DNA of 64,000 bases from Dehalococcoidia bacterium. Its GTDB lineage: Bacteria > Chloroflexota > Dehalococcoidia > Lucifugimonadales > UBA3495. Made by a program: the position numbers and the translations under genes. Positions within the stretch are counted from its first letter, which is position 1; each line of letters begins with the position of its first letter. Below, piece by piece: positions 1 through 64,000 of this stretch. The notes under the pieces were generated by a model. That model searched no databases, was not told the DNA's origin, and worked only from the letters and a program-made list of their open reading frames with translations. The stretch lies in assembly GCA_965204905.1 (NCBI GenBank), contig OZ242042.1:4012891-4076890 (forward strand). Reading direction: 5' to 3'.

Positions 1-63
1 CATGAAACTCTCGATAGCGGCCACCGCATTCGCCGCGCTTTCCGGCCATTGATTTTCATTCAT
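1..63 (-). CDS. 5' end of a hypothetical gene running off the window edge
   Basis: ATG at 63 opens MNENQWPESAANAVAAIESFM with no stop before the edge; co-oriented with and just downstream of the Uma2 gene. Confidence 0.4.
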   Translation of the reverse strand, partial: MNENQWPESAANAVAAIESFM

Positions 64-101
64 TGAAGATCACTCACAATGAAGATCGCTCACAATCCGA
101 T

Positions 102-740
102 TCAGTTCCGGTCGAAAATCCAACGAGCCACATCGAATACAAACCCCGGCAGCACATCCTCCCCTGAAAGAGTGGCAGGATTGTCCAGACGCTCCGGCTC
201 GACTTGTCCCGCTCGATACACGAACACTCGCCGGTTGGTCGGGTCGATCAGCCAGCCCAGCAGGGCGCCGTTTTCCAGGTACAACTGCATCTTGGCCTGG
301 AGGGGAGCCAAGTTATCGGAGGTTGAGCGGATTTCGACCACGAAATCGGGACAGAATGGGTGCGCATCGCCGGCGACGTGGGGGTGAGCGTCCCATTTTT
401 CCTGGGAAGTCCACGAGGCATCAGGCACGAGTACACCGCCAAGGGGCATACGGAACCCCGCGTTGGAGTTTCTGGCTTGCCCGCCGTGGTCGTCGGTGTG
501 CAGCGTTAACCTGGTGGCAGTCTGGGTTTCATAGTCGTCGCTGGGGTGATGCACCGGTGGCATGGCGATTATTTCTCCGCCCGGGCTGAGTTCGAACTGC
601 CAGGTGTTTTGACTGTTTTTGTTGCAAAATTCGACAAACAGATTCTCCAGTTCCCGACCGGAGGCGGAGATTCCCAGATGGCTGGGATCTATCACCAGGG
701 CGTTGTCCTGCCAGATGCGTGTTTCGGTGGCCGTTGTCAT
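102..740 (-). CDS. Uma2/DUF820 family PD-(D/E)xK-like endonuclease
   Basis: FELSPGGEIIAMPP, VPDASW, PDFVVEIRSTSD, KMQLYLENGALLGWLIDP, LSGEDVLPGF motifs. Confidence 0.9.
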   Translation of the reverse strand: MTTATETRIWQDNALVIDPSHLGISASGRELENLFVEFCNKNSQNTWQFELSPGGEIIAMPPVHHPSDDYETQTATRLTLHTDDHGGQARNSNAGFRMPLGGVLVPDASWTSQEKWDAHPHVAGDAHPFCPDFVVEIRSTSDNLAPLQAKMQLYLENGALLGWLIDPTNRRVFVYRAGQVEPERLDNPATLSGEDVLPGFVFDVARWIFDRN

Positions 741-884
741 GGTTGCCCCTACCTATGTTGACCGTGGTTGCCGGTGCCATTATACCGCCTGTTGAACCAA
801 TTCCGATCCTGCGTTGTGACGCCGCATCCGTGCTAGAATCGGCGCGAACATCGGATATGAAACATGCACGCCAGAGGTGTCCAA

Positions 885-1661
885 GTGAGCAGCGCGAAAA
901 TCAACGGGATCGACCTGCACTACCAATGCTACGGCGAGGGCGACGCCATCGTGTTCGCTCACGGCGCCGGCGGCAACCTGCTCAGCTGGTGGCAGCAGAT
1001 ACCATTCTTCTCCCAACGATACCAGTGCGTCACCTTCGACCATCGCGGTTTCGGCCACTCGCTGGAAGTGCCGGAGGGTCCGGGGGCCGCGTCGTTTGTG
1101 GACGACCTGCGAGGGCTGCTGGACCACTTGGGAATCGAATCGGCGCACCTGGTGGCGCAGTCCATGGGCGGGCGCACGATGCTGGGGTTCGCAGTGAAGT
1201 ATCCGGGCCGGGTCAAGAGCCTGGTGATGGCGGACACCGTGGGCGGGATGAACGTGCCGGAAGTGGTTGCGGAACAGCACAATTGGGCGGCGACGCATAC
1301 AGCGTCGGGCGAGATCGGCTTCCGGGCCGTGTCGCCGCTGTTCGTGCAGCGCAACCCGAACCTGGCGAACCTGTACCTGCAAATCTCACGCACCAATCCG
1401 CCGCGACACATGCCGCCCGGCGGGCTGCCGGCCGGACCCGGGCCCGATGAACTGGCTGCGATGAAGGTACCAACGCTGTTCTTCGTGGGCGAGGATGACC
1501 AGATTTCACCGCCGCAGGTGATCGCGGCCGGCGCGAAGGCAATTCCAGGCTCCAAGCTCCTGCGGGTGCCGGAGGCAGGCCACTCGGTCTATTTCGAGAA
1601 GCCGGACATCTTCAACTTTGAAGTGCTGCGGTTCATCGAAAGCGCGGAGGCGTCCGCATGA
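885..1661 (+). CDS. Alpha/beta fold hydrolase
   Basis: FAHGAGG, FDHRGFGHS, AQSMGG nucleophile elbow, GEDD, AGHSVYFE; GTG at 885 follows a GAGGTG RBS. Confidence 0.88.
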   Translation: MSSAKINGIDLHYQCYGEGDAIVFAHGAGGNLLSWWQQIPFFSQRYQCVTFDHRGFGHSLEVPEGPGAASFVDDLRGLLDHLGIESAHLVAQSMGGRTMLGFAVKYPGRVKSLVMADTVGGMNVPEVVAEQHNWAATHTASGEIGFRAVSPLFVQRNPNLANLYLQISRTNPPRHMPPGGLPAGPGPDELAAMKVPTLFFVGEDDQISPPQVIAAGAKAIPGSKLLRVPEAGHSVYFEKPDIFNFEVLRFIESAEASA

Positions 1662-2437
1662 CCGCCGGCGTTAACTTGAAACGGCAGGACGCAATCGCAA
1701 CGCTGGAGATTGACGGACGCACGCACCTGAACCTGCTGGGGCCCAACGTATTTCGCGCACTGGCGGAGCGGGTTCAAGAGTGCGGGCAAGACGAGTCGCT
1801 GCGGGCGATCATCCTGCGCGGCGCGGGAGACCGGGCGTTTTCGGCCGGCGTTGACCTGCACGAGATGAAGGACCTGGAGCCTCTGTCGGCGGAGCGGTTC
1901 ATCCGCTCCCTCCACGCCGCCGCGCGCGGGTTGCTCAACGCGCCGCTGCCGGTGGTGGCGGCGATTCACGGGGCATGCCTAGGCGGGGCTTTTGAGTTGG
2001 CGTTGGCCTGCGACATCAGGGTGGCGGCTGACGACGCCGTGTTCGGCCTGCCGGAGGTGCGGGTCGGGTTGCCGTCGGTGATCGAGGCGTCGCTGCTGCC
2101 GCCAACGGTGGGTCTGGGACGGGCGCGGCGCATGCTGCTGACCGGCGAGACGGTGGACGCTCAGGAAGCCCTGGGCATGGGACTGGTGGACAAGGTGGTC
2201 CCCAAAGCGGAACTGGACGGGGCGGCGCTGGAAACAGCGGATAGTTTTCTGGGTATGGGGCGCTACATCCTGGCTGCGCAGAAACAGATCGTGTCGGCAT
2301 GGCTGGAAATGGGGCAGGAAGCCGCCGCCGAGTACAGCATCAAGACGTTTGCCCTGTGCTTCAACACGCCGTACCCCAACGAGGCGATGACCGCGTTCCT
2401 GGAAAAACGGCCGCCACGATTTGGCAACCTTAACTAA
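1658..2437 (+). CDS. Enoyl-CoA hydratase/isomerase family protein
   Basis: AFSAGVDL, GACLGGAFELALACD, FGLPEVRVG, AFLEKRPPRF. Confidence 0.9.
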   Translation: MTAGVNLKRQDAIATLEIDGRTHLNLLGPNVFRALAERVQECGQDESLRAIILRGAGDRAFSAGVDLHEMKDLEPLSAERFIRSLHAAARGLLNAPLPVVAAIHGACLGGAFELALACDIRVAADDAVFGLPEVRVGLPSVIEASLLPPTVGLGRARRMLLTGETVDAQEALGMGLVDKVVPKAELDGAALETADSFLGMGRYILAAQKQIVSAWLEMGQEAAAEYSIKTFALCFNTPYPNEAMTAFLEKRPPRFGNLN

Positions 2438-2448
2438 TAGTATTTTCA

Positions 2449-2485
2449 CCCTCACCCTAGCCCTCTCCCATCAAGGGAGAGGGGA
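2449..2485 (+). repeat. Palindromic repeat family A (BoxC-like: CCCTCACCCTAGCCCTCTCCC-n-GGGAGAGGGG)
   Basis: Pyrimidine tail plus hairpin. Other copies at about 9201, 12008, 26062, 35044, 49346, 53900 (tail-less), 53933, 56631, 57580, 57644. Confidence 0.85.
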
Positions 2486-2499
2486 TTTTGGAGGAGATC

Positions 2500-3141
2500 A
2501 TGCCCGAGAATACCGAGCTGTTTCACATCATGCGCACGACCCGGGCCATGCGGCGGTTGAAGCCGGACCCGGTGCCCGACGAACTGATCCACCAGATATT
2601 GCAGGCCGGCCAGTGGGCGGCCAACGGCGGCGCCAACCAGCGCTGGCGTTTCCTGGTCATCAAGGACCGCAGCATCAAGGAGCAGGTGCAGAAGTGGTAT
2701 CAGAAAGCCTTTGACGAGGTGGTCGGGCCGCGCTACCGGGGCAGCGAGCCGCCGCCGGGTTCCAGCCCGGGCCGGTACCGGCGGCAGCACGACGCGGTGG
2801 AGTACCTGACCGAGCACTATCACGAAGCGCCGGTGTGGATCGTGGCCTGCCAGGACGACGGCGAGGAAACGCCGACACGCTCAGCGGGCGCGTCCATCTA
2901 CCCGGCGGTGCAGAACATGCTGCTGGCCGCCCGCGCGCTGGGCCTGGGCGCGACGCTGACCAGCCGGCACCTCCGCCATGAGAAGGAAGTCGAGGAAATC
3001 CTGGGACTGCCGCCCGGCGTCCACTCCTACGCCATCCTGCCCATCGGCTACCCGATGGGCAACTTCGGGCCGGTGCGCCGGGGGCCGCTGGCCGACGTGG
3101 TGTACCAGGATCGGTGGGGCGAGCCGTACATCATGGACTGA
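2500..3141 (+). CDS. Nitroreductase family protein
   Basis: RAMRRLKPDPVP, AANGGANQRWRFLV, QNMLLAARALGLGA, LPIGYP; ATG 2500 follows GGAGGAG. Confidence 0.9.
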   Translation: MPENTELFHIMRTTRAMRRLKPDPVPDELIHQILQAGQWAANGGANQRWRFLVIKDRSIKEQVQKWYQKAFDEVVGPRYRGSEPPPGSSPGRYRRQHDAVEYLTEHYHEAPVWIVACQDDGEETPTRSAGASIYPAVQNMLLAARALGLGATLTSRHLRHEKEVEEILGLPPGVHSYAILPIGYPMGNFGPVRRGPLADVVYQDRWGEPYIMD

Positions 3142-3153
3142 TCGTCGGCCGAC

Positions 3154-3182
3154 GAGATTGCCGCGCTACGCTCGCAATGACA
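3154..3182 (+). repeat. Palindromic repeat family B (GAGATTGCC-n-CGCTCGCAATGACA; RPE/REP-like)
   Basis: Solo copies at 3154, 7206, 12345 and 21771 (partial); inverted pairs at 13606-13695 and 15241-15325. Confidence 0.85.
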
Positions 3183-3217
3183 GACCGGGAAGACGCCGGA
3201 GCAAGGGAGGTTTTGAC

Positions 3218-3736
3218 ATGAACGTATTTGAATGTATCAGGCGGCGGCGCACCATCCGGGACTTCAAGCCAGACCCGGTGCCGGACGACGTGGTCCACCG
3301 AATCTTGCAGGCGGCGCGTTGGGCGCCCAGTTCCAGCAACACGCAGCCGTGGCACTTCATCGTGGTGCGGAATCCCGACACCATCGCGGAGTTGGGAAGC
3401 ATCTGCACGCAGGGGACGTTCATCGGCAACGCGCCGCTGGCCATTGCCGTGGTGATGGGCGAAACGCGCCGGCCGCAGCTGGACGCCGGACGGGCGTTGC
3501 AGCAGATGGAGTTGGTGGCGTGGTCGGAGGGTCTGGGCACCTGCTTCGTGGGCATACGCGGCGAGCAGCAGGACCAGGTCAAGACGCTGCTGGGCATCCC
3601 CGAGGATATGGAGCTGATCACGGTGCTGCCCTTCGGCTACCGCATCATGCGGCCGGCAGGCACGGGCACGCCGCGCAAGCCGATGTCGGAGATTACGCAC
3701 GGCGAGCGGTTCGGGGAGGAGTTGACGTTTGGATAG
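3218..3736 (+). CDS. Nitroreductase family protein
   Basis: RRTIRDFKPDPVP, WAPSSSNTQPWHFIVV, EGLGTCF, LPFGY; ATG 3218 follows GGGAGG. Confidence 0.9.
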   Translation: MNVFECIRRRRTIRDFKPDPVPDDVVHRILQAARWAPSSSNTQPWHFIVVRNPDTIAELGSICTQGTFIGNAPLAIAVVMGETRRPQLDAGRALQQMELVAWSEGLGTCFVGIRGEQQDQVKTLLGIPEDMELITVLPFGYRIMRPAGTGTPRKPMSEITHGERFGEELTFG

Positions 3737-3755
3737 TCATCGAGGAGGGACGACC

Positions 3756-4868
3756 ATGCCAGGAATCTACCGGGCAGACCACGTGGGCAGCCTGCTTCGG
3801 CCGGCTGAGGTCAAGGAAGCACGGGGCGCGTTTCAAGCGGGAAATCTGGACGCGGAGGGACTCCGGGAGGTCGAAGATCGGGCCATCCTTGATGCTCTGG
3901 AGCGGCAGCGGGCGGCCGGTGTCAGCGTCTTTACCGACGGCGAATTCCGTCGGACGGGGTTCCAGAACGACCTGATTGAGGCCGTTGAGGGCTTCGTTAC
4001 ACCCGACGCGCCGGCGGTAGTTCGCGTCTGGCAGGGGCCGGGCGGCGAACCCACCGAGCAAGGCACACGGCAGGTAGTCGGCGCGAAGCTGCGGCAGGTG
4101 CGCGGATTGACCGAGAATCAACGTGAGTTCCTGCAAGCCCACTCCCCTGGTCCGGTCAAGGTGACCATACCGAGCCCCAGCCAGTTTCCCGCCATCTGCT
4201 ACCAACCGGGCGTGTCCGACCGGTTCTACTCGACCCGCTCTGATCTGCTGTGGGAGATCGCGGGGTTCATCAAGTCCGAAATCGTTACCCTGCTGGAATC
4301 GGGAGTTGAATACATCCAGATCGACGCGCCGCGTTACAGCTACTACGTTGATCCGCAGTGGAGACAGCATCTGCGGGAGTTGGGCGAGGACCCAGACGCT
4401 ATGTTTGAGGAGGCCGTCGCCGCCGACAATTTCTGCCTGGAAGGGGCGCAGCGTCCGGGCGCGACCGTGGCGTTGCACGTTTGTCGCGGCAACAACCAGA
4501 GCAAGTGGTACGCGCAGGGCGGCTACGAGGCCATCGCCGAGCGGCTGTTCGGCACCCTGGCGGTGGACCGGTTCCTGCTGGAATACGACACGGAGCGGGC
4601 TGGGACTTTCGAGCCGCTGCGGTTCATGCCGGCGGACAAGATGGTTGTGCTCGGCTTGGTCAGCAGCAAAGACCCCGCTTTGGAGTCAGCCGACTACCTG
4701 ATTGAGCGGATTGAAGAGGCCAGTGCATACGTGCCGCTGGAGCGGCTGGCGCTCAGCCCGCAGTGCGGGTTCGCGTCAACGGCGGCGGGGAATCTGCTCA
4801 GTGAGGAAGACCAGTGGAGCAAGCTGGAACTGGTTGCCGAAACGTGCCGGCGGGTTTGGGGAGAGTGA
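3756..4868 (+). CDS. Cobalamin-independent methionine synthase II (single-barrel MetE-like) family protein
   Basis: RADHVGSLLRP, TDGEFRR, Zn ligands LHVCRGN and SPQCGFAS, FLLEYD. Confidence 0.88.
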   Translation: MPGIYRADHVGSLLRPAEVKEARGAFQAGNLDAEGLREVEDRAILDALERQRAAGVSVFTDGEFRRTGFQNDLIEAVEGFVTPDAPAVVRVWQGPGGEPTEQGTRQVVGAKLRQVRGLTENQREFLQAHSPGPVKVTIPSPSQFPAICYQPGVSDRFYSTRSDLLWEIAGFIKSEIVTLLESGVEYIQIDAPRYSYYVDPQWRQHLRELGEDPDAMFEEAVAADNFCLEGAQRPGATVALHVCRGNNQSKWYAQGGYEAIAERLFGTLAVDRFLLEYDTERAGTFEPLRFMPADKMVVLGLVSSKDPALESADYLIERIEEASAYVPLERLALSPQCGFASTAAGNLLSEEDQWSKLELVAETCRRVWGE

Positions 4869-4953
4869 GGACTACACAACGTACGACCAGCGGTTTTCGT
4901 ACAAGCGAAGCGCTAGCGTTGATTTACCTGTCCGGACGGTTGACTGGCTCGGT

Positions 4954-5574
4954 TTATATCTGGGCCATTACTTTGCCAGTCCCCCTCGACCGCACGACGA
5001 GGTCCAAACTGATCACAGAGTTCCTATAGAACGCGGTCAGATCGATTCCACCGGGCGAGTCTATCATGGCCCCTACTCGATCGATCCAAGGGGGAATCAC
5101 CTCCACCTCGGCATAAACGCCTGGGCCGTCGGGGCCTTGAGGATCGAAATGCGCGCTACCTTGGGCCGTGAAACCAGCCCACAAATTGAAGTCAAGAGGA
5201 GCCTCCTTGGGTCCCCTGGTCCCTGCTCCGGGTGGGTTCACCATCAAACGTGTTCGTTCGTTGTTCAACTGGGTTGCCAACCACTGCAACACTGGCTCGC
5301 TGAGTGGTTCTTCGTCCAGTTCCGCAATAGAATCCCCGAGCCCGGCTACTTTTATGAAAAACCGCCGACGGTACTTGTTTACGGTGCTAACCTGAGGTTC
5401 GGTCTGATCTACGCTTGATGATTCAAGGTCTGCTGAAGATAGTAGCCCTCCAGGTGGTTTACCCTCGGGCCAATTCACGAGCGCTTCCGGCCGTGGTTTG
5501 AGATCGCGCTCGCCTTCCATCAGTAGGACCGACACTCTTCCCACGAGCTCTTCGTTTGAGTTCTCCGTTGCCAT
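4954..5574 (-). CDS. Hypothetical protein
   Basis: 206-aa ORF with a GGGGGTG RBS-like site, 8 bp after the upstream ORF, in a visibly lower-GC segment; no family motif recognised. Confidence 0.55.
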   Translation of the reverse strand: MATENSNEELVGRVSVLLMEGERDLKPRPEALVNWPEGKPPGGLLSSADLESSSVDQTEPQVSTVNKYRRRFFIKVAGLGDSIAELDEEPLSEPVLQWLATQLNNERTRLMVNPPGAGTRGPKEAPLDFNLWAGFTAQGSAHFDPQGPDGPGVYAEVEVIPPWIDRVGAMIDSPGGIDLTAFYRNSVISLDLVVRSRGTGKVMAQI

Positions 5575-5582
5575 AACACCCC

Positions 5583-6308
5583 CTATGCTAAATCGCTTCC
5601 ACCTGATAGGGACCGTACGTCATAAAAAGTGTAACATTTCCAAACCTCGGCGCGCCCACCGACTTCGGCCCTATACGACGGATTGTATATGGCAGTAAGG
5701 GCGACGACCGATTCGATAGCCCCGTCAACGATAAATTGATAAGTTTCTTGGTGGCACTCTCCGGGTTCGATCGCTATGTCACCGTCAGTCCACTTCCGTT
5801 TGATCTCTTTGAGAATTGGCCAGCCGAATTGTTCATAATCGCTATCGCTTTCCTGCGAGGAGTCCAAAAAGATTTCCAACACCCGGGAATCATCCAGAGG
5901 AGAGAGCTGAGCGAGCCTGCAATAACCTCGTAGTGGTTTGACCAATACCTTGGAATTGTTCGTCAACACGGCAGTTGCTACTATTAGCAAGTACGAATCG
6001 CCGATTGGTCGGGCCAATATGGTCTGCTCGATGGTGAGGTGAGGTTCAAACTCTCGGAAAATATCCAGTTTGTACCAAGCTATCGTTATGCCTGTCGATA
6101 TGGCCAAAGCGGTCGCTATGTTCCTCAGGTCGTTGCCATCGGCCGTTTTGACGATAGTTCCCAGGTAGTCCAAAAAGCCCTGTGGTTCGCCACCCGTAAT
6201 ATGTCCCGCCGCATTGAAGCAAATCCTGACAGCCAAATACCCTGCCGTGATCACGGATGCTGCTATCGCCGCAACCGCGAATGTTTTGGCTGCCCTTCTT
6301 AACGTCAT
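5583..6308 (-). CDS. Hypothetical membrane protein
   Basis: Two N-terminal hydrophobic segments followed by a beta-rich domain; starts 4 bp after the ECH stop; lower GC. Confidence 0.6.
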   Translation of the reverse strand: MTLRRAAKTFAVAAIAASVITAGYLAVRICFNAAGHITGGEPQGFLDYLGTIVKTADGNDLRNIATALAISTGITIAWYKLDIFREFEPHLTIEQTILARPIGDSYLLIVATAVLTNNSKVLVKPLRGYCRLAQLSPLDDSRVLEIFLDSSQESDSDYEQFGWPILKEIKRKWTDGDIAIEPGECHQETYQFIVDGAIESVVALTAIYNPSYRAEVGGRAEVWKCYTFYDVRSLSGGSDLA

Positions 6309-6311
6309 AGC

Positions 6312-7160
6312 CTACCGCCCCTTGAACTCCGGCGCCCGCTTCTCCAGAAACGCTCGCCTTGCCTCCTGGGCGTCCTCGGAGCCGTTTAGGATGCCGCCGG
6401 CGTTGGACGTTAGGGTCATGGTGGTTTCCAGGGTGCTGTCGAGGGCGGCGCGCATGATGCGCTTGCTGATCCACTGCACCATGGGCGGTGTGCGGATGAT
6501 GCGGTCGCAGAGGTCGCGAGTGGTTTGTTCCAGGTCTTCGGAGTCCACCAGGTAGTTGAGCATGCCCCACTCGTAGGCGCGCTGGGCGTCCAGGTGGCCG
6601 GTGTAGGCGAACTCCAGGGCGCGGCCGAGGCCGACCATCTTGGGCAGGTAGTAGCTGCCGCCGTTCTCGATGATCTGGCCCAACTGCTGGTAGCCGATGA
6701 AGCGGGTGTTTTCGCAGCCCAGCCGGATGTCGCAGTGCAACGCCATGTCCATTCCGGAGCCGACGGCGGGGCCGTTGATCATGGCGATGGTGGGCTTGCG
6801 CACCTGGGAGATGTCGCGGTGGAGCTTGGTGAAGCCGTGGTAGAAGTGCTCGCGGGCCGCGTCAGGTCCGGGCTGGGTGCCGCGGTTGCCGATGAAGTTC
6901 TCGCCGGTCACGGCTGGGTCGTGGTCGCGCCGCATGTCGGCGCCGGAACAGAAGCCGCGACCGACGCCGGTGAGGACGATGACGCGGACGTTGGGATCAT
7001 CGTCGCCGGCGCGCATGTACTCGCCCACCTTGGCGACGGTGCCGTTCTCCTCGGACGAGCCGATGAGGGCGTTCATGCGCTCAGGACGGTTGAACTTGAT
7101 CCAGAGGATGCCCGATTCCTCGGGTTCGTAGAGCAGGTAAGGCACCAGATTGGGGGCCAT
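6312..7160 (-). CDS. Enoyl-CoA hydratase/isomerase family protein
   Basis: NRPERMNAL, GFCSGADM, KPTIAMINGPAVGSG, AFLEKRAPEFKGR. Confidence 0.9.
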   Translation of the reverse strand: MAPNLVPYLLYEPEESGILWIKFNRPERMNALIGSSEENGTVAKVGEYMRAGDDDPNVRVIVLTGVGRGFCSGADMRRDHDPAVTGENFIGNRGTQPGPDAAREHFYHGFTKLHRDISQVRKPTIAMINGPAVGSGMDMALHCDIRLGCENTRFIGYQQLGQIIENGGSYYLPKMVGLGRALEFAYTGHLDAQRAYEWGMLNYLVDSEDLEQTTRDLCDRIIRTPPMVQWISKRIMRAALDSTLETTMTLTSNAGGILNGSEDAQEARRAFLEKRAPEFKGR

Positions 7161-7283
7161 GGTTGACTCCTGGGTTGAGTGTTATGCGGTGGTTAGCCTC
7201 TCGGCGAGATTGCCACGCTTCGCTCGCAATGACAGGGTGGGAGCGGCAATGACGAGGCGGGAGCGGCTATGCAGCTAATCGCG

Positions 7284-8036
7284 CTATTGCGCCGTTCGGC
7301 CGCCGTCGATGACGACCTCGGAGCCGGTGACGAATGAGGACTCGTCGCTGGCGAGATACAACACGCCGTAGGCGATTTCCTCGGGGCGACCGACGCGGCC
7401 CAGCGGCACGCGGCCAACCTGGGCGGCGACACGTACCTCGTCATCCGGCGTGGCGCCCAGCATGGGGGTTTGCACCGGGCCGGGATGGACGGAGTTGCAG
7501 CGGATGCCCTCGCGGGCGTACTGGATGGCGGTGGACTTGGTGAACAGGCGGACGGCTCCCTTGCTGGCGGCATAGGCGGCGGAGGTGCCGGGGGCGGGCG
7601 CGATGCCGGCGCCGGACGAGATGTTGATGATGGAGCCGCCGCCGGAGTCGCGCATGGCCGGAATGGTCGCGCGGGTGCCCAGGAACACGCCCTTGACGTT
7701 GATGTCCATGGTGCGTTCCCACTGAGCCTCGGTCAGGTCCTCGATGCCCTCCCGCACGGAGATGCCGGCGTTGTTGACCAGGATGTCGAGCCGGCCGAAC
7801 CGGGAGACGGTGGTGGCCACGGCGTTCTGCCAGTCGGATTCGCTGGTGACGTCCAGTTCCACGAAGACGCACTGACCACCAGTCTCGTTGATCTGCGCCT
7901 CGGTGGCGCGGCCTTCCTCGGTGAGCACGTCTCCGATGACGACTATCGCGCCCTCGCGGGCGAACAACCTGGCTTCTTCGGCGCCCATGCCGCGAGCGCC
8001 GCCGCTAATCAGGGCTACCTTGTTCTCCAGCCGCAT
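7284..8036 (-). CDS. SDR family NAD(P)-dependent oxidoreductase (3alpha/20beta-HSD or cyclopentanol dehydrogenase-like)
   Basis: ISGGARGMG, LVNNAGI, YAASK, NSVHPG; ATG 8036 follows GGAGGAG. Confidence 0.92.
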   Translation of the reverse strand: MRLENKVALISGGARGMGAEEARLFAREGAIVVIGDVLTEEGRATEAQINETGGQCVFVELDVTSESDWQNAVATTVSRFGRLDILVNNAGISVREGIEDLTEAQWERTMDINVKGVFLGTRATIPAMRDSGGGSIINISSGAGIAPAPGTSAAYAASKGAVRLFTKSTAIQYAREGIRCNSVHPGPVQTPMLGATPDDEVRVAAQVGRVPLGRVGRPEEIAYGVLYLASDESSFVTGSEVVIDGGRTAQ

Positions 8037-8721
8037 TTGGCTCCTCCTGTTCAATGTCTGCAAACAAAGCAAAAATCCGCTCCCGCACCGCAAAGCGAAA
8101 GCCGGGAAGCACGTCATCGTCGCCGTCGATGTACTCCGGGTCGTGCAGCGTTTCCGGTTCCTGGCCGGGGCGGAACTTGATTACGGTGCGGGTTTCTGCG
8201 TCGATGAACCAGGCCAGCCTAGTTCCGTGTTCCAGGAACAGGTCAATTTTGTTGATAAGCTCGGCGTCGCTGTTGGACGGCGATTTTATCTCGGCGATGA
8301 AATCCGGCACGATGTGCGCGAAGGGCTTATTCTCCGGCAGTGTCAACTCACCCAGGCGTTCCGCGCGCAGCCAGGCAGCGTCAGGGCCGAAGCGGGAACC
8401 ATCGGGCAAAATGAATCTGCTGGTGGGTCCGAATGATATGCCACCGTATTCGGCGGTCCAGTTGCCCAAAGCGATAGCCAATTGGTTCTCATACAGGTCG
8501 CCGGGGTTACCGGTAGGTTCCCGAATTAGCAGGTGGCCGGTGCCGGAAATTTCGTACTCATACATATCGGAGTTCCGTTCCGCGAAAGCCTCAAACCATT
8601 GATCAAGGTCGGGGTCGTCCAACGACTTGCCGAACTCGGCCAAGGGGATTGCGATTGTGCCTGGCCAACAGGGCGCCGGCCGGCCGCGTATCTTCACGGG
8701 TTGCAGTACGGTAGTAGTCAT
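8005..8721 (-). CDS. Uma2/DUF820 family endonuclease
   Basis: FILPDGSRFGPDAAW, PDFIAEIKSPSN, GTRLAWFID, DVLPGF. Confidence 0.88.
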   Translation of the reverse strand: MTTTVLQPVKIRGRPAPCWPGTIAIPLAEFGKSLDDPDLDQWFEAFAERNSDMYEYEISGTGHLLIREPTGNPGDLYENQLAIALGNWTAEYGGISFGPTSRFILPDGSRFGPDAAWLRAERLGELTLPENKPFAHIVPDFIAEIKSPSNSDAELINKIDLFLEHGTRLAWFIDAETRTVIKFRPGQEPETLHDPEYIDGDDDVLPGFRFAVRERIFALFADIEQEEPNAAGEQGSPD

Positions 8722-8737
8722 GGCAAGTCCCCGCTTG

Positions 8738-9169
8738 TTACTCGGCGTCCCGGGAGTAGTCCCACGAACGGATTTTGTGGGGCGACACCTTGATGTAGGC
8801 GGCGCCGGGGCGCGGCTCGGTGGGGAGTTGGTCGTCGGGGACGCTGCGGAGTTTGGCGGCTTCGCGGGCGTAGTGCAGGAACTCGTCGGGGTCGGAGATT
8901 ACGGTGGCGTTGCCCTGGATCATGACGCCCTTGATGTCCTGTCTGGTGCTGCCGCTCTCGATCATCAGGCTGACCCTGGGGTTGTAGCGGATGTTTTTGA
9001 TCTTGAGGGTGTTGTTGCGCACGCCGAGCAGGATGTCGTCGCCCAGCCGGAAGTATCCGGTGGGCACGGTGTGCGGGAACCCATCGGGGCCGACGGTGGT
9101 GAGGGCGATCCAGCCGGGCTTGCTGTCCAGGAAGTCGTGGGCTTCCTGCCGTGTCATGGGGCGTGGCAT
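8738..9169 (-). CDS. Pyridoxamine 5'-phosphate oxidase-like (PPOX class, possibly F420-dependent) protein
   Basis: LTTVGPDGFPH, KIKNIRYNPRVSLMI, GVMIQG, SWDY. Confidence 0.82.
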   Translation of the reverse strand: MPRPMTRQEAHDFLDSKPGWIALTTVGPDGFPHTVPTGYFRLGDDILLGVRNNTLKIKNIRYNPRVSLMIESGSTRQDIKGVMIQGNATVISDPDEFLHYAREAAKLRSVPDDQLPTEPRPGAAYIKVSPHKIRSWDYSRDAE

Positions 9170-9252
9170 AGCATGTGCTCCTGGAGAGGAAGAAAAGCCT
9201 CCTCACCCTAGCCCTCTCCCGCGAGGGGAGAGGGGATGATAGGACGGGTTTA

Positions 9253-9927
9253 CTAGAAGGCGCGGGGCGGCAGGATGCGGCGGTACACGCCGGGCGAACC
9301 GTGGGCGTGCCCGTAGGAACCGCCGATGTACTCGTGCATCCGGTCCTGCTTGCGCTGGTTCTCCCACGCGAGGGTTTCCGGCACTTTCTCGTGCTCGAAC
9401 TCGTACATGGTGAGGTACTTGGGACTGCCCTCGACGACATGGTAGCGACGCACGTGCAGACAGCCGGGGATTTGCAGGTTGGCCGGCGTGCGCTCGTTGT
9501 CGTAGTACCAGTTGTACTTCTCTTCGATGTCCGCCGGCACGTCCATGCGACCGATTTGCAAGGCGGGGGCCATGCCGCGACCGAGAGTGTCCGGGTCGCT
9601 TTCGGCCGGGTAAATTTGGGTGCAGACCAGGCGCTGGGTGCCGCGTCCCACGACGTTGGGGGACATGCGCTTGGTCCAGTCGGTGGGGTTCTCGCTCATG
9701 TGCTGGTATTCTGGGGTCTGCAAAGCATCCACCGATTCCAGCTCATACACGGCCAGATAGCGCGGGCCGCCGCGCAGGGCCTCGTAGCGAGCGGCGTTCA
9801 GGAATCCTGGGGCGCTCAACCGCTCGGGGACGTGTTCCTCGTTGTACCAAGCGTTGAATTCGGCGTCGTGCTCAACGTCAACATCGGCATAGACCACCAA
9901 CAGGGCGGTACCTTTTCTCTTGACCAT
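9253..9927 (-). CDS. Tandem EthD-like (dimeric alpha+beta barrel) domain protein
   Basis: Duplicated unit FNAWYNEEHVPERLSAPGFLNAARY / YNWYYDNERTPANLQIPGCLHVRRY, each followed by P(R/K)YLxxYE; ATG 9927 follows GGAGGTG. Confidence 0.7.
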   Translation of the reverse strand: MVKRKGTALLVVYADVDVEHDAEFNAWYNEEHVPERLSAPGFLNAARYEALRGGPRYLAVYELESVDALQTPEYQHMSENPTDWTKRMSPNVVGRGTQRLVCTQIYPAESDPDTLGRGMAPALQIGRMDVPADIEEKYNWYYDNERTPANLQIPGCLHVRRYHVVEGSPKYLTMYEFEHEKVPETLAWENQRKQDRMHEYIGGSYGHAHGSPGVYRRILPPRAF

Positions 9928-10008
9928 ATTGCCACCTCCGCGTGCGGCGTCATTAAAGCACAAATTGCTGTACTATGTGGGCGCTGAGCATAGGAGGCAT
10001 AATCTACC

Positions 10009-10386
10009 ATGGGCGTCTTTGAAACGACGGTTTCAATAGGCAATATCGAGGGCGGCGACCGAGCGGAGATGGTGGCGATGGTTGACACCGGAGCGTCGGA
10101 TTCCATGTTCCCCGCGTCCCTGCTGGAGTATCTCCACGTGCATCCGCGTGCCCAGGTCGATTACGTCCTTGCCGACGGGAGCGAGGTGACCTACGGGCGC
10201 GGGCAGGCGCACGTCACCATCGACGACCGGGACGGAATCTGCCCGGTCATTTTTGGCCCGGAGGGCGACGACAACTGCCTGATCGGCGCAACTACGCTGC
10301 AAATTTTGATGTTCACGGTGGACTCGGTCAACGAGACGCTGATACCGACCAGCAAAGGCAGACTGGGCTACGGTGGCAATCTGTAA
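10009..10386 (+). CDS. Retropepsin-like (clan AA) aspartyl protease
   Basis: AMVDTGAS catalytic motif and LIGATTLQ. Confidence 0.82.
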   Translation: MGVFETTVSIGNIEGGDRAEMVAMVDTGASDSMFPASLLEYLHVHPRAQVDYVLADGSEVTYGRGQAHVTIDDRDGICPVIFGPEGDDNCLIGATTLQILMFTVDSVNETLIPTSKGRLGYGGNL

Positions 10387-10418
10387 TGCGCCGTAGCTGA
10401 AGAGAGGAGCAGGTTAAA

Positions 10419-10931
10419 ATGCCAAGAGCGACGATTAACATAGCGAAACCGGAGGGGCAGGCGCTGGTGGGGTCAACGTGGCGGTATGCCACCGGATACA
10501 TTCCGGGGGCGGAGAATGGCGGGCTGGTATTCGAGCAGACGGGCGGCAGCCCGGCGCGGCTGCCCGACTACGACGATTCGGGCTGGGAGATTTGCGACGA
10601 CCTGCCGGGTCGCGTATCCGGCGGGTTCGGGTTCGCATGGTACCGGACGACGATCACCATCCCCGAGACGGTGGACGGACATCCCACCGGCGGGATGCGG
10701 GTGCAGTTCGAGACCTGCGTGGACGACCACGGCGAAATCTGGGTCGATGGCGAGTGCAACCGGGAGCGCGGAACGGTGCAGGGATTCAACGTGTCTCAGC
10801 GGGTGCCCGTTACGGCGGACGCTCAGCCGGGGAACCAACACACCATCGCCATTCTGGCGATCAACGGGCCGATAGGAGACCCGTTCGGCACGGTGTTCGT
10901 GCGCTACGCGCAATTGGGATTCGAGTTTTAG
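10419..10931 (+). CDS. Hypothetical protein with a galactose-binding-like jelly-roll (resembles GH2 sugar-binding domain)
   Basis: PDYDDSGW, AWYRTTITIP, VDDHGEIWVDG, GNQHTIAILAIN. Confidence 0.6.
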   Translation: MPRATINIAKPEGQALVGSTWRYATGYIPGAENGGLVFEQTGGSPARLPDYDDSGWEICDDLPGRVSGGFGFAWYRTTITIPETVDGHPTGGMRVQFETCVDDHGEIWVDGECNRERGTVQGFNVSQRVPVTADAQPGNQHTIAILAINGPIGDPFGTVFVRYAQLGFEF

Positions 10932-10939
10932 GGGTTCTG

Positions 10940-11746
10940 ATGGCTGCTGTTGACTATTCCATGCTGGACAATCCCCGGGCGTCGGGGATGTCGTTCTACC
11001 CGCAACGGCATTGGACGGAGACGCCGGAGGGGGCGATTGATTGCGGGATCACCGTGGACGACGACGTGCGGCTGTCGGCTCGCTTCTTCCCGGTGGGTCT
11101 CGATAGTCCGACGGTGCTGTTCTTTTACGGCAACGGCGAGACGGCGGCCGGCTACGACGGCATCGCGCCGTTTTACAACCGGATCGGCGTGAACTTCTTC
11201 GTGGCGGACTACCGGGGATACGGCGTTTCCGATGGGTCGCCGGCGTTTACGCTGATGCTGTCGGACGCGCGCAAAGTGCTGGACTGGCTGCGGGAAACGA
11301 TGCAGAAATCGGGGTTCACCGGCCCGTTGTACGTGATGGGCCGCTCCATGGGCCGCCACGCGGCCTTTGAGCTGGCGGTCGAAGCGGCGGACCGCATCCA
11401 CGGGGTCATCATCGAGAGTGGCCGGCCGAACCTGGCGCGGTTCACGATGGGGCTGGACGCGGCAGAAGCGCAGGCGCTGGAGGACGCATACCACGCCAAG
11501 GCGCACTCCATCAGCATCCCCACGCTGGTGATTCACGGGGAGATGGACGAGCTGGCGCCGGTGCAGGACGCGGTGGCGATGCACGAGAACATCCGAGCCG
11601 AGGACAAGCGCCTGCTGGTGATTCCCGGCGCGGGTCACAACGACCTGATGTTTGTGGGAATGCGACAGTATTTCGAGGCGATCCGGCGGTTTGTGGCGCG
11701 GAACGACGGAGCGGAAGACCAGGGCGGTTCGGCTTCCGAAATCTAG
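10940..11746 (+). CDS. Alpha/beta hydrolase (ABHD17/BEM46-like)
   Basis: FFYGNGE, DYRGYGVSDG, MGRSMG, VIHGEMD, GAGHND. Confidence 0.85.
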   Translation: MAAVDYSMLDNPRASGMSFYPQRHWTETPEGAIDCGITVDDDVRLSARFFPVGLDSPTVLFFYGNGETAAGYDGIAPFYNRIGVNFFVADYRGYGVSDGSPAFTLMLSDARKVLDWLRETMQKSGFTGPLYVMGRSMGRHAAFELAVEAADRIHGVIIESGRPNLARFTMGLDAAEAQALEDAYHAKAHSISIPTLVIHGEMDELAPVQDAVAMHENIRAEDKRLLVIPGAGHNDLMFVGMRQYFEAIRRFVARNDGAEDQGGSASEI

Positions 11747-11882
11747 CCGGCAGCCACCGGGCGGCGCTCTCGCACGTACCCTGGTTGGGCCAAGCGGGTC
11801 GAGAGTGGGAATCGTGGATTGAATGGTCGGTTTGCCTCCTTTTGGTTGTCGGGTGCGGTGTCTGCCAGAGGTGATGGTGTGT

Positions 11883-11907
11883 CCTTCGACGGGCTCAGGA
11901 TGAGCGG
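11883..11907 (+). repeat. Repeat family D (CCTTCGACAGGCTCAGGATGAGCGG)
   Basis: Copies at 11883, 18101 and 56227, plus a partial at 56209. Confidence 0.7.
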
Positions 11908-12545
11908 GTCGGTGTCGGTGGTCGTTGTCAGCCCCACGGCCGAGGGGATTACGCATGGGTTTTTGCTCACTCAAGGTTTGGCGGACGGCGCACGGGGGAG
12001 GGTATTACCCCTCACTCCGACCCTCTTCCTCCAGAGGCGGACGTTTCGCCCGCAAGGGGAGAGGGAGTAGTGTCGGACGCCCAGCGTGTGAGCTGGCGCT
12101 GGCCCCGTTGCGACCACACCGGGTAGATGTTGACCGGACGCTGGTCCTGGCGGGGGCGGGTATGCGATTTTGGGTTCTGACGGGTTGGCCGTGTACGACC
12201 TTGGGGTATCACCTCTGGCAAGACGGTGGACTTGGTTGGTATTCGGTGTGCACGATATTATTATGGAACATGGGTACGGCATGGGTCAACGGGGCGGTGT
12301 CATCATTCGACCCCGTTAGCAGGCAGGCAATCCTTCCTTATGACGAGATTGCCACGCTGCGCTCGCAATGACAAACTGGGTACGCGTGAGGATTTGAACA
12401 AGGCGGTGTCATGGACGTGTTGGGCAGGTGTGAGGGGGCTGCCTTGACCGGCGGTTGGCGTGTGCTGTACTGTCCGCTTATCAGTTATTTATAGTGCGTT
12501 GGAGGCTTGCCGGGAGACTGATTCCGACGCAAATGAGGTGAATTG

Positions 12546-13598
12546 ATGGACTTCGGGATCAACGCAGACTTTACCATTGGCAGCCATCCCAACCACGGGG
12601 CGGCGCTGCAAGCCGCGATGGAAGAGGTGGACCTGGCGGAAGAGCTAGGGTTGGACACGGTTTGGTTGGGCGAGATGCACTTCAACCCCAACCGCTCGGT
12701 GCTGTCCGCTCCTATCGTGATCGCCAGCTCAATCGCCACGCGGACGAAGAACCTGCGGGTCGGGATGGCGGTGCAGGTGCTGCCGCTGATCCATCCGCTG
12801 CGCATCGCGGAGGAAGCGGCTACGGTGGACCAGCTGAGCCAGGGACGGTTCGAGTTCGGCATCGGGCGCAGTGGGAACGTGCGGGCCTACGACATCATGG
12901 GCATCGACTATGGCGAGAGCCGGGAGCGGTTCCAGGAGGCGCTGGACATTATCCTGATGGCGTGGTCGGGCGAGACATTCTCCTACGAGGGCAAGTACAA
13001 CACCATCACCAACGCCACGCTGTCGCCGCTGCCCTACCAGCAGCCCCATCCCAAGGTCCGCATCGCCGCCAGCAGCGACGACAGTTTCGGACGCATCGGC
13101 CGGTTAGGGCATCCCATATTCCTGGGGCTGCGGGCGATGGACGTTGAGGACCTGAAGAACAACCTGGAGGACTACAAGTCCGAATGGCAAGCAGCCGGGC
13201 ACGAAGGCGATAGCGGCGACATCAACGTGCGGTTTCCCATGTATATTGCCCCCAGCGAATCCGAGGCCATCGAGGAACCCAAGGAGAGCATCGAGGCGTT
13301 CTTCAACCGGCAGCGGGAACTGTTCGAGTATTCGCTGGGGCGGGCCGGCGTCGCGGCTCCGGAACGGCGCCGGGAACGCTACGAGAAGCTGCGGAACTCC
13401 ACCTACGAGGACCTGCTGCAAACGCGGGTCGTGTTCGGCAGTCCGGAGCAGGTCATCGACCGCATCCATGAGTTCAAGGAGATGCTGGGCGTATCCGGCA
13501 TAACGGCCGAGTTGAATCCGGGAGGCTTTCTGCCCAAGGAGGCGGTGCATCGGAGCCTGAAGCTGTTGACTGAGGAAGTGATGCCGGCGTTTAAGTGA
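12546..13598 (+). CDS. LLM-class flavin-dependent oxidoreductase (luciferase-like)
   Basis: VWLGEMHF, LPLIHPLRIAEEAATVDQLSQGRFEFGIGR, PYQQPHP, EVMPAF. Confidence 0.92.
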   Translation: MDFGINADFTIGSHPNHGAALQAAMEEVDLAEELGLDTVWLGEMHFNPNRSVLSAPIVIASSIATRTKNLRVGMAVQVLPLIHPLRIAEEAATVDQLSQGRFEFGIGRSGNVRAYDIMGIDYGESRERFQEALDIILMAWSGETFSYEGKYNTITNATLSPLPYQQPHPKVRIAASSDDSFGRIGRLGHPIFLGLRAMDVEDLKNNLEDYKSEWQAAGHEGDSGDINVRFPMYIAPSESEAIEEPKESIEAFFNRQRELFEYSLGRAGVAAPERRRERYEKLRNSTYEDLLQTRVVFGSPEQVIDRIHEFKEMLGVSGITAELNPGGFLPKEAVHRSLKLLTEEVMPAFK

Positions 13599-13605
13599 CA
13601 ACGTC

Positions 13606-13695
13606 TGTCATTGCGAGAGCGTAGCGACGTGGCAGTCCCTTTACGTCACAGCGGCTCAAGCCCAACGGGATTGCCTCGCTGCGCTCGCAATGACA
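13606..13695. repeat. Inverted pair of family B repeats (REPIN/RPE-like)
   Basis: TGTCATTGCGAG ... CTCGCAATGACA flanking a spacer. Confidence 0.8.
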
Positions 13696-13759
13696 AGGGA
13701 GAATGAGGCCGCCTTGCGCCTTTATGCCGGCCCGGTTTGACGAGAGGAGGTGAAGGACC

Positions 13760-15217
13760 ATGCCAGCGCGCACCGGACAGGAATACATCGCCGGCCTGAG
13801 AGACCGACCCCGGGAGGTGTGGATTGAAGGCGAGCGGGTGGACGACGTGACCACGCACCCGGGCCTGCGCAATGGGGTCAAGGCGGTGGCCGCCCTGTAT
13901 GACATGCAGCACGACGCGGCGTTGCGGGAGGAGATGACCTTTGCCTCGCCGGCGACGGGCGATCCGGTGGGCCTGTCCTTCCAGATTCCGCGCACGGTGG
14001 ATGACCTGATCCGCAAACGGGAGATGATGTCCCGCTGGGCGTGGGCCAGTTGCGGGATGATGGGGCGCTCGCCGGACTTCATGAACTCGATCTTCACCGC
14101 GTGGGCCGGGTCGGCGGACTACTTCGCGCAGGACCGGCCGGAGTTCAAGCAGAACGTGCTGGACTACCACGAGTTTCTGCGGGAGAACGACGTCACGCTG
14201 ACTCACGCGCTGGTGAATCTGCAACGCAGCCGCACGCCGGCTGCGGCGGACAACCTGACCGAGAACATCGCGCTCACCGCTATCAAGCAGACCGATGCCG
14301 GCCTGGTGGTGCGAGGGAGCCGGGTGCTGGCGACGCTGGGCCCCATCTCTGATGAGATCGCCATCTATCCGGTGGCTAGCCACCGGATAGCCGATGACGA
14401 CTGGAAGCACTCGTTCTCGTTTTCCATCCCGTGCGACACTCCCGGCGTGAAGTTCCTGTGCCGGGAGAGCTTTGACGTGGGACGGTCCCATTACGACCAC
14501 CCGCTGGGCTCCCGGTTCGAGGAGATGGACACGGTGGTGTTCTTCGATGACGTGCTGGTGCCGTGGGAGCGGGTTTTCCTGCTGGGCAACGTGGAGTTGT
14601 GCAACGGCTACGGTACAGGGACGATGTCCAACGCGCACACCGGCTACCAGGTGTTGAACCGCTGCCTGGTCAAGGCCGAGTTCGTGCTGGGGCTGGCGGA
14701 CCTGATGGTGGAAACGCTGGGGTCGGGGTCGATTCCGCACGTGCAGGAGCAGGTGGCGGAGCTGATCACGTACCGGGACATGCTGCGGGCCTGCCTGCGC
14801 GCTGCGGAGGCCGACGCGAGGCCCAACCAGTGGGGCATGATGTGTCCGGCGATGGGGCCGATCCAGGCGGGGCGCACGCTGTTCGGCAGGACGGTGTATC
14901 CGCGCATGATCGAGATCGTGCAGATGCTGGGCACCAGCAGCCTGATGGCGCTGCCGGCGGAGGCGGACTTTGACACGGGCATCGCGCCGGAGATCAACCG
15001 GTACCTGTCCACCGAGACCACCGACGCCTGGGAGCGGGCCAAGCTGTTTCATTTGGCGTGGGACGTGTCGTGCAGTTCGTTCAGCGGGCGGCAGGTGCTC
15101 TACGAGCGGATGTTTGGCGGCAATCCGGTGCGGAACGCGATGATGCTGTTCAGCAACTATGACAAGGAACCGTTCCGCGCGAAGGTGCGGGAGTTCCTTG
15201 ACTTGGAAGACGACTAG
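13760..15217 (+). CDS. hpaB: 4-hydroxyphenylacetate 3-monooxygenase oxygenase component (group D flavin monooxygenase)
   Basis: GMMGRSPDFMN, LATLGP, DHPLGSRFEEMD, FFDDVLVPWERVF, GRQVLYE; exact substrate uncertain. Confidence 0.88.
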   Translation: MPARTGQEYIAGLRDRPREVWIEGERVDDVTTHPGLRNGVKAVAALYDMQHDAALREEMTFASPATGDPVGLSFQIPRTVDDLIRKREMMSRWAWASCGMMGRSPDFMNSIFTAWAGSADYFAQDRPEFKQNVLDYHEFLRENDVTLTHALVNLQRSRTPAAADNLTENIALTAIKQTDAGLVVRGSRVLATLGPISDEIAIYPVASHRIADDDWKHSFSFSIPCDTPGVKFLCRESFDVGRSHYDHPLGSRFEEMDTVVFFDDVLVPWERVFLLGNVELCNGYGTGTMSNAHTGYQVLNRCLVKAEFVLGLADLMVETLGSGSIPHVQEQVAELITYRDMLRACLRAAEADARPNQWGMMCPAMGPIQAGRTLFGRTVYPRMIEIVQMLGTSSLMALPAEADFDTGIAPEINRYLSTETTDAWERAKLFHLAWDVSCSSFSGRQVLYERMFGGNPVRNAMMLFSNYDKEPFRAKVREFLDLEDD

Positions 15218-15240
15218 TAGGAACACTCTTCGTACCCAAT

Positions 15241-15325
15241 TGTCATCGCGAGGAGCGGAGCGACGCGGCGATCTCGGCGCTGACCCTTACCTCGACGAGA
15301 TTGCCGCGCTTCGCTCGCAATGACA
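15241..15325. repeat. Inverted pair of family B repeats
   Basis: TGTCATCGCGAG ... CTCGCAATGACA. Confidence 0.8.
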
Positions 15326-15383
15326 GTTCGAGCGCATATAGGTACTCGTGAAGGCCGTTACAAGACTCAAAGGAGGCAAGAAG

Positions 15384-15863
15384 ATGTCGTACACGCCGAA
15401 GCATCTTGGACACCTGGTAATGCGGGTGCGGGATATGGAACGCTCGCTGGACTTCTACACGCAGGTGATGGGATTGACCATCATGGAGCGGTCGCCCAGC
15501 GGGACGGTGTTCATGTCGGCGAACACCGAGAAGTCGCACGAGCTTGCGATTCGGGCCATCGGGATGGATGCGGCCGGTCCCGACCACAGCATCATCGGGC
15601 AGGCACACATGGCCTGGCAGATGGAGACCTTTGAGGACCTACAGGAACTATATGACCGGTTGGTTGAGAACGACGTGCGCATCCAGCGGATCAGCGACCA
15701 CGGCGTTTCGCTGGGCGTGTACCTGCTGGATCCCGACGACAACGAGATCGAGGTCTATTACGAGATGCCCAGAGAGAAGTGGGAGCGGCATCCGGAGCGG
15801 GGGCTGTTCGGCGGCACCTTCCCGCTGAAGCTCCGGGAAACAGTGGGGGCAGCGGACGACTGA
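15384..15863 (+). CDS. VOC/glyoxalase family protein (extradiol dioxygenase-like single domain)
   Basis: LGHLVMRVRD, HMAWQ, DHGVSLGVYLLDPDDNEIEVY; ATG 15384 follows AGGAGG. Confidence 0.85.
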   Translation: MSYTPKHLGHLVMRVRDMERSLDFYTQVMGLTIMERSPSGTVFMSANTEKSHELAIRAIGMDAAGPDHSIIGQAHMAWQMETFEDLQELYDRLVENDVRIQRISDHGVSLGVYLLDPDDNEIEVYYEMPREKWERHPERGLFGGTFPLKLRETVGAADD

Positions 15864-15929
15864 CCGGACTCTTTCAATACAGGTCCGGCCTAATCGTCCG
15901 CTACGATAGCCGCCGCGGGAATATCGGCC

Positions 15930-17228
15930 TTAATCGTCCGCCACCACCGCTTCCGCAGGAATGTCGGCGGGGCCGTTGACCTGGGCCACGTAGGGCTTGC
16001 CGGTGGCGGGATCGACCTCGAAGGGGCCGGGCAGCTCCAGTTCGTCGGCGATTTCGCGGACGGCGGGCAGCACTTCCTGTCCCATGAGGCGCAGGCTGCG
16101 CATGGCGTCGTCGTGGGTCATCGCGCCGTCGCCGTCCCAGAAGAAGATGCTGCCGGGGCGGATGGTCTCCAGCACGTGGCGGATCTTGGGGATGACGGTC
16201 TTGGGGGTGCCGGAGATGATGGTATAGTCGGCGACCTGCTGCTCGTAGGGGCGAGACAGGACACCGCCAGGGCCGGCGCTGCCGCCACGGGCCGCAGTCG
16301 CCACGTCCCGGGTGGGCAGGACGCGCCGGCGGGAGGTCAGGCCGGGCAATTGCAACAGCGCCTGGTTGGTGGTGCCTTCGTTGCCGGCCAGGAAGGGGTT
16401 GCTGGGCCCCTGCACGTACTTGCGGCCGGTCTGTTCGGCAAGTTCCTCGGTCTCGTCCACGTGGACCTTCCACAGGTAGCCGATGTTCTGGGGGCCGGAC
16501 TCGTAGCCCAGCTCGGCGGCGCGGTCGTGGTAGAGCTGGAAAGCCGCCTTGGTAGGCTCCATCTCGGTGGCGAGCATGATGTAGGGGATGCGCTCTTCGG
16601 CGGCCCACATCAGGGAGTCGCGGCTGACGACGCCGGGGAGCCAGATGGGCGGATGGGGCTTCTGGTAGGGGCGGACCCAGGGGTTGACGTGGCGGAAGTG
16701 GTAGTGCTTGCCCTCCCAGCGGAAGGGGCCGGGAGTGGTCCACGCCTTGACGATGAGCTCGTGGGCTTCCTTGAAGCGCTCCCAATTGTAGTGGGGTTCC
16801 ACGTTGTGGGACACGCTCTCGCGCCCGGTGCCGCGCACCCAGCCGGATACCAGGCGGCCGCGGGAGATCATGTCGATCATGGCGAGTTGCTCGACCAGCC
16901 AGAGGGGGTCGTCCCAGATGGGGATGATGTTGCCCAGCAGGACAATCTTGGCGCGCTGGGTGATGCGGGCCAGGATGGAGGCCTCGACGTTCATCGCGCC
17001 GCCCATGCAGAATGGGGTGCTGTGGTGCTCGTTGAGCATGAGGCCGTCGAATCCCATCTCCTCGGCGTAGATTTTCTCGTCGAGGTAGCGGTTGTAGAGG
17101 TTGGAGCCGAGCTGAGCGTCATAGATTTCGTTGCTGACGTTCAGGTCCATGATGGACTTGCCGGTTGCCCCGAAGTATCCGGACTTGGGGTCCTGGTACG
17201 GCCTTTCGGTGAAGTATCCGATGAACAT
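15930..17228 (-). CDS. LLM-class flavin-dependent oxidoreductase
   Basis: GLMLNEHHSTP, AMIDMISRGRLVSGWVRG, PYQKPHPPIW, EVLPAVR. Confidence 0.9.
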   Translation of the reverse strand: MFIGYFTERPYQDPKSGYFGATGKSIMDLNVSNEIYDAQLGSNLYNRYLDEKIYAEEMGFDGLMLNEHHSTPFCMGGAMNVEASILARITQRAKIVLLGNIIPIWDDPLWLVEQLAMIDMISRGRLVSGWVRGTGRESVSHNVEPHYNWERFKEAHELIVKAWTTPGPFRWEGKHYHFRHVNPWVRPYQKPHPPIWLPGVVSRDSLMWAAEERIPYIMLATEMEPTKAAFQLYHDRAAELGYESGPQNIGYLWKVHVDETEELAEQTGRKYVQGPSNPFLAGNEGTTNQALLQLPGLTSRRRVLPTRDVATAARGGSAGPGGVLSRPYEQQVADYTIISGTPKTVIPKIRHVLETIRPGSIFFWDGDGAMTHDDAMRSLRLMGQEVLPAVREIADELELPGPFEVDPATGKPYVAQVNGPADIPAEAVVADD

Positions 17229-17282
17229 GTTGGGTCTCCTTGTGGCTCCGGGTACGGGCGGATTTTAGCACAGGGACGGTCG

Positions 17283-18083
17283 CTATTGTTCGGGTCTGAC
17301 TCGCTCTACCAGGTCCCGCAATGTTGCAACCGCCTGGGGTACGTCGCGGGCGATGACCGCTTTGTCGAGGGGCAGGTGCTCGTGGCTGTAGAGGGCTGCG
17401 CCGCCGAACTCGGTGAGGTAGCGGTGTTCTTCGCCCGGCATCGGGACATCGTCCGGTATTATCCGGTGCTGCCGGATGCGTTCGGTGATGATGCGGAGGT
17501 TGTGGCCGCTGCCCCCGCTGGTCGGGTATTCGTACCCGTAGGCGCCCAGCACGGCCTTGTAGGCGTTTTCGAGAGCGTTCTGCGCTATGCGTCCGAGTTG
17601 CTTGTCCGAAAAGGTGGTGATGATTCCGGACTGAGCCAGAGCGGTCAGATCGTTGGCCGCGTTTATGGCGTCGTTGAGTTTGCCGTTGACGTCGTCCCAG
17701 TCTATTGACTCTTCGGGGGGTTCGGCTTGATCCGGGGGTTGGGGCATGATGGGTGATCCCTGCTTGGCGATGGAGTTGGCGAGGTTATTGCGCAGGTGGC
17801 GACGGGTGTCGAACTCCTGGGCCGTCATGCAGATGACGTCGATGCCGGAGGCTTCGGGCAGCTGGGCTTTTTGCAGCGTCCTGGCCTGGTCGCGCAGGTC
17901 TTCCAGCCAGTCCTCGGTGGGCTGTGGGTCTTTGATTATGAGGACGTCCACGTCCGAGTCGGGTCGGTGGTCGCCGCGGGCACGGGAGCCGAACAGGATG
18001 GTTTGCTCAGATTCGGCCATCCGGTGTACTGCGCGGGCGACTTCGAGGGCGCGCCGGTCCGCTTTGATGGTGTGGGAGGTCAT
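17283..18083 (-). CDS. Fused minimal nucleotidyltransferase (MNT) and HEPN-like domain protein
   Basis: ILFGSRARGDHRPDSDVDVLII at the N-terminus; AQNALENAYKAVL...GHNL HEPN-like C-terminus. Confidence 0.8.
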   Translation of the reverse strand: MTSHTIKADRRALEVARAVHRMAESEQTILFGSRARGDHRPDSDVDVLIIKDPQPTEDWLEDLRDQARTLQKAQLPEASGIDVICMTAQEFDTRRHLRNNLANSIAKQGSPIMPQPPDQAEPPEESIDWDDVNGKLNDAINAANDLTALAQSGIITTFSDKQLGRIAQNALENAYKAVLGAYGYEYPTSGGSGHNLRIITERIRQHRIIPDDVPMPGEEHRYLTEFGGAALYSHEHLPLDKAVIARDVPQAVATLRDLVERVRPEQ

Positions 18084-18170
18084 GGCTCTTCACGTTGGTG
18101 GTTCGACAAGCTCACCATGAGCGGGTCTTGGTGGTCGCATGAGCGGCTCGGGCGATTTTGAGCTGCCGGC

Positions 18171-18971
18171 TCAGGATGCGAGGAAGGGCTTGACGGTGGC
18201 GAGGAATTGGTCGGTTTTTTCGATGTGGGGGTTGTGGCCGCAGTTGTCGAAGATGGTTAGCCCGGAGCCGGGGATGGAGTCGTTGAAGACCTGGGCGGCG
18301 CTGACGGGGACGATTTCGTCTTCCCGGCCCCAGATGATCTGCGTGGGCAGGCGCTTGAGGCGGTGCAGGAGATTGGGCAGGCCGGGGTAGTGCATGTAGG
18401 GACGCCAGCTTAGTCGGCAGGCTTCCTCGCGGGAGATTTCCCACGCTTCGGCCAGCTCGGGGGAAACCTCGTCGGGGCAGACGTTCAGGAATTCCGGCGT
18501 GGCGGCGGTGTCGTAGAAGCCGGCGGTGAGGAACTCCTTGGCGACGGCGAGGAACATATCGTAAATTTCGCCCTCCGGCGGCCGGATGCCGGCGGGACTG
18601 ACCAATACCAGCTTGTTGAACGTGTCGGGGGACATGGCAGCCATTTCAGCGGCGAGCCAACCGCCGATTGAGAAGCCCATGAGGTTGGCGCCAGCGAGGC
18701 CGAGGTCGTCGATGGCTTCCAGGTACCAGCCGGCCAGGTCGCGCATGTTCATAATCCACTCCTGGCGTTCGGTTGAGCCGAAGCCGGGATGGGACGGTAT
18801 GTGGAGGGTGTAGTCCTGGGCCAGGGCGTCGTGGCAGCGGAGCCAACCCTGGTGTCCCAGCTCGCCGTGCAGGATGAGCAGGGGAGCGCCGGCGCCGCCC
18901 TTGACCATCTGGAGGCTGACGCCGGCCGCCTCTACGAATTCTTCCGTCCATGCTTGCGCGCCCGTCGCCAT
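18171..18971 (-). CDS. Alpha/beta fold hydrolase
   Basis: LILHGE, HPGFG, GFSIGG, IWGRED, CGHNPHIE; ATG 18971 follows GAGGAGG. Confidence 0.88.
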   Translation of the reverse strand: MATGAQAWTEEFVEAAGVSLQMVKGGAGAPLLILHGELGHQGWLRCHDALAQDYTLHIPSHPGFGSTERQEWIMNMRDLAGWYLEAIDDLGLAGANLMGFSIGGWLAAEMAAMSPDTFNKLVLVSPAGIRPPEGEIYDMFLAVAKEFLTAGFYDTAATPEFLNVCPDEVSPELAEAWEISREEACRLSWRPYMHYPGLPNLLHRLKRLPTQIIWGREDEIVPVSAAQVFNDSIPGSGLTIFDNCGHNPHIEKTDQFLATVKPFLAS

Positions 18972-19107
18972 GTGCCGTGACCTCCTCGTCTGCGGTTGGA
19001 TGGTTCTCCTGGGACTTACGGGGGCATGATAACACGGGGCCGGGTGGGAAACTCCCGACGGAGGAATGCGCAGGCGGCCTGCTCGCAGCGTCCGGGTTCT
19101 CTTCCCG

Positions 19108-20862
19108 TCAGGGTCGAGGCCCGTACCAGCGGTTGATGACCTCGTCCACTTTCGCCGCAATTTCGTCCGACACGCCTTCCTTGAAGGCTGCTTCCACGTG
19201 GCAGATGGTCAGGTCGGTGCCCACGCAGGCATCGCTATAGTCCTCCGCTTGTGACTTCAACCACAGGCTGCGGAAGCCCGGTCGGAAAACCTCTTCGCCG
19301 AGGGTGTCGTACAGGTCAACGAACAGCCGCTCGCCAAGCGAGTAGTTACAGCGGAACCAATTTTGCGCCACCGTCTCCCGCCAGGTTTCCCGGTGAACGG
19401 CCAAACCTTCCAGCTCGGCGATGGTTTCGGCAGAGGCGCAGGGGTTGCTCCTTACCTGTACAGGCTCGTCGATGCGAGCGTTTTCGGCGATGGACTCAAG
19501 GAAATTAGCGGGCCCTTCATCCAGCCAATCCCGGCTGTTGCCTCGCCAGTAGTAATGGGCTACCTCGTGGGCAATCGTAGAGGGCGCATAGCGCCACAGC
19601 CGGCCATGTTCCAGGTCGTAGTCCAACGACATCGCGATATGCGTGCCGAAATTGGTGCCGGCGCCCCCGCCTGAATGGACGTTGGCGTCGTCAAAATACA
19701 AAGCGACGTAGCCGGTGGGCAACGGTTCGCCCATAAACTCTTCGATGGTGCGCACACTGTGCTCCAGGTAGTCCATGTTGGGCGTAATCTGATCCCGGAT
19801 GCGTATGATGGCCAGCAACGTCTCTCCGGATAGCGGCAGGTCGATGACGCGCTCTTCCAGGTGCACGGCGCTTCCCCGCAGCAGTACGTCAACCGATTCG
19901 GGCCGATACGTATAGGTGCCTCCGAGCAGCGACACGATTTTGGCCTCATCGTCGGTGATGCCGTCCTTGATTCTGGAATGATTCATGACCTCCAGGAAGG
20001 CGGCGGTATCGGCGCGCTCCAGCCTCGCCAATGAGTTGACAGCCAGAGCGTCCGCACTCTCCACACTCTCCAAAAACGGCATGTCCAATATCTCCGACGC
20101 CTTTGCGATAATATCCGGTCGAATATTCTCTCCTTCCGTCCATACCACTGAGTACAAGCGCCTGATTGTCATCGCTTCGTCCCTGCTGACTTCATCTGCC
20201 ATCCAGGGTTTTTGCAGAATTGTGCTGGCCAAGTCTGTACTCCACCAGGACAGCCATCTCAAATACTCAACGGCGATGGCCTCGTGGTCGGTAATGCCGT
20301 CCTGCAACCAGGGCTTTTCCACCAGCGTGCTGAATGTATCAGGGTACCACCGCGCCGCCGCAATCAGCTTTTCCGCGGTTTCTCGCTCGTCCTCGTCGAC
20401 TCCGTCCGCAACCCACGGCAATCCAGTTAGCGCGTCGTGCTGTGCCCGTCGGCTCTGTTTCAGCCACGCGCCATGCTCCAGGCCGGCGATGGGGCTGGGT
20501 GGTGTCGGCGTGCTGGTCGGACGCGGGGTAAAAGTTGGTCGGGGCGTGCGGGTTGGCGCGGGCGTATTCGTCGGTGTTGCCTCAGGCGCCGGCGTGAAGG
20601 TGGGCATCGGCGTGTCGGTCGGTTCTGGGACGCTGGTGGGAGGAACCGGCGTGTAAGTAGGTGTCGATGGCGCGACTGTTGCCGTGGGCAATGCCGTCGG
20701 CGCAAGCGTAGCCGCAGGCAGTTGTTTCGGTGTGGGGAGCGGGGTGTAGGTAGGCTGGGGCGTGGGCGTATTCGTCGGAACCGCAACGCTAACAGTTTCA
20801 CTCCGGCAGGCGACTAGCAGGAAGGTAAAGATGATGACAGATGCGGCAAGCCTGCCTTTCAT
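19108..20862 (-). CDS. Lipoprotein with Pro/Thr-rich linker, helical repeats and a C-terminal gluzincin-like Zn metallopeptidase domain
   Basis: Lipobox LLVAC; PT-rich stretch; AHEVAHYYW...WLDEG. Confidence 0.75.
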   Translation of the reverse strand: MKGRLAASVIIFTFLLVACRSETVSVAVPTNTPTPQPTYTPLPTPKQLPAATLAPTALPTATVAPSTPTYTPVPPTSVPEPTDTPMPTFTPAPEATPTNTPAPTRTPRPTFTPRPTSTPTPPSPIAGLEHGAWLKQSRRAQHDALTGLPWVADGVDEDERETAEKLIAAARWYPDTFSTLVEKPWLQDGITDHEAIAVEYLRWLSWWSTDLASTILQKPWMADEVSRDEAMTIRRLYSVVWTEGENIRPDIIAKASEILDMPFLESVESADALAVNSLARLERADTAAFLEVMNHSRIKDGITDDEAKIVSLLGGTYTYRPESVDVLLRGSAVHLEERVIDLPLSGETLLAIIRIRDQITPNMDYLEHSVRTIEEFMGEPLPTGYVALYFDDANVHSGGGAGTNFGTHIAMSLDYDLEHGRLWRYAPSTIAHEVAHYYWRGNSRDWLDEGPANFLESIAENARIDEPVQVRSNPCASAETIAELEGLAVHRETWRETVAQNWFRCNYSLGERLFVDLYDTLGEEVFRPGFRSLWLKSQAEDYSDACVGTDLTICHVEAAFKEGVSDEIAAKVDEVINRWYGPRP

Positions 20863-21075
20863 TGGGAACCCCCTTGCGGACTCGGAAACAGGCTAGCAGG
20901 CCCGGGCTAATGGGGTCAATTAATTGTCACGAGGCGCGCGGTTGCCAAGCGGGGGGACGACGGCGGGTGTTGTCATCCCCGTCGGTACCGTGGTGGAATC
21001 GTCAGAAGCAGCGGTTATAGCGGAGTGCTACAATTGACCAGTCCTAACTGCAACGTGCGCGCAACGAAAGAGGCC

Positions 21076-21318
21076 ATGATGAAGACGACCGTAAGAGCAA
21101 CGTACTCCAATGGAACGCTTACGCCCGAGCACGCCCTGGACCTTGCTGAAGGCGAGCAGGTAACCGTGACGGTAGAGTCTCAACCCAGCTTTTCTTTCGC
21201 GCCGTCGGGGCACTCCGCCGTTGATATTCTGGACGAAGCCCCCGGTCAACTCCTCTTCAAAACTGCTGCCGACGTGGCGGCATACCTGGAAGAAGAGCGG
21301 GCGTCATGGGATCGCTGA
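21076..21318 (+). CDS. Antitoxin, AF2212/DUF104-like
   Basis: TVRATYSNGTLTPEHALDLAEGEQVTVTV, C-terminal EERASWDR; overlaps the PIN gene. Confidence 0.75.
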   Translation: MMKTTVRATYSNGTLTPEHALDLAEGEQVTVTVESQPSFSFAPSGHSAVDILDEAPGQLLFKTAADVAAYLEEERASWDR

Positions 21319-21746
21319 TCCTTCCCGATGACGGGCCGATATATCTCGATGCTAACGGGTTTATCTACAGCGTAGAGCGGGTTGAGCCTTACCGCGCGTT
21401 GCTGGACCCTATGTGGCGACAGGCCCAGGCCGGTGTGTTCCACATCATAAGCAGCGAACTGGCGATGCTGGAAACCCTGGTCAAGCCGCTGCGTGAGGGC
21501 AACACGGTTCTTGAGTCGCTATTCCGGAGGCTCTTCGACGCCGATGAGGTCAGCCTGATACCAGCTACACGTGCGCTATGGGAAGAGGCGGCCCGATTGC
21601 GCGCCGAAACCGGGCTCAGGACGCCGGACGCGCTTCACGCGGCAACGGCGTTGCGCGCCCGGTGCACGCTCTTCGTCACCAACGACGGCGCCTTTCGCCG
21701 TGTGGAGGGTCTCCCCGTAGTCGTTCTGGACGACCTCATCACCTGA
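21306..21746 (+). CDS. vapC: PIN-domain VapC toxin
   Basis: IYLDANGFIY, ETLVKP, LRTPDALHAATA, FVTND. Confidence 0.88.
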   Translation: MGSLILPDDGPIYLDANGFIYSVERVEPYRALLDPMWRQAQAGVFHIISSELAMLETLVKPLREGNTVLESLFRRLFDADEVSLIPATRALWEEAARLRAETGLRTPDALHAATALRARCTLFVTNDGAFRRVEGLPVVVLDDLIT

Positions 21747-21873
21747 CACTGAGGGTCGGACCGAAGCGCGGCGCTCGCAATGACAAGGGGGTATGCGTGA
21801 GGTCAATGGCGCGGTTGCCAAGTGGGGGGATTCGTGCCAGAATCGGCTAAATTCAGCAGGGGATGAAAGGATT

Positions 21874-23595
21874 ATGCAGTTGCGAATTATGTCGCCCGCC
21901 GCGGCGCGGGTGGATTTCAAGGTGCCGCCGGCGCCGCGTTTGGACACGCTGGAGGGCAAGACCATCGGCCTGTACGACAACATGACCGGCGGCGCCGGCG
22001 TGGCCGTTGACCGGGTGGCCGAGCACATCGGCCGGCGCTTCTCCGGCGTGAAGTTTGAGAGCTACGGCGGCCCCCGGCGCGATGGACGGCCGGCGCTCAG
22101 CCGGGGCGTCCACATCGACGAGGCGGAGGCGGCAATCATCGCCAACGAGGTTGACGCGATGGTGGGGGCGGCGGCGCATTGAGGGGGCTGCACGTCGTGG
22201 CTTGCCCACGACATGGTAGCGATGGAGAAGGCCGGGATTCCCGCCGTCGGCATCGCTGCGCGCAGCTTCGCACGGGCGTGGCAGTCCTGCGTGGACGGCT
22301 GGGGACAGCCGGCGACGGCGTTCGTCACGATTCCCCACGCCTGCACCGGACAGCAGGCCGATTACATCCACTCGATGGTGGATGAGCAGATTGATAACAT
22401 CATCCTGGGCCTGACCCGGATGTCCACGACCGCCGACCTGTCCAGCATGACCAACGGGCACAGCGAGACCGACGTGTTCACGGTGACGCTGGACGAATCG
22501 CCGTGGGGCATCGACGCGGTGAACCGCTTCATGGAGGAGCGGGACTGGAGCGACGGGATGCCCGTGGTGCCGCCCACGCCGGAGTTGGTGGAGGCGATGC
22601 TGAAGGGCACGCGGCGCGCTCCTCAGGACGTGGTGATGGTGATGGAGCCTGGGTTCGGCTTGGCGACGGTGGAGAAGATCGCCATCAACGCCGTCATGGC
22701 GGGATGCCGGCCGGAGCAGTTCCCCATCCTGCTGGCGGCCATCGAGTGCATCGCGCAGCCGGAGAGCAACCACCGGGACATGCAGGTGTCGGGGCATACC
22801 GAAGCGCCGCTGATCCTGGTGAACGGGCCGATTGCGGACCGGGCGGGCATCAACTACGGCACGTCGGCCATGGGGCCGGGCGTGGTCAACAAGGCCAACA
22901 CCGCCATCGGGCGGGCGCTGCGGCTGTGCCTGATCAACATCGGCTACTGCAAGGCGGGCGCGGGCGACCCCAACTTCATCGGGCTGCCCACCAAGTTCGG
23001 CATGTGCATCGCCGAGAACGAGGCAGTCAGCCCGTGGCAGCCGTATCACGTGGACAAGGGGTTCCGGCCCGACGAGAGCGCGGTAACGGTAGTGACGGTA
23101 ACCGGGCCGACGGACGTGCTGGACAACGCCTCGAAGAATCACCTGGATACGCTGAACAACATCGCGTCGATGATGTTCTACCGTCATGCCGGCGGCGGAG
23201 CGTGGATCAAGGGCCACCAAACGGCGCAGGTGGGACACACCAACCAGCGGGTGCCTTTCCAGGGGCCGTACCATCCCATCATGCTCAGCCCGTCGCGCGC
23301 GGTGATCCTGCACAACGCCGGGTTCAGCAAGCGGGATGCCCAGGAGTGGCTGCACGAGCGCTGCCGCGCGTCGGTGCAGGACGCCATCCGCAACGGCGTG
23401 CCGACGGACGAGAACGGCAAGTGGCTGGCGCATCCCGAGTTGCAGCACCTGGCCGACGATCCGGAGGCGACGATTCCCGCGCTGGAGGATCCGGAGCAGT
23501 ACCTGCTGTGGGTCACCGGTGGGTCAACCCACTACGCCAACTTCTTCTACGGGACGTACGGCATCGCGACGGTGCCGGTGGAGGACGTGGGGTAG
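21874..23595 (+). CDS. UGSC-family selenoprotein (573 aa, Sec103, U-G-G-C motif) fused to its conserved partner domain
   Basis: ORFs 21793..22182 and 22213..23595 share a frame and are separated only by TGA 22180-22182; readthrough gives AAAH-U-GGCTSWLAHDMVAMEKAGIP; SECIS-like hairpin follows; ATG 21874 follows GAAAGG. Confidence 0.85.
22191..22215 (+). promoter_or_regulatory. Candidate bacterial SECIS element
   Basis: Perfect stem GTCGTGG (22194-22200) / CCACGAC (22206-22212), loop CTTGC containing G; 11 nt lie between the UGA and the stem, which extends to 10 bp with one mismatch. Confidence 0.7.
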
Positions 23596-23622
23596 CACGC
23601 CGAGGGCGCTTGCGCGGTAAAA

Positions 23623-23656
23623 TGGAGGGGGAAGCCTTCACCGGCTGCCCCCTTCG
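23623..23656 (+). terminator. GC-rich hairpin after the selenoprotein gene
   Basis: GGAGGGGGAAGCC...GGCTGCCCCCTTC imperfect inverted repeat; no clear U-tract. Confidence 0.35.
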
Positions 23657-23693
23657 TCATCAACGTCCAGTGCCGGAAACCGGAGCGACCATT

Positions 23694-24005
23694 ATGAGTT
23701 CGAGCTCGTCCACCGCGTATGAGAGACTGATGCCGATTCATCCCGGTGAAATTCTCAACGAGGAGTTTCTGGAACCCTTGAACATCAGCCAATACCGATT
23801 GGCAAAGTCCATGGACGTTGACCCACGACGTATTCATGCCATCGTACATGGCGAACGGGCGATCACCGCCGAAACTGCGCTGCTGCTGTCCCGATTCTTC
23901 GGGAACAGCGCGGCCTTCTGGATGGGGTTGCAGAACCAGTATGATCTGGAAACCGCCGAGGACCGCATGACGGAAAGGCTGGCGGCTGTGGAGCCGCATC
24001 GGTAA
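23694..24005 (+). CDS. higA: HigA family addiction-module antitoxin (XRE HTH)
   Basis: IHPGEILNEEFLEPLNISQYRLA...ITAETALLLSRFFGNSAAFWMGLQNQYDL. Confidence 0.92.
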   Translation: MSSSSSTAYERLMPIHPGEILNEEFLEPLNISQYRLAKSMDVDPRRIHAIVHGERAITAETALLLSRFFGNSAAFWMGLQNQYDLETAEDRMTERLAAVEPHR

Positions 24006-24065
24006 GGGAGTATAATCCGATTGAGATAGGAGATTAGCCCAAGTCTATCGACGTATGGGGGAAAC

Positions 24066-24524
24066 ATGCCTGCGGTTTGGGACGAGTCTAGTTGGGCGGT
24101 ATTCGGCGCTCTTCTGAGAGGCGACGGTTTTTCTCAGGAAGAGGCTGTGCAGTATGTGAACTGTTCGGACAGGGCAGTGAAGCAAGCAAATCGCGTTCGC
24201 CTTAAGGGGGCTCGTGCCGTCTGGATAGCGGTTGTGACGAAGGAGGTCACTGTCGCGGATGCCGACGCTCTGGTTAAGCGGTTCGAGGGAGACCATTGGG
24301 AACAGACGTTAGCATTGAAACGGCTACGGGATGGTGAGATCACGGAGTTGAGGCATCATCAAGTTGTCAGTACCGATGGCGCGACCGCTTTTCAGGATAT
24401 GATGCGCAGGTTTCGGGAAACGCCGGCGCCCGATTGGTCGTTGACCGAAGAGCAGATAGCGGAGGGGGTAGAACTTGCCGAGGTGGGTTTGGCTGAGGAT
24501 GCCGAAACATGGCCCGGTTACTGA
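24066..24524 (+). CDS. Putative antitoxin of the downstream MazF with an unrecognised N-terminal domain
   Basis: Overlaps the mazF start; acidic C-terminus LAEVGLAEDAETWPGY. Confidence 0.6.
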   Translation: MPAVWDESSWAVFGALLRGDGFSQEEAVQYVNCSDRAVKQANRVRLKGARAVWIAVVTKEVTVADADALVKRFEGDHWEQTLALKRLRDGEITELRHHQVVSTDGATAFQDMMRRFRETPAPDWSLTEEQIAEGVELAEVGLAEDAETWPGY

Positions 24525-24859
24525 GGGGCGAGATAAGATGGGTGAACATCGAACCTGCCAATCAGGTAGTGGGGCATGAACAGGGCAATCGGCGTCCCGC
24601 CCTCATACTGAGCAACGACCGTTTCAATGCCGCATCGCAGTTGGTTATTGTAGCGTTGATCGGCTCGTCGGAAGCTAATCGGGTTCGCGCGACTGCCGTT
24701 CAAATCCAGTCGGTTGAGATGCCGAACACTCCGTCATGGGTTTTGACAGAGCAGATCCGAACGTTATCTACACGGCGGTTAGGAGACCTGATCGGGAGGG
24801 TGTCCGAAGAGGAATTTACGAAAGTTCTGGAAATGGTTTTTCGGCTCATGTACCAGTAA
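24509..24859 (+). CDS. mazF: PemK/MazF family toxin
   Basis: RGEIRWV, GHEQGNRRPALILSNDRFN, EQIRTLSTRRL. Confidence 0.9.
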   Translation: MARLLRGEIRWVNIEPANQVVGHEQGNRRPALILSNDRFNAASQLVIVALIGSSEANRVRATAVQIQSVEMPNTPSWVLTEQIRTLSTRRLGDLIGRVSEEEFTKVLEMVFRLMYQ

Positions 24860-24985
24860 TCCCGCATCGGCAAACTCCTTGCCCTACTATGCGGCGTATG
24901 GTAATTTGTCCGCATCAATTTCACGCCGCTAACATAGTGCGGGCGTGCGGTCACATGCACGCCAACCAGAGGAAGGAGCGTTGCC

Positions 24986-26029
24986 GTGGACCCGCTGCTT
25001 GAAGTCAAGAATCTACAAACGTACTTCTTTACCTACGAAGGCGTCGTCAAAGCGGTTGACGACGTCACCTACGAAGTGATGCCGGGCGAAACGCTGGGGC
25101 TGGTGGGCGAAAGCGGATGCGGCAAGAGCGTGAGCGCGCTGTCGCTGATGCGCCTGATTCCGGATCCTCCCGGCAAGACCATTGGCGGTGAGGTGCTGTT
25201 CGACGGAGAGGACATTCTCCAGGTCGATATGGACGATATGCGCCGCATCCGTGGCGCAAAGATGGCCATGGTGTTCCAGGAACCCATGACGTCGCTGAAC
25301 CCGGTGCTGACGCTAGACCGGCAACTGACCGAGACCATCCAGCTGCACATGGGGAAGTCGCGCGATGATGCCCGTCAGGACGCGGTGAACCTGCTGGCGC
25401 AGGTGGGCATCCCCGACCCTGAACGGCGCATCCGCCAGTATCCGCACCAGTTCAGCGGCGGGATGCGTCAGCGCGTGATGATCGCCATGGCGCTGAGCTG
25501 CAACCCCAAGCTGATCATCGCCGACGAGCCGACCACGGCACTGGACGTTACCATTCAGGCGCAGATCCTGGAGCTGATGAAGTCGCTGACGGATACCCTG
25601 GGCGTGGCGCTCATAATCATCACGCACAACCTGGGCGTGGTGGCGCGGTACGCCGACCGGGTGAACGTGATGTACGCCGGCAAGATCATTGAACGCGGCT
25701 CGGCGCTGGAGATTTACACCAACCCCAGGCATCCTTACACCGTGGGCCTGCTGGACTCGGTGCCGCGACTGGACCAGCGGCTTACCGACGACGAGGGCAA
25801 CGCGGCCAAGCTGGTGCCCATCGAAGGGCAGCCGCCCGACCTGGTGAACCTGCCGCAAGGCTGTTCGTTCCGCGCCCGTTGCCGCTGGGCCGTGGACAAG
25901 TGCGCCACGGAGGCGCCGCCACTGATGCAGGTGGAGAGCAGCAGCGGCGAGGAACCGCACGTGTCGGCCTGCTGGCGCTCGGAAGTGCTGGGCGTGCAGG
26001 CGCTGAGCTACGCCATGGGAACAGCGTAG
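24986..26029 (+). CDS. oppD: Peptide/nickel ABC transporter ATP-binding protein (OppD/DppD)
   Basis: GESGCGKS, YPHQFSGGMRQR, ADEPTTALD, HPYT and C-terminal Cys cluster. Confidence 0.9.
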   Translation: MDPLLEVKNLQTYFFTYEGVVKAVDDVTYEVMPGETLGLVGESGCGKSVSALSLMRLIPDPPGKTIGGEVLFDGEDILQVDMDDMRRIRGAKMAMVFQEPMTSLNPVLTLDRQLTETIQLHMGKSRDDARQDAVNLLAQVGIPDPERRIRQYPHQFSGGMRQRVMIAMALSCNPKLIIADEPTTALDVTIQAQILELMKSLTDTLGVALIIITHNLGVVARYADRVNVMYAGKIIERGSALEIYTNPRHPYTVGLLDSVPRLDQRLTDDEGNAAKLVPIEGQPPDLVNLPQGCSFRARCRWAVDKCATEAPPLMQVESSSGEEPHVSACWRSEVLGVQALSYAMGTA

Positions 26030-26139
26030 GTTTGCCAATGGAATGTCCGGAGTGAGCGATACCCCTCACCCAACCCTCTCCCACAAAGGGAGAGGGCCAT
26101 TTGCATAGCAATGACGATTAGGGGAGATGGAGTTTCACG

Positions 26140-27180
26140 ATGACGACTGCCGAAATGCCGCAGACCGCCGAGACGCAGCCGGGCCATGGGGACGTGCTGC
26201 TGGAAGTCCGTGGCCTGAAAATGCACTTTCCCGTGACGTCTGGAATCCTGTTCCAGCGGGCGGTGGCCCACATCAAAGCCATTGACGGCGTGGATTTCAC
26301 GGTGCTGCGGGGCGAGACGCTGGGACTGGTGGGAGAGTCGGGCTGTGGAAAGACTACCACGGGCCGGTGCATCCTGCGCCTGTACAAGCCCACGGACGGT
26401 GAAATCTGGTTCGACGGCACAGAGATCGCCAACGCGCGCACCAACCAGATGCGGGCGATGCGGCGGCAGATGCAGATCATATTCCAGGACCCGTACAGCT
26501 CACTGAACCCCCGCATGACTGCCGGCAACATCATCGGCGAGCCGTTGGCGGTGCATGGGCTGGTCAACAACAAGCGGGAGTACCGGGAGCGGGTGGCCGA
26601 GCTTTTGAACAACGTGGGCCTGAACCCGTACATGGCCGACCGGTTCCCCCACGAGTTCAGCGGCGGACAGCGCCAGCGCATCGGCGTGGCGCGGGCATTG
26701 TCGGTTGACCCGTCGTTCATCGTGTGCGACGAGCCGGTGTCGGCGCTGGACGTGTCCATCCAGGCGCAGATCATCAACCTGCTGGAAGACCTGCAGGAAC
26801 GCTACGACCTGACCTATTTGTTCATCGCGCACGACCTGTCAGTGGTGCGACACATCAGCGACCGGGTGGCGGTGATGTACCTGGGCAAGATTGTCGAGAT
26901 TGCCGACCGAAACGCCATTTACGAGAATCCGCAGCATCCCTACACCCGGGCGCTGCTGTCGGCGGTTCCGATTCCCGACCCGGTGCTGGACGCGCAGCGC
27001 GAACGCATCATCCTGTCGGGCGAGGTGCCCAGCCCTTTGAATCCGCCCAGCGGCTGCGTGTTCCATCCCCGCTGTCCGCTGGCGACGGACGACTGCATGC
27101 GGGTTATCCCGGAGGCGCGGGAGGTGATGCCGGACCACATTGCGGCGTGCATCAACGTGCCGGGGTACGGGCCGTACTGA
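26140..27180 (+). CDS. oppF: Peptide ABC transporter ATP-binding protein (OppF/DppF)
   Basis: [41 protein letters not shown]. Confidence 0.9.
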
Positions 27181-27289
27181 TACTACAGACAAGGTCAAGA
27201 AGTGTGGGGGTGATGGTATGTCGCCCCCACAAGTTTTTGACAGTGCCAGCCTCCGGCCTTATCCTGTCATTCACGGAGGCCACGACGCC

Positions 27290-27490
27290 ATGACCATGTG
27301 GGACCGCATATTTCTACTGTCGATTGTCGTGTATTTTGTTGGTATGCTGGCAGTTATGGCCGGCGAATTTGTAATGCCAGGCTGGAAACCCGTTACATCA
27401 GTTGTGGGCGGTTCTATCGCTGGCATCGGTGGCCTGGCCTGCGCCGTGTCTGCCATTGTCCTGATATTTAGAATCAAAATACGGACATGA
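27290..27490 (+). CDS. Small 2-TM hypothetical protein
   Basis: GGAGG RBS and two hydrophobic helices; lower GC. Confidence 0.55.
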   Translation: MTMWDRIFLLSIVVYFVGMLAVMAGEFVMPGWKPVTSVVGGSIAGIGGLACAVSAIVLIFRIKIRT

Positions 27491-27493
27491 GCC

Positions 27494-27721
27494 GTGAAAT
27501 TTTACGGCCGGGCTGGGGAATTAATACTGATTGGGCTACTGGCTCTAAACGCTATCATCATCACGGCAAGCGCGGCTGCAATAGCGTATTCCGTAATTGA
27601 CCCCACGAAGATAGACCGATTTCTAGCCATCATTGGCGCCTTGGGTGGTCTCCCCATGATTATCGGCCTGTACGTATGGCTGCGAACGCTTCGCGAAAAT
27701 GATAGCGACTCTGAGGATTGA
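27494..27721 (+). CDS. Small 2-TM hypothetical protein
   Basis: Two hydrophobic helices; tightly spaced to both neighbours. Confidence 0.5.
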   Translation: MKFYGRAGELILIGLLALNAIIITASAAAIAYSVIDPTKIDRFLAIIGALGGLPMIIGLYVWLRTLRENDSDSED

Positions 27722-27724
27722 CCT

Positions 27725-28492
27725 ATGCGTCTTGAAAACAAAACCGCTCTGATTACCGGCGCCAGTCGCAACATTGGCGCCGAGATTGCCCGCACCTTTG
27801 CCCGCGAGGGGGCGGACCTAATCCTGAACACGCGGCAGTCGGTGGAGGACCTGGAGTCCGTGGCCGCCGAGTGCCGGGAGTTGGGGGTACGCACCCACAC
27901 CGTCATCGGCGACGTGTCCGACCCGGACCGGGTGACCGCGATGGTGTCTGAGGGGATTGACGCACTGGGCACTGTGGACGTGCTGGTTAGCAACGTTGCG
28001 GTGCGTCCGCACAAGCCATTGCTGGAGGTGTCGGTGGAGGAATGGCAGGACGTCATCGCCACCAACCTGCACGCATCGTTCTACCTGATGCGGGCCGTGC
28101 TGCCGGGGATGCTGGAGCAGGGTTCTGGGAGCATCATCGCGCTGGGCGGGCAGGCCGCCATCACCGGGCGGCCGGAAACCGCCGTGGTGACCACCGCCAA
28201 GACGGGACTGCTGGGGCTGATCCGCGCCGTTGCCGCCGAATACGCTGGTCAAGGCGTGCGAGCCAACCTGGTGAATCCCGGTTCCACGGACACGTTCCGC
28301 GCACATCCGGAATGGTATCCGGAGTTTCAGGAAGTTGAACGGAACTCCACGCAGCATCTGAGCTCCATTCCGATGGGGAGGCAGGGCACGGTGCAGGACA
28401 TCGCCAACGCCTGCCTGTTTTACGCCAGCGACGAATCGTCCTACATCACCGGCGACCGGATGAACGTGGTGGGCGGGCGATACATCGTATAA
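27725..28492 (+). CDS. SDR family oxidoreductase (FabG-like, atypical catalytic motif)
   Basis: ITGASRNIG, RANLVNPG; VxxxK (VTTAK) replaces YxxxK. Confidence 0.85.
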   Translation: MRLENKTALITGASRNIGAEIARTFAREGADLILNTRQSVEDLESVAAECRELGVRTHTVIGDVSDPDRVTAMVSEGIDALGTVDVLVSNVAVRPHKPLLEVSVEEWQDVIATNLHASFYLMRAVLPGMLEQGSGSIIALGGQAAITGRPETAVVTTAKTGLLGLIRAVAAEYAGQGVRANLVNPGSTDTFRAHPEWYPEFQEVERNSTQHLSSIPMGRQGTVQDIANACLFYASDESSYITGDRMNVVGGRYIV

Positions 28493-28535
28493 TGCCCGCC
28501 CGGCAGTGTCGCACGTCTCACGGAGCAGGGCCGCT

Positions 28536-29441
28536 ATGACCAGCAGACCGTCAAAATCCCAAACCAGACCCATGCCCGACCCGCCTCGGATTAAGCATCC
28601 CACCGAGGCCGAGGCGCCCCATCTCTACGAGAACGGGGTGTATTATCCTTCCGCCGTCAACGGGCCGCTACTAGATCCGCCATCAGAGGCCGATGCTCCC
28701 CACTTGTATGAGAACGGCGTCTGCTACCCCTCATCGGACGGTGTACCTTTGCCCGACGGAGAAACCCAAGGCTTGCAATTCCAGGCGCTAGTGCCTGCTC
28801 TGCGCGGCCACTACGTTGACCAACCCCGCACCCACGTCAACGGCAACACTTTCATCTACTACGATGAGGGCAACCCCCGGCGCGCCGTTTCTCCCGACTG
28901 CTACGTCGCTTTAGACGTGGACGTTGACATCATCGACCACAACAACAACTACCGCATCTGGGACATGGGCAAACCGCCCGACTTCGTGTTGGAAATAGCG
29001 TCCCAAAGCACCGCCGACAACGACCTGCACCCGAAGCGGGAACTCTACGCCATCATCGGCATTGGGGAGTATTGGCGTTACGACCCCACGCCGGACAGCG
29101 AATTCTACGGCGAGCCGCTGGTGGGCGAGTGCCTGGTTGACGGCGAGTATCAGCGGATGCCGGTGGAGCCGGACGACGAGGGCAGACCCCGTGGCCACAG
29201 CCCGACGCTGGGGCTAGACCTGGTGTGGGAGGGCGACGGCCGGCTCCGTTTCTACGACCCTGCAACCGGCGAGTGGCTACGCAACTTTGAAGAAACGCGC
29301 GCCGAGTTGGTGGCGGAAAGAACCGCCCGGGAAGTGGCAGAGGCCATGCAGGAAACCACGCAGGCGCAACTGGAGGCGGCAGAGGCGCGTGCCGCCGACT
29401 TGGAGGCGGAGCTGCGCCGTCTGCGCGGGGACGAGGGCTAG
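28536..29441 (+). CDS. Uma2 family endonuclease with an N-terminal duplication and C-terminal coiled coil
   Basis: YPSSDG, VSPDCYV, PPDFVLEIASQST, GEYWRYDP, RAADLEAELRRLRG. Confidence 0.88.
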   Translation: MTSRPSKSQTRPMPDPPRIKHPTEAEAPHLYENGVYYPSAVNGPLLDPPSEADAPHLYENGVCYPSSDGVPLPDGETQGLQFQALVPALRGHYVDQPRTHVNGNTFIYYDEGNPRRAVSPDCYVALDVDVDIIDHNNNYRIWDMGKPPDFVLEIASQSTADNDLHPKRELYAIIGIGEYWRYDPTPDSEFYGEPLVGECLVDGEYQRMPVEPDDEGRPRGHSPTLGLDLVWEGDGRLRFYDPATGEWLRNFEETRAELVAERTAREVAEAMQETTQAQLEAAEARAADLEAELRRLRGDEG

Positions 29442-30490
29442 ACTGCCAAATCCGCGGCCGGTTCCCCTTGCGTTTTCGCCCAGACGAGGCTGGCCGCGCC
29501 GACCATGCCCTGGCTGTCGCCCAGGGTGGCCGGGGCCAGGCGAAACTGCCGGTGGCCGGAACTCATGGCGCGGCGACGCATACCGTCCTCGATGCGGCCC
29601 AGCAGGTCCAGTTGCAACAGGCCCTGGGTCACGCCGCCACCGAGCACAACCACGTCGGGGTTGAACAAGTTGAGGACATTGCCCATGCCCACGATGATGG
29701 CGGCGACGGCATCGTTGATCACTTCCAAGGCCACAGAATCGCCTCGCGCCGCCGCGTTGAACACATCCTCGCCGGTGATGGCGGCGTTGGCTTCGTAGGC
29801 GAGTTGCAGCGGTGCACCCGGGGTTGCGTCGCCGAGCCGAGATTGAGCAGCGCGTCCGATAGCGGTGCCGGAGGCCAGGGCCTCGAGGCATCCGCTGTTG
29901 CCGCAGGCGCAGGCCGGGGCGTCGGCGCGGCAATCGATGGTCATGTGGCCGACTTCCGCGGCGGCCCCGGCGGCCCCGATGAACATCTCGCCGCCATCGA
30001 CGACGCCGGCGCCGACGCCGGTGCTGAAGGTGACGAACACCAGAGTGCGGGCCGGCCGATCTCGTGGAGTAGCGGGACGCCCCGCGCCGTAGTAGCACTC
30101 GCCGAGGGCGGCCAAGTTGGCGTCGTTGCCCACCCACACGGGCAGATTGAGCACGGGCTGCCACAGGTCGGGCAGAGTCACCCCGTTCAGCGCCGGCAGG
30201 TTGGGAGAGGACAACAGCATGTTGGTGTCGGCGTCAATTGAACCAGCCAGAGCGATGCCGGCGCCAGCGATGGGACGGCCAAAGGCGTTATATTTGGCCT
30301 GGCGGAGCAGGGCGCCGGCCGTTGCGGCCAACTCGTCCTGGAGAGCGTCGGGCCGGTTGGCGATGCGGTCCTGCCAGAGTATCCGCCCCGCGCGATCGAT
30401 GACGGCGGCCCGCGCCCAGGTTCCACCCCAGTCCATCGCCAGGGCCACCGGCGAGTTTGCAATATTAGTGTCAGAGCGGTTGGCAGTCAT
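29438..30490 (-). CDS. ROK family sugar kinase (glucokinase-like)
   Basis: MDWGGT, NDANLAALGE, STGVGAG, EVGH, CACGNSGCLEALASG. Confidence 0.9.
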   Translation of the reverse strand: MTANRSDTNIANSPVALAMDWGGTWARAAVIDRAGRILWQDRIANRPDALQDELAATAGALLRQAKYNAFGRPIAGAGIALAGSIDADTNMLLSSPNLPALNGVTLPDLWQPVLNLPVWVGNDANLAALGECYYGAGRPATPRDRPARTLVFVTFSTGVGAGVVDGGEMFIGAAGAAAEVGHMTIDCRADAPACACGNSGCLEALASGTAIGRAAQSRLGDATPGAPLQLAYEANAAITGEDVFNAAARGDSVALEVINDAVAAIIVGMGNVLNLFNPDVVVLGGGVTQGLLQLDLLGRIEDGMRRRAMSSGHRQFRLAPATLGDSQGMVGAASLVWAKTQGEPAADLAV

Positions 30491-30523
30491 GGTTGAACGG
30501 ATTGTATCATCACCAATCGCGCA

Positions 30524-31099
30524 TTAACCGCCGTTTGATTCGGCCTCGGCCAGGAGGGTGTCTAACGTTGCCCGGAGGACGTCCTCGGGCATGGGGCCGA
30601 CGTACTTGTGGCGGATGATGCCGTTGGCGTCAACGAAGAATTTTTCGGGGATGCCGCGGACGCCGTAGTTGAGGGCAATGTCGCCGTCGGTATCCACGCC
30701 GGCGGGGTATTCGACGCCAAATTCCACCAGGAACAGCTCCGCCGAGTTCTCGGTGTCCCAGACGTTGACGCCGACGAACTCCACGGGCCGGTCCGCGTAG
30801 GCGGCGTAAGCGCGGTTCAACGCCGCCGATTCCTGCCGACAGGGGGCGCACCAGGAGGCCCAGAAGTCAACCATTACAACCTTGCCTTGCAGGTCGGACA
30901 ATCTCACGGTATCACCGTTCAACAGCGCCAACGAGAAGTCCGCGGCTGGGGAGCGTTCGATCCGGATCTCGCCGAACTGCTGGTTGATGCCGGTTCCGGG
31001 AGATTGGCCTCGCTGTTGCATCGCGGCCCAGGCCAGCAGAGCGAACAGGGGGACCAGCGCGGCGGCCGTCCCCAGGATGATCCAGTTGCGGCGGGACAT
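30524..31099 (-). CDS. Membrane-anchored TlpA/CcmG-ResA thiol:disulfide oxidoreductase
   Basis: N-terminal TM, FWASWCAPC, YGVRGIPEKFFVD; at the end of the ccm cluster. Confidence 0.88.
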   Translation of the reverse strand: MSRRNWIILGTAAALVPLFALLAWAAMQQRGQSPGTGINQQFGEIRIERSPAADFSLALLNGDTVRLSDLQGKVVMVDFWASWCAPCRQESAALNRAYAAYADRPVEFVGVNVWDTENSAELFLVEFGVEYPAGVDTDGDIALNYGVRGIPEKFFVDANGIIRHKYVGPMPEDVLRATLDTLLAEAESNGG

Positions 31100-32142
31100 C
31101 AGGCGGCGGTTTCCGTCGGGCGTCGCCAGACTCCCAGTATCAGTAGGCCAGCCAGCGACGCGGCCACTACGACGGGTATGGCAGCGTACCAGAATCGCGC
31201 TTCGGACAACGGATTGCCCAACTTAGTAATCCACGAGGGCTCCGGCAGGCTGGACAACTGGAGGTCAACGCCGGCGCCGGGGGCCAGGTTTTCGGTTCCC
31301 CAGACGTGGTAGGTTATCTCGCCGAGGGTCAGGCTATCCTGAGGGGCAAGCCCGCCCACGCCGATGTTGCCGAACTCGTCGGGGATCAGCAGGCGCAGAG
31401 ATTCCGCGCCCTGGAGCGTGTTGTCGCGCCAGGCCAGGGTGTCGCCGGCGTAGGGCACGGTGAAGGTGAAGCTCACCTGGTGGCGTCCGGGCGGCACGGG
31501 GGCGGTGATGGCGAAACCGGTGCCTACGGGTATCACCTCGCCGCCCACCAGATCGGTGGATACGTCGAGATTGGTCGCCTCGGCGGGCAGAGAGAAGCGC
31601 AGAAAGCTGAACTGGCCGATCATGGGCGGAGCGGACAGGTCAGGAACCAGCGTGGTGTCGCTGCGGTTTTCCAGGGTGAAGAGCTGCACGGCGGCCATGC
31701 GTCGTGTGGCGGTATCGATGCCGGCCACGATGATGGACTGCTCGGTGGTGGCGACTACGCCGACATCCCGGGTCAGCTCGTACACGGTGAGCGACACCGG
31801 GTCGGACGTTTCCGATGGCGAAAGCACCTGGCTGTACCTGGTGCCGCCATAGATGGCTACCACAGCCGCGCTGCCGTTTTCCGGCGTGGGCGGCACATCG
31901 TCAAAGCGGAACGCACCGTCGGCGTCGGTGGTGGTTTCGTAGGTGTCCACCGAGCCGGAATCGACGCCGAACTGGTGCAGCAGGACGGTGGCGTTGGCCG
32001 GGACCGGGCCGCTTTGGGTTCCGTTGATCAGGACGCCGGACGCCGGAGACGTAGCGGGCGACTGGGAATAGAGCGCGGCCGGCGTGATAGCCAGCAGGAT
32101 TATGGCCACCAACGCGGCCAGTATGGGCAATCGGATAAGCAA
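31099..32142 (-). CDS. Exported beta-sandwich (carboxypeptidase-regulatory-like) protein with C-terminal TM, ccm-associated
   Basis: Signal peptide, TTTDADGAFRFDDV, C-terminal hydrophobic helix. Confidence 0.65.
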   Translation of the reverse strand: MLIRLPILAALVAIILLAITPAALYSQSPATSPASGVLINGTQSGPVPANATVLLHQFGVDSGSVDTYETTTDADGAFRFDDVPPTPENGSAAVVAIYGGTRYSQVLSPSETSDPVSLTVYELTRDVGVVATTEQSIIVAGIDTATRRMAAVQLFTLENRSDTTLVPDLSAPPMIGQFSFLRFSLPAEATNLDVSTDLVGGEVIPVGTGFAITAPVPPGRHQVSFTFTVPYAGDTLAWRDNTLQGAESLRLLIPDEFGNIGVGGLAPQDSLTLGEITYHVWGTENLAPGAGVDLQLSSLPEPSWITKLGNPLSEARFWYAAIPVVVAASLAGLLILGVWRRPTETAA

Positions 32143-32149
32143 GGCGGGG

Positions 32150-32749
32150 TTACTGACCGCTCTGGACGTTGCCGTTGCGCTGCTGGCGCAGGTGGGCGAT
32201 TTCGGCGGTGAGTTCGGTCAGCGCGGCCATGAACGCCTGGTGTTCCTGCCGGCGCTCTTCTGCGGCCTGCCGACGTGTTTCTTCCAACTGCTGAAGTTCT
32301 GCTTCCATTCGGCGCTGCCGCTCTTCCGCAGCCTGCCGGCGCTCTTCGGCCAGTTTGTCCATCAATCCCTGGCGCTCTTCCATCAGCCCCTGGCGCTCTT
32401 CCTGCCACTGCTTTTGGAGTTCAGCCAATTGGTTTTGCGCCGCGATGCGCGCGGCTCGTTCCTTTTTGATCATGTCGTACCGCCAAAAACCTCCGATCCC
32501 GCCGACCAGCCCTCCGTAGGTCAGCATTCTCCCGAAAACGTCAACGTTAATGTACCTGGCAATGGAGCCCGGGTTGCAGCCCGTCAACGCGGCGACTTCG
32601 AGCGTGCAAACTGTATGGGTATAGTACCAGATGAGCCACGTTGACGCCGCAGTGATCAGGGCAAGCAGCGCCGGCAGCCACACTACCTCGATAATGTCGG
32701 TGACGGTGCGCCGCTCCGCGTCGGTTGGGAGTTCGGTAGGATCAATCAT
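32150..32749 (-). CDS. Hypothetical 2-TM protein with a repetitive coiled-coil tail
   Basis: Two hydrophobic segments followed by EERQGLM/EERRQAA repeats. Confidence 0.65.
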   Translation of the reverse strand: MIDPTELPTDAERRTVTDIIEVVWLPALLALITAASTWLIWYYTHTVCTLEVAALTGCNPGSIARYINVDVFGRMLTYGGLVGGIGGFWRYDMIKKERAARIAAQNQLAELQKQWQEERQGLMEERQGLMDKLAEERRQAAEERQRRMEAELQQLEETRRQAAEERRQEHQAFMAALTELTAEIAHLRQQRNGNVQSGQ

Positions 32750-33038
32750 CCCGCTCGCCTCCGGTCTCCTGTTCCATCTCCCTCAGCAGCGTTGCCGCCT
32801 GGCGGCGATATTCATCCAGTTGCTCCTGGAAATCGTCGTCGTTGATGCGGCCCAGGCTGTGGTCGGTTTGCAGGGTGCGGATGGCGTCGTACACGGCGTT
32901 GAGCGCGGCGGCGTGGTCGGCGCCTGAGGTTTCCGACGGATCCGTTGGAGGCGGCGGGTTACGTCGGCGGGCCAGCAGGGGCCAGGCCACAACTGCAATA
33001 ATCAGGAGCGCAACGGCAATCGCCAGGCCGAGTTGCAT
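32742..33038 (-). CDS. CcmI-like (N-terminal module) cytochrome c biogenesis protein
   Basis: TM-VAWPL, YDAIRTLQTDHSLGRINDDDF; follows ccmF. Confidence 0.65.
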   Translation of the reverse strand: MQLGLAIAVALLIIAVVAWPLLARRRNPPPPTDPSETSGADHAAALNAVYDAIRTLQTDHSLGRINDDDFQEQLDEYRRQAATLLREMEQETGGERDD

Positions 33039-33048
33039 GACGGGTACG

Positions 33049-35034
33049 CTAATCGGCGGAGCCGGCAGCCGTTGCCGTCGCAGCCACCGGACGGCGCACC
33101 GGCGCCCGGGCCGGCCACAGCGCGATCACCGTGCCCAGAATGAGCACCGGGCCGGCGACCCACATCCACCACACCAGCGGGTTGACCAAGATGCGGAAGC
33201 CGACCGCGCCGTCCTCCCGGTTCTCGCTGGGCACTACGTAGAAATCCTCCACCGGCGTGGAGCGTATGGCGGCGAGGGTGGACGCCATGTTGAAGTCCGG
33301 GTGGAAAGTGCGCCGGGGGTGCATTACGGTGAGGAACTCGCCGTTGCGGTACACCTCGACGGTGGTGCGATACTCGGTGCGGTCGGCGAAGGCCAGCGTG
33401 GTGGTGTCCACGTAGGTCATGCGGTAGTCGCCGACGGTGACCTCGTCGCCGGGGAACATCACCACGTCTTTTTGTATCCCGTAGAAAGACTGGCCGACCA
33501 CGCCCAACGCGACCATCACCACGGCCAAGTGAACCACGTAGCCGCCGTAGCGGGGACGGTTGGCTATGATGAGGCGGATGAATCCGACGGCGGGGTTATC
33601 GCCGACGCTGCGCCGGCGGGCCATGGTTCCGCGTGTCCACTCGGTCAGGATGCTTGTGGTTACCAGGGCGCACAGGGCAAACCCGACGACGGCGTAGGGT
33701 TGGCGAATGCCAAATATCAGCAGCGCCACCGCCGTTATCAATGCGGCGGATCCCGGCAGCAGCAGGGCGCGTCGCAAGGATTGCAGGTTGGCGCGACGCC
33801 AGGGCAGCAGCGGACCGACGCCCATGAGCAGCACCAGGACGAGCATCAGGGGGCCGTTGACCTGGTCGTAGAAGGGTCGGGCGACGGTGATTTCCTGCTC
33901 GGCGAACAGGCGGGACAGCAGAGGGTACACGGTACCCCACAGGGTGGCGAAGGCGATGCCCAGCAGCAGCAGGTTGTTGATGAGGAACGCGGCCTCGCGG
34001 GACAGCATGGAGTCCAGCCGCTGGGCGCTGCGCACCAAGTCGTAGCGCCAGAAGAATATCGCCATGGGGACGATGACGCCAAAGGCGAGGAACAGCAGGA
34101 ATACCCAGCCCAGCGTGGATGCGCCGAAGGAATGCACCGACGGCACCGGCCCGCCCCGGTTCATGAACATTCCGTAGAGAGCGAAGCCAAAGGCGACGTT
34201 GATGAGGACGATGTTCCACATTCGGAACATGCCCCGGCGTTTCTGCACCATGATGGAATGGATGAAGGCGGTCAGCGCGATCCAGGGCATGAAGGCGGCG
34301 TTTTCCACCGGGTCCCAGAACCAGAACCCGCCCCAGCCGAGGATGGTGTAGGCCCACCACGATCCCAGCAGCAGGCCGGACGCCAGCAGCGCCCAGATGC
34401 CGACGCCCCAGGCCCGGCCGGCGTCAATCCACTCATCGGCGCCCTTGCCTCCGATCAGGCTACTCAGGGAAAAGGCCATCGGGATGCTGATGCCCACCAA
34501 CCCGGCCATCAGCGCCGGCGGGTGGAAGAACATCCCGAAGTGGGTGAGCAGTGGGTTGATGCCCTGGCCGTCGGGCACCGGGAAGGGCAGCTTCTGGAAG
34601 GGGTTGGCCATGAATCCCATGACGGCCAGGAAGAAGACCTCGATGAGCATGAGGATGGCGACCGTCCACGGCAGGGTGGGTCGGGTGGACGCCGGGGCCA
34701 ACCAGATCGCCAGCGCGGCCATGACGGAGAGGGCGAAGGCGATATAGAGCAGTGACCCCTCGTTGCCGGCGTAGAAGGCGACCCAGGTGTAGATGTTGGG
34801 CATGGCGACGTTGCTGTGGGCGGCGACATAGGCCAGCGAGAAATCGCGGGTGATGAAGGACTGCACCAGCGATAGGGTTGACACCAGCAGCACGACGACA
34901 AGCACGTAGGACGCCTTGCGGCTGCTGTCCAGCAGGCCCGGTGATCCGCGCAGTTGCCCGGCTACCGACGCGGCAAAGGAGTAAGTTGCCAGGGCCAGCG
35001 CCATCCAGAGGCAGGCGGCTCCGAGATCAGCCAT
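33049..35034 (-). CDS. ccmF: Cytochrome c heme lyase CcmF/NrfE
   Basis: WAYTILGWGGFWFWDPVENA, GNEGSLL, HPP, SVHSF, YVVHLA, NPLVWWMW. Confidence 0.95.
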   Translation of the reverse strand: MADLGAACLWMALALATYSFAASVAGQLRGSPGLLDSSRKASYVLVVVLLVSTLSLVQSFITRDFSLAYVAAHSNVAMPNIYTWVAFYAGNEGSLLYIAFALSVMAALAIWLAPASTRPTLPWTVAILMLIEVFFLAVMGFMANPFQKLPFPVPDGQGINPLLTHFGMFFHPPALMAGLVGISIPMAFSLSSLIGGKGADEWIDAGRAWGVGIWALLASGLLLGSWWAYTILGWGGFWFWDPVENAAFMPWIALTAFIHSIMVQKRRGMFRMWNIVLINVAFGFALYGMFMNRGGPVPSVHSFGASTLGWVFLLFLAFGVIVPMAIFFWRYDLVRSAQRLDSMLSREAAFLINNLLLLGIAFATLWGTVYPLLSRLFAEQEITVARPFYDQVNGPLMLVLVLLMGVGPLLPWRRANLQSLRRALLLPGSAALITAVALLIFGIRQPYAVVGFALCALVTTSILTEWTRGTMARRRSVGDNPAVGFIRLIIANRPRYGGYVVHLAVVMVALGVVGQSFYGIQKDVVMFPGDEVTVGDYRMTYVDTTTLAFADRTEYRTTVEVYRNGEFLTVMHPRRTFHPDFNMASTLAAIRSTPVEDFYVVPSENREDGAVGFRILVNPLVWWMWVAGPVLILGTVIALWPARAPVRRPVAATATAAGSAD

Positions 35035-35650
35035 CCTTTGGTTCCCCCTCGCCCTGGCCCTCTCCCACCTGGGGAGAGGGAGTTGATGTGTCGGCCAAAG
35101 ACAGTTCCCGGTCCACTGCTGCGAGGTAGGGTTGCAGGTCGTCGGCTTCGCCGGCGGTTTCGGATGGGTTGTCGTCGGTGCGGCGGCGCATGGCGCGCAG
35201 GGTCAGCACGCCGCCGGCCAGCCCGGCCACGACGATCACGCCGGGCACGATCCATGCGATCAGATAGAATCCCGAGCGGGGCGGTTCGGCTAGCACGCTT
35301 GGGCCGTAGCGTTCGGGGGCGGAGAACCAGTCCAGGACTTCCTTCCGGGTAGCGCCGTCGGCGAGCAATTCGCGCACCTGGGCTCGCATCTGCTTGGCCA
35401 GGGGAACCTCGGTCTGGTCGATGGTCTGGGCGGGACAGACGGGGCACATGAGCATGCGGTCGATGGCCTGGGCTTCCGCCTCGTCATACGCTCCCGGCGG
35501 CGTAGCGGTTTCACCCTTGCCTGATTGCGCCATTGCGTTGCCAAAGAAGAAAGCGCAGGCCAACAGGGCGATGGCAGAGGCAATGCAAACTCTGGTGAAG
35601 GGGTTTCTCACCTGGCGGCTACCGTGCGCTTTGAGCAGCTTGGATTTCAT
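35027..35650 (-). CDS. ccmH: Cytochrome c biogenesis protein CcmH (start uncertain)
   Basis: LMCPVCPAQTIDQ, MRAQVRELL, RYGPSVLAEPP, C-terminal TM. Confidence 0.88.
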   Translation of the reverse strand: MKSKLLKAHGSRQVRNPFTRVCIASAIALLACAFFFGNAMAQSGKGETATPPGAYDEAEAQAIDRMLMCPVCPAQTIDQTEVPLAKQMRAQVRELLADGATRKEVLDWFSAPERYGPSVLAEPPRSGFYLIAWIVPGVIVVAGLAGGVLTLRAMRRRTDDNPSETAGEADDLQPYLAAVDRELSLADTSTPSPQVGEGQGEGEPKDG

Positions 35651-36086
35651 CTGGCCACTTACTCTTGATATAAGCCAACACTGCCCAAATATCGTCGTCG
35701 TTCAGTGTATCGGAAAACCCTGGCATGGCGCTTTTGTAATCGCTGCCGATAACGGCTCTCGGTCCCCATTTGGTAAGCTCAAATAGAAGTTCGTCGCCGT
35801 GATGCCAGGTATGGCCGGTGACGTCGTGAGGTGGCGCTGGCAGGGTTCCGTCCGCATTCCGCAAGGTCCAGTTCGCCTGCCCTTCGAGGTTAACACCGTG
35901 ACAAGAGGCGCAGGCTTCTTGATAAACCACTTCGCCGCGAGCGACCATATCGGGATTAGAAGCGTCAGCCCGGTTTGAAGTCAGGTTTTGTCCGTCGGTA
36001 CAGCCAACCAGGACCATGACTACCGCGACAGCCATCATAATCCGGCAGAGATTGGACGGTAGATTCATCATAGACTTTTCTAACAT
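35619..36086 (-). CDS. Monoheme cytochrome c lipoprotein
   Basis: LVGC lipobox, CASCH, PAPPHDVTGHTWHH, MPGF. Confidence 0.88.
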   Translation of the reverse strand: MLEKSMMNLPSNLCRIMMAVAVVMVLVGCTDGQNLTSNRADASNPDMVARGEVVYQEACASCHGVNLEGQANWTLRNADGTLPAPPHDVTGHTWHHGDELLFELTKWGPRAVIGSDYKSAMPGFSDTLNDDDIWAVLAYIKSKWPDEIQAAQSAR

Positions 36087-36151
36087 CCGCTATTCGCCCA
36101 ATACGCTGGCCGGATCTGATACCCGCTTAACACACGCCGCATGTTCTATGG

Positions 36152-36502
36152 TCATTCGTCCAGTATGGATTGCAGGATCTCCCACGTCAGTCCGCGTTCC
36201 TGAGCTTTACGGCTCATTTCCGACATAGTCTCCCGCAGTGACTTTCTAGTTTCCGGCACTTTGTCCAACCCCAACTTGGCGATTAGCTCCATCTTTAGGC
36301 GCTCTTGCTCAGCCTCCCAACAGGGGCCGCGTGCCGCTTCCGCCTCCTGTTGCCTTTTGGCGAGCGCCATCTTATCGCGCAAGTATGAGTTCACCAGAAA
36401 CTCGACCTGGCGGTGGCCCATGTCTGACGTCGAGCGATAGTATTCGGCTACATCGGAATCAACCGTCACTGCTATGGTGTCTTTCATCGCTGTGTCCCCC
36501 AT
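36152..36502 (-). CDS. Hypothetical small protein (antitoxin-like)
   Basis: N-terminal IAVTVDSDVAEYY, C-terminal MSRKAQERGLTWEILQSIL. Confidence 0.6.
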   Translation of the reverse strand: MGDTAMKDTIAVTVDSDVAEYYRSTSDMGHRQVEFLVNSYLRDKMALAKRQQEAEAARGPCWEAEQERLKMELIAKLGLDKVPETRKSLRETMSEMSRKAQERGLTWEILQSILDE

Positions 36503-36571
36503 AGAAATGAGTGCTACCGTAATGGTAACACTCTGAGCGACGCCTTGCCGGGGAGTTGCGCGGATACGGCG

Positions 36572-37123
36572 CTACTGGCAGGCCGCCTGGTTGCCGTCCT
36601 GGATGCAGTCTTCCACGTAGTCCAGCACCAGCTCAATCTGGTCTTCGGTGAGCAGCTTGGAGAAGGAGGGCATGATGTTGACGCCGCCAGTAAGGACGCC
36701 CCGTAGCGCGTCGCGGTCGAGGCCCCTAGCGGCTTCAGAGGTCAGGTTGGGGTTCAGGAGTGGGGCGTCGGTGGCCTGGTAGCCGTAATCGACGATCATG
36801 CGGCCGAGCACCTGGCCATCACCCTGGCCCGTGACGCCGTGACACATGACGCAGTTGGTTTCAAAGATGTGCTTGCCCGATCCGGCGAAGGACGTGGGCT
36901 GCGGCGGCGTGGAGCCGTACCAGGGTACCGCGGAGGCCGGCGGGCTGAGGCGCGGCGGCTCGTGGACCTTGTAGGACGGCTGGTAGTGCATCTCGTAGAA
37001 GATGTCCAGCGGATACGAACCTTGCGAACACCCGACGGCCAGCAAACCGGCCACGATGGCCAACCCGACCAACGGCAGCAGTCGCCCGCGCATCAGTTTA
37101 GTTCGTGTCATCAAAGTTCTCAT
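36572..37123 (-). CDS. actE: Alternative complex III monoheme cytochrome c lipoprotein (ActE-like)
   Basis: LAVGC lipobox, EMHYQPSY, CVMCHGVTGQGDG, MPSF; operon position. Confidence 0.8.
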   Translation of the reverse strand: MRTLMTRTKLMRGRLLPLVGLAIVAGLLAVGCSQGSYPLDIFYEMHYQPSYKVHEPPRLSPPASAVPWYGSTPPQPTSFAGSGKHIFETNCVMCHGVTGQGDGQVLGRMIVDYGYQATDAPLLNPNLTSEAARGLDRDALRGVLTGGVNIMPSFSKLLTEDQIELVLDYVEDCIQDGNQAACQ

Positions 37124-37169
37124 TCCGATCTTGGTGATGATGGTGAAAATAATCGCTAGATGTTTGAGG

Positions 37170-37673
37170 TCAGCGAGTGGTAACGTCCACTGCGCCAGCT
37201 TCGTTGAGTATCTCGGTCACGCGGGGACTCTGATCTGCGCCGGCGTTGACGAGCAGGCCGATGAGTCCCTGACTGATGCGGTCGTCGGACATGGGGTTGC
37301 GCAGGTTGGGGCGGATAGCCATGACCAGCCCGACCACGGTGAACAGGATCGCGCCCAGCAGCGCGCCGGTGTAGCAGATGACGGCCAGCGGCGGCATGGC
37401 CAGGATGGGCTTCGGCGCTATGGTCATGGGGACGGCCATTGGAGTTACCCCGGCCACCACCAGGGCGACGATCAGCCCGATGAGTCCGCCGAGCAGGGGC
37501 CACACGTAGAGCCGGTGGCGTTCCATACCCTCGCCCAGTGCGCCTTCGGGATAAGGCACGTCGGTGAGGAAGTTGTAATCGGATTCGGGGATGCCGGCCG
37601 ACTTGAGCGCGTCGCCGGCGTCAGCGGCCGCCGAAGCGTCGTCAAACAGTCCCAGAATTGCTTGTGTTGCCAT
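37170..37673 (-). CDS. actD: ActD-like (DUF3341) membrane subunit, copy 2
   Basis: ILGLF, PYPEG, two TMs, EAGAVDV; paralog of the upstream gene. Confidence 0.8.
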   Translation of the reverse strand: MATQAILGLFDDASAAADAGDALKSAGIPESDYNFLTDVPYPEGALGEGMERHRLYVWPLLGGLIGLIVALVVAGVTPMAVPMTIAPKPILAMPPLAVICYTGALLGAILFTVVGLVMAIRPNLRNPMSDDRISQGLIGLLVNAGADQSPRVTEILNEAGAVDVTTR

Positions 37674-37694
37674 GGGATAAATCCGCTTGTTGCG

Positions 37695-38255
37695 TTACTG
37701 ATCCGTTTTGACTTCCACCGCGCCGGCGGAGTTCATTATCTCGATCACTTCGTAGCGTTGCTCAGGCTCAGCGTTGACGCGCAGGCCGAGGAACCCCTGG
37801 GTGATGCGGTTGTCGTAAAGGCCCAATTGGAACTTGGGCAGGCGGGACTCGAAGACGATGCCGATGACGGTGAAGAGGATCGCGCCGAGCATGGTGCCTT
37901 CGTAGCACACGATGGCCATGGGCGGCAGGGACAGCACGGGCTTGCCTCCCGTCACCAGCGGGTACGCGACCTGGGTCATTGCGGTGATCATGATGCCGGA
38001 GGACAGGCCCAGGAGCGCGCCGATGAAGGGGTACAGGTACAGGCGGTGCTTTTCCTCGCGCTCGCCCAGGGAGCCTTCCGGGTAGGGCGAATCGGTGAGG
38101 AAGTCGTAATCGGTGTCGGGAACGCCGGCTTCCTTGAGCGCGTCGCCGGCAGTGGCGGCGGACTCGGCGTCCTGGAACAGGCCCAGTATGGCCTGCTTCC
38201 GATTGGGCGGAGACAGCGCGTCCCGCATCCGCTGCATGAATCCTGGCATTGCCAT
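37695..38255 (-). CDS. actD: ActD-like (DUF3341) membrane subunit, copy 1
   Basis: SPYP, YPLVTGGKP, CYEGTML, LYDNRIT, AGAVEV. Confidence 0.85.
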   Translation of the reverse strand: MAMPGFMQRMRDALSPPNRKQAILGLFQDAESAATAGDALKEAGVPDTDYDFLTDSPYPEGSLGEREEKHRLYLYPFIGALLGLSSGIMITAMTQVAYPLVTGGKPVLSLPPMAIVCYEGTMLGAILFTVIGIVFESRLPKFQLGLYDNRITQGFLGLRVNAEPEQRYEVIEIMNSAGAVEVKTDQ

Positions 38256-38267
38256 GGCGGTAACTCT

Positions 38268-39656
38268 CTAGTCCTCTCTGAAGGTGGCGGTCAAGGTACG
38301 GCGGCCGACCTGCATTTCGGTCCGCAGGATGTCGCCTTCCTTGATGTCGTACAGCGGCACCAGGGGGAACACGCGGCTGAACAGCAGCATGAGCATGGAT
38401 ACGAAGGCGAAAGTCGCGCCCACGATGAGGGCTTCCGGCCACTGGGGCAGGTAGTCGTTCCAGGTGAAGGTCTGGAACTGCTTGTTGGCCTGGCCGGGCA
38501 CGAACAGCAGGTAGCGCTCCAGCCACATGCCCACGTTCACGGAGATACACGCGGTGGACATGATCCAGAGGTTGCGCCGCCACGCCTTGGGCAGCCACAG
38601 GATGACCGGCAGGAAGTAGGTGATGCCGACGAAGACAATCATCCAGACGTTGTAGGCAACGCCGTAATCGCCGGGTAGGAATTGCAGGGCGCGGACGGCC
38701 AGCTCGTCGCCCTCCAGGCCGTAGATGCCGAAGATGATCTCCATGACCAGGAAGTAGAACCAGCCAGTGGCGACGACGATGAGCAGGCGGCCCAGCGCGT
38801 CGATGTGCTCGTGGCGGATGTAGTCCTGCCAGCCGTAGGCCCAGCGCAGCAGGATCATGGCGAAGATGACGGCGGAGACGCCGGAGTGGACCGCGCCGAC
38901 CACGAAGTAGGGGGCGAAGACCGTGCTGTGCCATGACTTGATGGCGACGGCCATGCCGAAGTCCCAGGACACGATGGAGTGTACGGAGACGAACACGGGC
39001 AGGATAAGCGCGGAGAGCAGGACGCCGGCGATGATCTGGAGCTTCCACTGGCGGGGGTTGCCCTCCCAGCCCATGGCCAGCAGGGTGTACACGAGCTTGG
39101 GCCAGCCGGTGGTGCGGTCGCGCAGCACGGCGAAGTCGGGCACCAGCGCTATAATCACGAACAGCGTGGATGAGGTGAGGTAGGTCAGAATCGCGGAGGG
39201 GTCCCACACCAGCGGCGTGCGGATGTTGGGCCAGATGCCGCGGGCGAAGTCATAGGGGAAGGCCCAGTAGAGGATGCGCCAGGGGCGTCCCGTGTGGATG
39301 ATCGGCATGATCATCGCGGTCATCAGGGAGAAGATGGTGAGGACCTCGGCGGCGCGAGTGGCGGGACGCCGCCATTCGGCCTTGGCCAAGCGCAGGATGG
39401 CGGAAAGCATCACGCCGGCGTGGCTGATACCGATCCAGAACACGAAGTTGGTGATGAAGAAGCCCCATACCACCTTGTAGTTCAACCCGGTAATGCCCAG
39501 GCCGGTGTTGATCATGATGCCGATGGTGATGGTCGCCGCCAGCACGATTGCGCCCAGCAGCGACACGACCGGCCAGAACCAGCGGGGCGTTTCCAGTATG
39601 GACCGCAGCAGGTCCCGGTTGATCTGCGCTGCGGGTAGGACTTTGCCTTCCTGCAT
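38268..39656 (-). CDS. actC: ActC, NrfD/PsrC-family quinol-oxidising membrane subunit
   Basis: WGFFITNFVFWIGISHAG, TRAAE, HTGRPW, PLVWD, SVHSIVSWDF, WHST, GMWLERY. Confidence 0.9.
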   Translation of the reverse strand: MQEGKVLPAAQINRDLLRSILETPRWFWPVVSLLGAIVLAATITIGIMINTGLGITGLNYKVVWGFFITNFVFWIGISHAGVMLSAILRLAKAEWRRPATRAAEVLTIFSLMTAMIMPIIHTGRPWRILYWAFPYDFARGIWPNIRTPLVWDPSAILTYLTSSTLFVIIALVPDFAVLRDRTTGWPKLVYTLLAMGWEGNPRQWKLQIIAGVLLSALILPVFVSVHSIVSWDFGMAVAIKSWHSTVFAPYFVVGAVHSGVSAVIFAMILLRWAYGWQDYIRHEHIDALGRLLIVVATGWFYFLVMEIIFGIYGLEGDELAVRALQFLPGDYGVAYNVWMIVFVGITYFLPVILWLPKAWRRNLWIMSTACISVNVGMWLERYLLFVPGQANKQFQTFTWNDYLPQWPEALIVGATFAFVSMLMLLFSRVFPLVPLYDIKEGDILRTEMQVGRRTLTATFRED

Positions 39657-39663
39657 TTTGACT

Positions 39664-41157
39664 TTACTCCGGCTTGGTCAGCACCAGGTATCGGCCGCGG
39701 ATGAGAGTGTCAACCCGCTGGTACATGGAGCCTTCTTTCATTTCCCAGAGGGACAGGGGAGGCAGGATCATCATGCCGATGCGGAACACCAGCAGCACGA
39801 TGCCCACGCCGCCCAGGATCATGAAGATGTCCCACAGATCGGGGAAGGTTGCGCCGGGAACCGGCAACAACAACGCCGGGAAGGAGAAGGCGTCGGACGG
39901 CAGGTAGTACAGTCCGCCCTCCACCGCCGGCGCGGCGGCAAAGGCAGCCGCGAAGATGCGGATGTGCCAGAGCATCAGGCCAATGACGATGAAGATGGCG
40001 GCCAGGGGCGCGCCCCAACCCTCGCGCCGGGCGTGGTTGGACACCAGGATGGGGAAGGGTATGAAGAAGGTGAAGAAGAGCTGCGCCCAGAAGATGCCGA
40101 TGTAGGAATCGAACATCAGGTAGTTCAGGATCGCCTGCTCGACTTCAAGACGGCCATACCAGTAGGTGATGAAGAACGCGAAGAGGTGGTAGGTGTGCAG
40201 CAGGGTGAGGCCCAGCAGCACTTTACTGGCGGCCCAGAAGGGCGCCTGGCCGATGAGATCGCGGTAGCCGCCCCAGCGTCGCATGGCGTAGGCCACCAAC
40301 AGAATGGAGGCGAGACCGCCCTGGAAGCTGATAACGGTGTAGAAGGGGGGCAGGATGGAGTCTTTCCAGCCGGGGATCATGGCCATGGCGAAATCGCTGA
40401 CCACGAGGAACTGGACGAAGACGACCATCATGAAGTAGAGCGCGCCCAAGATGGCGAGGCCGCCCTTCTGAATCTGCCACTGGCGCTTGGTGCCGTACCA
40501 GCCGCCGGCGAGCCGACCGTAGAGGGAGGCGCGGAAACCGGACACCAGGTGCCGGCTCTGGGCCATGTCGGGCAATGCGGCGAGCCAGAGGATCGCAACG
40601 GAGCAGAAGGACAGGCCGATCATGCCGGCGAGGAGCCAGCCGGACGGGTTGACGAGTTCCTGGAACCAGATGGACCGGCGCACCATCAACTCGCCGCTTT
40701 CGGTTGCGACGCCGATGTCGGGCAGGGCGATGAGGGCCGGGATGAACAGCAGGATGTTGACGATGCTGACCAGGGAGAAAATCTCTGCGATACGCGACAG
40801 AGGCCGACGCCAGTGGCTCTTGGTGAACCGGAAGGCGCAGGCAGCCAGCGGCGCGGAGGCGGTCAGCGTGAACACGAAGGCGAAGGCCGCGACATAGAAG
40901 CCCCAAGCGCGGTGGTCGGAGAATCCGGCGGTGAACGCCTTGAGCAGGAAGCCGACGATACCCAGAATGGTGAGCACGGCGCCGGCGTAGAACACCAAAC
41001 GCCAGATTCCCGGCGTGGTGCGCTGCTTCTCGTTGACCTCGGCGACCAGCCCCGGGGCATCGGGGATGACCCACATTTCCGGCCCGAAGTGGCCGTGTTC
41101 GTGGGCGTCGTGGCCGTGGTCCGCCGCGGGCGGATGCGCCTGGGTTTCGCTAGCCAT
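39664..41157 (-). CDS. Second, degenerate NrfD-like membrane subunit (ActF-like)
   Basis: About 10 TMs, WRRPLSRIAE, SDFAMAMIPGWKDSI; lacks the HxGRPW and PLxWD motifs of ActC. Confidence 0.7.
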   Translation of the reverse strand: MASETQAHPPAADHGHDAHEHGHFGPEMWVIPDAPGLVAEVNEKQRTTPGIWRLVFYAGAVLTILGIVGFLLKAFTAGFSDHRAWGFYVAAFAFVFTLTASAPLAACAFRFTKSHWRRPLSRIAEIFSLVSIVNILLFIPALIALPDIGVATESGELMVRRSIWFQELVNPSGWLLAGMIGLSFCSVAILWLAALPDMAQSRHLVSGFRASLYGRLAGGWYGTKRQWQIQKGGLAILGALYFMMVVFVQFLVVSDFAMAMIPGWKDSILPPFYTVISFQGGLASILLVAYAMRRWGGYRDLIGQAPFWAASKVLLGLTLLHTYHLFAFFITYWYGRLEVEQAILNYLMFDSYIGIFWAQLFFTFFIPFPILVSNHARREGWGAPLAAIFIVIGLMLWHIRIFAAAFAAAPAVEGGLYYLPSDAFSFPALLLPVPGATFPDLWDIFMILGGVGIVLLVFRIGMMILPPLSLWEMKEGSMYQRVDTLIRGRYLVLTKPE

Positions 41158-41945
41158 CAGTGTCCACCCTTACCCGCGAGGGGGTACTGGTCAACTTTCT
41201 TGAGGTAGATGACGCTGGGCCGGGTGTTCATTTCTTCCAGCAGGCGGTAGCCCCGGGTTTCGCGGTCGTGCTCGCCGTGGCCCGGGTGCGCGTTCACGTC
41301 GTCGAAGTAGGGCTTGATGGCGGCGTTGTCGTCCATCAGGTCGCCGAACATCAGGGCGTTGGTGGGGCAAGCCTGGACGCAGGCGGGATCGTAGTTGCCG
41401 CCGGCGATGGTCTCATCGTTGAGGCGGTTGCCGCCCTGGGCCTCGACCTGCAACTCGCCCCGGCGGATGCGCTGCACGCAGAAGGTGCACTTTTCGGTGA
41501 TACCGCGAGTGCGCACGGTAACGTCGGGGTTCAGTTGGTTCTCCATGCGGGCCGGCCAGTTGGGATGCCAGTAGTTGAACATCCGCACCTGGTAGGGACA
41601 GTTGTTGATGCAGTAGCGGGTGCCGACGCATCGGTTATAGACCTGGACGTTGAGTCCTTCCTCGTTGTGGTAGGTGGCGTACACCGGGCAGACCGGCTCG
41701 CAGGGCGCGTTTTCGCAGTGCTGGCAGAGCACGGGCATGAAGCGCGCCTTGACGTTGGGGTACTCGCCCTCCCAGTAGCGCTCGATGCGGATCCACTCGT
41801 AGGCCCGGCGCTGGAGGAAGTAGTCCTTGGTGTTGATGGGGATGTTGTTCTCGGCCTGGCAAGCGATTACGCAGGCTTGGCAGCCCGTGCATTTGTCCAG
41901 GTCGGCGACCATTCCCCATTTGTGTTGGTATTGAGCGTTCGGCAT
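41157..41945 (-). CDS. ActB2 (QrcC/NrfC-like) Fe-S subunit
   Basis: CTGCQACVIAC, CQHCENAPCEPVC, CVGTRYCINNC ([3Fe-4S]-type), CTFC...CVQACP. Confidence 0.92.
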   Translation of the reverse strand: MPNAQYQHKWGMVADLDKCTGCQACVIACQAENNIPINTKDYFLQRRAYEWIRIERYWEGEYPNVKARFMPVLCQHCENAPCEPVCPVYATYHNEEGLNVQVYNRCVGTRYCINNCPYQVRMFNYWHPNWPARMENQLNPDVTVRTRGITEKCTFCVQRIRRGELQVEAQGGNRLNDETIAGGNYDPACVQACPTNALMFGDLMDDNAAIKPYFDDVNAHPGHGEHDRETRGYRLLEEMNTRPSVIYLKKVDQYPLAGKGGH

Positions 41946-42001
41946 CTTCTAATTATCCAAAGGTCACTGTTCGTTTTCTCACCGTATCCGCCTTTGGCGG
42001 G

Positions 42002-42029
42002 CTGGATTCCCGCGAAAGCGGGAATGACG
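42002..42029 (+). repeat. Repeat family C (CTGGATTCCCGC-n4-GCGGGAATGACG; dRS3/RPE-like)
   Basis: Solo copies at 42002, 49813, 52018, 56283; inverted pairs at 45634-45737 and 52261-52356. Confidence 0.85.
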
Positions 42030-42055
42030 GGGTATTTTACACGGTGACTTACCGT

Positions 42056-44308
42056 TTAGTGGCCTCCCTCTGCGCTGACGGTCTTGAATACCTGCTCGGC
42101 GGGATGCTCACCGATTTCGCGTGAGGTGTAGCCACCCTCCAGCTTGGAAACGGCCATGCTGTCGCCGGTGCGCGTGATGCTGCAACGGTTGCCGCTCCAG
42201 GTGACTCCGCCGGCGTCGTTGCCGGCGACCGCCAGGATGGACACGACGTTACTGCTTTCGCGCGAGTCCCGGCCCGTTGCGAATTCGGAACCGGCGGTAC
42301 GTCCGCCGCCCATGGGCACGGCGGCGATGCCGGGGGGCATACCGGGATTGAGATAGGCCAGCGCCTGAATGGTCCCGGAGGACGTGGTGATGTTGACCAC
42401 GTCGCCTTCCCGGAGACCCATTTCTTCGCGGGCTTGCTTTTCGTTGATCTCCACCCAGGTCTGCCAGGCGACGGTGGTAATGGGATCCGGCGCGTTCTGG
42501 GCCCAGGGCAGGTGGGCGTTGCGACCGTCCAGCACGGTGTTGTGCGCGAAGGGCAGCAACTGGAAGTTGCCGGAGCCGTGCATCTGGGCCGGCGCGGCCA
42601 TGCTCACAATATCGTTGAGCAGATTGCTGGACGGGGATGCGCCATGTGCGGCAGCGCCTTCGTCCCACCAGCCGCCGTTTTTCAGCGTCTCGGTGAGGTC
42701 TGCGCCCAGCGTCTCTTCTACGTTGACCCGGATCGTGGCCTCGTAACTCTCGGCCGGCATGGCGTCGGTGCGGCCCAGAGCGGCGGCGGCGTTGATCAAA
42801 ACGTCTGGGAAGCTGCGCGGGTCCAGGTCGGGCAGCGGGTTCACCACCGGCTGCTGCACCGCATACACCTGATAACCGGGCATCGGGGAAGGAGTGTCGT
42901 CGCCCCAGTCCTCCAACGCTACTCGGTCGGGGATCAACAGATCGGCCATCACGCTGGTGTCGTCGATGAATGGGCTGGCGCTGATGATGGCGACGTTCTC
43001 GTTGCGCAGGGCGTCGGCCATGCCTACGCCGGCCGGCAGGCCGTGTACCGGATCGGCGTTGTGAATGATCACCAGGCCCGTTGCGCCGTTGGCGATGTCG
43101 GCGGCGATCAACCGCCATTCGTCCAGGGAAACCAACGGAACCGGGGCGGGACTTGAGATCGGGCCGTCGGAATTGGGCAGCAGTCCGCCCTCGTGTCCCA
43201 CGTTACCCATCAAGAAGTTCACCAGCAGCGCGGCGGAAGCGTTGAACTTGCCGTTGCTGTAGGCTGCGGCCTCGCCGCCGCCGCCGATGGCAAGCCCGCC
43301 GTGGGCCGCGTAGTCATGGGCCATGCTGTAGAAGAAGTCGTTGAGGGATTTTCCGTCCAGCACTTCGGCAGGGATCCCCAGGATGCCGGCATTGGCGTCT
43401 GGGGCGAATTGACTGAGCGCGCCGGGCCCGGCCTCGCCGGTGATGGCCTGCACGTAGGACGATTCGGGGTGCGACTGGGCGATTGCCCAAGCCGTTGCCA
43501 TGGCCGCGTAGCCTTCGGCGCCGGGCGCGATGGGGACCCACTTGTCGGCGTTGGCCGCCGTCATCGAATAGCGCGTGCCGAAGTGGATGTGTGTTCCGCG
43601 TTGATGGGTGTATTCGCCGGAGCGGAACTTTCCGTAACCCACCGAGTAGGCGGTGGGGCTGCCCCAGGTGGACAGGAAATCCGAGCCGAAGCTAACGAGA
43701 GTATGTGCGTGGGCAATGTCGTGGTAGGGAAGGTTGCCACTGCCCATCACGTCCTGGACCGCTGTGCGATAGGCTGCGTCGTCTGCCGCGCCACCGAAAG
43801 CCACGTGCCGGCCGCCGAAAGCCTCGGCGAAAGCGCCGCAGATTCGCGCAAAACTGGCGCAACGGTCGTCGGTCATCAGCAGCATCCGGCTGCCGTTGGC
43901 ATCGACAGCGGCGTTGAGGCGGTTCAGAGCTTCTTCCCAAGTAACGGGGCGGAACAGGCCGGAACCGCGAGGGCCGGTCCGCAGCATGGGGCCGGCGATG
44001 CGGTCGGGATGGTACAGGGATTGCAGCATCGCGTCCGCCGCGGCGGATTGCTTGCCCTGGTTGGTGGGGAACCGTGGGTTGCCCCGCACCTTCTTGGCGC
44101 GGCCTTCCATCACCCGCACCAGGACGCCTTGACCACCTGGCACGGAGCCATCGTAGGTGGCATACCAGTTGTCCCGGCCACTGACCAGGTCTTCGGGAAT
44201 GAGGGCAGGGCTCTGCACCTTCAACTCATCGTCGAAGAGGTTGCAGGCAATCGCGCCGGTGGCGGCGATACCGGCCCAGGCCAGGAAGTTGCGGCGGCTA
44301 AGTTTCAT
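42056..44308 (-). CDS. ActB1 (QrcB-like) molybdopterin-oxidoreductase-fold subunit, Tat-exported
   Basis: SRRNFL Tat motif followed by Cys; EGRAKKVRGNP, LYHPDR, LEDWGD, PDPITTVAWQTWVEIN; N-terminal Fe-S cysteines are missing (ATYDGSVPGGQG). Confidence 0.88.
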   Translation of the reverse strand: MKLSRRNFLAWAGIAATGAIACNLFDDELKVQSPALIPEDLVSGRDNWYATYDGSVPGGQGVLVRVMEGRAKKVRGNPRFPTNQGKQSAAADAMLQSLYHPDRIAGPMLRTGPRGSGLFRPVTWEEALNRLNAAVDANGSRMLLMTDDRCASFARICGAFAEAFGGRHVAFGGAADDAAYRTAVQDVMGSGNLPYHDIAHAHTLVSFGSDFLSTWGSPTAYSVGYGKFRSGEYTHQRGTHIHFGTRYSMTAANADKWVPIAPGAEGYAAMATAWAIAQSHPESSYVQAITGEAGPGALSQFAPDANAGILGIPAEVLDGKSLNDFFYSMAHDYAAHGGLAIGGGGEAAAYSNGKFNASAALLVNFLMGNVGHEGGLLPNSDGPISSPAPVPLVSLDEWRLIAADIANGATGLVIIHNADPVHGLPAGVGMADALRNENVAIISASPFIDDTSVMADLLIPDRVALEDWGDDTPSPMPGYQVYAVQQPVVNPLPDLDPRSFPDVLINAAAALGRTDAMPAESYEATIRVNVEETLGADLTETLKNGGWWDEGAAAHGASPSSNLLNDIVSMAAPAQMHGSGNFQLLPFAHNTVLDGRNAHLPWAQNAPDPITTVAWQTWVEINEKQAREEMGLREGDVVNITTSSGTIQALAYLNPGMPPGIAAVPMGGGRTAGSEFATGRDSRESSNVVSILAVAGNDAGGVTWSGNRCSITRTGDSMAVSKLEGGYTSREIGEHPAEQVFKTVSAEGGH

Positions 44309-44361
44309 TAGAATGGTCAGGCAGTTTCGAGGTTGCGGAGTTTCCGTAGTCGGAGTGAGAC

Positions 44362-45066
44362 CTACTTGTGGCAGACGGTGCAGTCGGTGCTTACGCTGTT
44401 TTGGCGGTGACAGTCCAGGCAGGTGCCCATCTTGAGGGACTGGCCGTCCTGGGGTTGTACCTCCGCCATTTGGGATACGTCGCCGTGGCAGACGGTACAG
44501 GCTTCTTGCACCGGCACTGGCAGATTCATGGGCGTTTCGTCACCCACGGGCAGGGTTACGGTGCGTGGGTCGCCCTGGGTAAGGAACCGGATGTGCGCTT
44601 CGTGAACGAACCGGACATGGTCGGGAACGCGATGAACCCGTTCCCAGTCGATGGGGCGGCCGTCGGCGTGCTTGTCCAACACGCGCTGGATGTTGCCGAG
44701 CGACTCGTCGGTGATCTTCCCAATTTCCGGTTCATTCGCAATGTGGTCTGCCTTTACGTTCCCTCCGTTGACCTGCTTGTGACAGATGACGCAGACCTCA
44801 ACGGCGGGCACGGTTGCGGCGGCGCCGGTGGCGACGTTGCGGTGGCAGAATTCGCATTGGATAGCGTGTCCGCCATCCTCAACGGCCCCCGCGTGTACGG
44901 TGTGCGGGAAGGGAATGGGCTGGTCGGGCGCGTTGCCCCAGCCGAAAGGCGGGTTAGAAAACCAGGAAATGAACAGCACCACCACTATGAACGCTACGAT
45001 TGCTGTTGCCAGCAGCCCTGCCAGGGCCATAGGGATGAGTTGTCGGGTTGGCGGCAGAGGCGGCAT
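44362..45066 (-). CDS. actA: ActA pentaheme cytochrome c
   Basis: N-terminal TM, QPIPFPH, five CxxCH (CEFCH, CVICH, CTVCH, CLDCH, CTVCH), KMGTC. Confidence 0.92.
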   Translation of the reverse strand: MPPLPPTRQLIPMALAGLLATAIVAFIVVVLFISWFSNPPFGWGNAPDQPIPFPHTVHAGAVEDGGHAIQCEFCHRNVATGAAATVPAVEVCVICHKQVNGGNVKADHIANEPEIGKITDESLGNIQRVLDKHADGRPIDWERVHRVPDHVRFVHEAHIRFLTQGDPRTVTLPVGDETPMNLPVPVQEACTVCHGDVSQMAEVQPQDGQSLKMGTCLDCHRQNSVSTDCTVCHK

Positions 45067-45149
45067 GGGTGAAAGGTTGTGATGGTTAGGGTGGTGGTTG
45101 AATCGCTGCGTTGAGAGCCGACGCCGGACTCAGACAGTTGGATGGATTG

Positions 45150-45452
45150 CTATACGAACAGTCGGTGCCACACGCCTTGGAAGGTGACGGGAGACTGCAT
45201 TACGGTGAGAACCATCATCGCTACCGCGCCGCCCAGGGCAGCAAGGCCGATAACGGTGATGGGTAAGCGCAAACGACTGAGGACGGCCGGATAGGTGCCT
45301 GTCTGCACGCCCGAAGGAATCAGCCCGTGGGCGATGAGCATACTGAACGCGAAGACGATGATCAGCGGGAAATAGATCCACAGGTAGGTCAACCACAGGT
45401 GAACGTTGTGCCAGAGCACGGCGTTCATTGCATTAGGATCAGTAGGCGGCAT
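45150..45452 (-). CDS. Small 2-TM protein heading the ACIII operon
   Basis: Two hydrophobic helices; ATG 45452 lies downstream of the predicted promoter, whereas the track start 45572 does not. Confidence 0.6.
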   Translation of the reverse strand: MPPTDPNAMNAVLWHNVHLWLTYLWIYFPLIIVFAFSMLIAHGLIPSGVQTGTYPAVLSRLRLPITVIGLAALGGAVAMMVLTVMQSPVTFQGVWHRLFV

Positions 45453-45550
45453 TTGGTTGGTGAACCTGTGCTGAAAGTTCTGATCGCGGTTCGCGCGCCC
45501 TGGCGGTTTCCGGTTTTTACCCCTCGTAAAAATCGGCCCCCGTTTTGGGC

Positions 45551-45585
45551 TGGTGAAAATTATCACATTCACTATGACGTGTCAA
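45551..45585 (-). promoter_or_regulatory. Sigma70-type promoter of the ACIII operon with an overlapping palindromic operator (Rex- or Crp-like)
   Basis: Minus strand TTGACA (45585-45580), 17 bp, TG-A-TAATTT (45562-45557); palindrome GGTGA-AAATTA-TCACA at 45552-45567 covers the -10. Confidence 0.6.
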
Positions 45586-45982
45586 CAAGCCGGGCGGCCC
45601 GTGCCGGGGCTTTCGCATATGAAATTACAACGGCGTCACTCCGGCGAAAGCCGGAGTCCAAATCCTGCGAATGGCTTGATATTCGCAAGGAAACAGCTGA
45701 TTTTGGTCACTGGATACCGGCTTTCGCCGGTATGACGGTGCTAAAACAGTCCATTGCGATAGCCCTGGGCGCCACGACAGCGAACGTTGACCGATCTGAT
45801 ACGCCCTGCTACCATCGCTCCCGCAACGGTCGCTGGCAACGAAGGTTCCAGCATCCATCTCAAATACAGGTTCGTATTCATGGGGCAGCGCGTTCATACC
45901 GTGCCTTCCTTGCGCGCCTGTATTTGGGAACCTGGCGACCGTTGCAAGAAGCCTGTCCTACGGACGCAAGGGAGGTTCCTGG

Positions 45983-48001
45983 ATGCTTAAATGGCGCCGG
46001 GCCCGTATTTCTTTTCCCCTCATCAGCATCGCAATGGCGATCTGCCTCGTGGTCGCCGGCGGAGTGGACAACATCGCCCGAGCACAGTCCTCGTTGCCCC
46101 CTCCCACCGGCATAAGCGTAGTCAACGGAAGCGCACTTGGCGAGGTTGACCTGACCTGGGACGCGGTGGAGGGCGCCACGTATTACCGCATTGGGTGGGT
46201 GGCCGAAGAGGACTACCACCGAGCGCTCAGTGAGCCGAACGGGGAATGGCGGAAAGAGATACGCTTTTCCAATGTTGTTAACCGGGGTCAATCCACCTGG
46301 ACGGTGACCCGTCTCACGCCGGGCATCAAGTACGCGTTTAGGGTGGCCAGCCACAACGCTTTTTACGGGGAGCCGGAATGGTCAGCCTGGAAGGCGCTGA
46401 CACTTACCGCCGCCTCGCCAAAGGAAGGGGGATGGGAAGTCTGGGCGGGGGACCAATCGGACAGCGCCGACATCAGCGCAGACAATCCGACCGGGAGCTA
46501 CGGCAGCCGGATTCTCATCTACGAAAGCAGCGATTTTCTCGCCGCCCCTCCCGGTTGGTATGCCGAAGACGACCCCGAATACAGGCCGACTGTGGTCCAC
46601 GCCACTGACGTTTTTCCGTCGGCCTTTGAAGAATTGGGAGTGAACGTAAGACGGCTGCACGGCATGATGCCCCAACCTTTGACGCATCGCTACGTGGCGG
46701 CGAGTTTCTTCGGTCCGGGAGCAGGAATGGTGGGCATCATTGACGCGGAAGGACAGTGCGCGCAGTCAGTGAACGGTATCAGGGACTGCCAGCGGATTCA
46801 AGGCGACCCGGAGGCGGCCGCAAAGCTGGGCAAAGCCCTCTTTCGCACTACCGGCCCGGAAGGCTCCGCTCCTTCTAACCACATGTCCTTCTTCAGCGCT
46901 GACGGCACCAAGCTCATTGTAGCCAATCTCGCCGCCAAGCTGCTGGAACGAATAGACTACGACGCGGAGGCCGACACCTTCACATTCAACAAGGCTGCCA
47001 CACTGGACCTGGTGGGAGGACGGGACCTCACCGCCATGGAGGCGCAGGCCGATTCGACCCTACCCGATGGCAGGGTGGTCGGCGAGTACTCCAACTTCCA
47101 GCCAACAACCACGCCAAGCGGAGCGCTGAAGGAAGGACCAGGGCGCCCCAATAACGTCGTAGTGTGTCCGGCGCTCAGCAGCGACAACCAGCACGCCTAC
47201 GTCACCTTCGGCGGTGGCGGGCTATTCGTGGTGGACATTACGACTGAGCCGATGTCCATTGTGGCGGAATATACCAATGACGTCATCAGTGCTGCCGGAT
47301 GTGGCGGCAGGGAAGGGGGCGGCTTTATGCACCTGAACGCGGGCGTGTCAGCCAGCGGCGCTGGGGCAGATGACTCGACGTTCATCATGTACCGTCTCCC
47401 GTTGGACTATCCCGATGGCGCGAACCCGCACACCGCGCCTAATACGCCGCCGGCAGTGAAGTTCTACGAAGAGAAGACGCTGAACATCACCGAAGAGGCG
47501 AAACTCGTGGAACGCAGGGATGCCCACGGATTGGCTGTCTCAGCCAACTCGCGGTATCTGTATCAGTTTGACCGGATCCAGAACAAAGCGGAAGTGTTCG
47601 ATATTGGCAAGATCATCAACGATCCTGCCGCAACCCTGGAAGAGCAAGCGATAGCGCACGTGGGCACCATTGACCTCACCGGCTCAGGACACTGCGTCGG
47701 CGAGGGGGCGCCCTTCGTCGATTTGAATGGTGAAGGGTATGAATTCAACGACGATCCCGCTCCTGACCATGCCGAGGTTACACCCGATGGGCGAATGATC
47801 CTCGTCGCTTTCCGTGGATCGATACCGGTCAGCGTGCCACACGCCGGTCTGGGCAGTTGCCCCGGGTTCGGACTGGTGACGCTCTCGGGTGACGGTGGGT
47901 CAACCGGCAAGCTGACCCACGTGTTCCGAACCTTCCTGCCCGACGCGACGGGCACCAGGAACCTCAGCGACATTCACGGGGCGGTTGTCCGAGTCAAGTA
48001 A
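45983..48001 (+). CDS. Secreted protein with an FN3 domain and a probable beta-propeller
   Basis: Signal peptide; PPPTGISV...LTWDAVEGATYYRIGW...LTPGIKYAFRVAS; propeller-like HM/HG blades (NHMSFFSADG, AHGLAVSANS, SDIHG). Confidence 0.7.
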   Translation: MLKWRRARISFPLISIAMAICLVVAGGVDNIARAQSSLPPPTGISVVNGSALGEVDLTWDAVEGATYYRIGWVAEEDYHRALSEPNGEWRKEIRFSNVVNRGQSTWTVTRLTPGIKYAFRVASHNAFYGEPEWSAWKALTLTAASPKEGGWEVWAGDQSDSADISADNPTGSYGSRILIYESSDFLAAPPGWYAEDDPEYRPTVVHATDVFPSAFEELGVNVRRLHGMMPQPLTHRYVAASFFGPGAGMVGIIDAEGQCAQSVNGIRDCQRIQGDPEAAAKLGKALFRTTGPEGSAPSNHMSFFSADGTKLIVANLAAKLLERIDYDAEADTFTFNKAATLDLVGGRDLTAMEAQADSTLPDGRVVGEYSNFQPTTTPSGALKEGPGRPNNVVVCPALSSDNQHAYVTFGGGGLFVVDITTEPMSIVAEYTNDVISAAGCGGREGGGFMHLNAGVSASGAGADDSTFIMYRLPLDYPDGANPHTAPNTPPAVKFYEEKTLNITEEAKLVERRDAHGLAVSANSRYLYQFDRIQNKAEVFDIGKIINDPAATLEEQAIAHVGTIDLTGSGHCVGEGAPFVDLNGEGYEFNDDPAPDHAEVTPDGRMILVAFRGSIPVSVPHAGLGSCPGFGLVTLSGDGGSTGKLTHVFRTFLPDATGTRNLSDIHGAVVRVK

Positions 48002-48054
48002 AAAACGGGGCCTTTTTAGATTTACCAAGCTTGGGGGATGCCGCGGCGTAGGGG

Positions 48055-48816
48055 TCAGCCGCCGCGCAGCCGGCGGTTCTCCTCTTCCAGTTCGCGGATG
48101 CGGGCTTGGGCGCGGTCGGCGCGGGTGCGTTCGCCGTCCCGCTGGGCTTCGGCGGTGAGACGGGCCTGGCGTTCGGTGTCGAAGGTGGCTATGTGCCGCC
48201 CGGTGGCAGGATCAATCCAGAGCAAGCGGCCGCGCTGCCACCGCAGATAGAGGTTCAGGGTCGCGCTGTACCCCTGCGACACGTCCTCCGCCAATTCATC
48301 AACCGCGATGGCCTGGTAGGCCCCGTCCACCAGCCGGTCTCCGGCCAGCCGGGTCCCGTGATGCTCCCCGGTCTCGTCGAACCGCCAGTACTCCGGGATA
48401 CCCAGGGCGGCGTAGCCCTCCCGCTTCGGCCCGGTGTCCGTGGTTGCAGTGCTCTCCGAGGCTACTTCCAGCACGAAGTCGGGGGGCTTGCCCTGTTCCT
48501 GGACGATATAGCCGTTGCTGGCGTAGTAGGCGGACTGATCGACCTCAAAGGCGATGAGGAGGTCGGGGGCCCGGCGGTAGCTTCCGCTGGGGAGTCGGCG
48601 CTGGGGCGATGTGGTGATGAAACGTTCTGCGGCGACGATTGTGGACTGCGGGTTTCCGAAGTGCTGCGCCAGGTGGTGGGTGTTGCCCGGTTCATGGAGG
48701 TGTTTGGCGCTGGTCATCTTCTCGTCGAGTTCGCGTTCGGGAGGGTCGGGCAGGCGGAAAAGGCCCGGCGCCGGGGCTTCAGGTGTACTGGAGGTGGTAG
48801 GTTTGGCGGTGGTCAT
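48055..48816 (-). CDS. Uma2 family endonuclease
   Basis: APDLLIAF, GKPPDFVLEVASEST, PEYWRFD, coiled-coil tail. Confidence 0.88.
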   Translation of the reverse strand: MTTAKPTTSSTPEAPAPGLFRLPDPPERELDEKMTSAKHLHEPGNTHHLAQHFGNPQSTIVAAERFITTSPQRRLPSGSYRRAPDLLIAFEVDQSAYYASNGYIVQEQGKPPDFVLEVASESTATTDTGPKREGYAALGIPEYWRFDETGEHHGTRLAGDRLVDGAYQAIAVDELAEDVSQGYSATLNLYLRWQRGRLLWIDPATGRHIATFDTERQARLTAEAQRDGERTRADRAQARIRELEEENRRLRGG

Positions 48817-48965
48817 GGGAGACCTCGGGGGTTGCCTTGGGTGGCCGACTACTCACGGCGGGCTACGCTATGGGGGGCCATTATATTGCATATTAGTTGC
48901 CGCTGGCGGTTGGGCGCGATAATATGACCGCACTTCGGGCGCACGCCCGTCAAAGCAGGTGAGGA

Positions 48966-49304
48966 ATGGCAATCTATCGGCTATATGCGGGAGACGACGG
49001 GCAATCGCACATTGAGGAGACGAGCCTGGCAGATCACCCTGAACTTGGGGAAGCGCAGGCGACGCAGTCGATCATGTTCCGCGAGTGGCCGCCGGGCCAT
49101 TTCATCGACTGGCATCCGGCTCCCCGGCGGCAGTACATCATTTCGCTGCGGGGCGAGATAGAAATCGGGCTGGGTGACGGGACGACGTTCCGCTACGGCC
49201 CCGGCGACGCCCGGCTGGTTGAGGACACCACGGGCCAGGGACATACCACGCGGGTGGTCGGCGACGCGCCGAGCCTGACGGCGGTGATTCCGCTGGCGGG
49301 TTGA
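48966..49304 (+). CDS. Cupin-fold protein
   Basis: YAGDDGQSH, WHPAPRRQY, EDTTGQGH. Confidence 0.82.
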   Translation: MAIYRLYAGDDGQSHIEETSLADHPELGEAQATQSIMFREWPPGHFIDWHPAPRRQYIISLRGEIEIGLGDGTTFRYGPGDARLVEDTTGQGHTTRVVGDAPSLTAVIPLAG

Positions 49305-49411
49305 GTTGAAGGGAGCGAGGAGCGGCAGAACGGTTCAGGATTTCACCCTCACCCCAGCCCTCTCCCATCGAGGGAGAGGGGACAGAACAGAAACGAACAG
49401 GAGGCAACACG

Positions 49412-49756
49412 ATGGGACAGATAGTACGGGTTTATACGGGGAGCGACGGCGAAAGTCATTTTGAGAATTTGACGCCGGACCAGTTCGCCGACATTGCCAA
49501 CAACGTCGGCCCCGGCGACATAACGGTTGGCCGCCGGGAATCGCCGAGCTTTTCGGACTACCACAACGCGCCGCGGCGGCAGTACGTGGTGAACATGAAC
49601 GGCATCGCCGAGTTTGAGGTTGCCGACGGTACCAAGGTGCGGATGTTCCCCGGCGACGTGCTGGTGGCCGAGGACCTGACGGGACACGGGCACATCGCGC
49701 GGAGCATCGGCGACGAGTTCCGGGTTTCGCTGGCGGTGCCGTTGGCTGACGGCTAG
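49412..49756 (+). CDS. Cupin-fold protein
   Basis: YTGSDGESHF, YHNAPRRQY, EDLTGHGH. Confidence 0.82.
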   Translation: MGQIVRVYTGSDGESHFENLTPDQFADIANNVGPGDITVGRRESPSFSDYHNAPRRQYVVNMNGIAEFEVADGTKVRMFPGDVLVAEDLTGHGHIARSIGDEFRVSLAVPLADG

Positions 49757-49771
49757 GCATTCGGTTGACTC

Positions 49772-49799
49772 GTAGGGGCGAATAACTATTCGCCCCTAC
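49772..49799. repeat. GTAG-type REP palindrome
   Basis: GTAGGGGCGAATA-AC-TATTCGCCCCTAC perfect inverted repeat. Confidence 0.75.
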
Positions 49800-49883
49800 C
49801 TGTTGCGACACTTGGATTCCGGCACGCCGAGGCGCATCTGGACTTTCGCCGGAATGACGGAAGCGAGATCAAGGACGGTACAA

Positions 49884-50216
49884 ATGATTGTACGGATTCA
49901 TACCGGAGATGATGGCGAGTCCCATTTCCATGAATTGACGGCGGACGAATTTGCCGAGATTGCCAATGACGTTGGCCCCGGAGACATCACGGTGGGCCAG
50001 CGGCCGGCCGGCTGGTGGCAGGACTACCACACCGCGCCGCGTCACCAGTACGTGGTGTTCATGTCGGGCGGCGCGGAGATCGAGGTAGCCAGCGGCGACA
50101 AGCGGCAGTTTGGCCCCGGCGACGTGCTGGTGGCCGAGGACCTGACCGGGCACGGTCACATCATCCGCAACACGGGCGAGGAGCCGCGGGTATCGCTGGC
50201 GGTACCGCTGAAATAG
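49884..50216 (+). CDS. Cupin-fold protein
   Basis: HTGDDGESHF, YHTAPRHQY, EDLTGHGH; ATG 49884 follows AAGGA. Confidence 0.82.
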   Translation: MIVRIHTGDDGESHFHELTADEFAEIANDVGPGDITVGQRPAGWWQDYHTAPRHQYVVFMSGGAEIEVASGDKRQFGPGDVLVAEDLTGHGHIIRNTGEEPRVSLAVPLK

Positions 50217-50248
50217 GGGTCAAGGCATCGTTCAAAGGCCCTGTTGGG

Positions 50249-51115
50249 TCAGCCGTTCAGGTTTGAGGCCACGTAGTCGTGGAGCTCCTGGAGGACGGCG
50301 GCGTTTTCTTCCAGGGTGAATTCGTCAACCAGGTAGTCGTGGGCGCCGGTTACGCCGGTGACTGCTCCGGCATCGACGAGGTATCGGATGCAGGCGGCGT
50401 CGGTTTCGACGTTGGGCAGCAGGTTGCGGCCGACTGCCACCGAGAGGGCCGCCACCAGCCCGTAGCCGCCCCAGTTGGACGTGCTGGACGCGATGAGATG
50501 GTTGCAGGTGGTGATGGCCGGGTAGTCGGGCAGCGGGTCGGCGGACTCCACCACGTCCAGCAGGTTGCCCATGCCGATCTCGTTGCCGCCGTCGCCGATG
50601 CCGATGGAAGGGATGCCCATCTCGAACAGGCGGTCGATGCGGGCGGTTTTATCCGAGATGTCCACTCCGCGCATGTTGCGATAGACGCCCTGGGCATCGG
50701 GGGCGCAGCGTTCGATGGATACGACCAGGGACGGCTCTTGTTGGGCAACAGCGTCGCGGGCGGCCTGGTAGTTTTTGGCGGCGTCGTCAGTGATCGGGAA
50801 ATCTATCACCGGAGACGGGTCGCCCTGTTGCGAGAGCCAACTGGCCATCATGCCGGCCACCGGGTCGTCGGCGGCGTAGGCCACCGGATGGCCGAGGGCG
50901 CGAATGGCGTCGCCGATGGCGAATGCGCCGGGCGGCCCATCGGTTTCCGGGGCGTCGCTCATTATGATGTAGAAGCCGGTGGCGATGATGACCGGGCCAG
51001 GGTGTTCCAACAGGTACTGCGCGGCCTGGGTGCAGAAGTCTTCGGGCAGATGCGGGCGAAGGGCGTTGATGCCCCGGCGGTCGTGGTTGAGGATGATGTC
51101 TTCGATGGTTGGCAT
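50249..51115 (-). CDS. DUF4392 / D-glutamate cyclase C-terminal-domain protein
   Basis: TGF, ETDGPPGA, SIER, YRNMRG, GIGDGGNEIGMG, SNWGGY. Confidence 0.85.
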   Translation of the reverse strand: MPTIEDIILNHDRRGINALRPHLPEDFCTQAAQYLLEHPGPVIIATGFYIIMSDAPETDGPPGAFAIGDAIRALGHPVAYAADDPVAGMMASWLSQQGDPSPVIDFPITDDAAKNYQAARDAVAQQEPSLVVSIERCAPDAQGVYRNMRGVDISDKTARIDRLFEMGIPSIGIGDGGNEIGMGNLLDVVESADPLPDYPAITTCNHLIASSTSNWGGYGLVAALSVAVGRNLLPNVETDAACIRYLVDAGAVTGVTGAHDYLVDEFTLEENAAVLQELHDYVASNLNG

Positions 51116-51131
51116 TATTGAAAGCTCCGGG

Positions 51132-51944
51132 CTATATGACGGCGTAGTCTGAATCGCGGCGGTCGGTGATGAACATTTTGCCGGGGGCGTGGGTAATCAT
51201 CAGCGGGGGCTTGCAGTTGAGGGCGACGGCCTGGGGGGTTACGCCACAGGCCCAGAACACCGGGGTTTCGCCGGGTCGGATTTCCACGGAGTCGCCGAAC
51301 TCAGGCGCGTCGATGTTGCGGATGCCGATGGCTGACGGGTCGCCGATGTGGACGGGCGCGCCGTGGGTGTCGGGGAAGCGCGAGGTGACCTGGACGGCGC
51401 GGACGATCTGTTCGCGGGGGATGGGGCGCATGCTGACCACCATGGGGCCGGAGAACATGCCGGCCGGCCGCGTGGGTATGTTGGTGATGTACATGGGCAC
51501 GTTGCTGTTGGCTTCCTGGTGGCGCAGTGGGATGCCGGAGTCGGACATGGCGGCCTCGAAGGAGAAACTGCAACCCAGCAGGAACGAAACCAGGTCGTCG
51601 CGCCAGAAATCGGCGACGGACTGGTACTCGCCGGTCATTTCGCCGCGCTCGTAGATGCGGTAGGCCGGCACGTCGGTGCTGATGTCGGCGCCGGGGGCTA
51701 CAAATGACGGCTCCACGGAGCCGGCTTCGATGACCTCCAGGATTGGACAGGGCTGGGGGTTGCGCTGGCAGAACAGCAGGAAGTCGAAGGCGAGGTCGCG
51801 GGGCAGGACGGCGAGGTTGGCCTGGACATGTCCGTTGGCGAGGCCGGAGGTGACGCCGTCATATTCGCCGGCGCGGATCAGGCGGCGGATTTCCGACGGC
51901 TGGGTGGGCAATGCTTGAGTGGGCAACGTTGTGGCGGTAGTCAT
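51132..51944 (-). CDS. DUF1445 putative hydro-lyase / D-glutamate cyclase family (YcsI-like)
   Basis: [51 protein letters not shown]. Confidence 0.9.
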
Positions 51945-51971
51945 GGATAGCTCCGTCCTGCGATAGTGGCT

Positions 51972-51999
51972 TTGCATGGATGTACAGGATGAACGGGAT
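51972..51999 (+). repeat. Repeat family E (TTGCATGGATGNACAGGATGAACNGGAT)
   Basis: Near-identical copy at 59432-59459. Confidence 0.7.
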
Positions 52000-52467
52000 G
52001 TCATTGATTTGGACTTTCTGGATTCCCGCATCCGCCTGAGGCGGACATCTGCGACTTTCGCGGGAATGACAGGTAAGGGTGGCAGGAATGGCGAGTAAGG
52101 ACGATGGAGACGATGAGCGGGTTGGCGCGATGGGATGCCGGCGGGGGTATGCTAGAATTGCGCCGGCAATAAGTCATAATAGACAGGGGATGCGCCAGCG
52201 TCAATTTTGATAGGGTGACGTAACTGTTCAGATTTGAGGTGCCATCATTGCCCCAAACCTTCATACTGGCCTTCGCCGGTATCCAGGAAAGCATTGCCCT
52301 TACTCAAGATTGCGTACACCCGGACTCTCTGGATTCCTACGAAAGCAGGAATGACGGTTATTCGGCCAAGGATCTCTCCAACTCTGAACAGTTACCCACA
52401 ATGGTATGATCGGGGCTAACGCGACAGCGCCGCCTGACCGCGCCAGCCCCGTCCGACGAGGTTCAGC

Positions 52468-53190
52468 ATGACCACCACACGACCCGCCGACCTGACGGCT
52501 GTACCGGCCACACCCTTCTGCCTCCCCGACATCCCGCAGAAGCATCCCGACGACATGACCTCCGTAAAATACCTGCACGAACCCGGCCAGACGCACCATC
52601 TGTCTCAATACCTGGGCAGATCCGACACCACCCTGGTCACCGGCGAACGCTACATTGTGCCGGGCCCGGCCTTCGTGGCCAGTGAAAGCCGCTACCCCGA
52701 CCTGATGGTAGCCTTCGACGTGAATCCGGCCGCCTACGAAGCCCGCAACGGCTACGTGGTGTCGGAGCAGGGCAAGGCGCCGGACTTCATCCTGGAGGTT
52801 GCGTCGAGACACACGGCCAGCGATGACCTGGAGGGGAAGAAGGACTACTACGAGAGGCTGGGAGTGGTTGAATACTGGCTGTTCGACAGCCAGGGGGAGT
52901 TCTATGGGTTCATGCTAAGGGGCTACCGGATGGAGAGTGGTCGCTACCAACCCATAGAGGTGAGTGAAATCCGCCCCGGCGTGTTCCAGGGGTACAGCGG
53001 GGCGCTGAACGTGAACCTGAGGGCTGAGGATGGCAACCTGGGCTGGCATGATCCCGCCACCGGGGAACACGTCCCAACCTTTGAATCACAAACGGAGCGA
53101 GCCGAAGCGGCCGAAGCGCGGGCCGAAATTGCCGAAGCCCAGGTACAGGAACTGGAGGCCGAGATTCGCCGGCTGCGCGAGGGCCGGTAG
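52468..53190 (+). CDS. Uma2 family endonuclease
   Basis: YPDLMVAF, GKAPDFILEVAS, VEYWLFD, coiled-coil tail; close paralog of 48055..48816. Confidence 0.88.
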   Translation: MTTTRPADLTAVPATPFCLPDIPQKHPDDMTSVKYLHEPGQTHHLSQYLGRSDTTLVTGERYIVPGPAFVASESRYPDLMVAFDVNPAAYEARNGYVVSEQGKAPDFILEVASRHTASDDLEGKKDYYERLGVVEYWLFDSQGEFYGFMLRGYRMESGRYQPIEVSEIRPGVFQGYSGALNVNLRAEDGNLGWHDPATGEHVPTFESQTERAEAAEARAEIAEAQVQELEAEIRRLREGR

Positions 53191-53214
53191 GGTCAAACTT
53201 CGTGGGATGACAGC

Positions 53215-53889
53215 GTGTACAACGTGTTTCTTTTGACACGTCCCGGGGAAGGGATGATGTCGCTGGTGAAGCAGATTGATGCCTCTGGCCTGTCGTGCCG
53301 AGCCGGGAGCGACATTGCGGAGCTGGACGACGTGGCGCACAGCACGAACCTGGACGTGGTGTTGCTGGACATGGCGGCCGTGGGAATCGGCGCGCAATCC
53401 GTGATCGAACAGATCAGCCAGTTGAGCCTGCCGACGATGCTGGTAGTAGATCCGAGCTTTCTGAACCAATATGATCCGGCGATCAATCCCGACGACTTCA
53501 TCATCGCGCCGATGAACGCTTCGGAGTTGATGGCGCGGGTGGGGCAGATAGTCTTTCGGCGCAACGGGCGGAACACGGACCAGGTGGTGCGCGTGGGGGA
53601 ACTGACCATCGACCTGCAAAGTTACGAGGTTACGATGGCGGGCCGGCGCATCTCGCTGACGTACAAAGAGTTCCAACTGCTGACTCTGCTGGCGTCGAAT
53701 CCCGGTCGGGTCTATACGCGGGAGGCCCTGCTGAACCAGGTTTGGGGATACGACTACCTGGGGGGCACGCGGACGGTTGACGTGCATATCCGGCGGCTGC
53801 GGTCGAAGGTGGAGGACCCGGACCACCTGTTTGTGGAGACGATTTGGAACGTGGGGTACCGGTTCCGGGACGTGGCGGCGGAGGGGTAG
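53215..53889 (+). CDS. Orphan OmpR/PhoB-family response regulator (GlnR-like atypical receiver)
   Basis: LTYKEFQLL, VWGYDYLGGTRTVDVHIRRLRSK, TIWNVGYRF; receiver lacks the N-terminal acidic pair and the KP lysine (IIAP). Confidence 0.85.
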   Translation: MYNVFLLTRPGEGMMSLVKQIDASGLSCRAGSDIAELDDVAHSTNLDVVLLDMAAVGIGAQSVIEQISQLSLPTMLVVDPSFLNQYDPAINPDDFIIAPMNASELMARVGQIVFRRNGRNTDQVVRVGELTIDLQSYEVTMAGRRISLTYKEFQLLTLLASNPGRVYTREALLNQVWGYDYLGGTRTVDVHIRRLRSKVEDPDHLFVETIWNVGYRFRDVAAEG

Positions 53890-53978
53890 GGGAATGTCAC
53901 CCTCTCCTATCGAGGGAGAGGGGAAATTTTCGCCCTCACCCTAACCCTCTCCCATGAAGGGAGAGGGGACAAACGGGG

Positions 53979-56624
53979 TTAGTCGCTGGTGTGGGCCTGG
54001 ACGCGGTTGAGGAAGCGGTCGCGTTCGGCGGCGACGCCGGCGTGGCGGGGGTGTTCGAGTTCAGGGTCGGCTTCGATGATTCTGGACGCTTCCTGGCGGG
54101 CCAGGGAGAGCAGGTCCTGATCGAAGATGTTGGCGATGCGGAGGACGGTCTGGTCGCCGCTCTGGGTGGTGCCGAAAATGTCGCCCTCGTGACGCATCTG
54201 CAAGTCGATTTCGGCGAGCTTGAAACCATCACGGGTAGATTCCAGGGCGGCAAGACGCTCGGCGGCGCGTTCGGATTCGGACTCTGACATGAGCAGGCAG
54301 TAGCTCTTGTGCTCGCCCCGGCCCACTCTGCCCCGGAACTGGTGGAGCTGGGATAATCCGAACCGATCCGCGCCGTCGATGAGCATGACGGTGGCGTTGG
54401 GCACGTCGATGCCGACCTCCACGACGGCGGTGGCGACGAGGATGTCCAACTCGGCGTCGCGGAACTGGCGCATCACCCGGTCCTTCTCCCGGGAGGCCAA
54501 CCGCCCGTGCATCAGGCCGACGCGTAGATCCGAGAATACCTCTTCGGAGAGGCGTTTGTGCTCGTCGATGGCGGCGCGAACGTCCAGCTTGTCCGATTCC
54601 TCCACCAGCGGGCAGATGACGAACGCCTGGCGGCCGGCGGCGACCTGCTGGCGGACGAATCCGTAGGCGGCGCGTCGCTTGTCCTCCGGTACGATGCGGG
54701 TCAGGGTCTCTTGGCGTCCCGGCGGGAGTTCGTCGATGGTGGAGATGTCCAGGTCGCCGTAGAGGGTGAGCTGTAGCGTGCGCGGTATCGGCGTGGCGGA
54801 CATCATCAGCGAGTGGGGTTGTTCGTCGCCGGCGCCGCGCAGGGCGGAACGCTGCTCCACGCCGAAGCGGTGCTGCTCGTCGGCGATGGCCAGGGACAGG
54901 TTGGGCAACTCGACGCTATCCTGGATGAGGGCGTGGGTGCCGATGAGCAGGTCCAGGTGGCCCTCGGAGGCCATGCGGAGCAACTCGCGCCGGGGCGCGG
55001 CGCGGGTGCTGCCGGTGAGCAGCCCGAAAGCGAAGGGTCGCGGCAGGTTGGGCAGGTAGGCGGACAGCACGTTGGGTTGCTGCAACGGCTGGTCGAACCC
55101 CTCCAGCAACTGGCCGACGGTGCGGAAGTGCTGCTCGGCCAGCACCTCGGTGGGAGCCATGAGCGCGGATTGGCGGTGGGCCGAGGCCGCAGCTAGGACG
55201 GCGGCCAACGCGACCAGAGTCTTGCCGCTGCCGACCTCACCCTGCAACAAACGGCTCATGGGCGGCGAGCCACGGCCCATGTCCTCCAGAATCTCGGCGA
55301 CACAACGCAACTGGGCGGCGGTGGGCGTGAAGGGCAAGCCGCTGAGGAAACCATCTACCATTGGGGCGTGGTACTTGATGGGCAGGCCAACGGCGTTGCG
55401 CTCGCGGTGGCGCCGGCGGCCCAGGATGGCGAGCTGGAACGCGAGGATTTCGTCGAAGGCCAGGCGGCGACGGGCACGGTCGGCGGCGGCGGAATCGGAG
55501 GGATAATGCACGTCCCGGATGGCGTCGGGCAGGCCCACCAGTCCAGTGCGTTGGAGTATGTCAGCGGGCAGGAAATCGGTGATTGCGCCGGCGGAGCGGG
55601 TGGCGGCCAGCCAGGTGAGGCTGCGCAGGTTGCGGGCGGTCATGCCCTGGGTGAGACGATAGACGGGCGTGATACGTCCGGCGTTGAGGGGAGGCTGGCG
55701 TGGCGTGATGACGTCGTACTCGGGGGACGATATGGATAGGCGGCCCCGGTGGATTTCCACCTTGCCGTTGACGACCATGTGGTTGCCGGGTTTCAGGGAA
55801 CGGGCGAGATAGCCCTGACCGAACCACTGCAATTCGATCTGTCCGGTGTCGTCCCTGAGGACGGCCTCGGCGAGCTGGAGGCGACGCTGGCCCACGTTGG
55901 CGGAACGGATGTCGGCCAGTTGGCCCTCCAAGGTGAACGTGCCGCCGGGGTAGAGGTCGGCGATGCTGGCGATGTCGGCGCGGTCGTCGTAGCGTCGAGG
56001 GAGCGTGTAGAGCAGATCGCGGACGGTACGGACGTCCAGCTGTTCCAGGCGTTGTACGGTTTTGGCGTCCATGCGGCGCAGGGTCGAAACCGGCTGGTCG
56101 GGATCGATGGGGCTGGCGGCCGGGGTTGGGGGAGCGGGCGGACGGCGGCGCATCCGCACGGACGGCAGGATTTCTTGGGGAGCGAACAGGCCCGGGGCAA
56201 CGGGTTGTCCTTCGACGGGCCCGGGTCCTTCGACAGGCTCAGGACGAGCGGGTGGAATGGGTTCAGTGTGAGCAGGTGGTGACTGGATTCCCGCTTGCGT
56301 GGGAATGACGGGGGTAGCGGGAATGTCGGGTTGGGTTGTGGGAGCGGCGGGTGGAGCGGCTGCGCCGTTCAGGGCGGCTTGCCAGCCGGCTACCCAGGCG
56401 CGGCGTTGGTCCGGGTCGAGGTCGCGGTAGGATTGCTCGATGAGGTGGCACGCTTGGGCGTCGTCGGCCAGGTATTCGCGGAGGTCGGGTTCCCAACGCT
56501 CGATGAAACGGCGGATGCCGCCGCTGACGGCGTTGTCGGCGTAGCCCTTGTGCGCTTCCAGAGCCAGGATTTTGCGGAGGGCGTCGCGCCAGATGGGTTC
56601 GTTTTCGCGGAGGTCAGCGTCCAT
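53979..56624 (-). CDS. recG: ATP-dependent DNA helicase RecG
   Basis: RLLQGEVGSGKT, DEQHRFGV, MSATPIPRTL, RFGLSQLHQFRGRVGRG. Confidence 0.96.
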   Translation of the reverse strand: MDADLRENEPIWRDALRKILALEAHKGYADNAVSGGIRRFIERWEPDLREYLADDAQACHLIEQSYRDLDPDQRRAWVAGWQAALNGAAAPPAAPTTQPDIPATPVIPTQAGIQSPPAHTEPIPPARPEPVEGPGPVEGQPVAPGLFAPQEILPSVRMRRRPPAPPTPAASPIDPDQPVSTLRRMDAKTVQRLEQLDVRTVRDLLYTLPRRYDDRADIASIADLYPGGTFTLEGQLADIRSANVGQRRLQLAEAVLRDDTGQIELQWFGQGYLARSLKPGNHMVVNGKVEIHRGRLSISSPEYDVITPRQPPLNAGRITPVYRLTQGMTARNLRSLTWLAATRSAGAITDFLPADILQRTGLVGLPDAIRDVHYPSDSAAADRARRRLAFDEILAFQLAILGRRRHRERNAVGLPIKYHAPMVDGFLSGLPFTPTAAQLRCVAEILEDMGRGSPPMSRLLQGEVGSGKTLVALAAVLAAASAHRQSALMAPTEVLAEQHFRTVGQLLEGFDQPLQQPNVLSAYLPNLPRPFAFGLLTGSTRAAPRRELLRMASEGHLDLLIGTHALIQDSVELPNLSLAIADEQHRFGVEQRSALRGAGDEQPHSLMMSATPIPRTLQLTLYGDLDISTIDELPPGRQETLTRIVPEDKRRAAYGFVRQQVAAGRQAFVICPLVEESDKLDVRAAIDEHKRLSEEVFSDLRVGLMHGRLASREKDRVMRQFRDAELDILVATAVVEVGIDVPNATVMLIDGADRFGLSQLHQFRGRVGRGEHKSYCLLMSESESERAAERLAALESTRDGFKLAEIDLQMRHEGDIFGTTQSGDQTVLRIANIFDQDLLSLARQEASRIIEADPELEHPRHAGVAAERDRFLNRVQAHTSD

Positions 56625-56689
56625 AGAGTCCCCCTCATCCCAGCGCTCTCCCACCTGGGGAGAGGGGGCTTTGGAGGTGTCAGGTCGCG

Positions 56690-57523
56690 TCAGGCCAGGG
56701 TGGATACCGCCACGGCGCCGGGGCCGACGTGGGTGCCGATGGCGGAACCGACCTGCGTGGTGTAGGTGTTTTCGGGGGATACGAGATCGGACAGGCGGTT
56801 GCGGATTTCCTCAGCCGGCGCGGCGTCGGTGGTGTAGGCTACGGCGAGTTTGGAAGCCGGCCCTTCCTGGCGTACCAGGTCTTCAAGGCGTTGCAGGGCG
56901 CGCCGGAGGTTGCGGGGTCGGTCAACAGGGAGCACCTCGCCGTTGGCAACCCTGAGGATGGGCTTGACCTTGAGCAGAGAACCCATGAATGCCTGGGCCT
57001 TGCCGATACGTCCACCTTTCTGAAGGTATTCCAGGGTGTCCACCATGGCAAAGCTGTAGGCAGAGGCGGCGCGTTGGGTGGCGGCGGCGGCGACGGACTC
57101 GGCCGTGGCGTCGGGAGCGGCGGCGTCCTCGGCGGCGGCGATGACCTGGAGCAGGTGGCCGACCGAGGCGGTGCCGGCGTCGATGACGGTTACGGCGCCA
57201 TCATCGAACTGCGAGGCGGCCTGCACCGCCGAGTTGTAGGTGCCGCTGAGTTGCCGGGGAAGAGTGATACAAACGACCTGATCACCGGCGGCCACCAATG
57301 GTTCCAGACGTTCCGTAAAGTCTCTGGGAGTGGGCTGCGACGTGCCGGGGAGTTGGGATGAGGATTGGAGGCGGGCGTAGAACTGGGTAGGGTTGATGTC
57401 GATGCCCTGGCGGAAAGACTCCTCGCCGAACAGGACGTAGGCCGGCACCAGGGTAACGTCCAGTTGTTCGGCGATGTCGTGGGCGATGTCGCAAGTGCTA
57501 TCGGAAACTATTTTGACTGCCAT
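56690..57523 (-). CDS. DegV family fatty-acid-binding protein (FakB)
   Basis: IVSDSTCD, TSQPTP, LSGTYNSA, LQKGGRIG, IGTHVGPG. Confidence 0.92.
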   Translation of the reverse strand: MAVKIVSDSTCDIAHDIAEQLDVTLVPAYVLFGEESFRQGIDINPTQFYARLQSSSQLPGTSQPTPRDFTERLEPLVAAGDQVVCITLPRQLSGTYNSAVQAASQFDDGAVTVIDAGTASVGHLLQVIAAAEDAAAPDATAESVAAAATQRAASAYSFAMVDTLEYLQKGGRIGKAQAFMGSLLKVKPILRVANGEVLPVDRPRNLRRALQRLEDLVRQEGPASKLAVAYTTDAAPAEEIRNRLSDLVSPENTYTTQVGSAIGTHVGPGAVAVSTLA

Positions 57524-57702
57524 GTTGGTAACTCCTTCGCAGTATTCCATTCGCCATAGTTATTCAATAACGATTTTCACCCTCACCCTAGCCCTCTCCC
57601 ATCGAGGGAGAGGGGATTTTCGGTTGTTCAATAACGACTTTCGCCCTCACCCTAACCCATTGGGGGAGAGGGGATTTGTTGAGAGTCGCGCGACTGTCTC
57701 GA

Positions 57703-59382
57703 TTATTCCACGGATACCAGGTAGGGGTAGTGGGGCTGGCCGCCGGCGTACACGTCAACTTCGGCGCCCCGATAGGAGGTTTCCAGGGCTTCCGACAAAC
57801 GGGCGGCCCGTTCCTCGTCGGCGCCTTCGCCCCAATAGAGGGTGATGATGCTGTCTTCGTCGATGGATGAATGGGCGATGCCGTCGATGACCGCGCTTTC
57901 GGGGTCCGGCGTGAGCGCGACGAGGCTGCCGTCGAGGATGGCCATGAACTGGCCCTCGTTGACCGACTGACCATCAACGGTTGAATCGCGGACCGCCTGG
58001 GTTATTTCCAGGGTTTCGATGGATGCGCTGGCCAAGTCCATGCTGTTGAGATTGTCGGTGACCGACACCTCCGGGTTGAAACCGAGCATGGCGGCGGTGC
58101 CCTGGGGCATTGAGCGGGTATTGACCACGTGCAGGTTGACGCCATCGGTGTCGGCGTCGGCGGCCTGGCCGGCGGTGAGGATCACGTTGGAGTTGTTGGG
58201 CAGGACGATGACGTCGGTGGTGCCGGTGGACAGAACGGCGTCGATGATTTCGCTGGCGCTGGGGTTGAGGGTCTGGCCGCCGGGCACGATGGCGGCGCAG
58301 CCGGCGTCCTGGAACAGTGCGGCAATGCCCGGGCCGGAGGCGACGGCGACTACCGACACGCCGGGCCGGATTTCGGTGGGCCGGGCGCGTTCGCGGTGTC
58401 CGGTGGTCCAGTCCCGGTTCTGGAGGCTCATGTTGTCGATCTTGACTTCGTCAATGTCGCCGTGGGCGACGCCGAAGGTCAGGGCCGCGCCGGGGTCCTC
58501 GGTATGGACGTGGACGCGGACGGCGGAACCGCCGCCGATGATGACGGTGGAATCGGCGATGGCGTCCAGGCCGGCGCGGAGGACGTCAACCTTGAGGTCC
58601 TGCCCGTGGATTACGAACTGGGTGCAGTAGCCGAATTCCTCTTCTTCGTGGGCTTCCAGAAAATCGGTGTCGATGGAGACGGAGGCGGTTTGCGTGGGGT
58701 CGATGAGACCACCGACGCTGCGCAAGCCGAGGTCGGTGGGCGGCCCGGTTTCGCCCAGCAGATGTTGCAGCGCGCCGCCGATGATGGCGACGACGCCCAG
58801 GCCGCCGGAATCGACGACGCCGGCCTCCTTGAGCACGGGCAACTGTTCAGGCGTCAGGGCCAGCGCCTCGATTGCGCCGTCGTAGGCAATCTGCCACAGG
58901 GCGATAACGTCGCGTTCGCCGGCGTCGTTGGCGCGAACCGAGGCGTCGGACGCGCCGCGGATGACGGACAGCATGGTGCCCTCGCGGGGCTGGCTGACCG
59001 CGCCGTAGGCGGAATCGGTGGCGGAGCGGAAAGCGGCCACGGCGTCTGAGGTCTCGATGATCTCGGAGCCGGCCACGCCGTCGGCAAAGCCGCGCAGCAG
59101 CTGGGACAGGATGACGCCGCTGTTGCCCCGCGCGCCCCAGAACGCGCCGGTGGCGATGGACTCGGCGACTTCCCAGGCGGCGGACTTGTCGGCATCCTTG
59201 TTCATCTGCTCGATGCCGGCGCGGAGGGTGAGGAGCATGTTGGTGCCGGTGTCGCCGTCGGGCACGGGGAATACGTTGAGGGCGTTGGCGGCGTCGCGGT
59301 AGAGTTCCATATACGCGGCTGCGCCGAGCATGGCCTGCCGCAGGTCGGAACCGTAGAGAACGGTGGTGCTGGTGGTAGTCAT
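57703..59382 (-). CDS. DAK2-domain fatty acid kinase FakA/YloV
   Basis: LNVFPVPDGDTGTNM, GARGNSGVILSQ, GVVDSGG, GYCTQF, VHVHT, GGQPHYPYL. Confidence 0.93.
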   Translation of the reverse strand: MTTTSTTVLYGSDLRQAMLGAAAYMELYRDAANALNVFPVPDGDTGTNMLLTLRAGIEQMNKDADKSAAWEVAESIATGAFWGARGNSGVILSQLLRGFADGVAGSEIIETSDAVAAFRSATDSAYGAVSQPREGTMLSVIRGASDASVRANDAGERDVIALWQIAYDGAIEALALTPEQLPVLKEAGVVDSGGLGVVAIIGGALQHLLGETGPPTDLGLRSVGGLIDPTQTASVSIDTDFLEAHEEEEFGYCTQFVIHGQDLKVDVLRAGLDAIADSTVIIGGGSAVRVHVHTEDPGAALTFGVAHGDIDEVKIDNMSLQNRDWTTGHRERARPTEIRPGVSVVAVASGPGIAALFQDAGCAAIVPGGQTLNPSASEIIDAVLSTGTTDVIVLPNNSNVILTAGQAADADTDGVNLHVVNTRSMPQGTAAMLGFNPEVSVTDNLNSMDLASASIETLEITQAVRDSTVDGQSVNEGQFMAILDGSLVALTPDPESAVIDGIAHSSIDEDSIITLYWGEGADEERAARLSEALETSYRGAEVDVYAGGQPHYPYLVSVE

Positions 59383-59549
59383 TATGAGCCTGGTGATGTC
59401 AGGATGGGCAGAGTATAGCACGGGGGTTTTCTTGCATGGATGGACAGGATGAACAGGATTTTCCGATTGGCGGGTGATGTTGGGTAAGGGGAGCCGATTT
59501 CGGGTATCATATCGCCAGGATGACGAATAGAGAACGAATAAAGTTCAAA

Positions 59550-60644
59550 ATGTCAACAGAACCTAGACAAAACGGAGAGGACGCGGCACGCGAGCCGGGT
59601 GATGAGGTTGAGCGCCCGGTGTCGCCGGACGCGCGGGGGGAGGAGAGGGAGCAGGAAACGCGGTTGCGGCCGGCGCGGTTGGGCGATTTTGTGGGCCAAC
59701 CGCAGGTGAAGGAAAACCTGAGCATCGCCATGCAGGCGGCGCGGATGCGCGAGGAACCGCTGGATCACGTGGTGATCTACGGGCCGCCGGGGTTGGGCAA
59801 GACGACGCTGGCCAACATCATCGCCAACGAGATGGGGACGACGATCAAGGTTACGGCGGGGCCGGCCATCGAGCGGGCCAGCGACGTAGCGTCCATCCTG
59901 ACGGGGTTGCAGCCCAACGACGTGCTGTTCATCGACGAGATTCACCGGCTGAACCGGGCGGTGGAAGAGGTGATGTACTCGGCGATGGAGGACTTTTTCC
60001 TGTCGTGGGTGGTGGGCAAGGGACTGTCGGCGCGGAGCATCAACCTGCGCATCAACCCGTTCACGCTGGTGGGGGCGACGACGCGGTACTCGCTGGTGAG
60101 CGCACCGCTGCGGGACCGGTTCGGCTCGGTGTTCCGGCTGGACTACTACTCCGACGAGGATATGGCGACGGTGGTGCAGCGGTCGGCGCGGATCCTGGGG
60201 ATCGAGGCGGACGACGAGGGGATTGGCGAGGTGGCGATGCGATCGAGGGGCACGCCGCGGATCGCCAACCGGCTGTTGCGGCGGGCGCGGGACTACGCGC
60301 TGGTGAAGGCGGACAACCGGATCTCCGGGCCGGTGGCGCGGGAATCGCTGGACCGGCTGGGAGTGGATGCGCGGGGGCTGGACGAAACGGACCACCGGCT
60401 GCTGACCAGCATCATCCACAAGTTCAACGGCGGGCCGGTGGGTCTGGACACGCTGGCCGCGTCCATGAGCGAGGACGCCAGCACGGTGATGGAGGTGCTG
60501 GAGCCGTTCCTACTTCAACAGGGGTTCCTGGAGCGCACGCCGAGGGGTCGGATGGCGACGCGGCTGGCCTACGAGTACATGGGCTGGCCGTGGGGTGGCG
60601 GGGATGACGGCGGGCGGCAGGCGCAGTTGTTTGGGGGCGGTTAG
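59550..60644 (+). CDS. ruvB: Holliday junction branch migration helicase RuvB (start 59520 or 59550)
   Basis: [47 protein letters not shown]. Confidence 0.96.
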
Positions 60645-60666
60645 AGCAGTTTGCGTGGATGGGCAG

Positions 60667-61065
60667 TTACGGGTCACGCGGGGCGGCCAGGAACTCGGCG
60701 TCGTTGATGTAGGCTGCGGTTTCCCGGATGCGTCGCTCGGTTTCCTGGTTGCACCGCCCGTCGTAGAAGCAGGCGCCGTGCAACTGACTGTGGCGGCTGT
60801 AGTACCGGCCCTGGAGTGATCGGGTGGCGGGCCGCTGGCTGGCCAGATTGTCCAGGCCGTCCGACGTTGCGGCGGCGGTTTCCGGTTCCGCTTCGGTCAG
60901 CGTGAGGATGAGGGCGTCGGTGGCTCTTTTGGTGGCGCACCACGCTTTCTCGGCGGCGTCGCGGATGTCGCCGGCTTCTAGGCGTTCAATGGCTTGGGCT
61001 TGCATTTGTCGCGCGTCCGCAAAAAGCAGGGCGACGCGGTCGCGGATGGGAGCGGTTGTAGTCAA
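60667..61065 (-). CDS. PaREP1/HEPN-like protein
   Basis: GDIRDAAEKAWCA...LHGACFYDG. Confidence 0.7.
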   Translation of the reverse strand: MTTTAPIRDRVALLFADARQMQAQAIERLEAGDIRDAAEKAWCATKRATDALILTLTEAEPETAAATSDGLDNLASQRPATRSLQGRYYSRHSQLHGACFYDGRCNQETERRIRETAAYINDAEFLAAPRDP

Positions 61066-61271
61066 GGAAATCTCCGGGAGGGCTTGGAGGATATGTTACC
61101 AGTATCTCGCAATCTGTAAACGGGGATGCTGTCCTTGCCATTTTCGAGGAAACCTGCATTAACGGCACGATAGTTGACATAACAAATCAGTCTGCGACAG
61201 ATCAGCGATGCTGCAACTGAATGTTATTTGACATAACGAACAATAAATGAATGGACGTTCGGCTGGGTGCC

Positions 61272-61300
61272 TTGAATGTTATGGGGCGCCTGCTTACAAT
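61272..61300 (+). promoter_or_regulatory. Sigma70-type promoter for cofGHD
   Basis: TTGAAT (61272-61277), 17 bp, TACAAT (61295-61300), 37 bp before the cofG start. Confidence 0.55.
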
Positions 61301-61337
61301 GGCTTGAGTTTTTGATTTCCCGCCAGGAACCGCCAAC

Positions 61338-62558
61338 GTGACCTCCGTACTTTCCACTTCTGCCGTCAGCCGACGATTGCCGTCGCTTGAGCGCCCGCTG
61401 AGCGGCGCCGAGCTATCCGGCCATGATGCGATGCGACTGGTGGATGTTGATGGCGACGGGATGGACGAGCTTTGCGGCGTGGCTTCGGAGTTGAGGGATC
61501 GAGGACGGGGCAGGGTCATTACGTTTTCGCCCAAGGTGTTCATACCGCTGACTCGCCTGTGCCGGGACTTCTGCGGGTACTGCACCTTCCGGCAGTCGCC
61601 CGACGAGGCGGATGAGCTGTTCCTTTCGGGCGACGCTGTGATGTCGGTAGCACAGGCCGGCGAGCGGCTGGGTTGCACGGAGGCGCTGTTCACGCTGGGC
61701 GAGCGGCCAGAGCAGCGGTATGCCGAGGCCGGCCAGTGGCTGGACGCCAACGGATACCGCACGACGCTGGCGTACCTGTCCGAAATGTGCCGGCGGGTGT
61801 TCGAGGAAACGGATCTGCTGCCCCACGGGAATCCGGGAACCATGAGCCGCCGGGAGCTGGAGGCGTTGCAGCCCACCAATCCGTCGGTGGGAATCATGCT
61901 GGAAAGCTCCAGCCCGCGACTTTACGAATCCGGCGGGCCACACGAGTTCGCGCCGAGCAAGCGGCCGCGGGTGCGGCTGCGTACCATGGAACTGGCCGGC
62001 GAGTTGGGGATACCGTTCACCACGGGAATCCTGATCGGCATCGGGGAGACGCGGACGGAGCGGGTGGAGTCGCTGCTGGCGATACGGGATTTGCACCGCC
62101 GGTTCGGGCACATCCAGGAAGTGATCGTACAGAATTTTCGGGCCAAGTCGGACACGCCGATGGCGGATGCGCCGGACGCATCCGGCGACGAACTGATGTG
62201 GACGACGGCGGTAGCGCGGCTGATCCTGGGCGAGCGGGTGAACATACAGGTGCCGCCCAACCTGAGCGAAGACTACGAACGGTACATCCACGCCGGCATC
62301 AACGACTGGGGCGGCGTGTCGCCGTTGACGATTGACTACGTGAACCCGGAGGCGCCGTGGCCGCAGTTGGCGGAATTACAGCGGCGCACCGAAGCCGCCG
62401 GATACGAACTGCGGCCACGGCTGCCGGTTTATCCCGAGTATTTTGCCAACGGGTCGGACTGGCCGCTGCCGCCGACGCTGAAAGAGAAACTGCTCCGCCT
62501 GACTGACCAGGACGGATACGTGAAAGGGGGAATGCAACGCTATGCCCGGAATGACTGA
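61338..62558 (+). CDS. cofG: FO synthase subunit CofG (radical SAM)
   Basis: FIPLTRLCRDFCGYCTF, EALFTLGERP, PFTTGILIGIGE, QVPPNL, DWGGVSP. Confidence 0.93.
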   Translation: MTSVLSTSAVSRRLPSLERPLSGAELSGHDAMRLVDVDGDGMDELCGVASELRDRGRGRVITFSPKVFIPLTRLCRDFCGYCTFRQSPDEADELFLSGDAVMSVAQAGERLGCTEALFTLGERPEQRYAEAGQWLDANGYRTTLAYLSEMCRRVFEETDLLPHGNPGTMSRRELEALQPTNPSVGIMLESSSPRLYESGGPHEFAPSKRPRVRLRTMELAGELGIPFTTGILIGIGETRTERVESLLAIRDLHRRFGHIQEVIVQNFRAKSDTPMADAPDASGDELMWTTAVARLILGERVNIQVPPNLSEDYERYIHAGINDWGGVSPLTIDYVNPEAPWPQLAELQRRTEAAGYELRPRLPVYPEYFANGSDWPLPPTLKEKLLRLTDQDGYVKGGMQRYARND

Positions 62559-63876
62559 TAAGGATATGCCTGGCCGGGACGCGCCGGCGACCCTGGCCGC
62601 GCTGATGGCCGGAGTGCGGTCGGATGTTGCCGACGTATTGAACCGGGCGTTGGCCGGCGACGACATCACGGTGGATGACGGCAACCTGCTGTTTGAAACG
62701 GCGGGGACCGAATTCATGGCGATGACCATGGTGGCCGACGAGTTGCGCCGGCGGGCGGTTGGCGACCTGGTGACCTACGTGGTGAACCGGAACGTCAACT
62801 TCACCAACGTGTGCATCAAGCGGTGCGGCTTTTGCGCGTTCAGCCGGGACTTCCGGGAAGAGGAAGGCTACTTCCTGCCGGTTAGCGAGATCATCCGGCG
62901 GGCGAAGGAAGCCCAGGACTACGGCGCAACCGAAGTCTGCATCCAGGCCGGGTTGCCGCCGCAGATGGAGGGCGATCTGTACATCCGGCTGTGCGAGGCG
63001 ATCAAGGAAGAGTTGCCCGACATGCACATTCACGGCTTTTCGCCGGAGGAGGTGTTGTACGGCTCGATACGTTCCCGGTGCAGCATCCGCGAATACCTGC
63101 AAGGATTGAAGGACGCCGGCGTGGGCAGCTTGCCGGGAACGTCGGCGGAGGTGCTGGACCAGGAACTGCGCGACATCATTTCGCCGGGCCGCATCACCGT
63201 TGACCAATGGATTGAAGTTATCACCAACGCGCACGACCTGGGCATCCCGACGACATCCACCGTGATGTTCGGGCACCGGGAAACCAACGCGCAGATCGTG
63301 CGGCACATCGCGCTGCTACGGGACATTCAGCAGAGCACGGGCGGGTTCACCGAGTTCGTGCCGCTGAGTTTCGTGGCGTCGGAAGCGCCGATGTACTTCA
63401 AGCAGACGGTGGAGGGCGTGCGCTCGGGGCCGACGGGGATGGACGTAATCAAGGTACACGCCATCGCCCGGATTATGCTGAACAACTGGATTCCCAACAT
63501 CCAGGCGTCGTGGGTGAAAGAAGGCAGCCGAATGTCGCAGCTGCTGCTGACGGCCGGCGTCAACGACCTGGGCGGCACGCTGATCAACGAAAGCATCTCC
63601 ACGTCGGCCGGGGCGATGCACGGGCAGCTGATGCGTCCGGGCGAGTTCCGGGGAATGATCCGCGAGGCGGGCCGGACGCCGGCCGAGCGTTACACTACCT
63701 ACGGGCTGCGCCGGATCTACGGCGATACGGACGAAGTGTTGGATCCCCTGGACATGGTGGGTGACAACGTGGAGGAGATTTTCGGGTCGTACAACCAGTT
63801 GGTGCAGATGGAGGGCTACCGCTTTGAGCATCCCCGGCACGAGCGGGAACGGGCTGCGGCCAATCCCTCGAGCTAG
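62542..63876 (+). CDS. cofH: FO synthase subunit CofH (radical SAM)
   Basis: VNRNVNFTNVCIKRCGFCAF, PGTSAEVL, FTEFVPL, IQASWVK, DLGGTLINESIS. Confidence 0.93.
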   Translation: MPGMTDKDMPGRDAPATLAALMAGVRSDVADVLNRALAGDDITVDDGNLLFETAGTEFMAMTMVADELRRRAVGDLVTYVVNRNVNFTNVCIKRCGFCAFSRDFREEEGYFLPVSEIIRRAKEAQDYGATEVCIQAGLPPQMEGDLYIRLCEAIKEELPDMHIHGFSPEEVLYGSIRSRCSIREYLQGLKDAGVGSLPGTSAEVLDQELRDIISPGRITVDQWIEVITNAHDLGIPTTSTVMFGHRETNAQIVRHIALLRDIQQSTGGFTEFVPLSFVASEAPMYFKQTVEGVRSGPTGMDVIKVHAIARIMLNNWIPNIQASWVKEGSRMSQLLLTAGVNDLGGTLINESISTSAGAMHGQLMRPGEFRGMIREAGRTPAERYTTYGLRRIYGDTDEVLDPLDMVGDNVEEIFGSYNQLVQMEGYRFEHPRHERERAAANPSS

Positions 63877-63879
63877 CCC

Positions 63880-64000
63880 ATGAGCGCATCGGGGGGCAAC
63901 AAGGTGCTGGCGCTGGCCGGCGGCGTTGGCGGAGCCAAGCTGGCGCTGGGTCTGGCCAGGGTATTGCCGCCGGAGCGGTTGACCATCGTGGTCAATACCG
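63880..64000 (+). CDS. cofD: 2-phospho-L-lactate transferase CofD (5' partial)
   Basis: MSASGGNKVLALAGGVGGAKLALGLARVLPPERLTIVVNT; directly follows cofH. Confidence 0.88.
   Translation, partial: MSASGGNKVLALAGGVGGAKLALGLARVLPPERLTIVVNT

Follow-up and report, generated by a model that had tools for sequence, protein, structure and literature searches.

The selenoprotein B subunits GrdB, GrdF and PrdB (PF07355, TIGR01917) act together with a second, substrate-binding polypeptide. Another group of selenoproteins, the UGSC family (PF24696; NF041046; the 'UGSC-containing protein' of Zhang and Gladyshev), is described in the available portions of the reports on it as being among the most abundant selenoprotein families of ocean metagenomes (PMC2398784, PMC13188914) and as still having an unknown function (PMC1976440, PMC13188914). 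In the accessible part of the 2008 paper on the Global Ocean Sampling (GOS) metagenomes, UGSC is called a 'likely Trx-like fold', 255 Sec versus 21 Cys forms are tabulated, and a fusion selenoprotein, UGSC/Unknown_1, is reported (PMC2398784).

The window that we analysed is a stretch of 64,000 nucleotides from a Dehalococcoidia bacterium (contig OZ242042.1), in which a single gene on the forward strand, 21874-23595, very probably encodes a 573-residue selenoprotein with selenocysteine (Sec) at UGA 22180-22182. The original prediction overstated the novelty of this protein, since UGSC is long known and abundant and a UGSC/Unknown_1 fusion had been reported in 2008, as far as the available text of that paper goes (PMC2398784). 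Both the family and the fusion being already known, the protein described here is therefore another, new but misannotated, member of a known selenoprotein kind. The features of the locus are as follows.

21815..21843, + strand: promoter-like site TTGCCA-17 nt-CAGAAT with a TG extension, about 30 nt before the start codon; weak consensus match
21857..21871, + strand: Shine-Dalgarno-like purine-rich tract (…AGGGGATGAAAGGA…) before ATG 21874, recognised from the sequence
21874..23595, + strand: complete predicted CDS of the fused UGSC/partner-domain selenoprotein; 573 residues, ATG 21874, stop TAG 23593-23595
21886..22416, + strand: UGSC domain, residues 5-181 (Pfam PF24696); modelled Rossmann/flavodoxin-like parallel alpha/beta fold
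22180..22182, + strand: UGA codon, predicted selenocysteine, residue 103; conserved, with Cys aligned in Cys-form homologs
22180..22191, + strand: U-G-G-C redox-type motif (U103, C106), preceded by the invariant His102
22187..22220, + strand: SECIS-type stem-loop, predicted from RNAfold, conservation and covariation
22417..22485, + strand: inter-domain linker, residues about 182-204; lower model confidence and variable in alignment A1
22486..23592, + strand: C-terminal partner domain, residues 205-573; roughly 370 residues, conserved
22705..22707, + strand: codon of Cys278, in the M-A-G-C motif; the partner domain's single well-conserved cysteine

Translation bore out the observation that two ORFs share one frame interrupted by a TGA at 22180-22182, and returned the same 573-residue read-through sequence as had been predicted (...VDAMVGAAAH-U-GGCTSWLAHDMVAMEKAGIPAVGI...). 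The frame runs from ATG 21874 to TAG 23593-23595, and with translation table 11 it falls into ORFs 21793..22182 and 22213..23595. Among the 81 orthologous sequences, the start codon is ATG in 77, GTG in three and ATC in one, an SD-like motif precedes the equivalent start in 76, and Sec would be residue 103 in all 81, within a total length of 571-583 residues. In addition, tblastn alignments in the 80 related loci run from residue 1 to about 572, and the predicted gene boundaries are conserved among the orthologous sequences. A promoter consensus scan of the region gave two sites, against 0.6 ± 0.7 expected.

The N-terminal 181 residues fit the Pfam model of the UGSC family end to end (93 bits, cut-off 25; E 3.1e-26; profile positions 2-171 of 172) in a match that spans the TGA, with Sec at the family's U/C position inside U-x-x-C-T-S-W. 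Of the nine copies in the genome, the fused one is the most divergent (PF24696 88.6 bits versus 131-185), and the NCBIfam model UGSC_fam (NF041046) gave 79.2 bits, under its curated equivalog cut-off of 125. The protein also differs from the family in that it has H-U-G-G-C where the family has D-U-G-S-C, and in that it is fused to a 370-residue partner whereas family members are stand-alone proteins of about 150-200 residues. The orthologs, 80 of 80, have U-G-G-C like the protein described here, so that U-x-x-C is kept but the family motif U/C-G-S-C is not, and the codon of His102 is CAT in 81 of 81 orthologous sequences. The third-position G was also found in one stand-alone paralog of the genome and in the Cys-form representative P0127 (C-G-G-C), other Cys-form representatives having mostly C-G-S-C.

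The AlphaFold2 model of the full-length protein had a pLDDT of 91.8 and a pTM of 0.94, so that the relative placement of the two domains appears confident; block pLDDT values were 72 and 58 for residues 181-200. The UGSC domain is modelled with the strand order beta-alpha-beta-alpha-beta-alpha-beta-alpha-beta, and U103 follows strand 95-101 and precedes helix 104-119, which places the U-x-x-C motif at a helix N-terminus. The best VIA-align matches to model residues 24-188 (Z 9-11.6) were Rossmann/flavodoxin-like, and a Foldseek search of the full-length model against the PDB found flavodoxin-like and other alpha/beta proteins (best E 5e-4). With VIA-wide, only residues 24-188 of the full-length model were covered, and the 50 rows listed contained no thioredoxin-fold or GrdB/PrdB entry, an absence that does not exclude either. 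The model suggests that the UGSC domain has a Rossmann/flavodoxin-like alpha/beta fold, as opposed to the Trx-like one considered likely in the accessible text of PMC2398784.

The partner domain contains the motifs W-x-D-G-x-P-x-x-P-P-T, N-A-V-M-A-G-C, V-N-G-P, I-G-R-A-x-R-L, A-E-N-E and S-P-W. Neither this domain nor seven stand-alone homologs had a match in Pfam (E <= 10) or NCBIfam (E <= 1). Modelled alone, it reached a pLDDT of 91.6 and a pTM of 0.92. VIA-wide found nothing at Z >= 8 (best Z 5.9, to 1fnk, with 91 residues aligned and an rmsd of 3.6), Foldseek gave no convincing PDB match (best E 8.8e-3, 7xky), and when PDB sequences were searched with the profile of alignment A2, the sole match was a universal stress protein (E 1.5). 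For the modelled domain there was hence no convincing match in the PDB, and we do not claim a new fold. An Atlas search with the stand-alone homolog P0209 returned clusters automatically named 'thiol-disulfide oxidoreductase family', 'thioredoxin family' and 'hypothetical', which are leads only; no common Pfam was found among these clusters.

Like Unknown_1 in the reported fusion, the partner domain also occurs as a stand-alone protein and has one conserved Cys, and judging from the available portion of PMC2398784 it is probably the 'Unknown_1' of that paper. That portion does not describe the fold, SECIS covariation or the presence of several such gene pairs in a single genome, all of which are given here. 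We found nine PF24696 matches in the genome, with one TGA each, and eight further copies of the partner domain as a separate gene, each of which has a stand-alone, single-TGA UGSC gene no more than about 1.2 kb away. The original remark that this domain usually accompanies UGSC proteins was thus correct for eight of the eight stand-alone copies, and the fused protein joins two units that elsewhere in the genome are separate adjacent genes. Each of the nine UGSC selenoproteins is tied to one partner copy (one by fusion, eight by adjacency), which points to the partner domain as the place to seek the chemistry. With neither a Pfam or NCBIfam family nor a convincing relative of solved structure, this domain is well worth structural and biochemical study. 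Genomic context was rejected as a functional clue, the neighbours giving no hint of a substrate: those in the window include PIN and MazF toxin-antitoxin genes, ABC ATPases, an M1-like peptidase and an alpha/beta hydrolase, among others, those of the stand-alone modules are heterogeneous and include PIN, PaREP1, DUF4058, EEP nuclease, IstB, SDR, a ring-hydroxylating beta subunit and DNA polymerase III alpha, and no recurrent third gene was found beside the eight modules.

The protein shares the U-x-x-C motif with GrdB, GrdF and PrdB, and the succession of strand, U-x-x-C-T, helix and E-x-x-G-x-x-T-V is seen both here and in the genome's own GRDB-family gene (LTPT-U-PLC-T...). In hhalign, UGSC and GrdB/PrdB were aligned Sec on Sec, though insignificantly (E 0.098, probability 0.6%, 28 columns). 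The only NCBIfam matches of the Cys-form homologs were sub-threshold ones to GrdB/GrdF (E 0.05-0.14), covering a part of the profile that we take to be the region of those proteins' Sec. None of the nine UGSC loci of the genome matched the PF07355 profile, and for the partner domain there was no Pfam match to GrdE/PrdA-type families at E <= 10. On the PF07355, NCBIfam and hhalign results together, homology to GrdB/PrdB was not significant, and the resemblance is one of working logic rather than of demonstrated family membership.

Following this logic, we tentatively propose, as a possible reading, that the partner domain is the catalytic, substrate-binding part and the UGSC domain its built-in redox centre. 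The partner domain would bind the substrate, with catalysis by Arg347, Glu381 and Cys278; the selenol of U103 would attack a substrate-derived or Cys-bound intermediate, and C106 would then resolve the U103 adduct as a selenenylsulfide. The same selenol logic is followed by glycine reductase and D-proline reductase in their U-x-x-C selenoprotein B subunits. A wider version is rather unlikely, namely that UGSC and partner form a widespread unrecognised class of two-component selenoenzymes, fused in the present case, with a new-fold catalytic domain; each of the nine paralogous modules in this SAR202-type genome would then serve its own organic substrate, and the selenol would perform a reductive bond cleavage by the logic of glycine/proline reductase. 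Of the thiol/selenol redox system originally put forward, the U-x-x-C selenoprotein part stood, and the redox function is only something that we infer. Residue 278 is modelled in the loop preceding helix 280-294 and is Cys in 112 of 125 representatives; among the metagenomic Sec forms, the motif could be located in 48, and 47 of these have Cys278. Co-occurrence of U/C-x-x-C with Cys278 gave no usable signal in the 39 motif-covering rows of alignment A2 (both the motif Cys and Cys278 in 27, the motif Cys only in three, Cys278 only in six, neither in three). An obligatory U103-C278 relay is not supported, since the metagenomic fused forms without the U/C residue keep Cys278 in three of three cases.

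It is unlikely, though not extremely so, that the product is a true selenoprotein in which the UGSC domain carries selenium/sulfur or a metal, or serves as a sensor or regulatory thiol switch, on a partner-domain enzyme with non-redox chemistry, e.g., a hydrolase, lyase or isomerase. The residues of the partner domain that are invariant in 125 of 125 representatives, Arg347, Glu381 and the two glycines G277 and G318, include no cysteine, Ala replaces Cys278 in 11 of the 125, and some fused homologs have an intact partner domain but lack both motif cysteines, all of which would suit such an enzyme, as would a weak fold likeness to chorismate mutase/Rid-like folds, class I fumarate hydratase and cyanuric acid hydrolase; however, these likenesses all have Z < 8, beneath the tool's own meaningful level. 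The U-x-x-C motif, by contrast, is placed by the model at the N-terminus of a helix, an arrangement typical of redox or nucleophilic centres, and a strong preference of Sec over Cys is typical of catalytic, not structural, sites. Such a preference argues against the non-redox reading, with 63 TGA versus 11 Cys codons in the metagenomic relatives and 255 versus 21 forms in the GOS table, as given in the accessible part of PMC2398784.

The selenoprotein itself, with its variant H-U-G-G-C motif and its fusion to a conserved domain, was supported by the comparative tests. Both the UGA and the hairpin proved conserved among relatives, as anticipated: TGA is retained in 80 of 80 related genome loci (75-99% protein identity), and the hairpin covaries. 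The diverse metagenomic relatives have TGA at the aligned codon in 63 of 77 cases and TGC/TGT in another 11, one of which (L120) is a misregistered TGA form. These relatives were fished with a Cys-form profile (85 loci, L118-L202) and the codon was placed by local-alignment mapping; the 77 counted scored at least 60, with L122, L137, L165, L177, L193, L198, L200 and L121 dropped for scores below 60, and in L120 and L121 the mapping is misregistered, the stop lying three codons upstream of the picked Cys. Cys-form homologs that resemble the protein on either side of the UGA were also found: among the 39 family representatives covering the motif, 30 have Cys at the U position, and 25 of these retain C-x-x-C, typically as D-C-G-S-C-T-S-W. 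Fused TGA forms occur at 32-36% identity in other families of the phylum (those of G013, G044, G027 and G001), in a phylum survey in which 13 of 121 genomes had a match, a count that includes G000 and the unpublished G038. An assembly error as the source of the TGA is excluded, because 80 genomes from independent assemblies all have this TGA; moreover, Logan contigs from four runs cover the gene, and among the differences listed there is none at 22180-22182. An RNA-library contig of a relative (X19 record 10, 22047-22217, nine differences) also spans the TGA. DNA may be present in RNA libraries, and this contig therefore does not show transcription.

It is highly improbable that the TGA is a real stop, leaving a 102-residue fragment and a 460-residue protein starting from ATG 22213, or that the locus is a decaying pseudogene. 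Table 11 ORF calling does split the frame in this way, and the 120 best database homologs listed are all annotated as 449-471 residues, beginning past the TGA, but entries of about 460 residues are what gene calling blind to Sec would be expected to give. A stop would divide one Pfam domain, and Cys-form homologs read continuously through the U/C position. Moreover, the family's most conserved motif, G-G-C-T-S-W-L-A-H-D, is encoded in frame by the 30 nt that separate TGA from ATG, in 80 of 80 loci. ATG 22213, which starts one base past the 3' arm of the inner stem, codes for the conserved internal Met of an H-D-M motif, is the same codon in every one of the 81 orthologous sequences and lacks a Shine-Dalgarno sequence, which upholds the earlier remark that no clear ribosome-binding site precedes it. 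Nor would a pseudogene keep a single stop, always at the same codon, among relatives as distant as about 30% identity. On the alignments, the reading of the TGA as a true stop is contradicted by comparative data. The 120 best homologs listed would accordingly be truncated products of about 460 residues from which the Sec half of the redox domain is missing, and, with 4755 representatives at E <= 0.001 and thousands of clusters, a large selenoprotein family appears to be misannotated in public data.

Decoding of the UGA would be directed by a SelB-type SECIS hairpin beginning 11 nt downstream. The minimal element of E. coli fdhF, like the bSECISearch model, has an 11-nt spacer and a small G-containing apical loop, and the element predicted here is like the bacterial SECIS of fdhF type in lying within the CDS and in having such a spacer and loop. 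The 7-bp perfect hairpin, G-containing loop and 11-nt spacer described originally were reproduced: seven perfect pairs form the inner stem (22194-22200 with 22206-22212), the apical loop is CUUGC (22201-22205), the spacer from the UGA to the inner stem is 11 nt, and RNAfold adds an outer 5-bp stem (22187-22191 with 22216-22220). The sequence differs from the fdhF element in being unrelated to any curated Rfam family; a scan of 22100-22320 at E <= 10 found no SECIS family, the sole row being a chance match to 'Prion_pknot'. The loop also differs from that of its relatives, which is mostly a 3-nt GUG-type loop, and the register of the hairpin is the same in the genome's eight stand-alone UGSC genes.

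The folding energy is unexceptional (z = -0.06 versus dinucleotide shuffles, 88 of 200 shuffles being at least as stable), and the case for the hairpin therefore rests on comparative evidence. The inner stem is nearly invariant among the orthologs, showing G-U variants and one G-C to A-U double change, and synonymous-site entropy at codons -1 to +10 was 0.33 bits (nine codons) versus 1.08 bits for the 111 other conserved codons (Mann-Whitney p = 3.4e-5), the lowest window within the 900 nt examined. In 62 diverse Sec forms, compensatory changes were found in seven of eight pairs, with 88.9% of cells paired versus 20-49% when the partner was slid, and with 23 compensatory cells versus 4.3 ± 1.9 in shuffles (0 of 500 as high). 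A further comparison used sequences scoring at least 80, with TGA, TGC or TGT, no N and a distinct 48-nt sequence (71 in all, 61 TGA and 10 Cys). Among the 61 diverse Sec forms, an uninterrupted stem of at least 6 bp was present in 57, and 51 had a loop centred at +23, counted from the U of the UGA. The median stem was 8 bp in the Sec forms versus 5 bp in the 10 Cys forms (p = 2.7e-4), of which two (L123 and L132) still hold stems of 7-10 bp, and the difference between the 61 Sec and 10 Cys forms in MFE z-score was not significant (p = 0.10); as the relatives are not independent, p-values overstate the case. The hairpin is made from the codons of the conserved T-S-W-x-x-H-D motif, and its potential is partly due to this amino-acid motif.

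Taken together, selenocysteine as the predicted reading of UGA 22180-22182 is strongly supported by comparison. That the UGA is read as a standard amino acid (e.g., Trp, Gly or Cys) through a code change or near-cognate suppression is very improbable, although any read-through yields the same open frame, as the in-frame TGAs found in the genome are confined to the U-x-x-C of the UGSC paralogs, selD and one GRDB-like gene, the other matches in the same searches have no internal stops and give no sign of a general code change, dedicated tRNA-Sec, selA, selB and selD genes are present, the position-specific hairpin covaries, and homologs have Cys at the aligned residue. The Sec utilisation that had been expected in this lineage was confirmed at the level of genes: selA (557 bits), selB (365 bits), selD (370 bits, with a TGA of its own) and tRNA-Sec (66 bits) were all found over their family cut-offs in the genome, which is 96.7% complete. 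The organism, to judge from its relatives of Dehalococcoidia/SAR202 type, thus has the full Sec machinery. With its nine UGSC selenoproteins, the genome is also a record of how heavily selenium is used in a Dehalococcoidia lineage that is sponge-associated or marine.

We found that the two ORFs called under translation table 11 (21793..22182 and 22213..23595) are parts of one gene, split by the calling because of an in-frame TGA at 22180-22182. As stated in the original prediction, the two parts share a single frame with this TGA as its sole break, and reading the TGA as selenocysteine (Sec, U) gives a 573-residue protein with the junction ...VGAAAH-U-GGCTSWLAHDMVAMEKAGIPAVGI.... The gene and its immediate surroundings comprise:

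21306-21746, plus strand: PIN-domain (VapC-like) ORF, upstream of the selenoprotein gene
21815-21843: weak promoter-like site, upstream of the start codon
21874-23595, plus strand: fused selenoprotein CDS, stop codon TAG at 23593-23595, single in-frame interruption TGA 22180-22182
24509-24859, plus strand: MazF/PemK-like ORF, downstream of the selenoprotein gene

The codon equivalent to the start at 21874 was ATG in 77 of 81 sequences (the window and 80 orthologs), GTG in three and ATC in one, with an SD-like tract before it in 76. Sec was residue 103 in all 81, full lengths being 571-583 residues, and ATG 22213 was the conserved Met of an H-D-M motif in 81/81.

The TGA sits in mid-domain, since a single Pfam match of the read-through protein to PF24696 (UGSC) covers residues 5-181 end to end (E 3.1e-26); the C-terminal ORF by itself keeps just the last third of this profile. 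The ortholog set consisted of the best 80 of 137 relatives found by scanning a single genome for each species, all from Dehalococcoidia, Chloroflexota or SAR202 metagenome-assembled genomes except one labelled 'uncultured bacterium', and these aligned over residues 1 to about 572 with 75-99% identity. All 80 have TGA as the aligned codon, set in an H-*-G-G-C-T-S-W motif that does not vary. An assembly error is excluded because the same TGA occurs in these 80 independent assemblies, and for contigs of four public runs none of the differences listed fell at 22180-22182. Searching 1.8 billion cluster representatives revealed 4755 relatives at E <= 0.001, the best 150 of which include 35 proteins of 520-600 residues spanning both halves. 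The anticipated homologs with Cys opposite the UGA and similarity on both sides were found in the 125-row alignment of family representatives, where 39 rows cover the motif, 30 of them with Cys at this position and 25 with C-x-x-C (typically D-C-G-S-C-T-S-W). A metagenome scan seeded by a profile of Cys forms only gave 80 loci; with five distant genome loci added, 77 were mapped at score >= 60, and the codon at the Sec position was TGA in 63, TGC/TGT in 11 (one of which, L120, is a misregistered TGA form) and another codon in three. Sec therefore predominates in the UGSC family; likewise, the GOS (ocean metagenome) table in the accessible part of PMC2398784 gives 255 Sec vs 21 Cys forms. The source genome, 96.7% complete, also carries the Sec machinery that had been postulated for it, with selA (557 bits), selB (365 bits), selD (370 bits) and tRNA-Sec (66 bits) all over curated cut-offs. 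The fused gene is very likely a real selenoprotein gene.

The hairpin following the UGA proved correct in every detail predicted: an inner stem of 7 perfect bp (22194-22200 / 22206-22212), with a CUUGC loop, starts after an 11-nt spacer, and RNAfold adds an outer 5-bp stem. Its folding energy is ordinary for GC-rich sequence (z = -0.06) and no Rfam family matches the region. Comparison among relatives provides strong evidence for a SECIS element. The inner stem, expected to be conserved, hardly varied across the 81 sequences (window plus orthologs), the variants being C29U, which leaves a G-U pair, and the double change G14A/C32U in one sequence. Third-codon-position entropy averaged 0.33 bits over codons -1 to +10 (9 eligible codons), the lowest among all sliding windows, vs 1.08 bits for the 111 conserved codons elsewhere in the -300..+600 nt range (Mann-Whitney p = 3.4e-5, which, like the other SECIS p-values below, is optimistic because the sequences are related); values <= 0.1 bit were found for 4/9 of the codons near the UGA vs 0/111 of those elsewhere, and the His codon preceding the UGA was CAT in 81/81 sequences. 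Among more diverse metagenomic sequences (61 distinct Sec forms vs 10 Cys forms), an uninterrupted stem >= 6 bp was present in 57/61 Sec forms and the loop centre lay exactly 23 nt from the U of the UGA in 51/61. The median stem was 8 bp in Sec forms vs 5 bp in Cys forms (p = 2.7e-4), stems of 7-10 bp being kept by two of the ten Cys forms (L123 and L132); MFE z-scores against synonymous recoding (medians -2.37 for Sec, -1.69 for Cys) did not differ significantly (p = 0.10). When 62 Sec forms were aligned without gaps, 88.9% of the cells of an 8-pair helix were paired, compared with 20-49% in slid-partner controls, which retain the relatedness yet fall far short. Both-side changes occurred in 7/8 pairs, compensatory cells numbered 23 vs 4.3 +/- 1.9 after shuffling (reached by 0/500 shuffles), and the covariation score was 0.225, against 0.105 for shuffles and <= 0.132 for slid controls. 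Pairing was kept in some sequences despite different residues (T-S-L-L-V-R-D vs T-S-W-L-A-H-D), and a hairpin occupies the same place in all nine UGSC genes of the genome. SelB-type recoding of UGA 22180, steered by the downstream hairpin, is strongly supported and would yield one polypeptide with Sec103.

PF24696 matched exactly nine genes in the genome, each with one in-frame TGA, and the window's copy was the most divergent (88.6 bits vs 131-185). The other eight are stand-alone UGSC genes, seven with U-G-S-C and one with U-G-G-C, and every one lies on the same strand as, and within about 1.2 kb of, one stand-alone paralog of the C-terminal domain, forming eight pairs:

near C1:629, 752, 1326, 1970, 2039, 2495, 2573 and 3024 kb: stand-alone UGSC and partner loci (L106-L116)

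The eight partner paralogs share 34-40% identity with residues about 200-570, and the UGSC gene comes first in two modules and the partner gene in six. Gaps between partners are filled by unrelated small genes (EEP nuclease, DUF4058, family-less ORFs), and PaREP1-like and PIN genes also occur between or beside the partners among several pairs. Fused one-TGA forms were found in other families of the phylum (genomes G013, G044, G027 and G001) with 32-36% identity. Fusion and conserved adjacency together argue that the UGSC and partner units act as one enzyme. Stand-alone partner-domain proteins are numerous, with at least 8000 candidates at E <= 0.001; all 120 matches listed are unnamed or 'hypothetical protein', and the few named records include Burkholderiales, Tectimicrobiota, Dormibacteraeota and Dehalococcoidia.

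Two distant fused forms, L120 (G027:C70) and L121 (G001:C345), with 35-36% identity, have one TGA inside each match of the phylum search and a stop followed by S-T-C (V-G-H-*-S-T-C-A-P-A-V), which suggests a variant motif, H-U-S-T-C. For another fused relative, L118 (G013:C245:422-1663, 32% identity), two in-frame TGAs were reported, which may mean two Sec residues or else a disruption. Elsewhere in the genome, beyond the window, PF07355 matches (47 bits) a gene of the GRDB family (G000:C1:1246635-1247852 (+), L117 1136-2353) that has a TGA within its frame and reads through to 405 residues (...VDLVFLTPT-U-PLC-THAVSVLARVFESAGLTTVSIV...), the profile reaching its end, position 347 of 347, directly ahead of the Sec. 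This gene is probably another selenoprotein split in two by ORF calling. The selD gene (G000:C1:2053185-2054102 (+), L013) contains one in-frame TGA, so SelD itself probably contains Sec.

AlphaFold2, run on the 125-sequence alignment, gave a confident two-domain model (pLDDT 91.8, pTM 0.94). The N-terminal domain (residues about 1-181) is modelled as beta-alpha repeats, with U103 at a helix N-terminus between strand 95-101 and helix 104-119. Its best structural matches are generic Rossmann/flavodoxin-like (VIA Z 9-11.6 over 112-161 aligned residues; best Foldseek E about 5e-4), which the 'likely Trx-like fold' suggested in 2008 in the accessible text of PMC2398784 does not appear to fit. The C-terminal domain (residues 205-573), modelled separately (pLDDT 91.6), has no convincing structural relative as modelled: VIA-wide, the best Z was 5.9 over 91 residues with none at Z >= 8, the best Foldseek E was 8.8e-3, a profile search of PDB sequences gave no match, and neither Pfam nor NCBIfam has a family for it. 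Among the 125 representatives, G277, G318, R347 and E381 are invariant, D227, T235, N272, N342, D365, K374 and W388 are conserved in >= 90%, and residue 278 is Cys in 112 and Ala in 11.

We tentatively propose that the partner domain would hold the substrate in a pocket lined with R347, E381, K374 and D365, with Cys278 nearby, and that the U103-x-x-C106 centre of the UGSC domain would give or take reducing equivalents via a selenenylsulfide. This would follow the redox logic of glycine and proline reductases, whose selenoprotein B subunits have a U-x-x-C centre. Consistent with this are the U-x-x-C geometry at the modelled helix N-terminus, how strongly Sec is favoured over Cys, and a local motif likeness, Sec on Sec, to the genome's GRDB-family gene; Atlas clusters automatically labelled 'thiol-disulfide oxidoreductase' serve as a lead only. 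Sub-threshold GrdB/GrdF matches (E 0.05-0.14) also count in favour. Against the proposal, none of the GrdB links is significant (hhalign probability 0.6%), the PF07355 profile matched no UGSC locus of the genome, Cys278 is not invariant and is kept in 3/3 fused forms without the U/C residue, and gene context around the fused gene and the stand-alone modules gave no clue to the substrate. The main rival, which we regard as only slightly less likely, places non-redox chemistry in the partner domain, with the UGSC domain as a carrier, sensor or regulatory switch. A redox mechanism for the fused protein is plausible.

Since 2007-2008 the 'UGSC-containing protein' has figured in lists of selenoprotein families with no function assigned, and it ranks with the most abundant of them in ocean metagenomes (accessible parts of PMC1976440, PMC2398784, PMC9312934 and PMC13188914). 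The description of the UGSC/Unknown_1 fusion in the available text of PMC2398784 fits the present protein, and the fused architecture has very probably been described already. The accessible literature on UGSC selenoproteins and SAR202 selenocysteine gives UGSC no function, and titles and abstracts of the latter hold nothing on UGSC. The fused gene is a misannotated member of this known kind, and the selenoprotein as such will not surprise a specialist; added here are the formal SECIS covariation, a model-based proposal of how the UGSC domain folds, the finding that the partner domain matches no known fold or family, and the nine-module expansion within one genome. The steady association with a domain that is uncharacterised and lacks a structural match offers a concrete way into a family long without a function. 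Truncation of public entries at the Sec codon is systematic: the best 120 listed database homologs of the read-through protein are all stored as 449-471 residues starting after it, one bearing the UniRef name 'UGSC-like domain-containing protein'.

The selenoprotein gene appears to stand alone, since the flanking PIN-domain and MazF-type genes are unrelated to it. Toxin-antitoxin-type genes lie on both sides, and a 152-residue ORF without a Pfam family (24066-24524, plus strand), whose end is overlapped by the MazF/PemK-like ORF, could be the antitoxin of the latter. Further downstream are consecutive oligopeptide/dipeptide-type ABC transporter ATPase genes (24986-26029 and 26140-27180, both plus strand) with ABC_tran and oligo_HPY domains.
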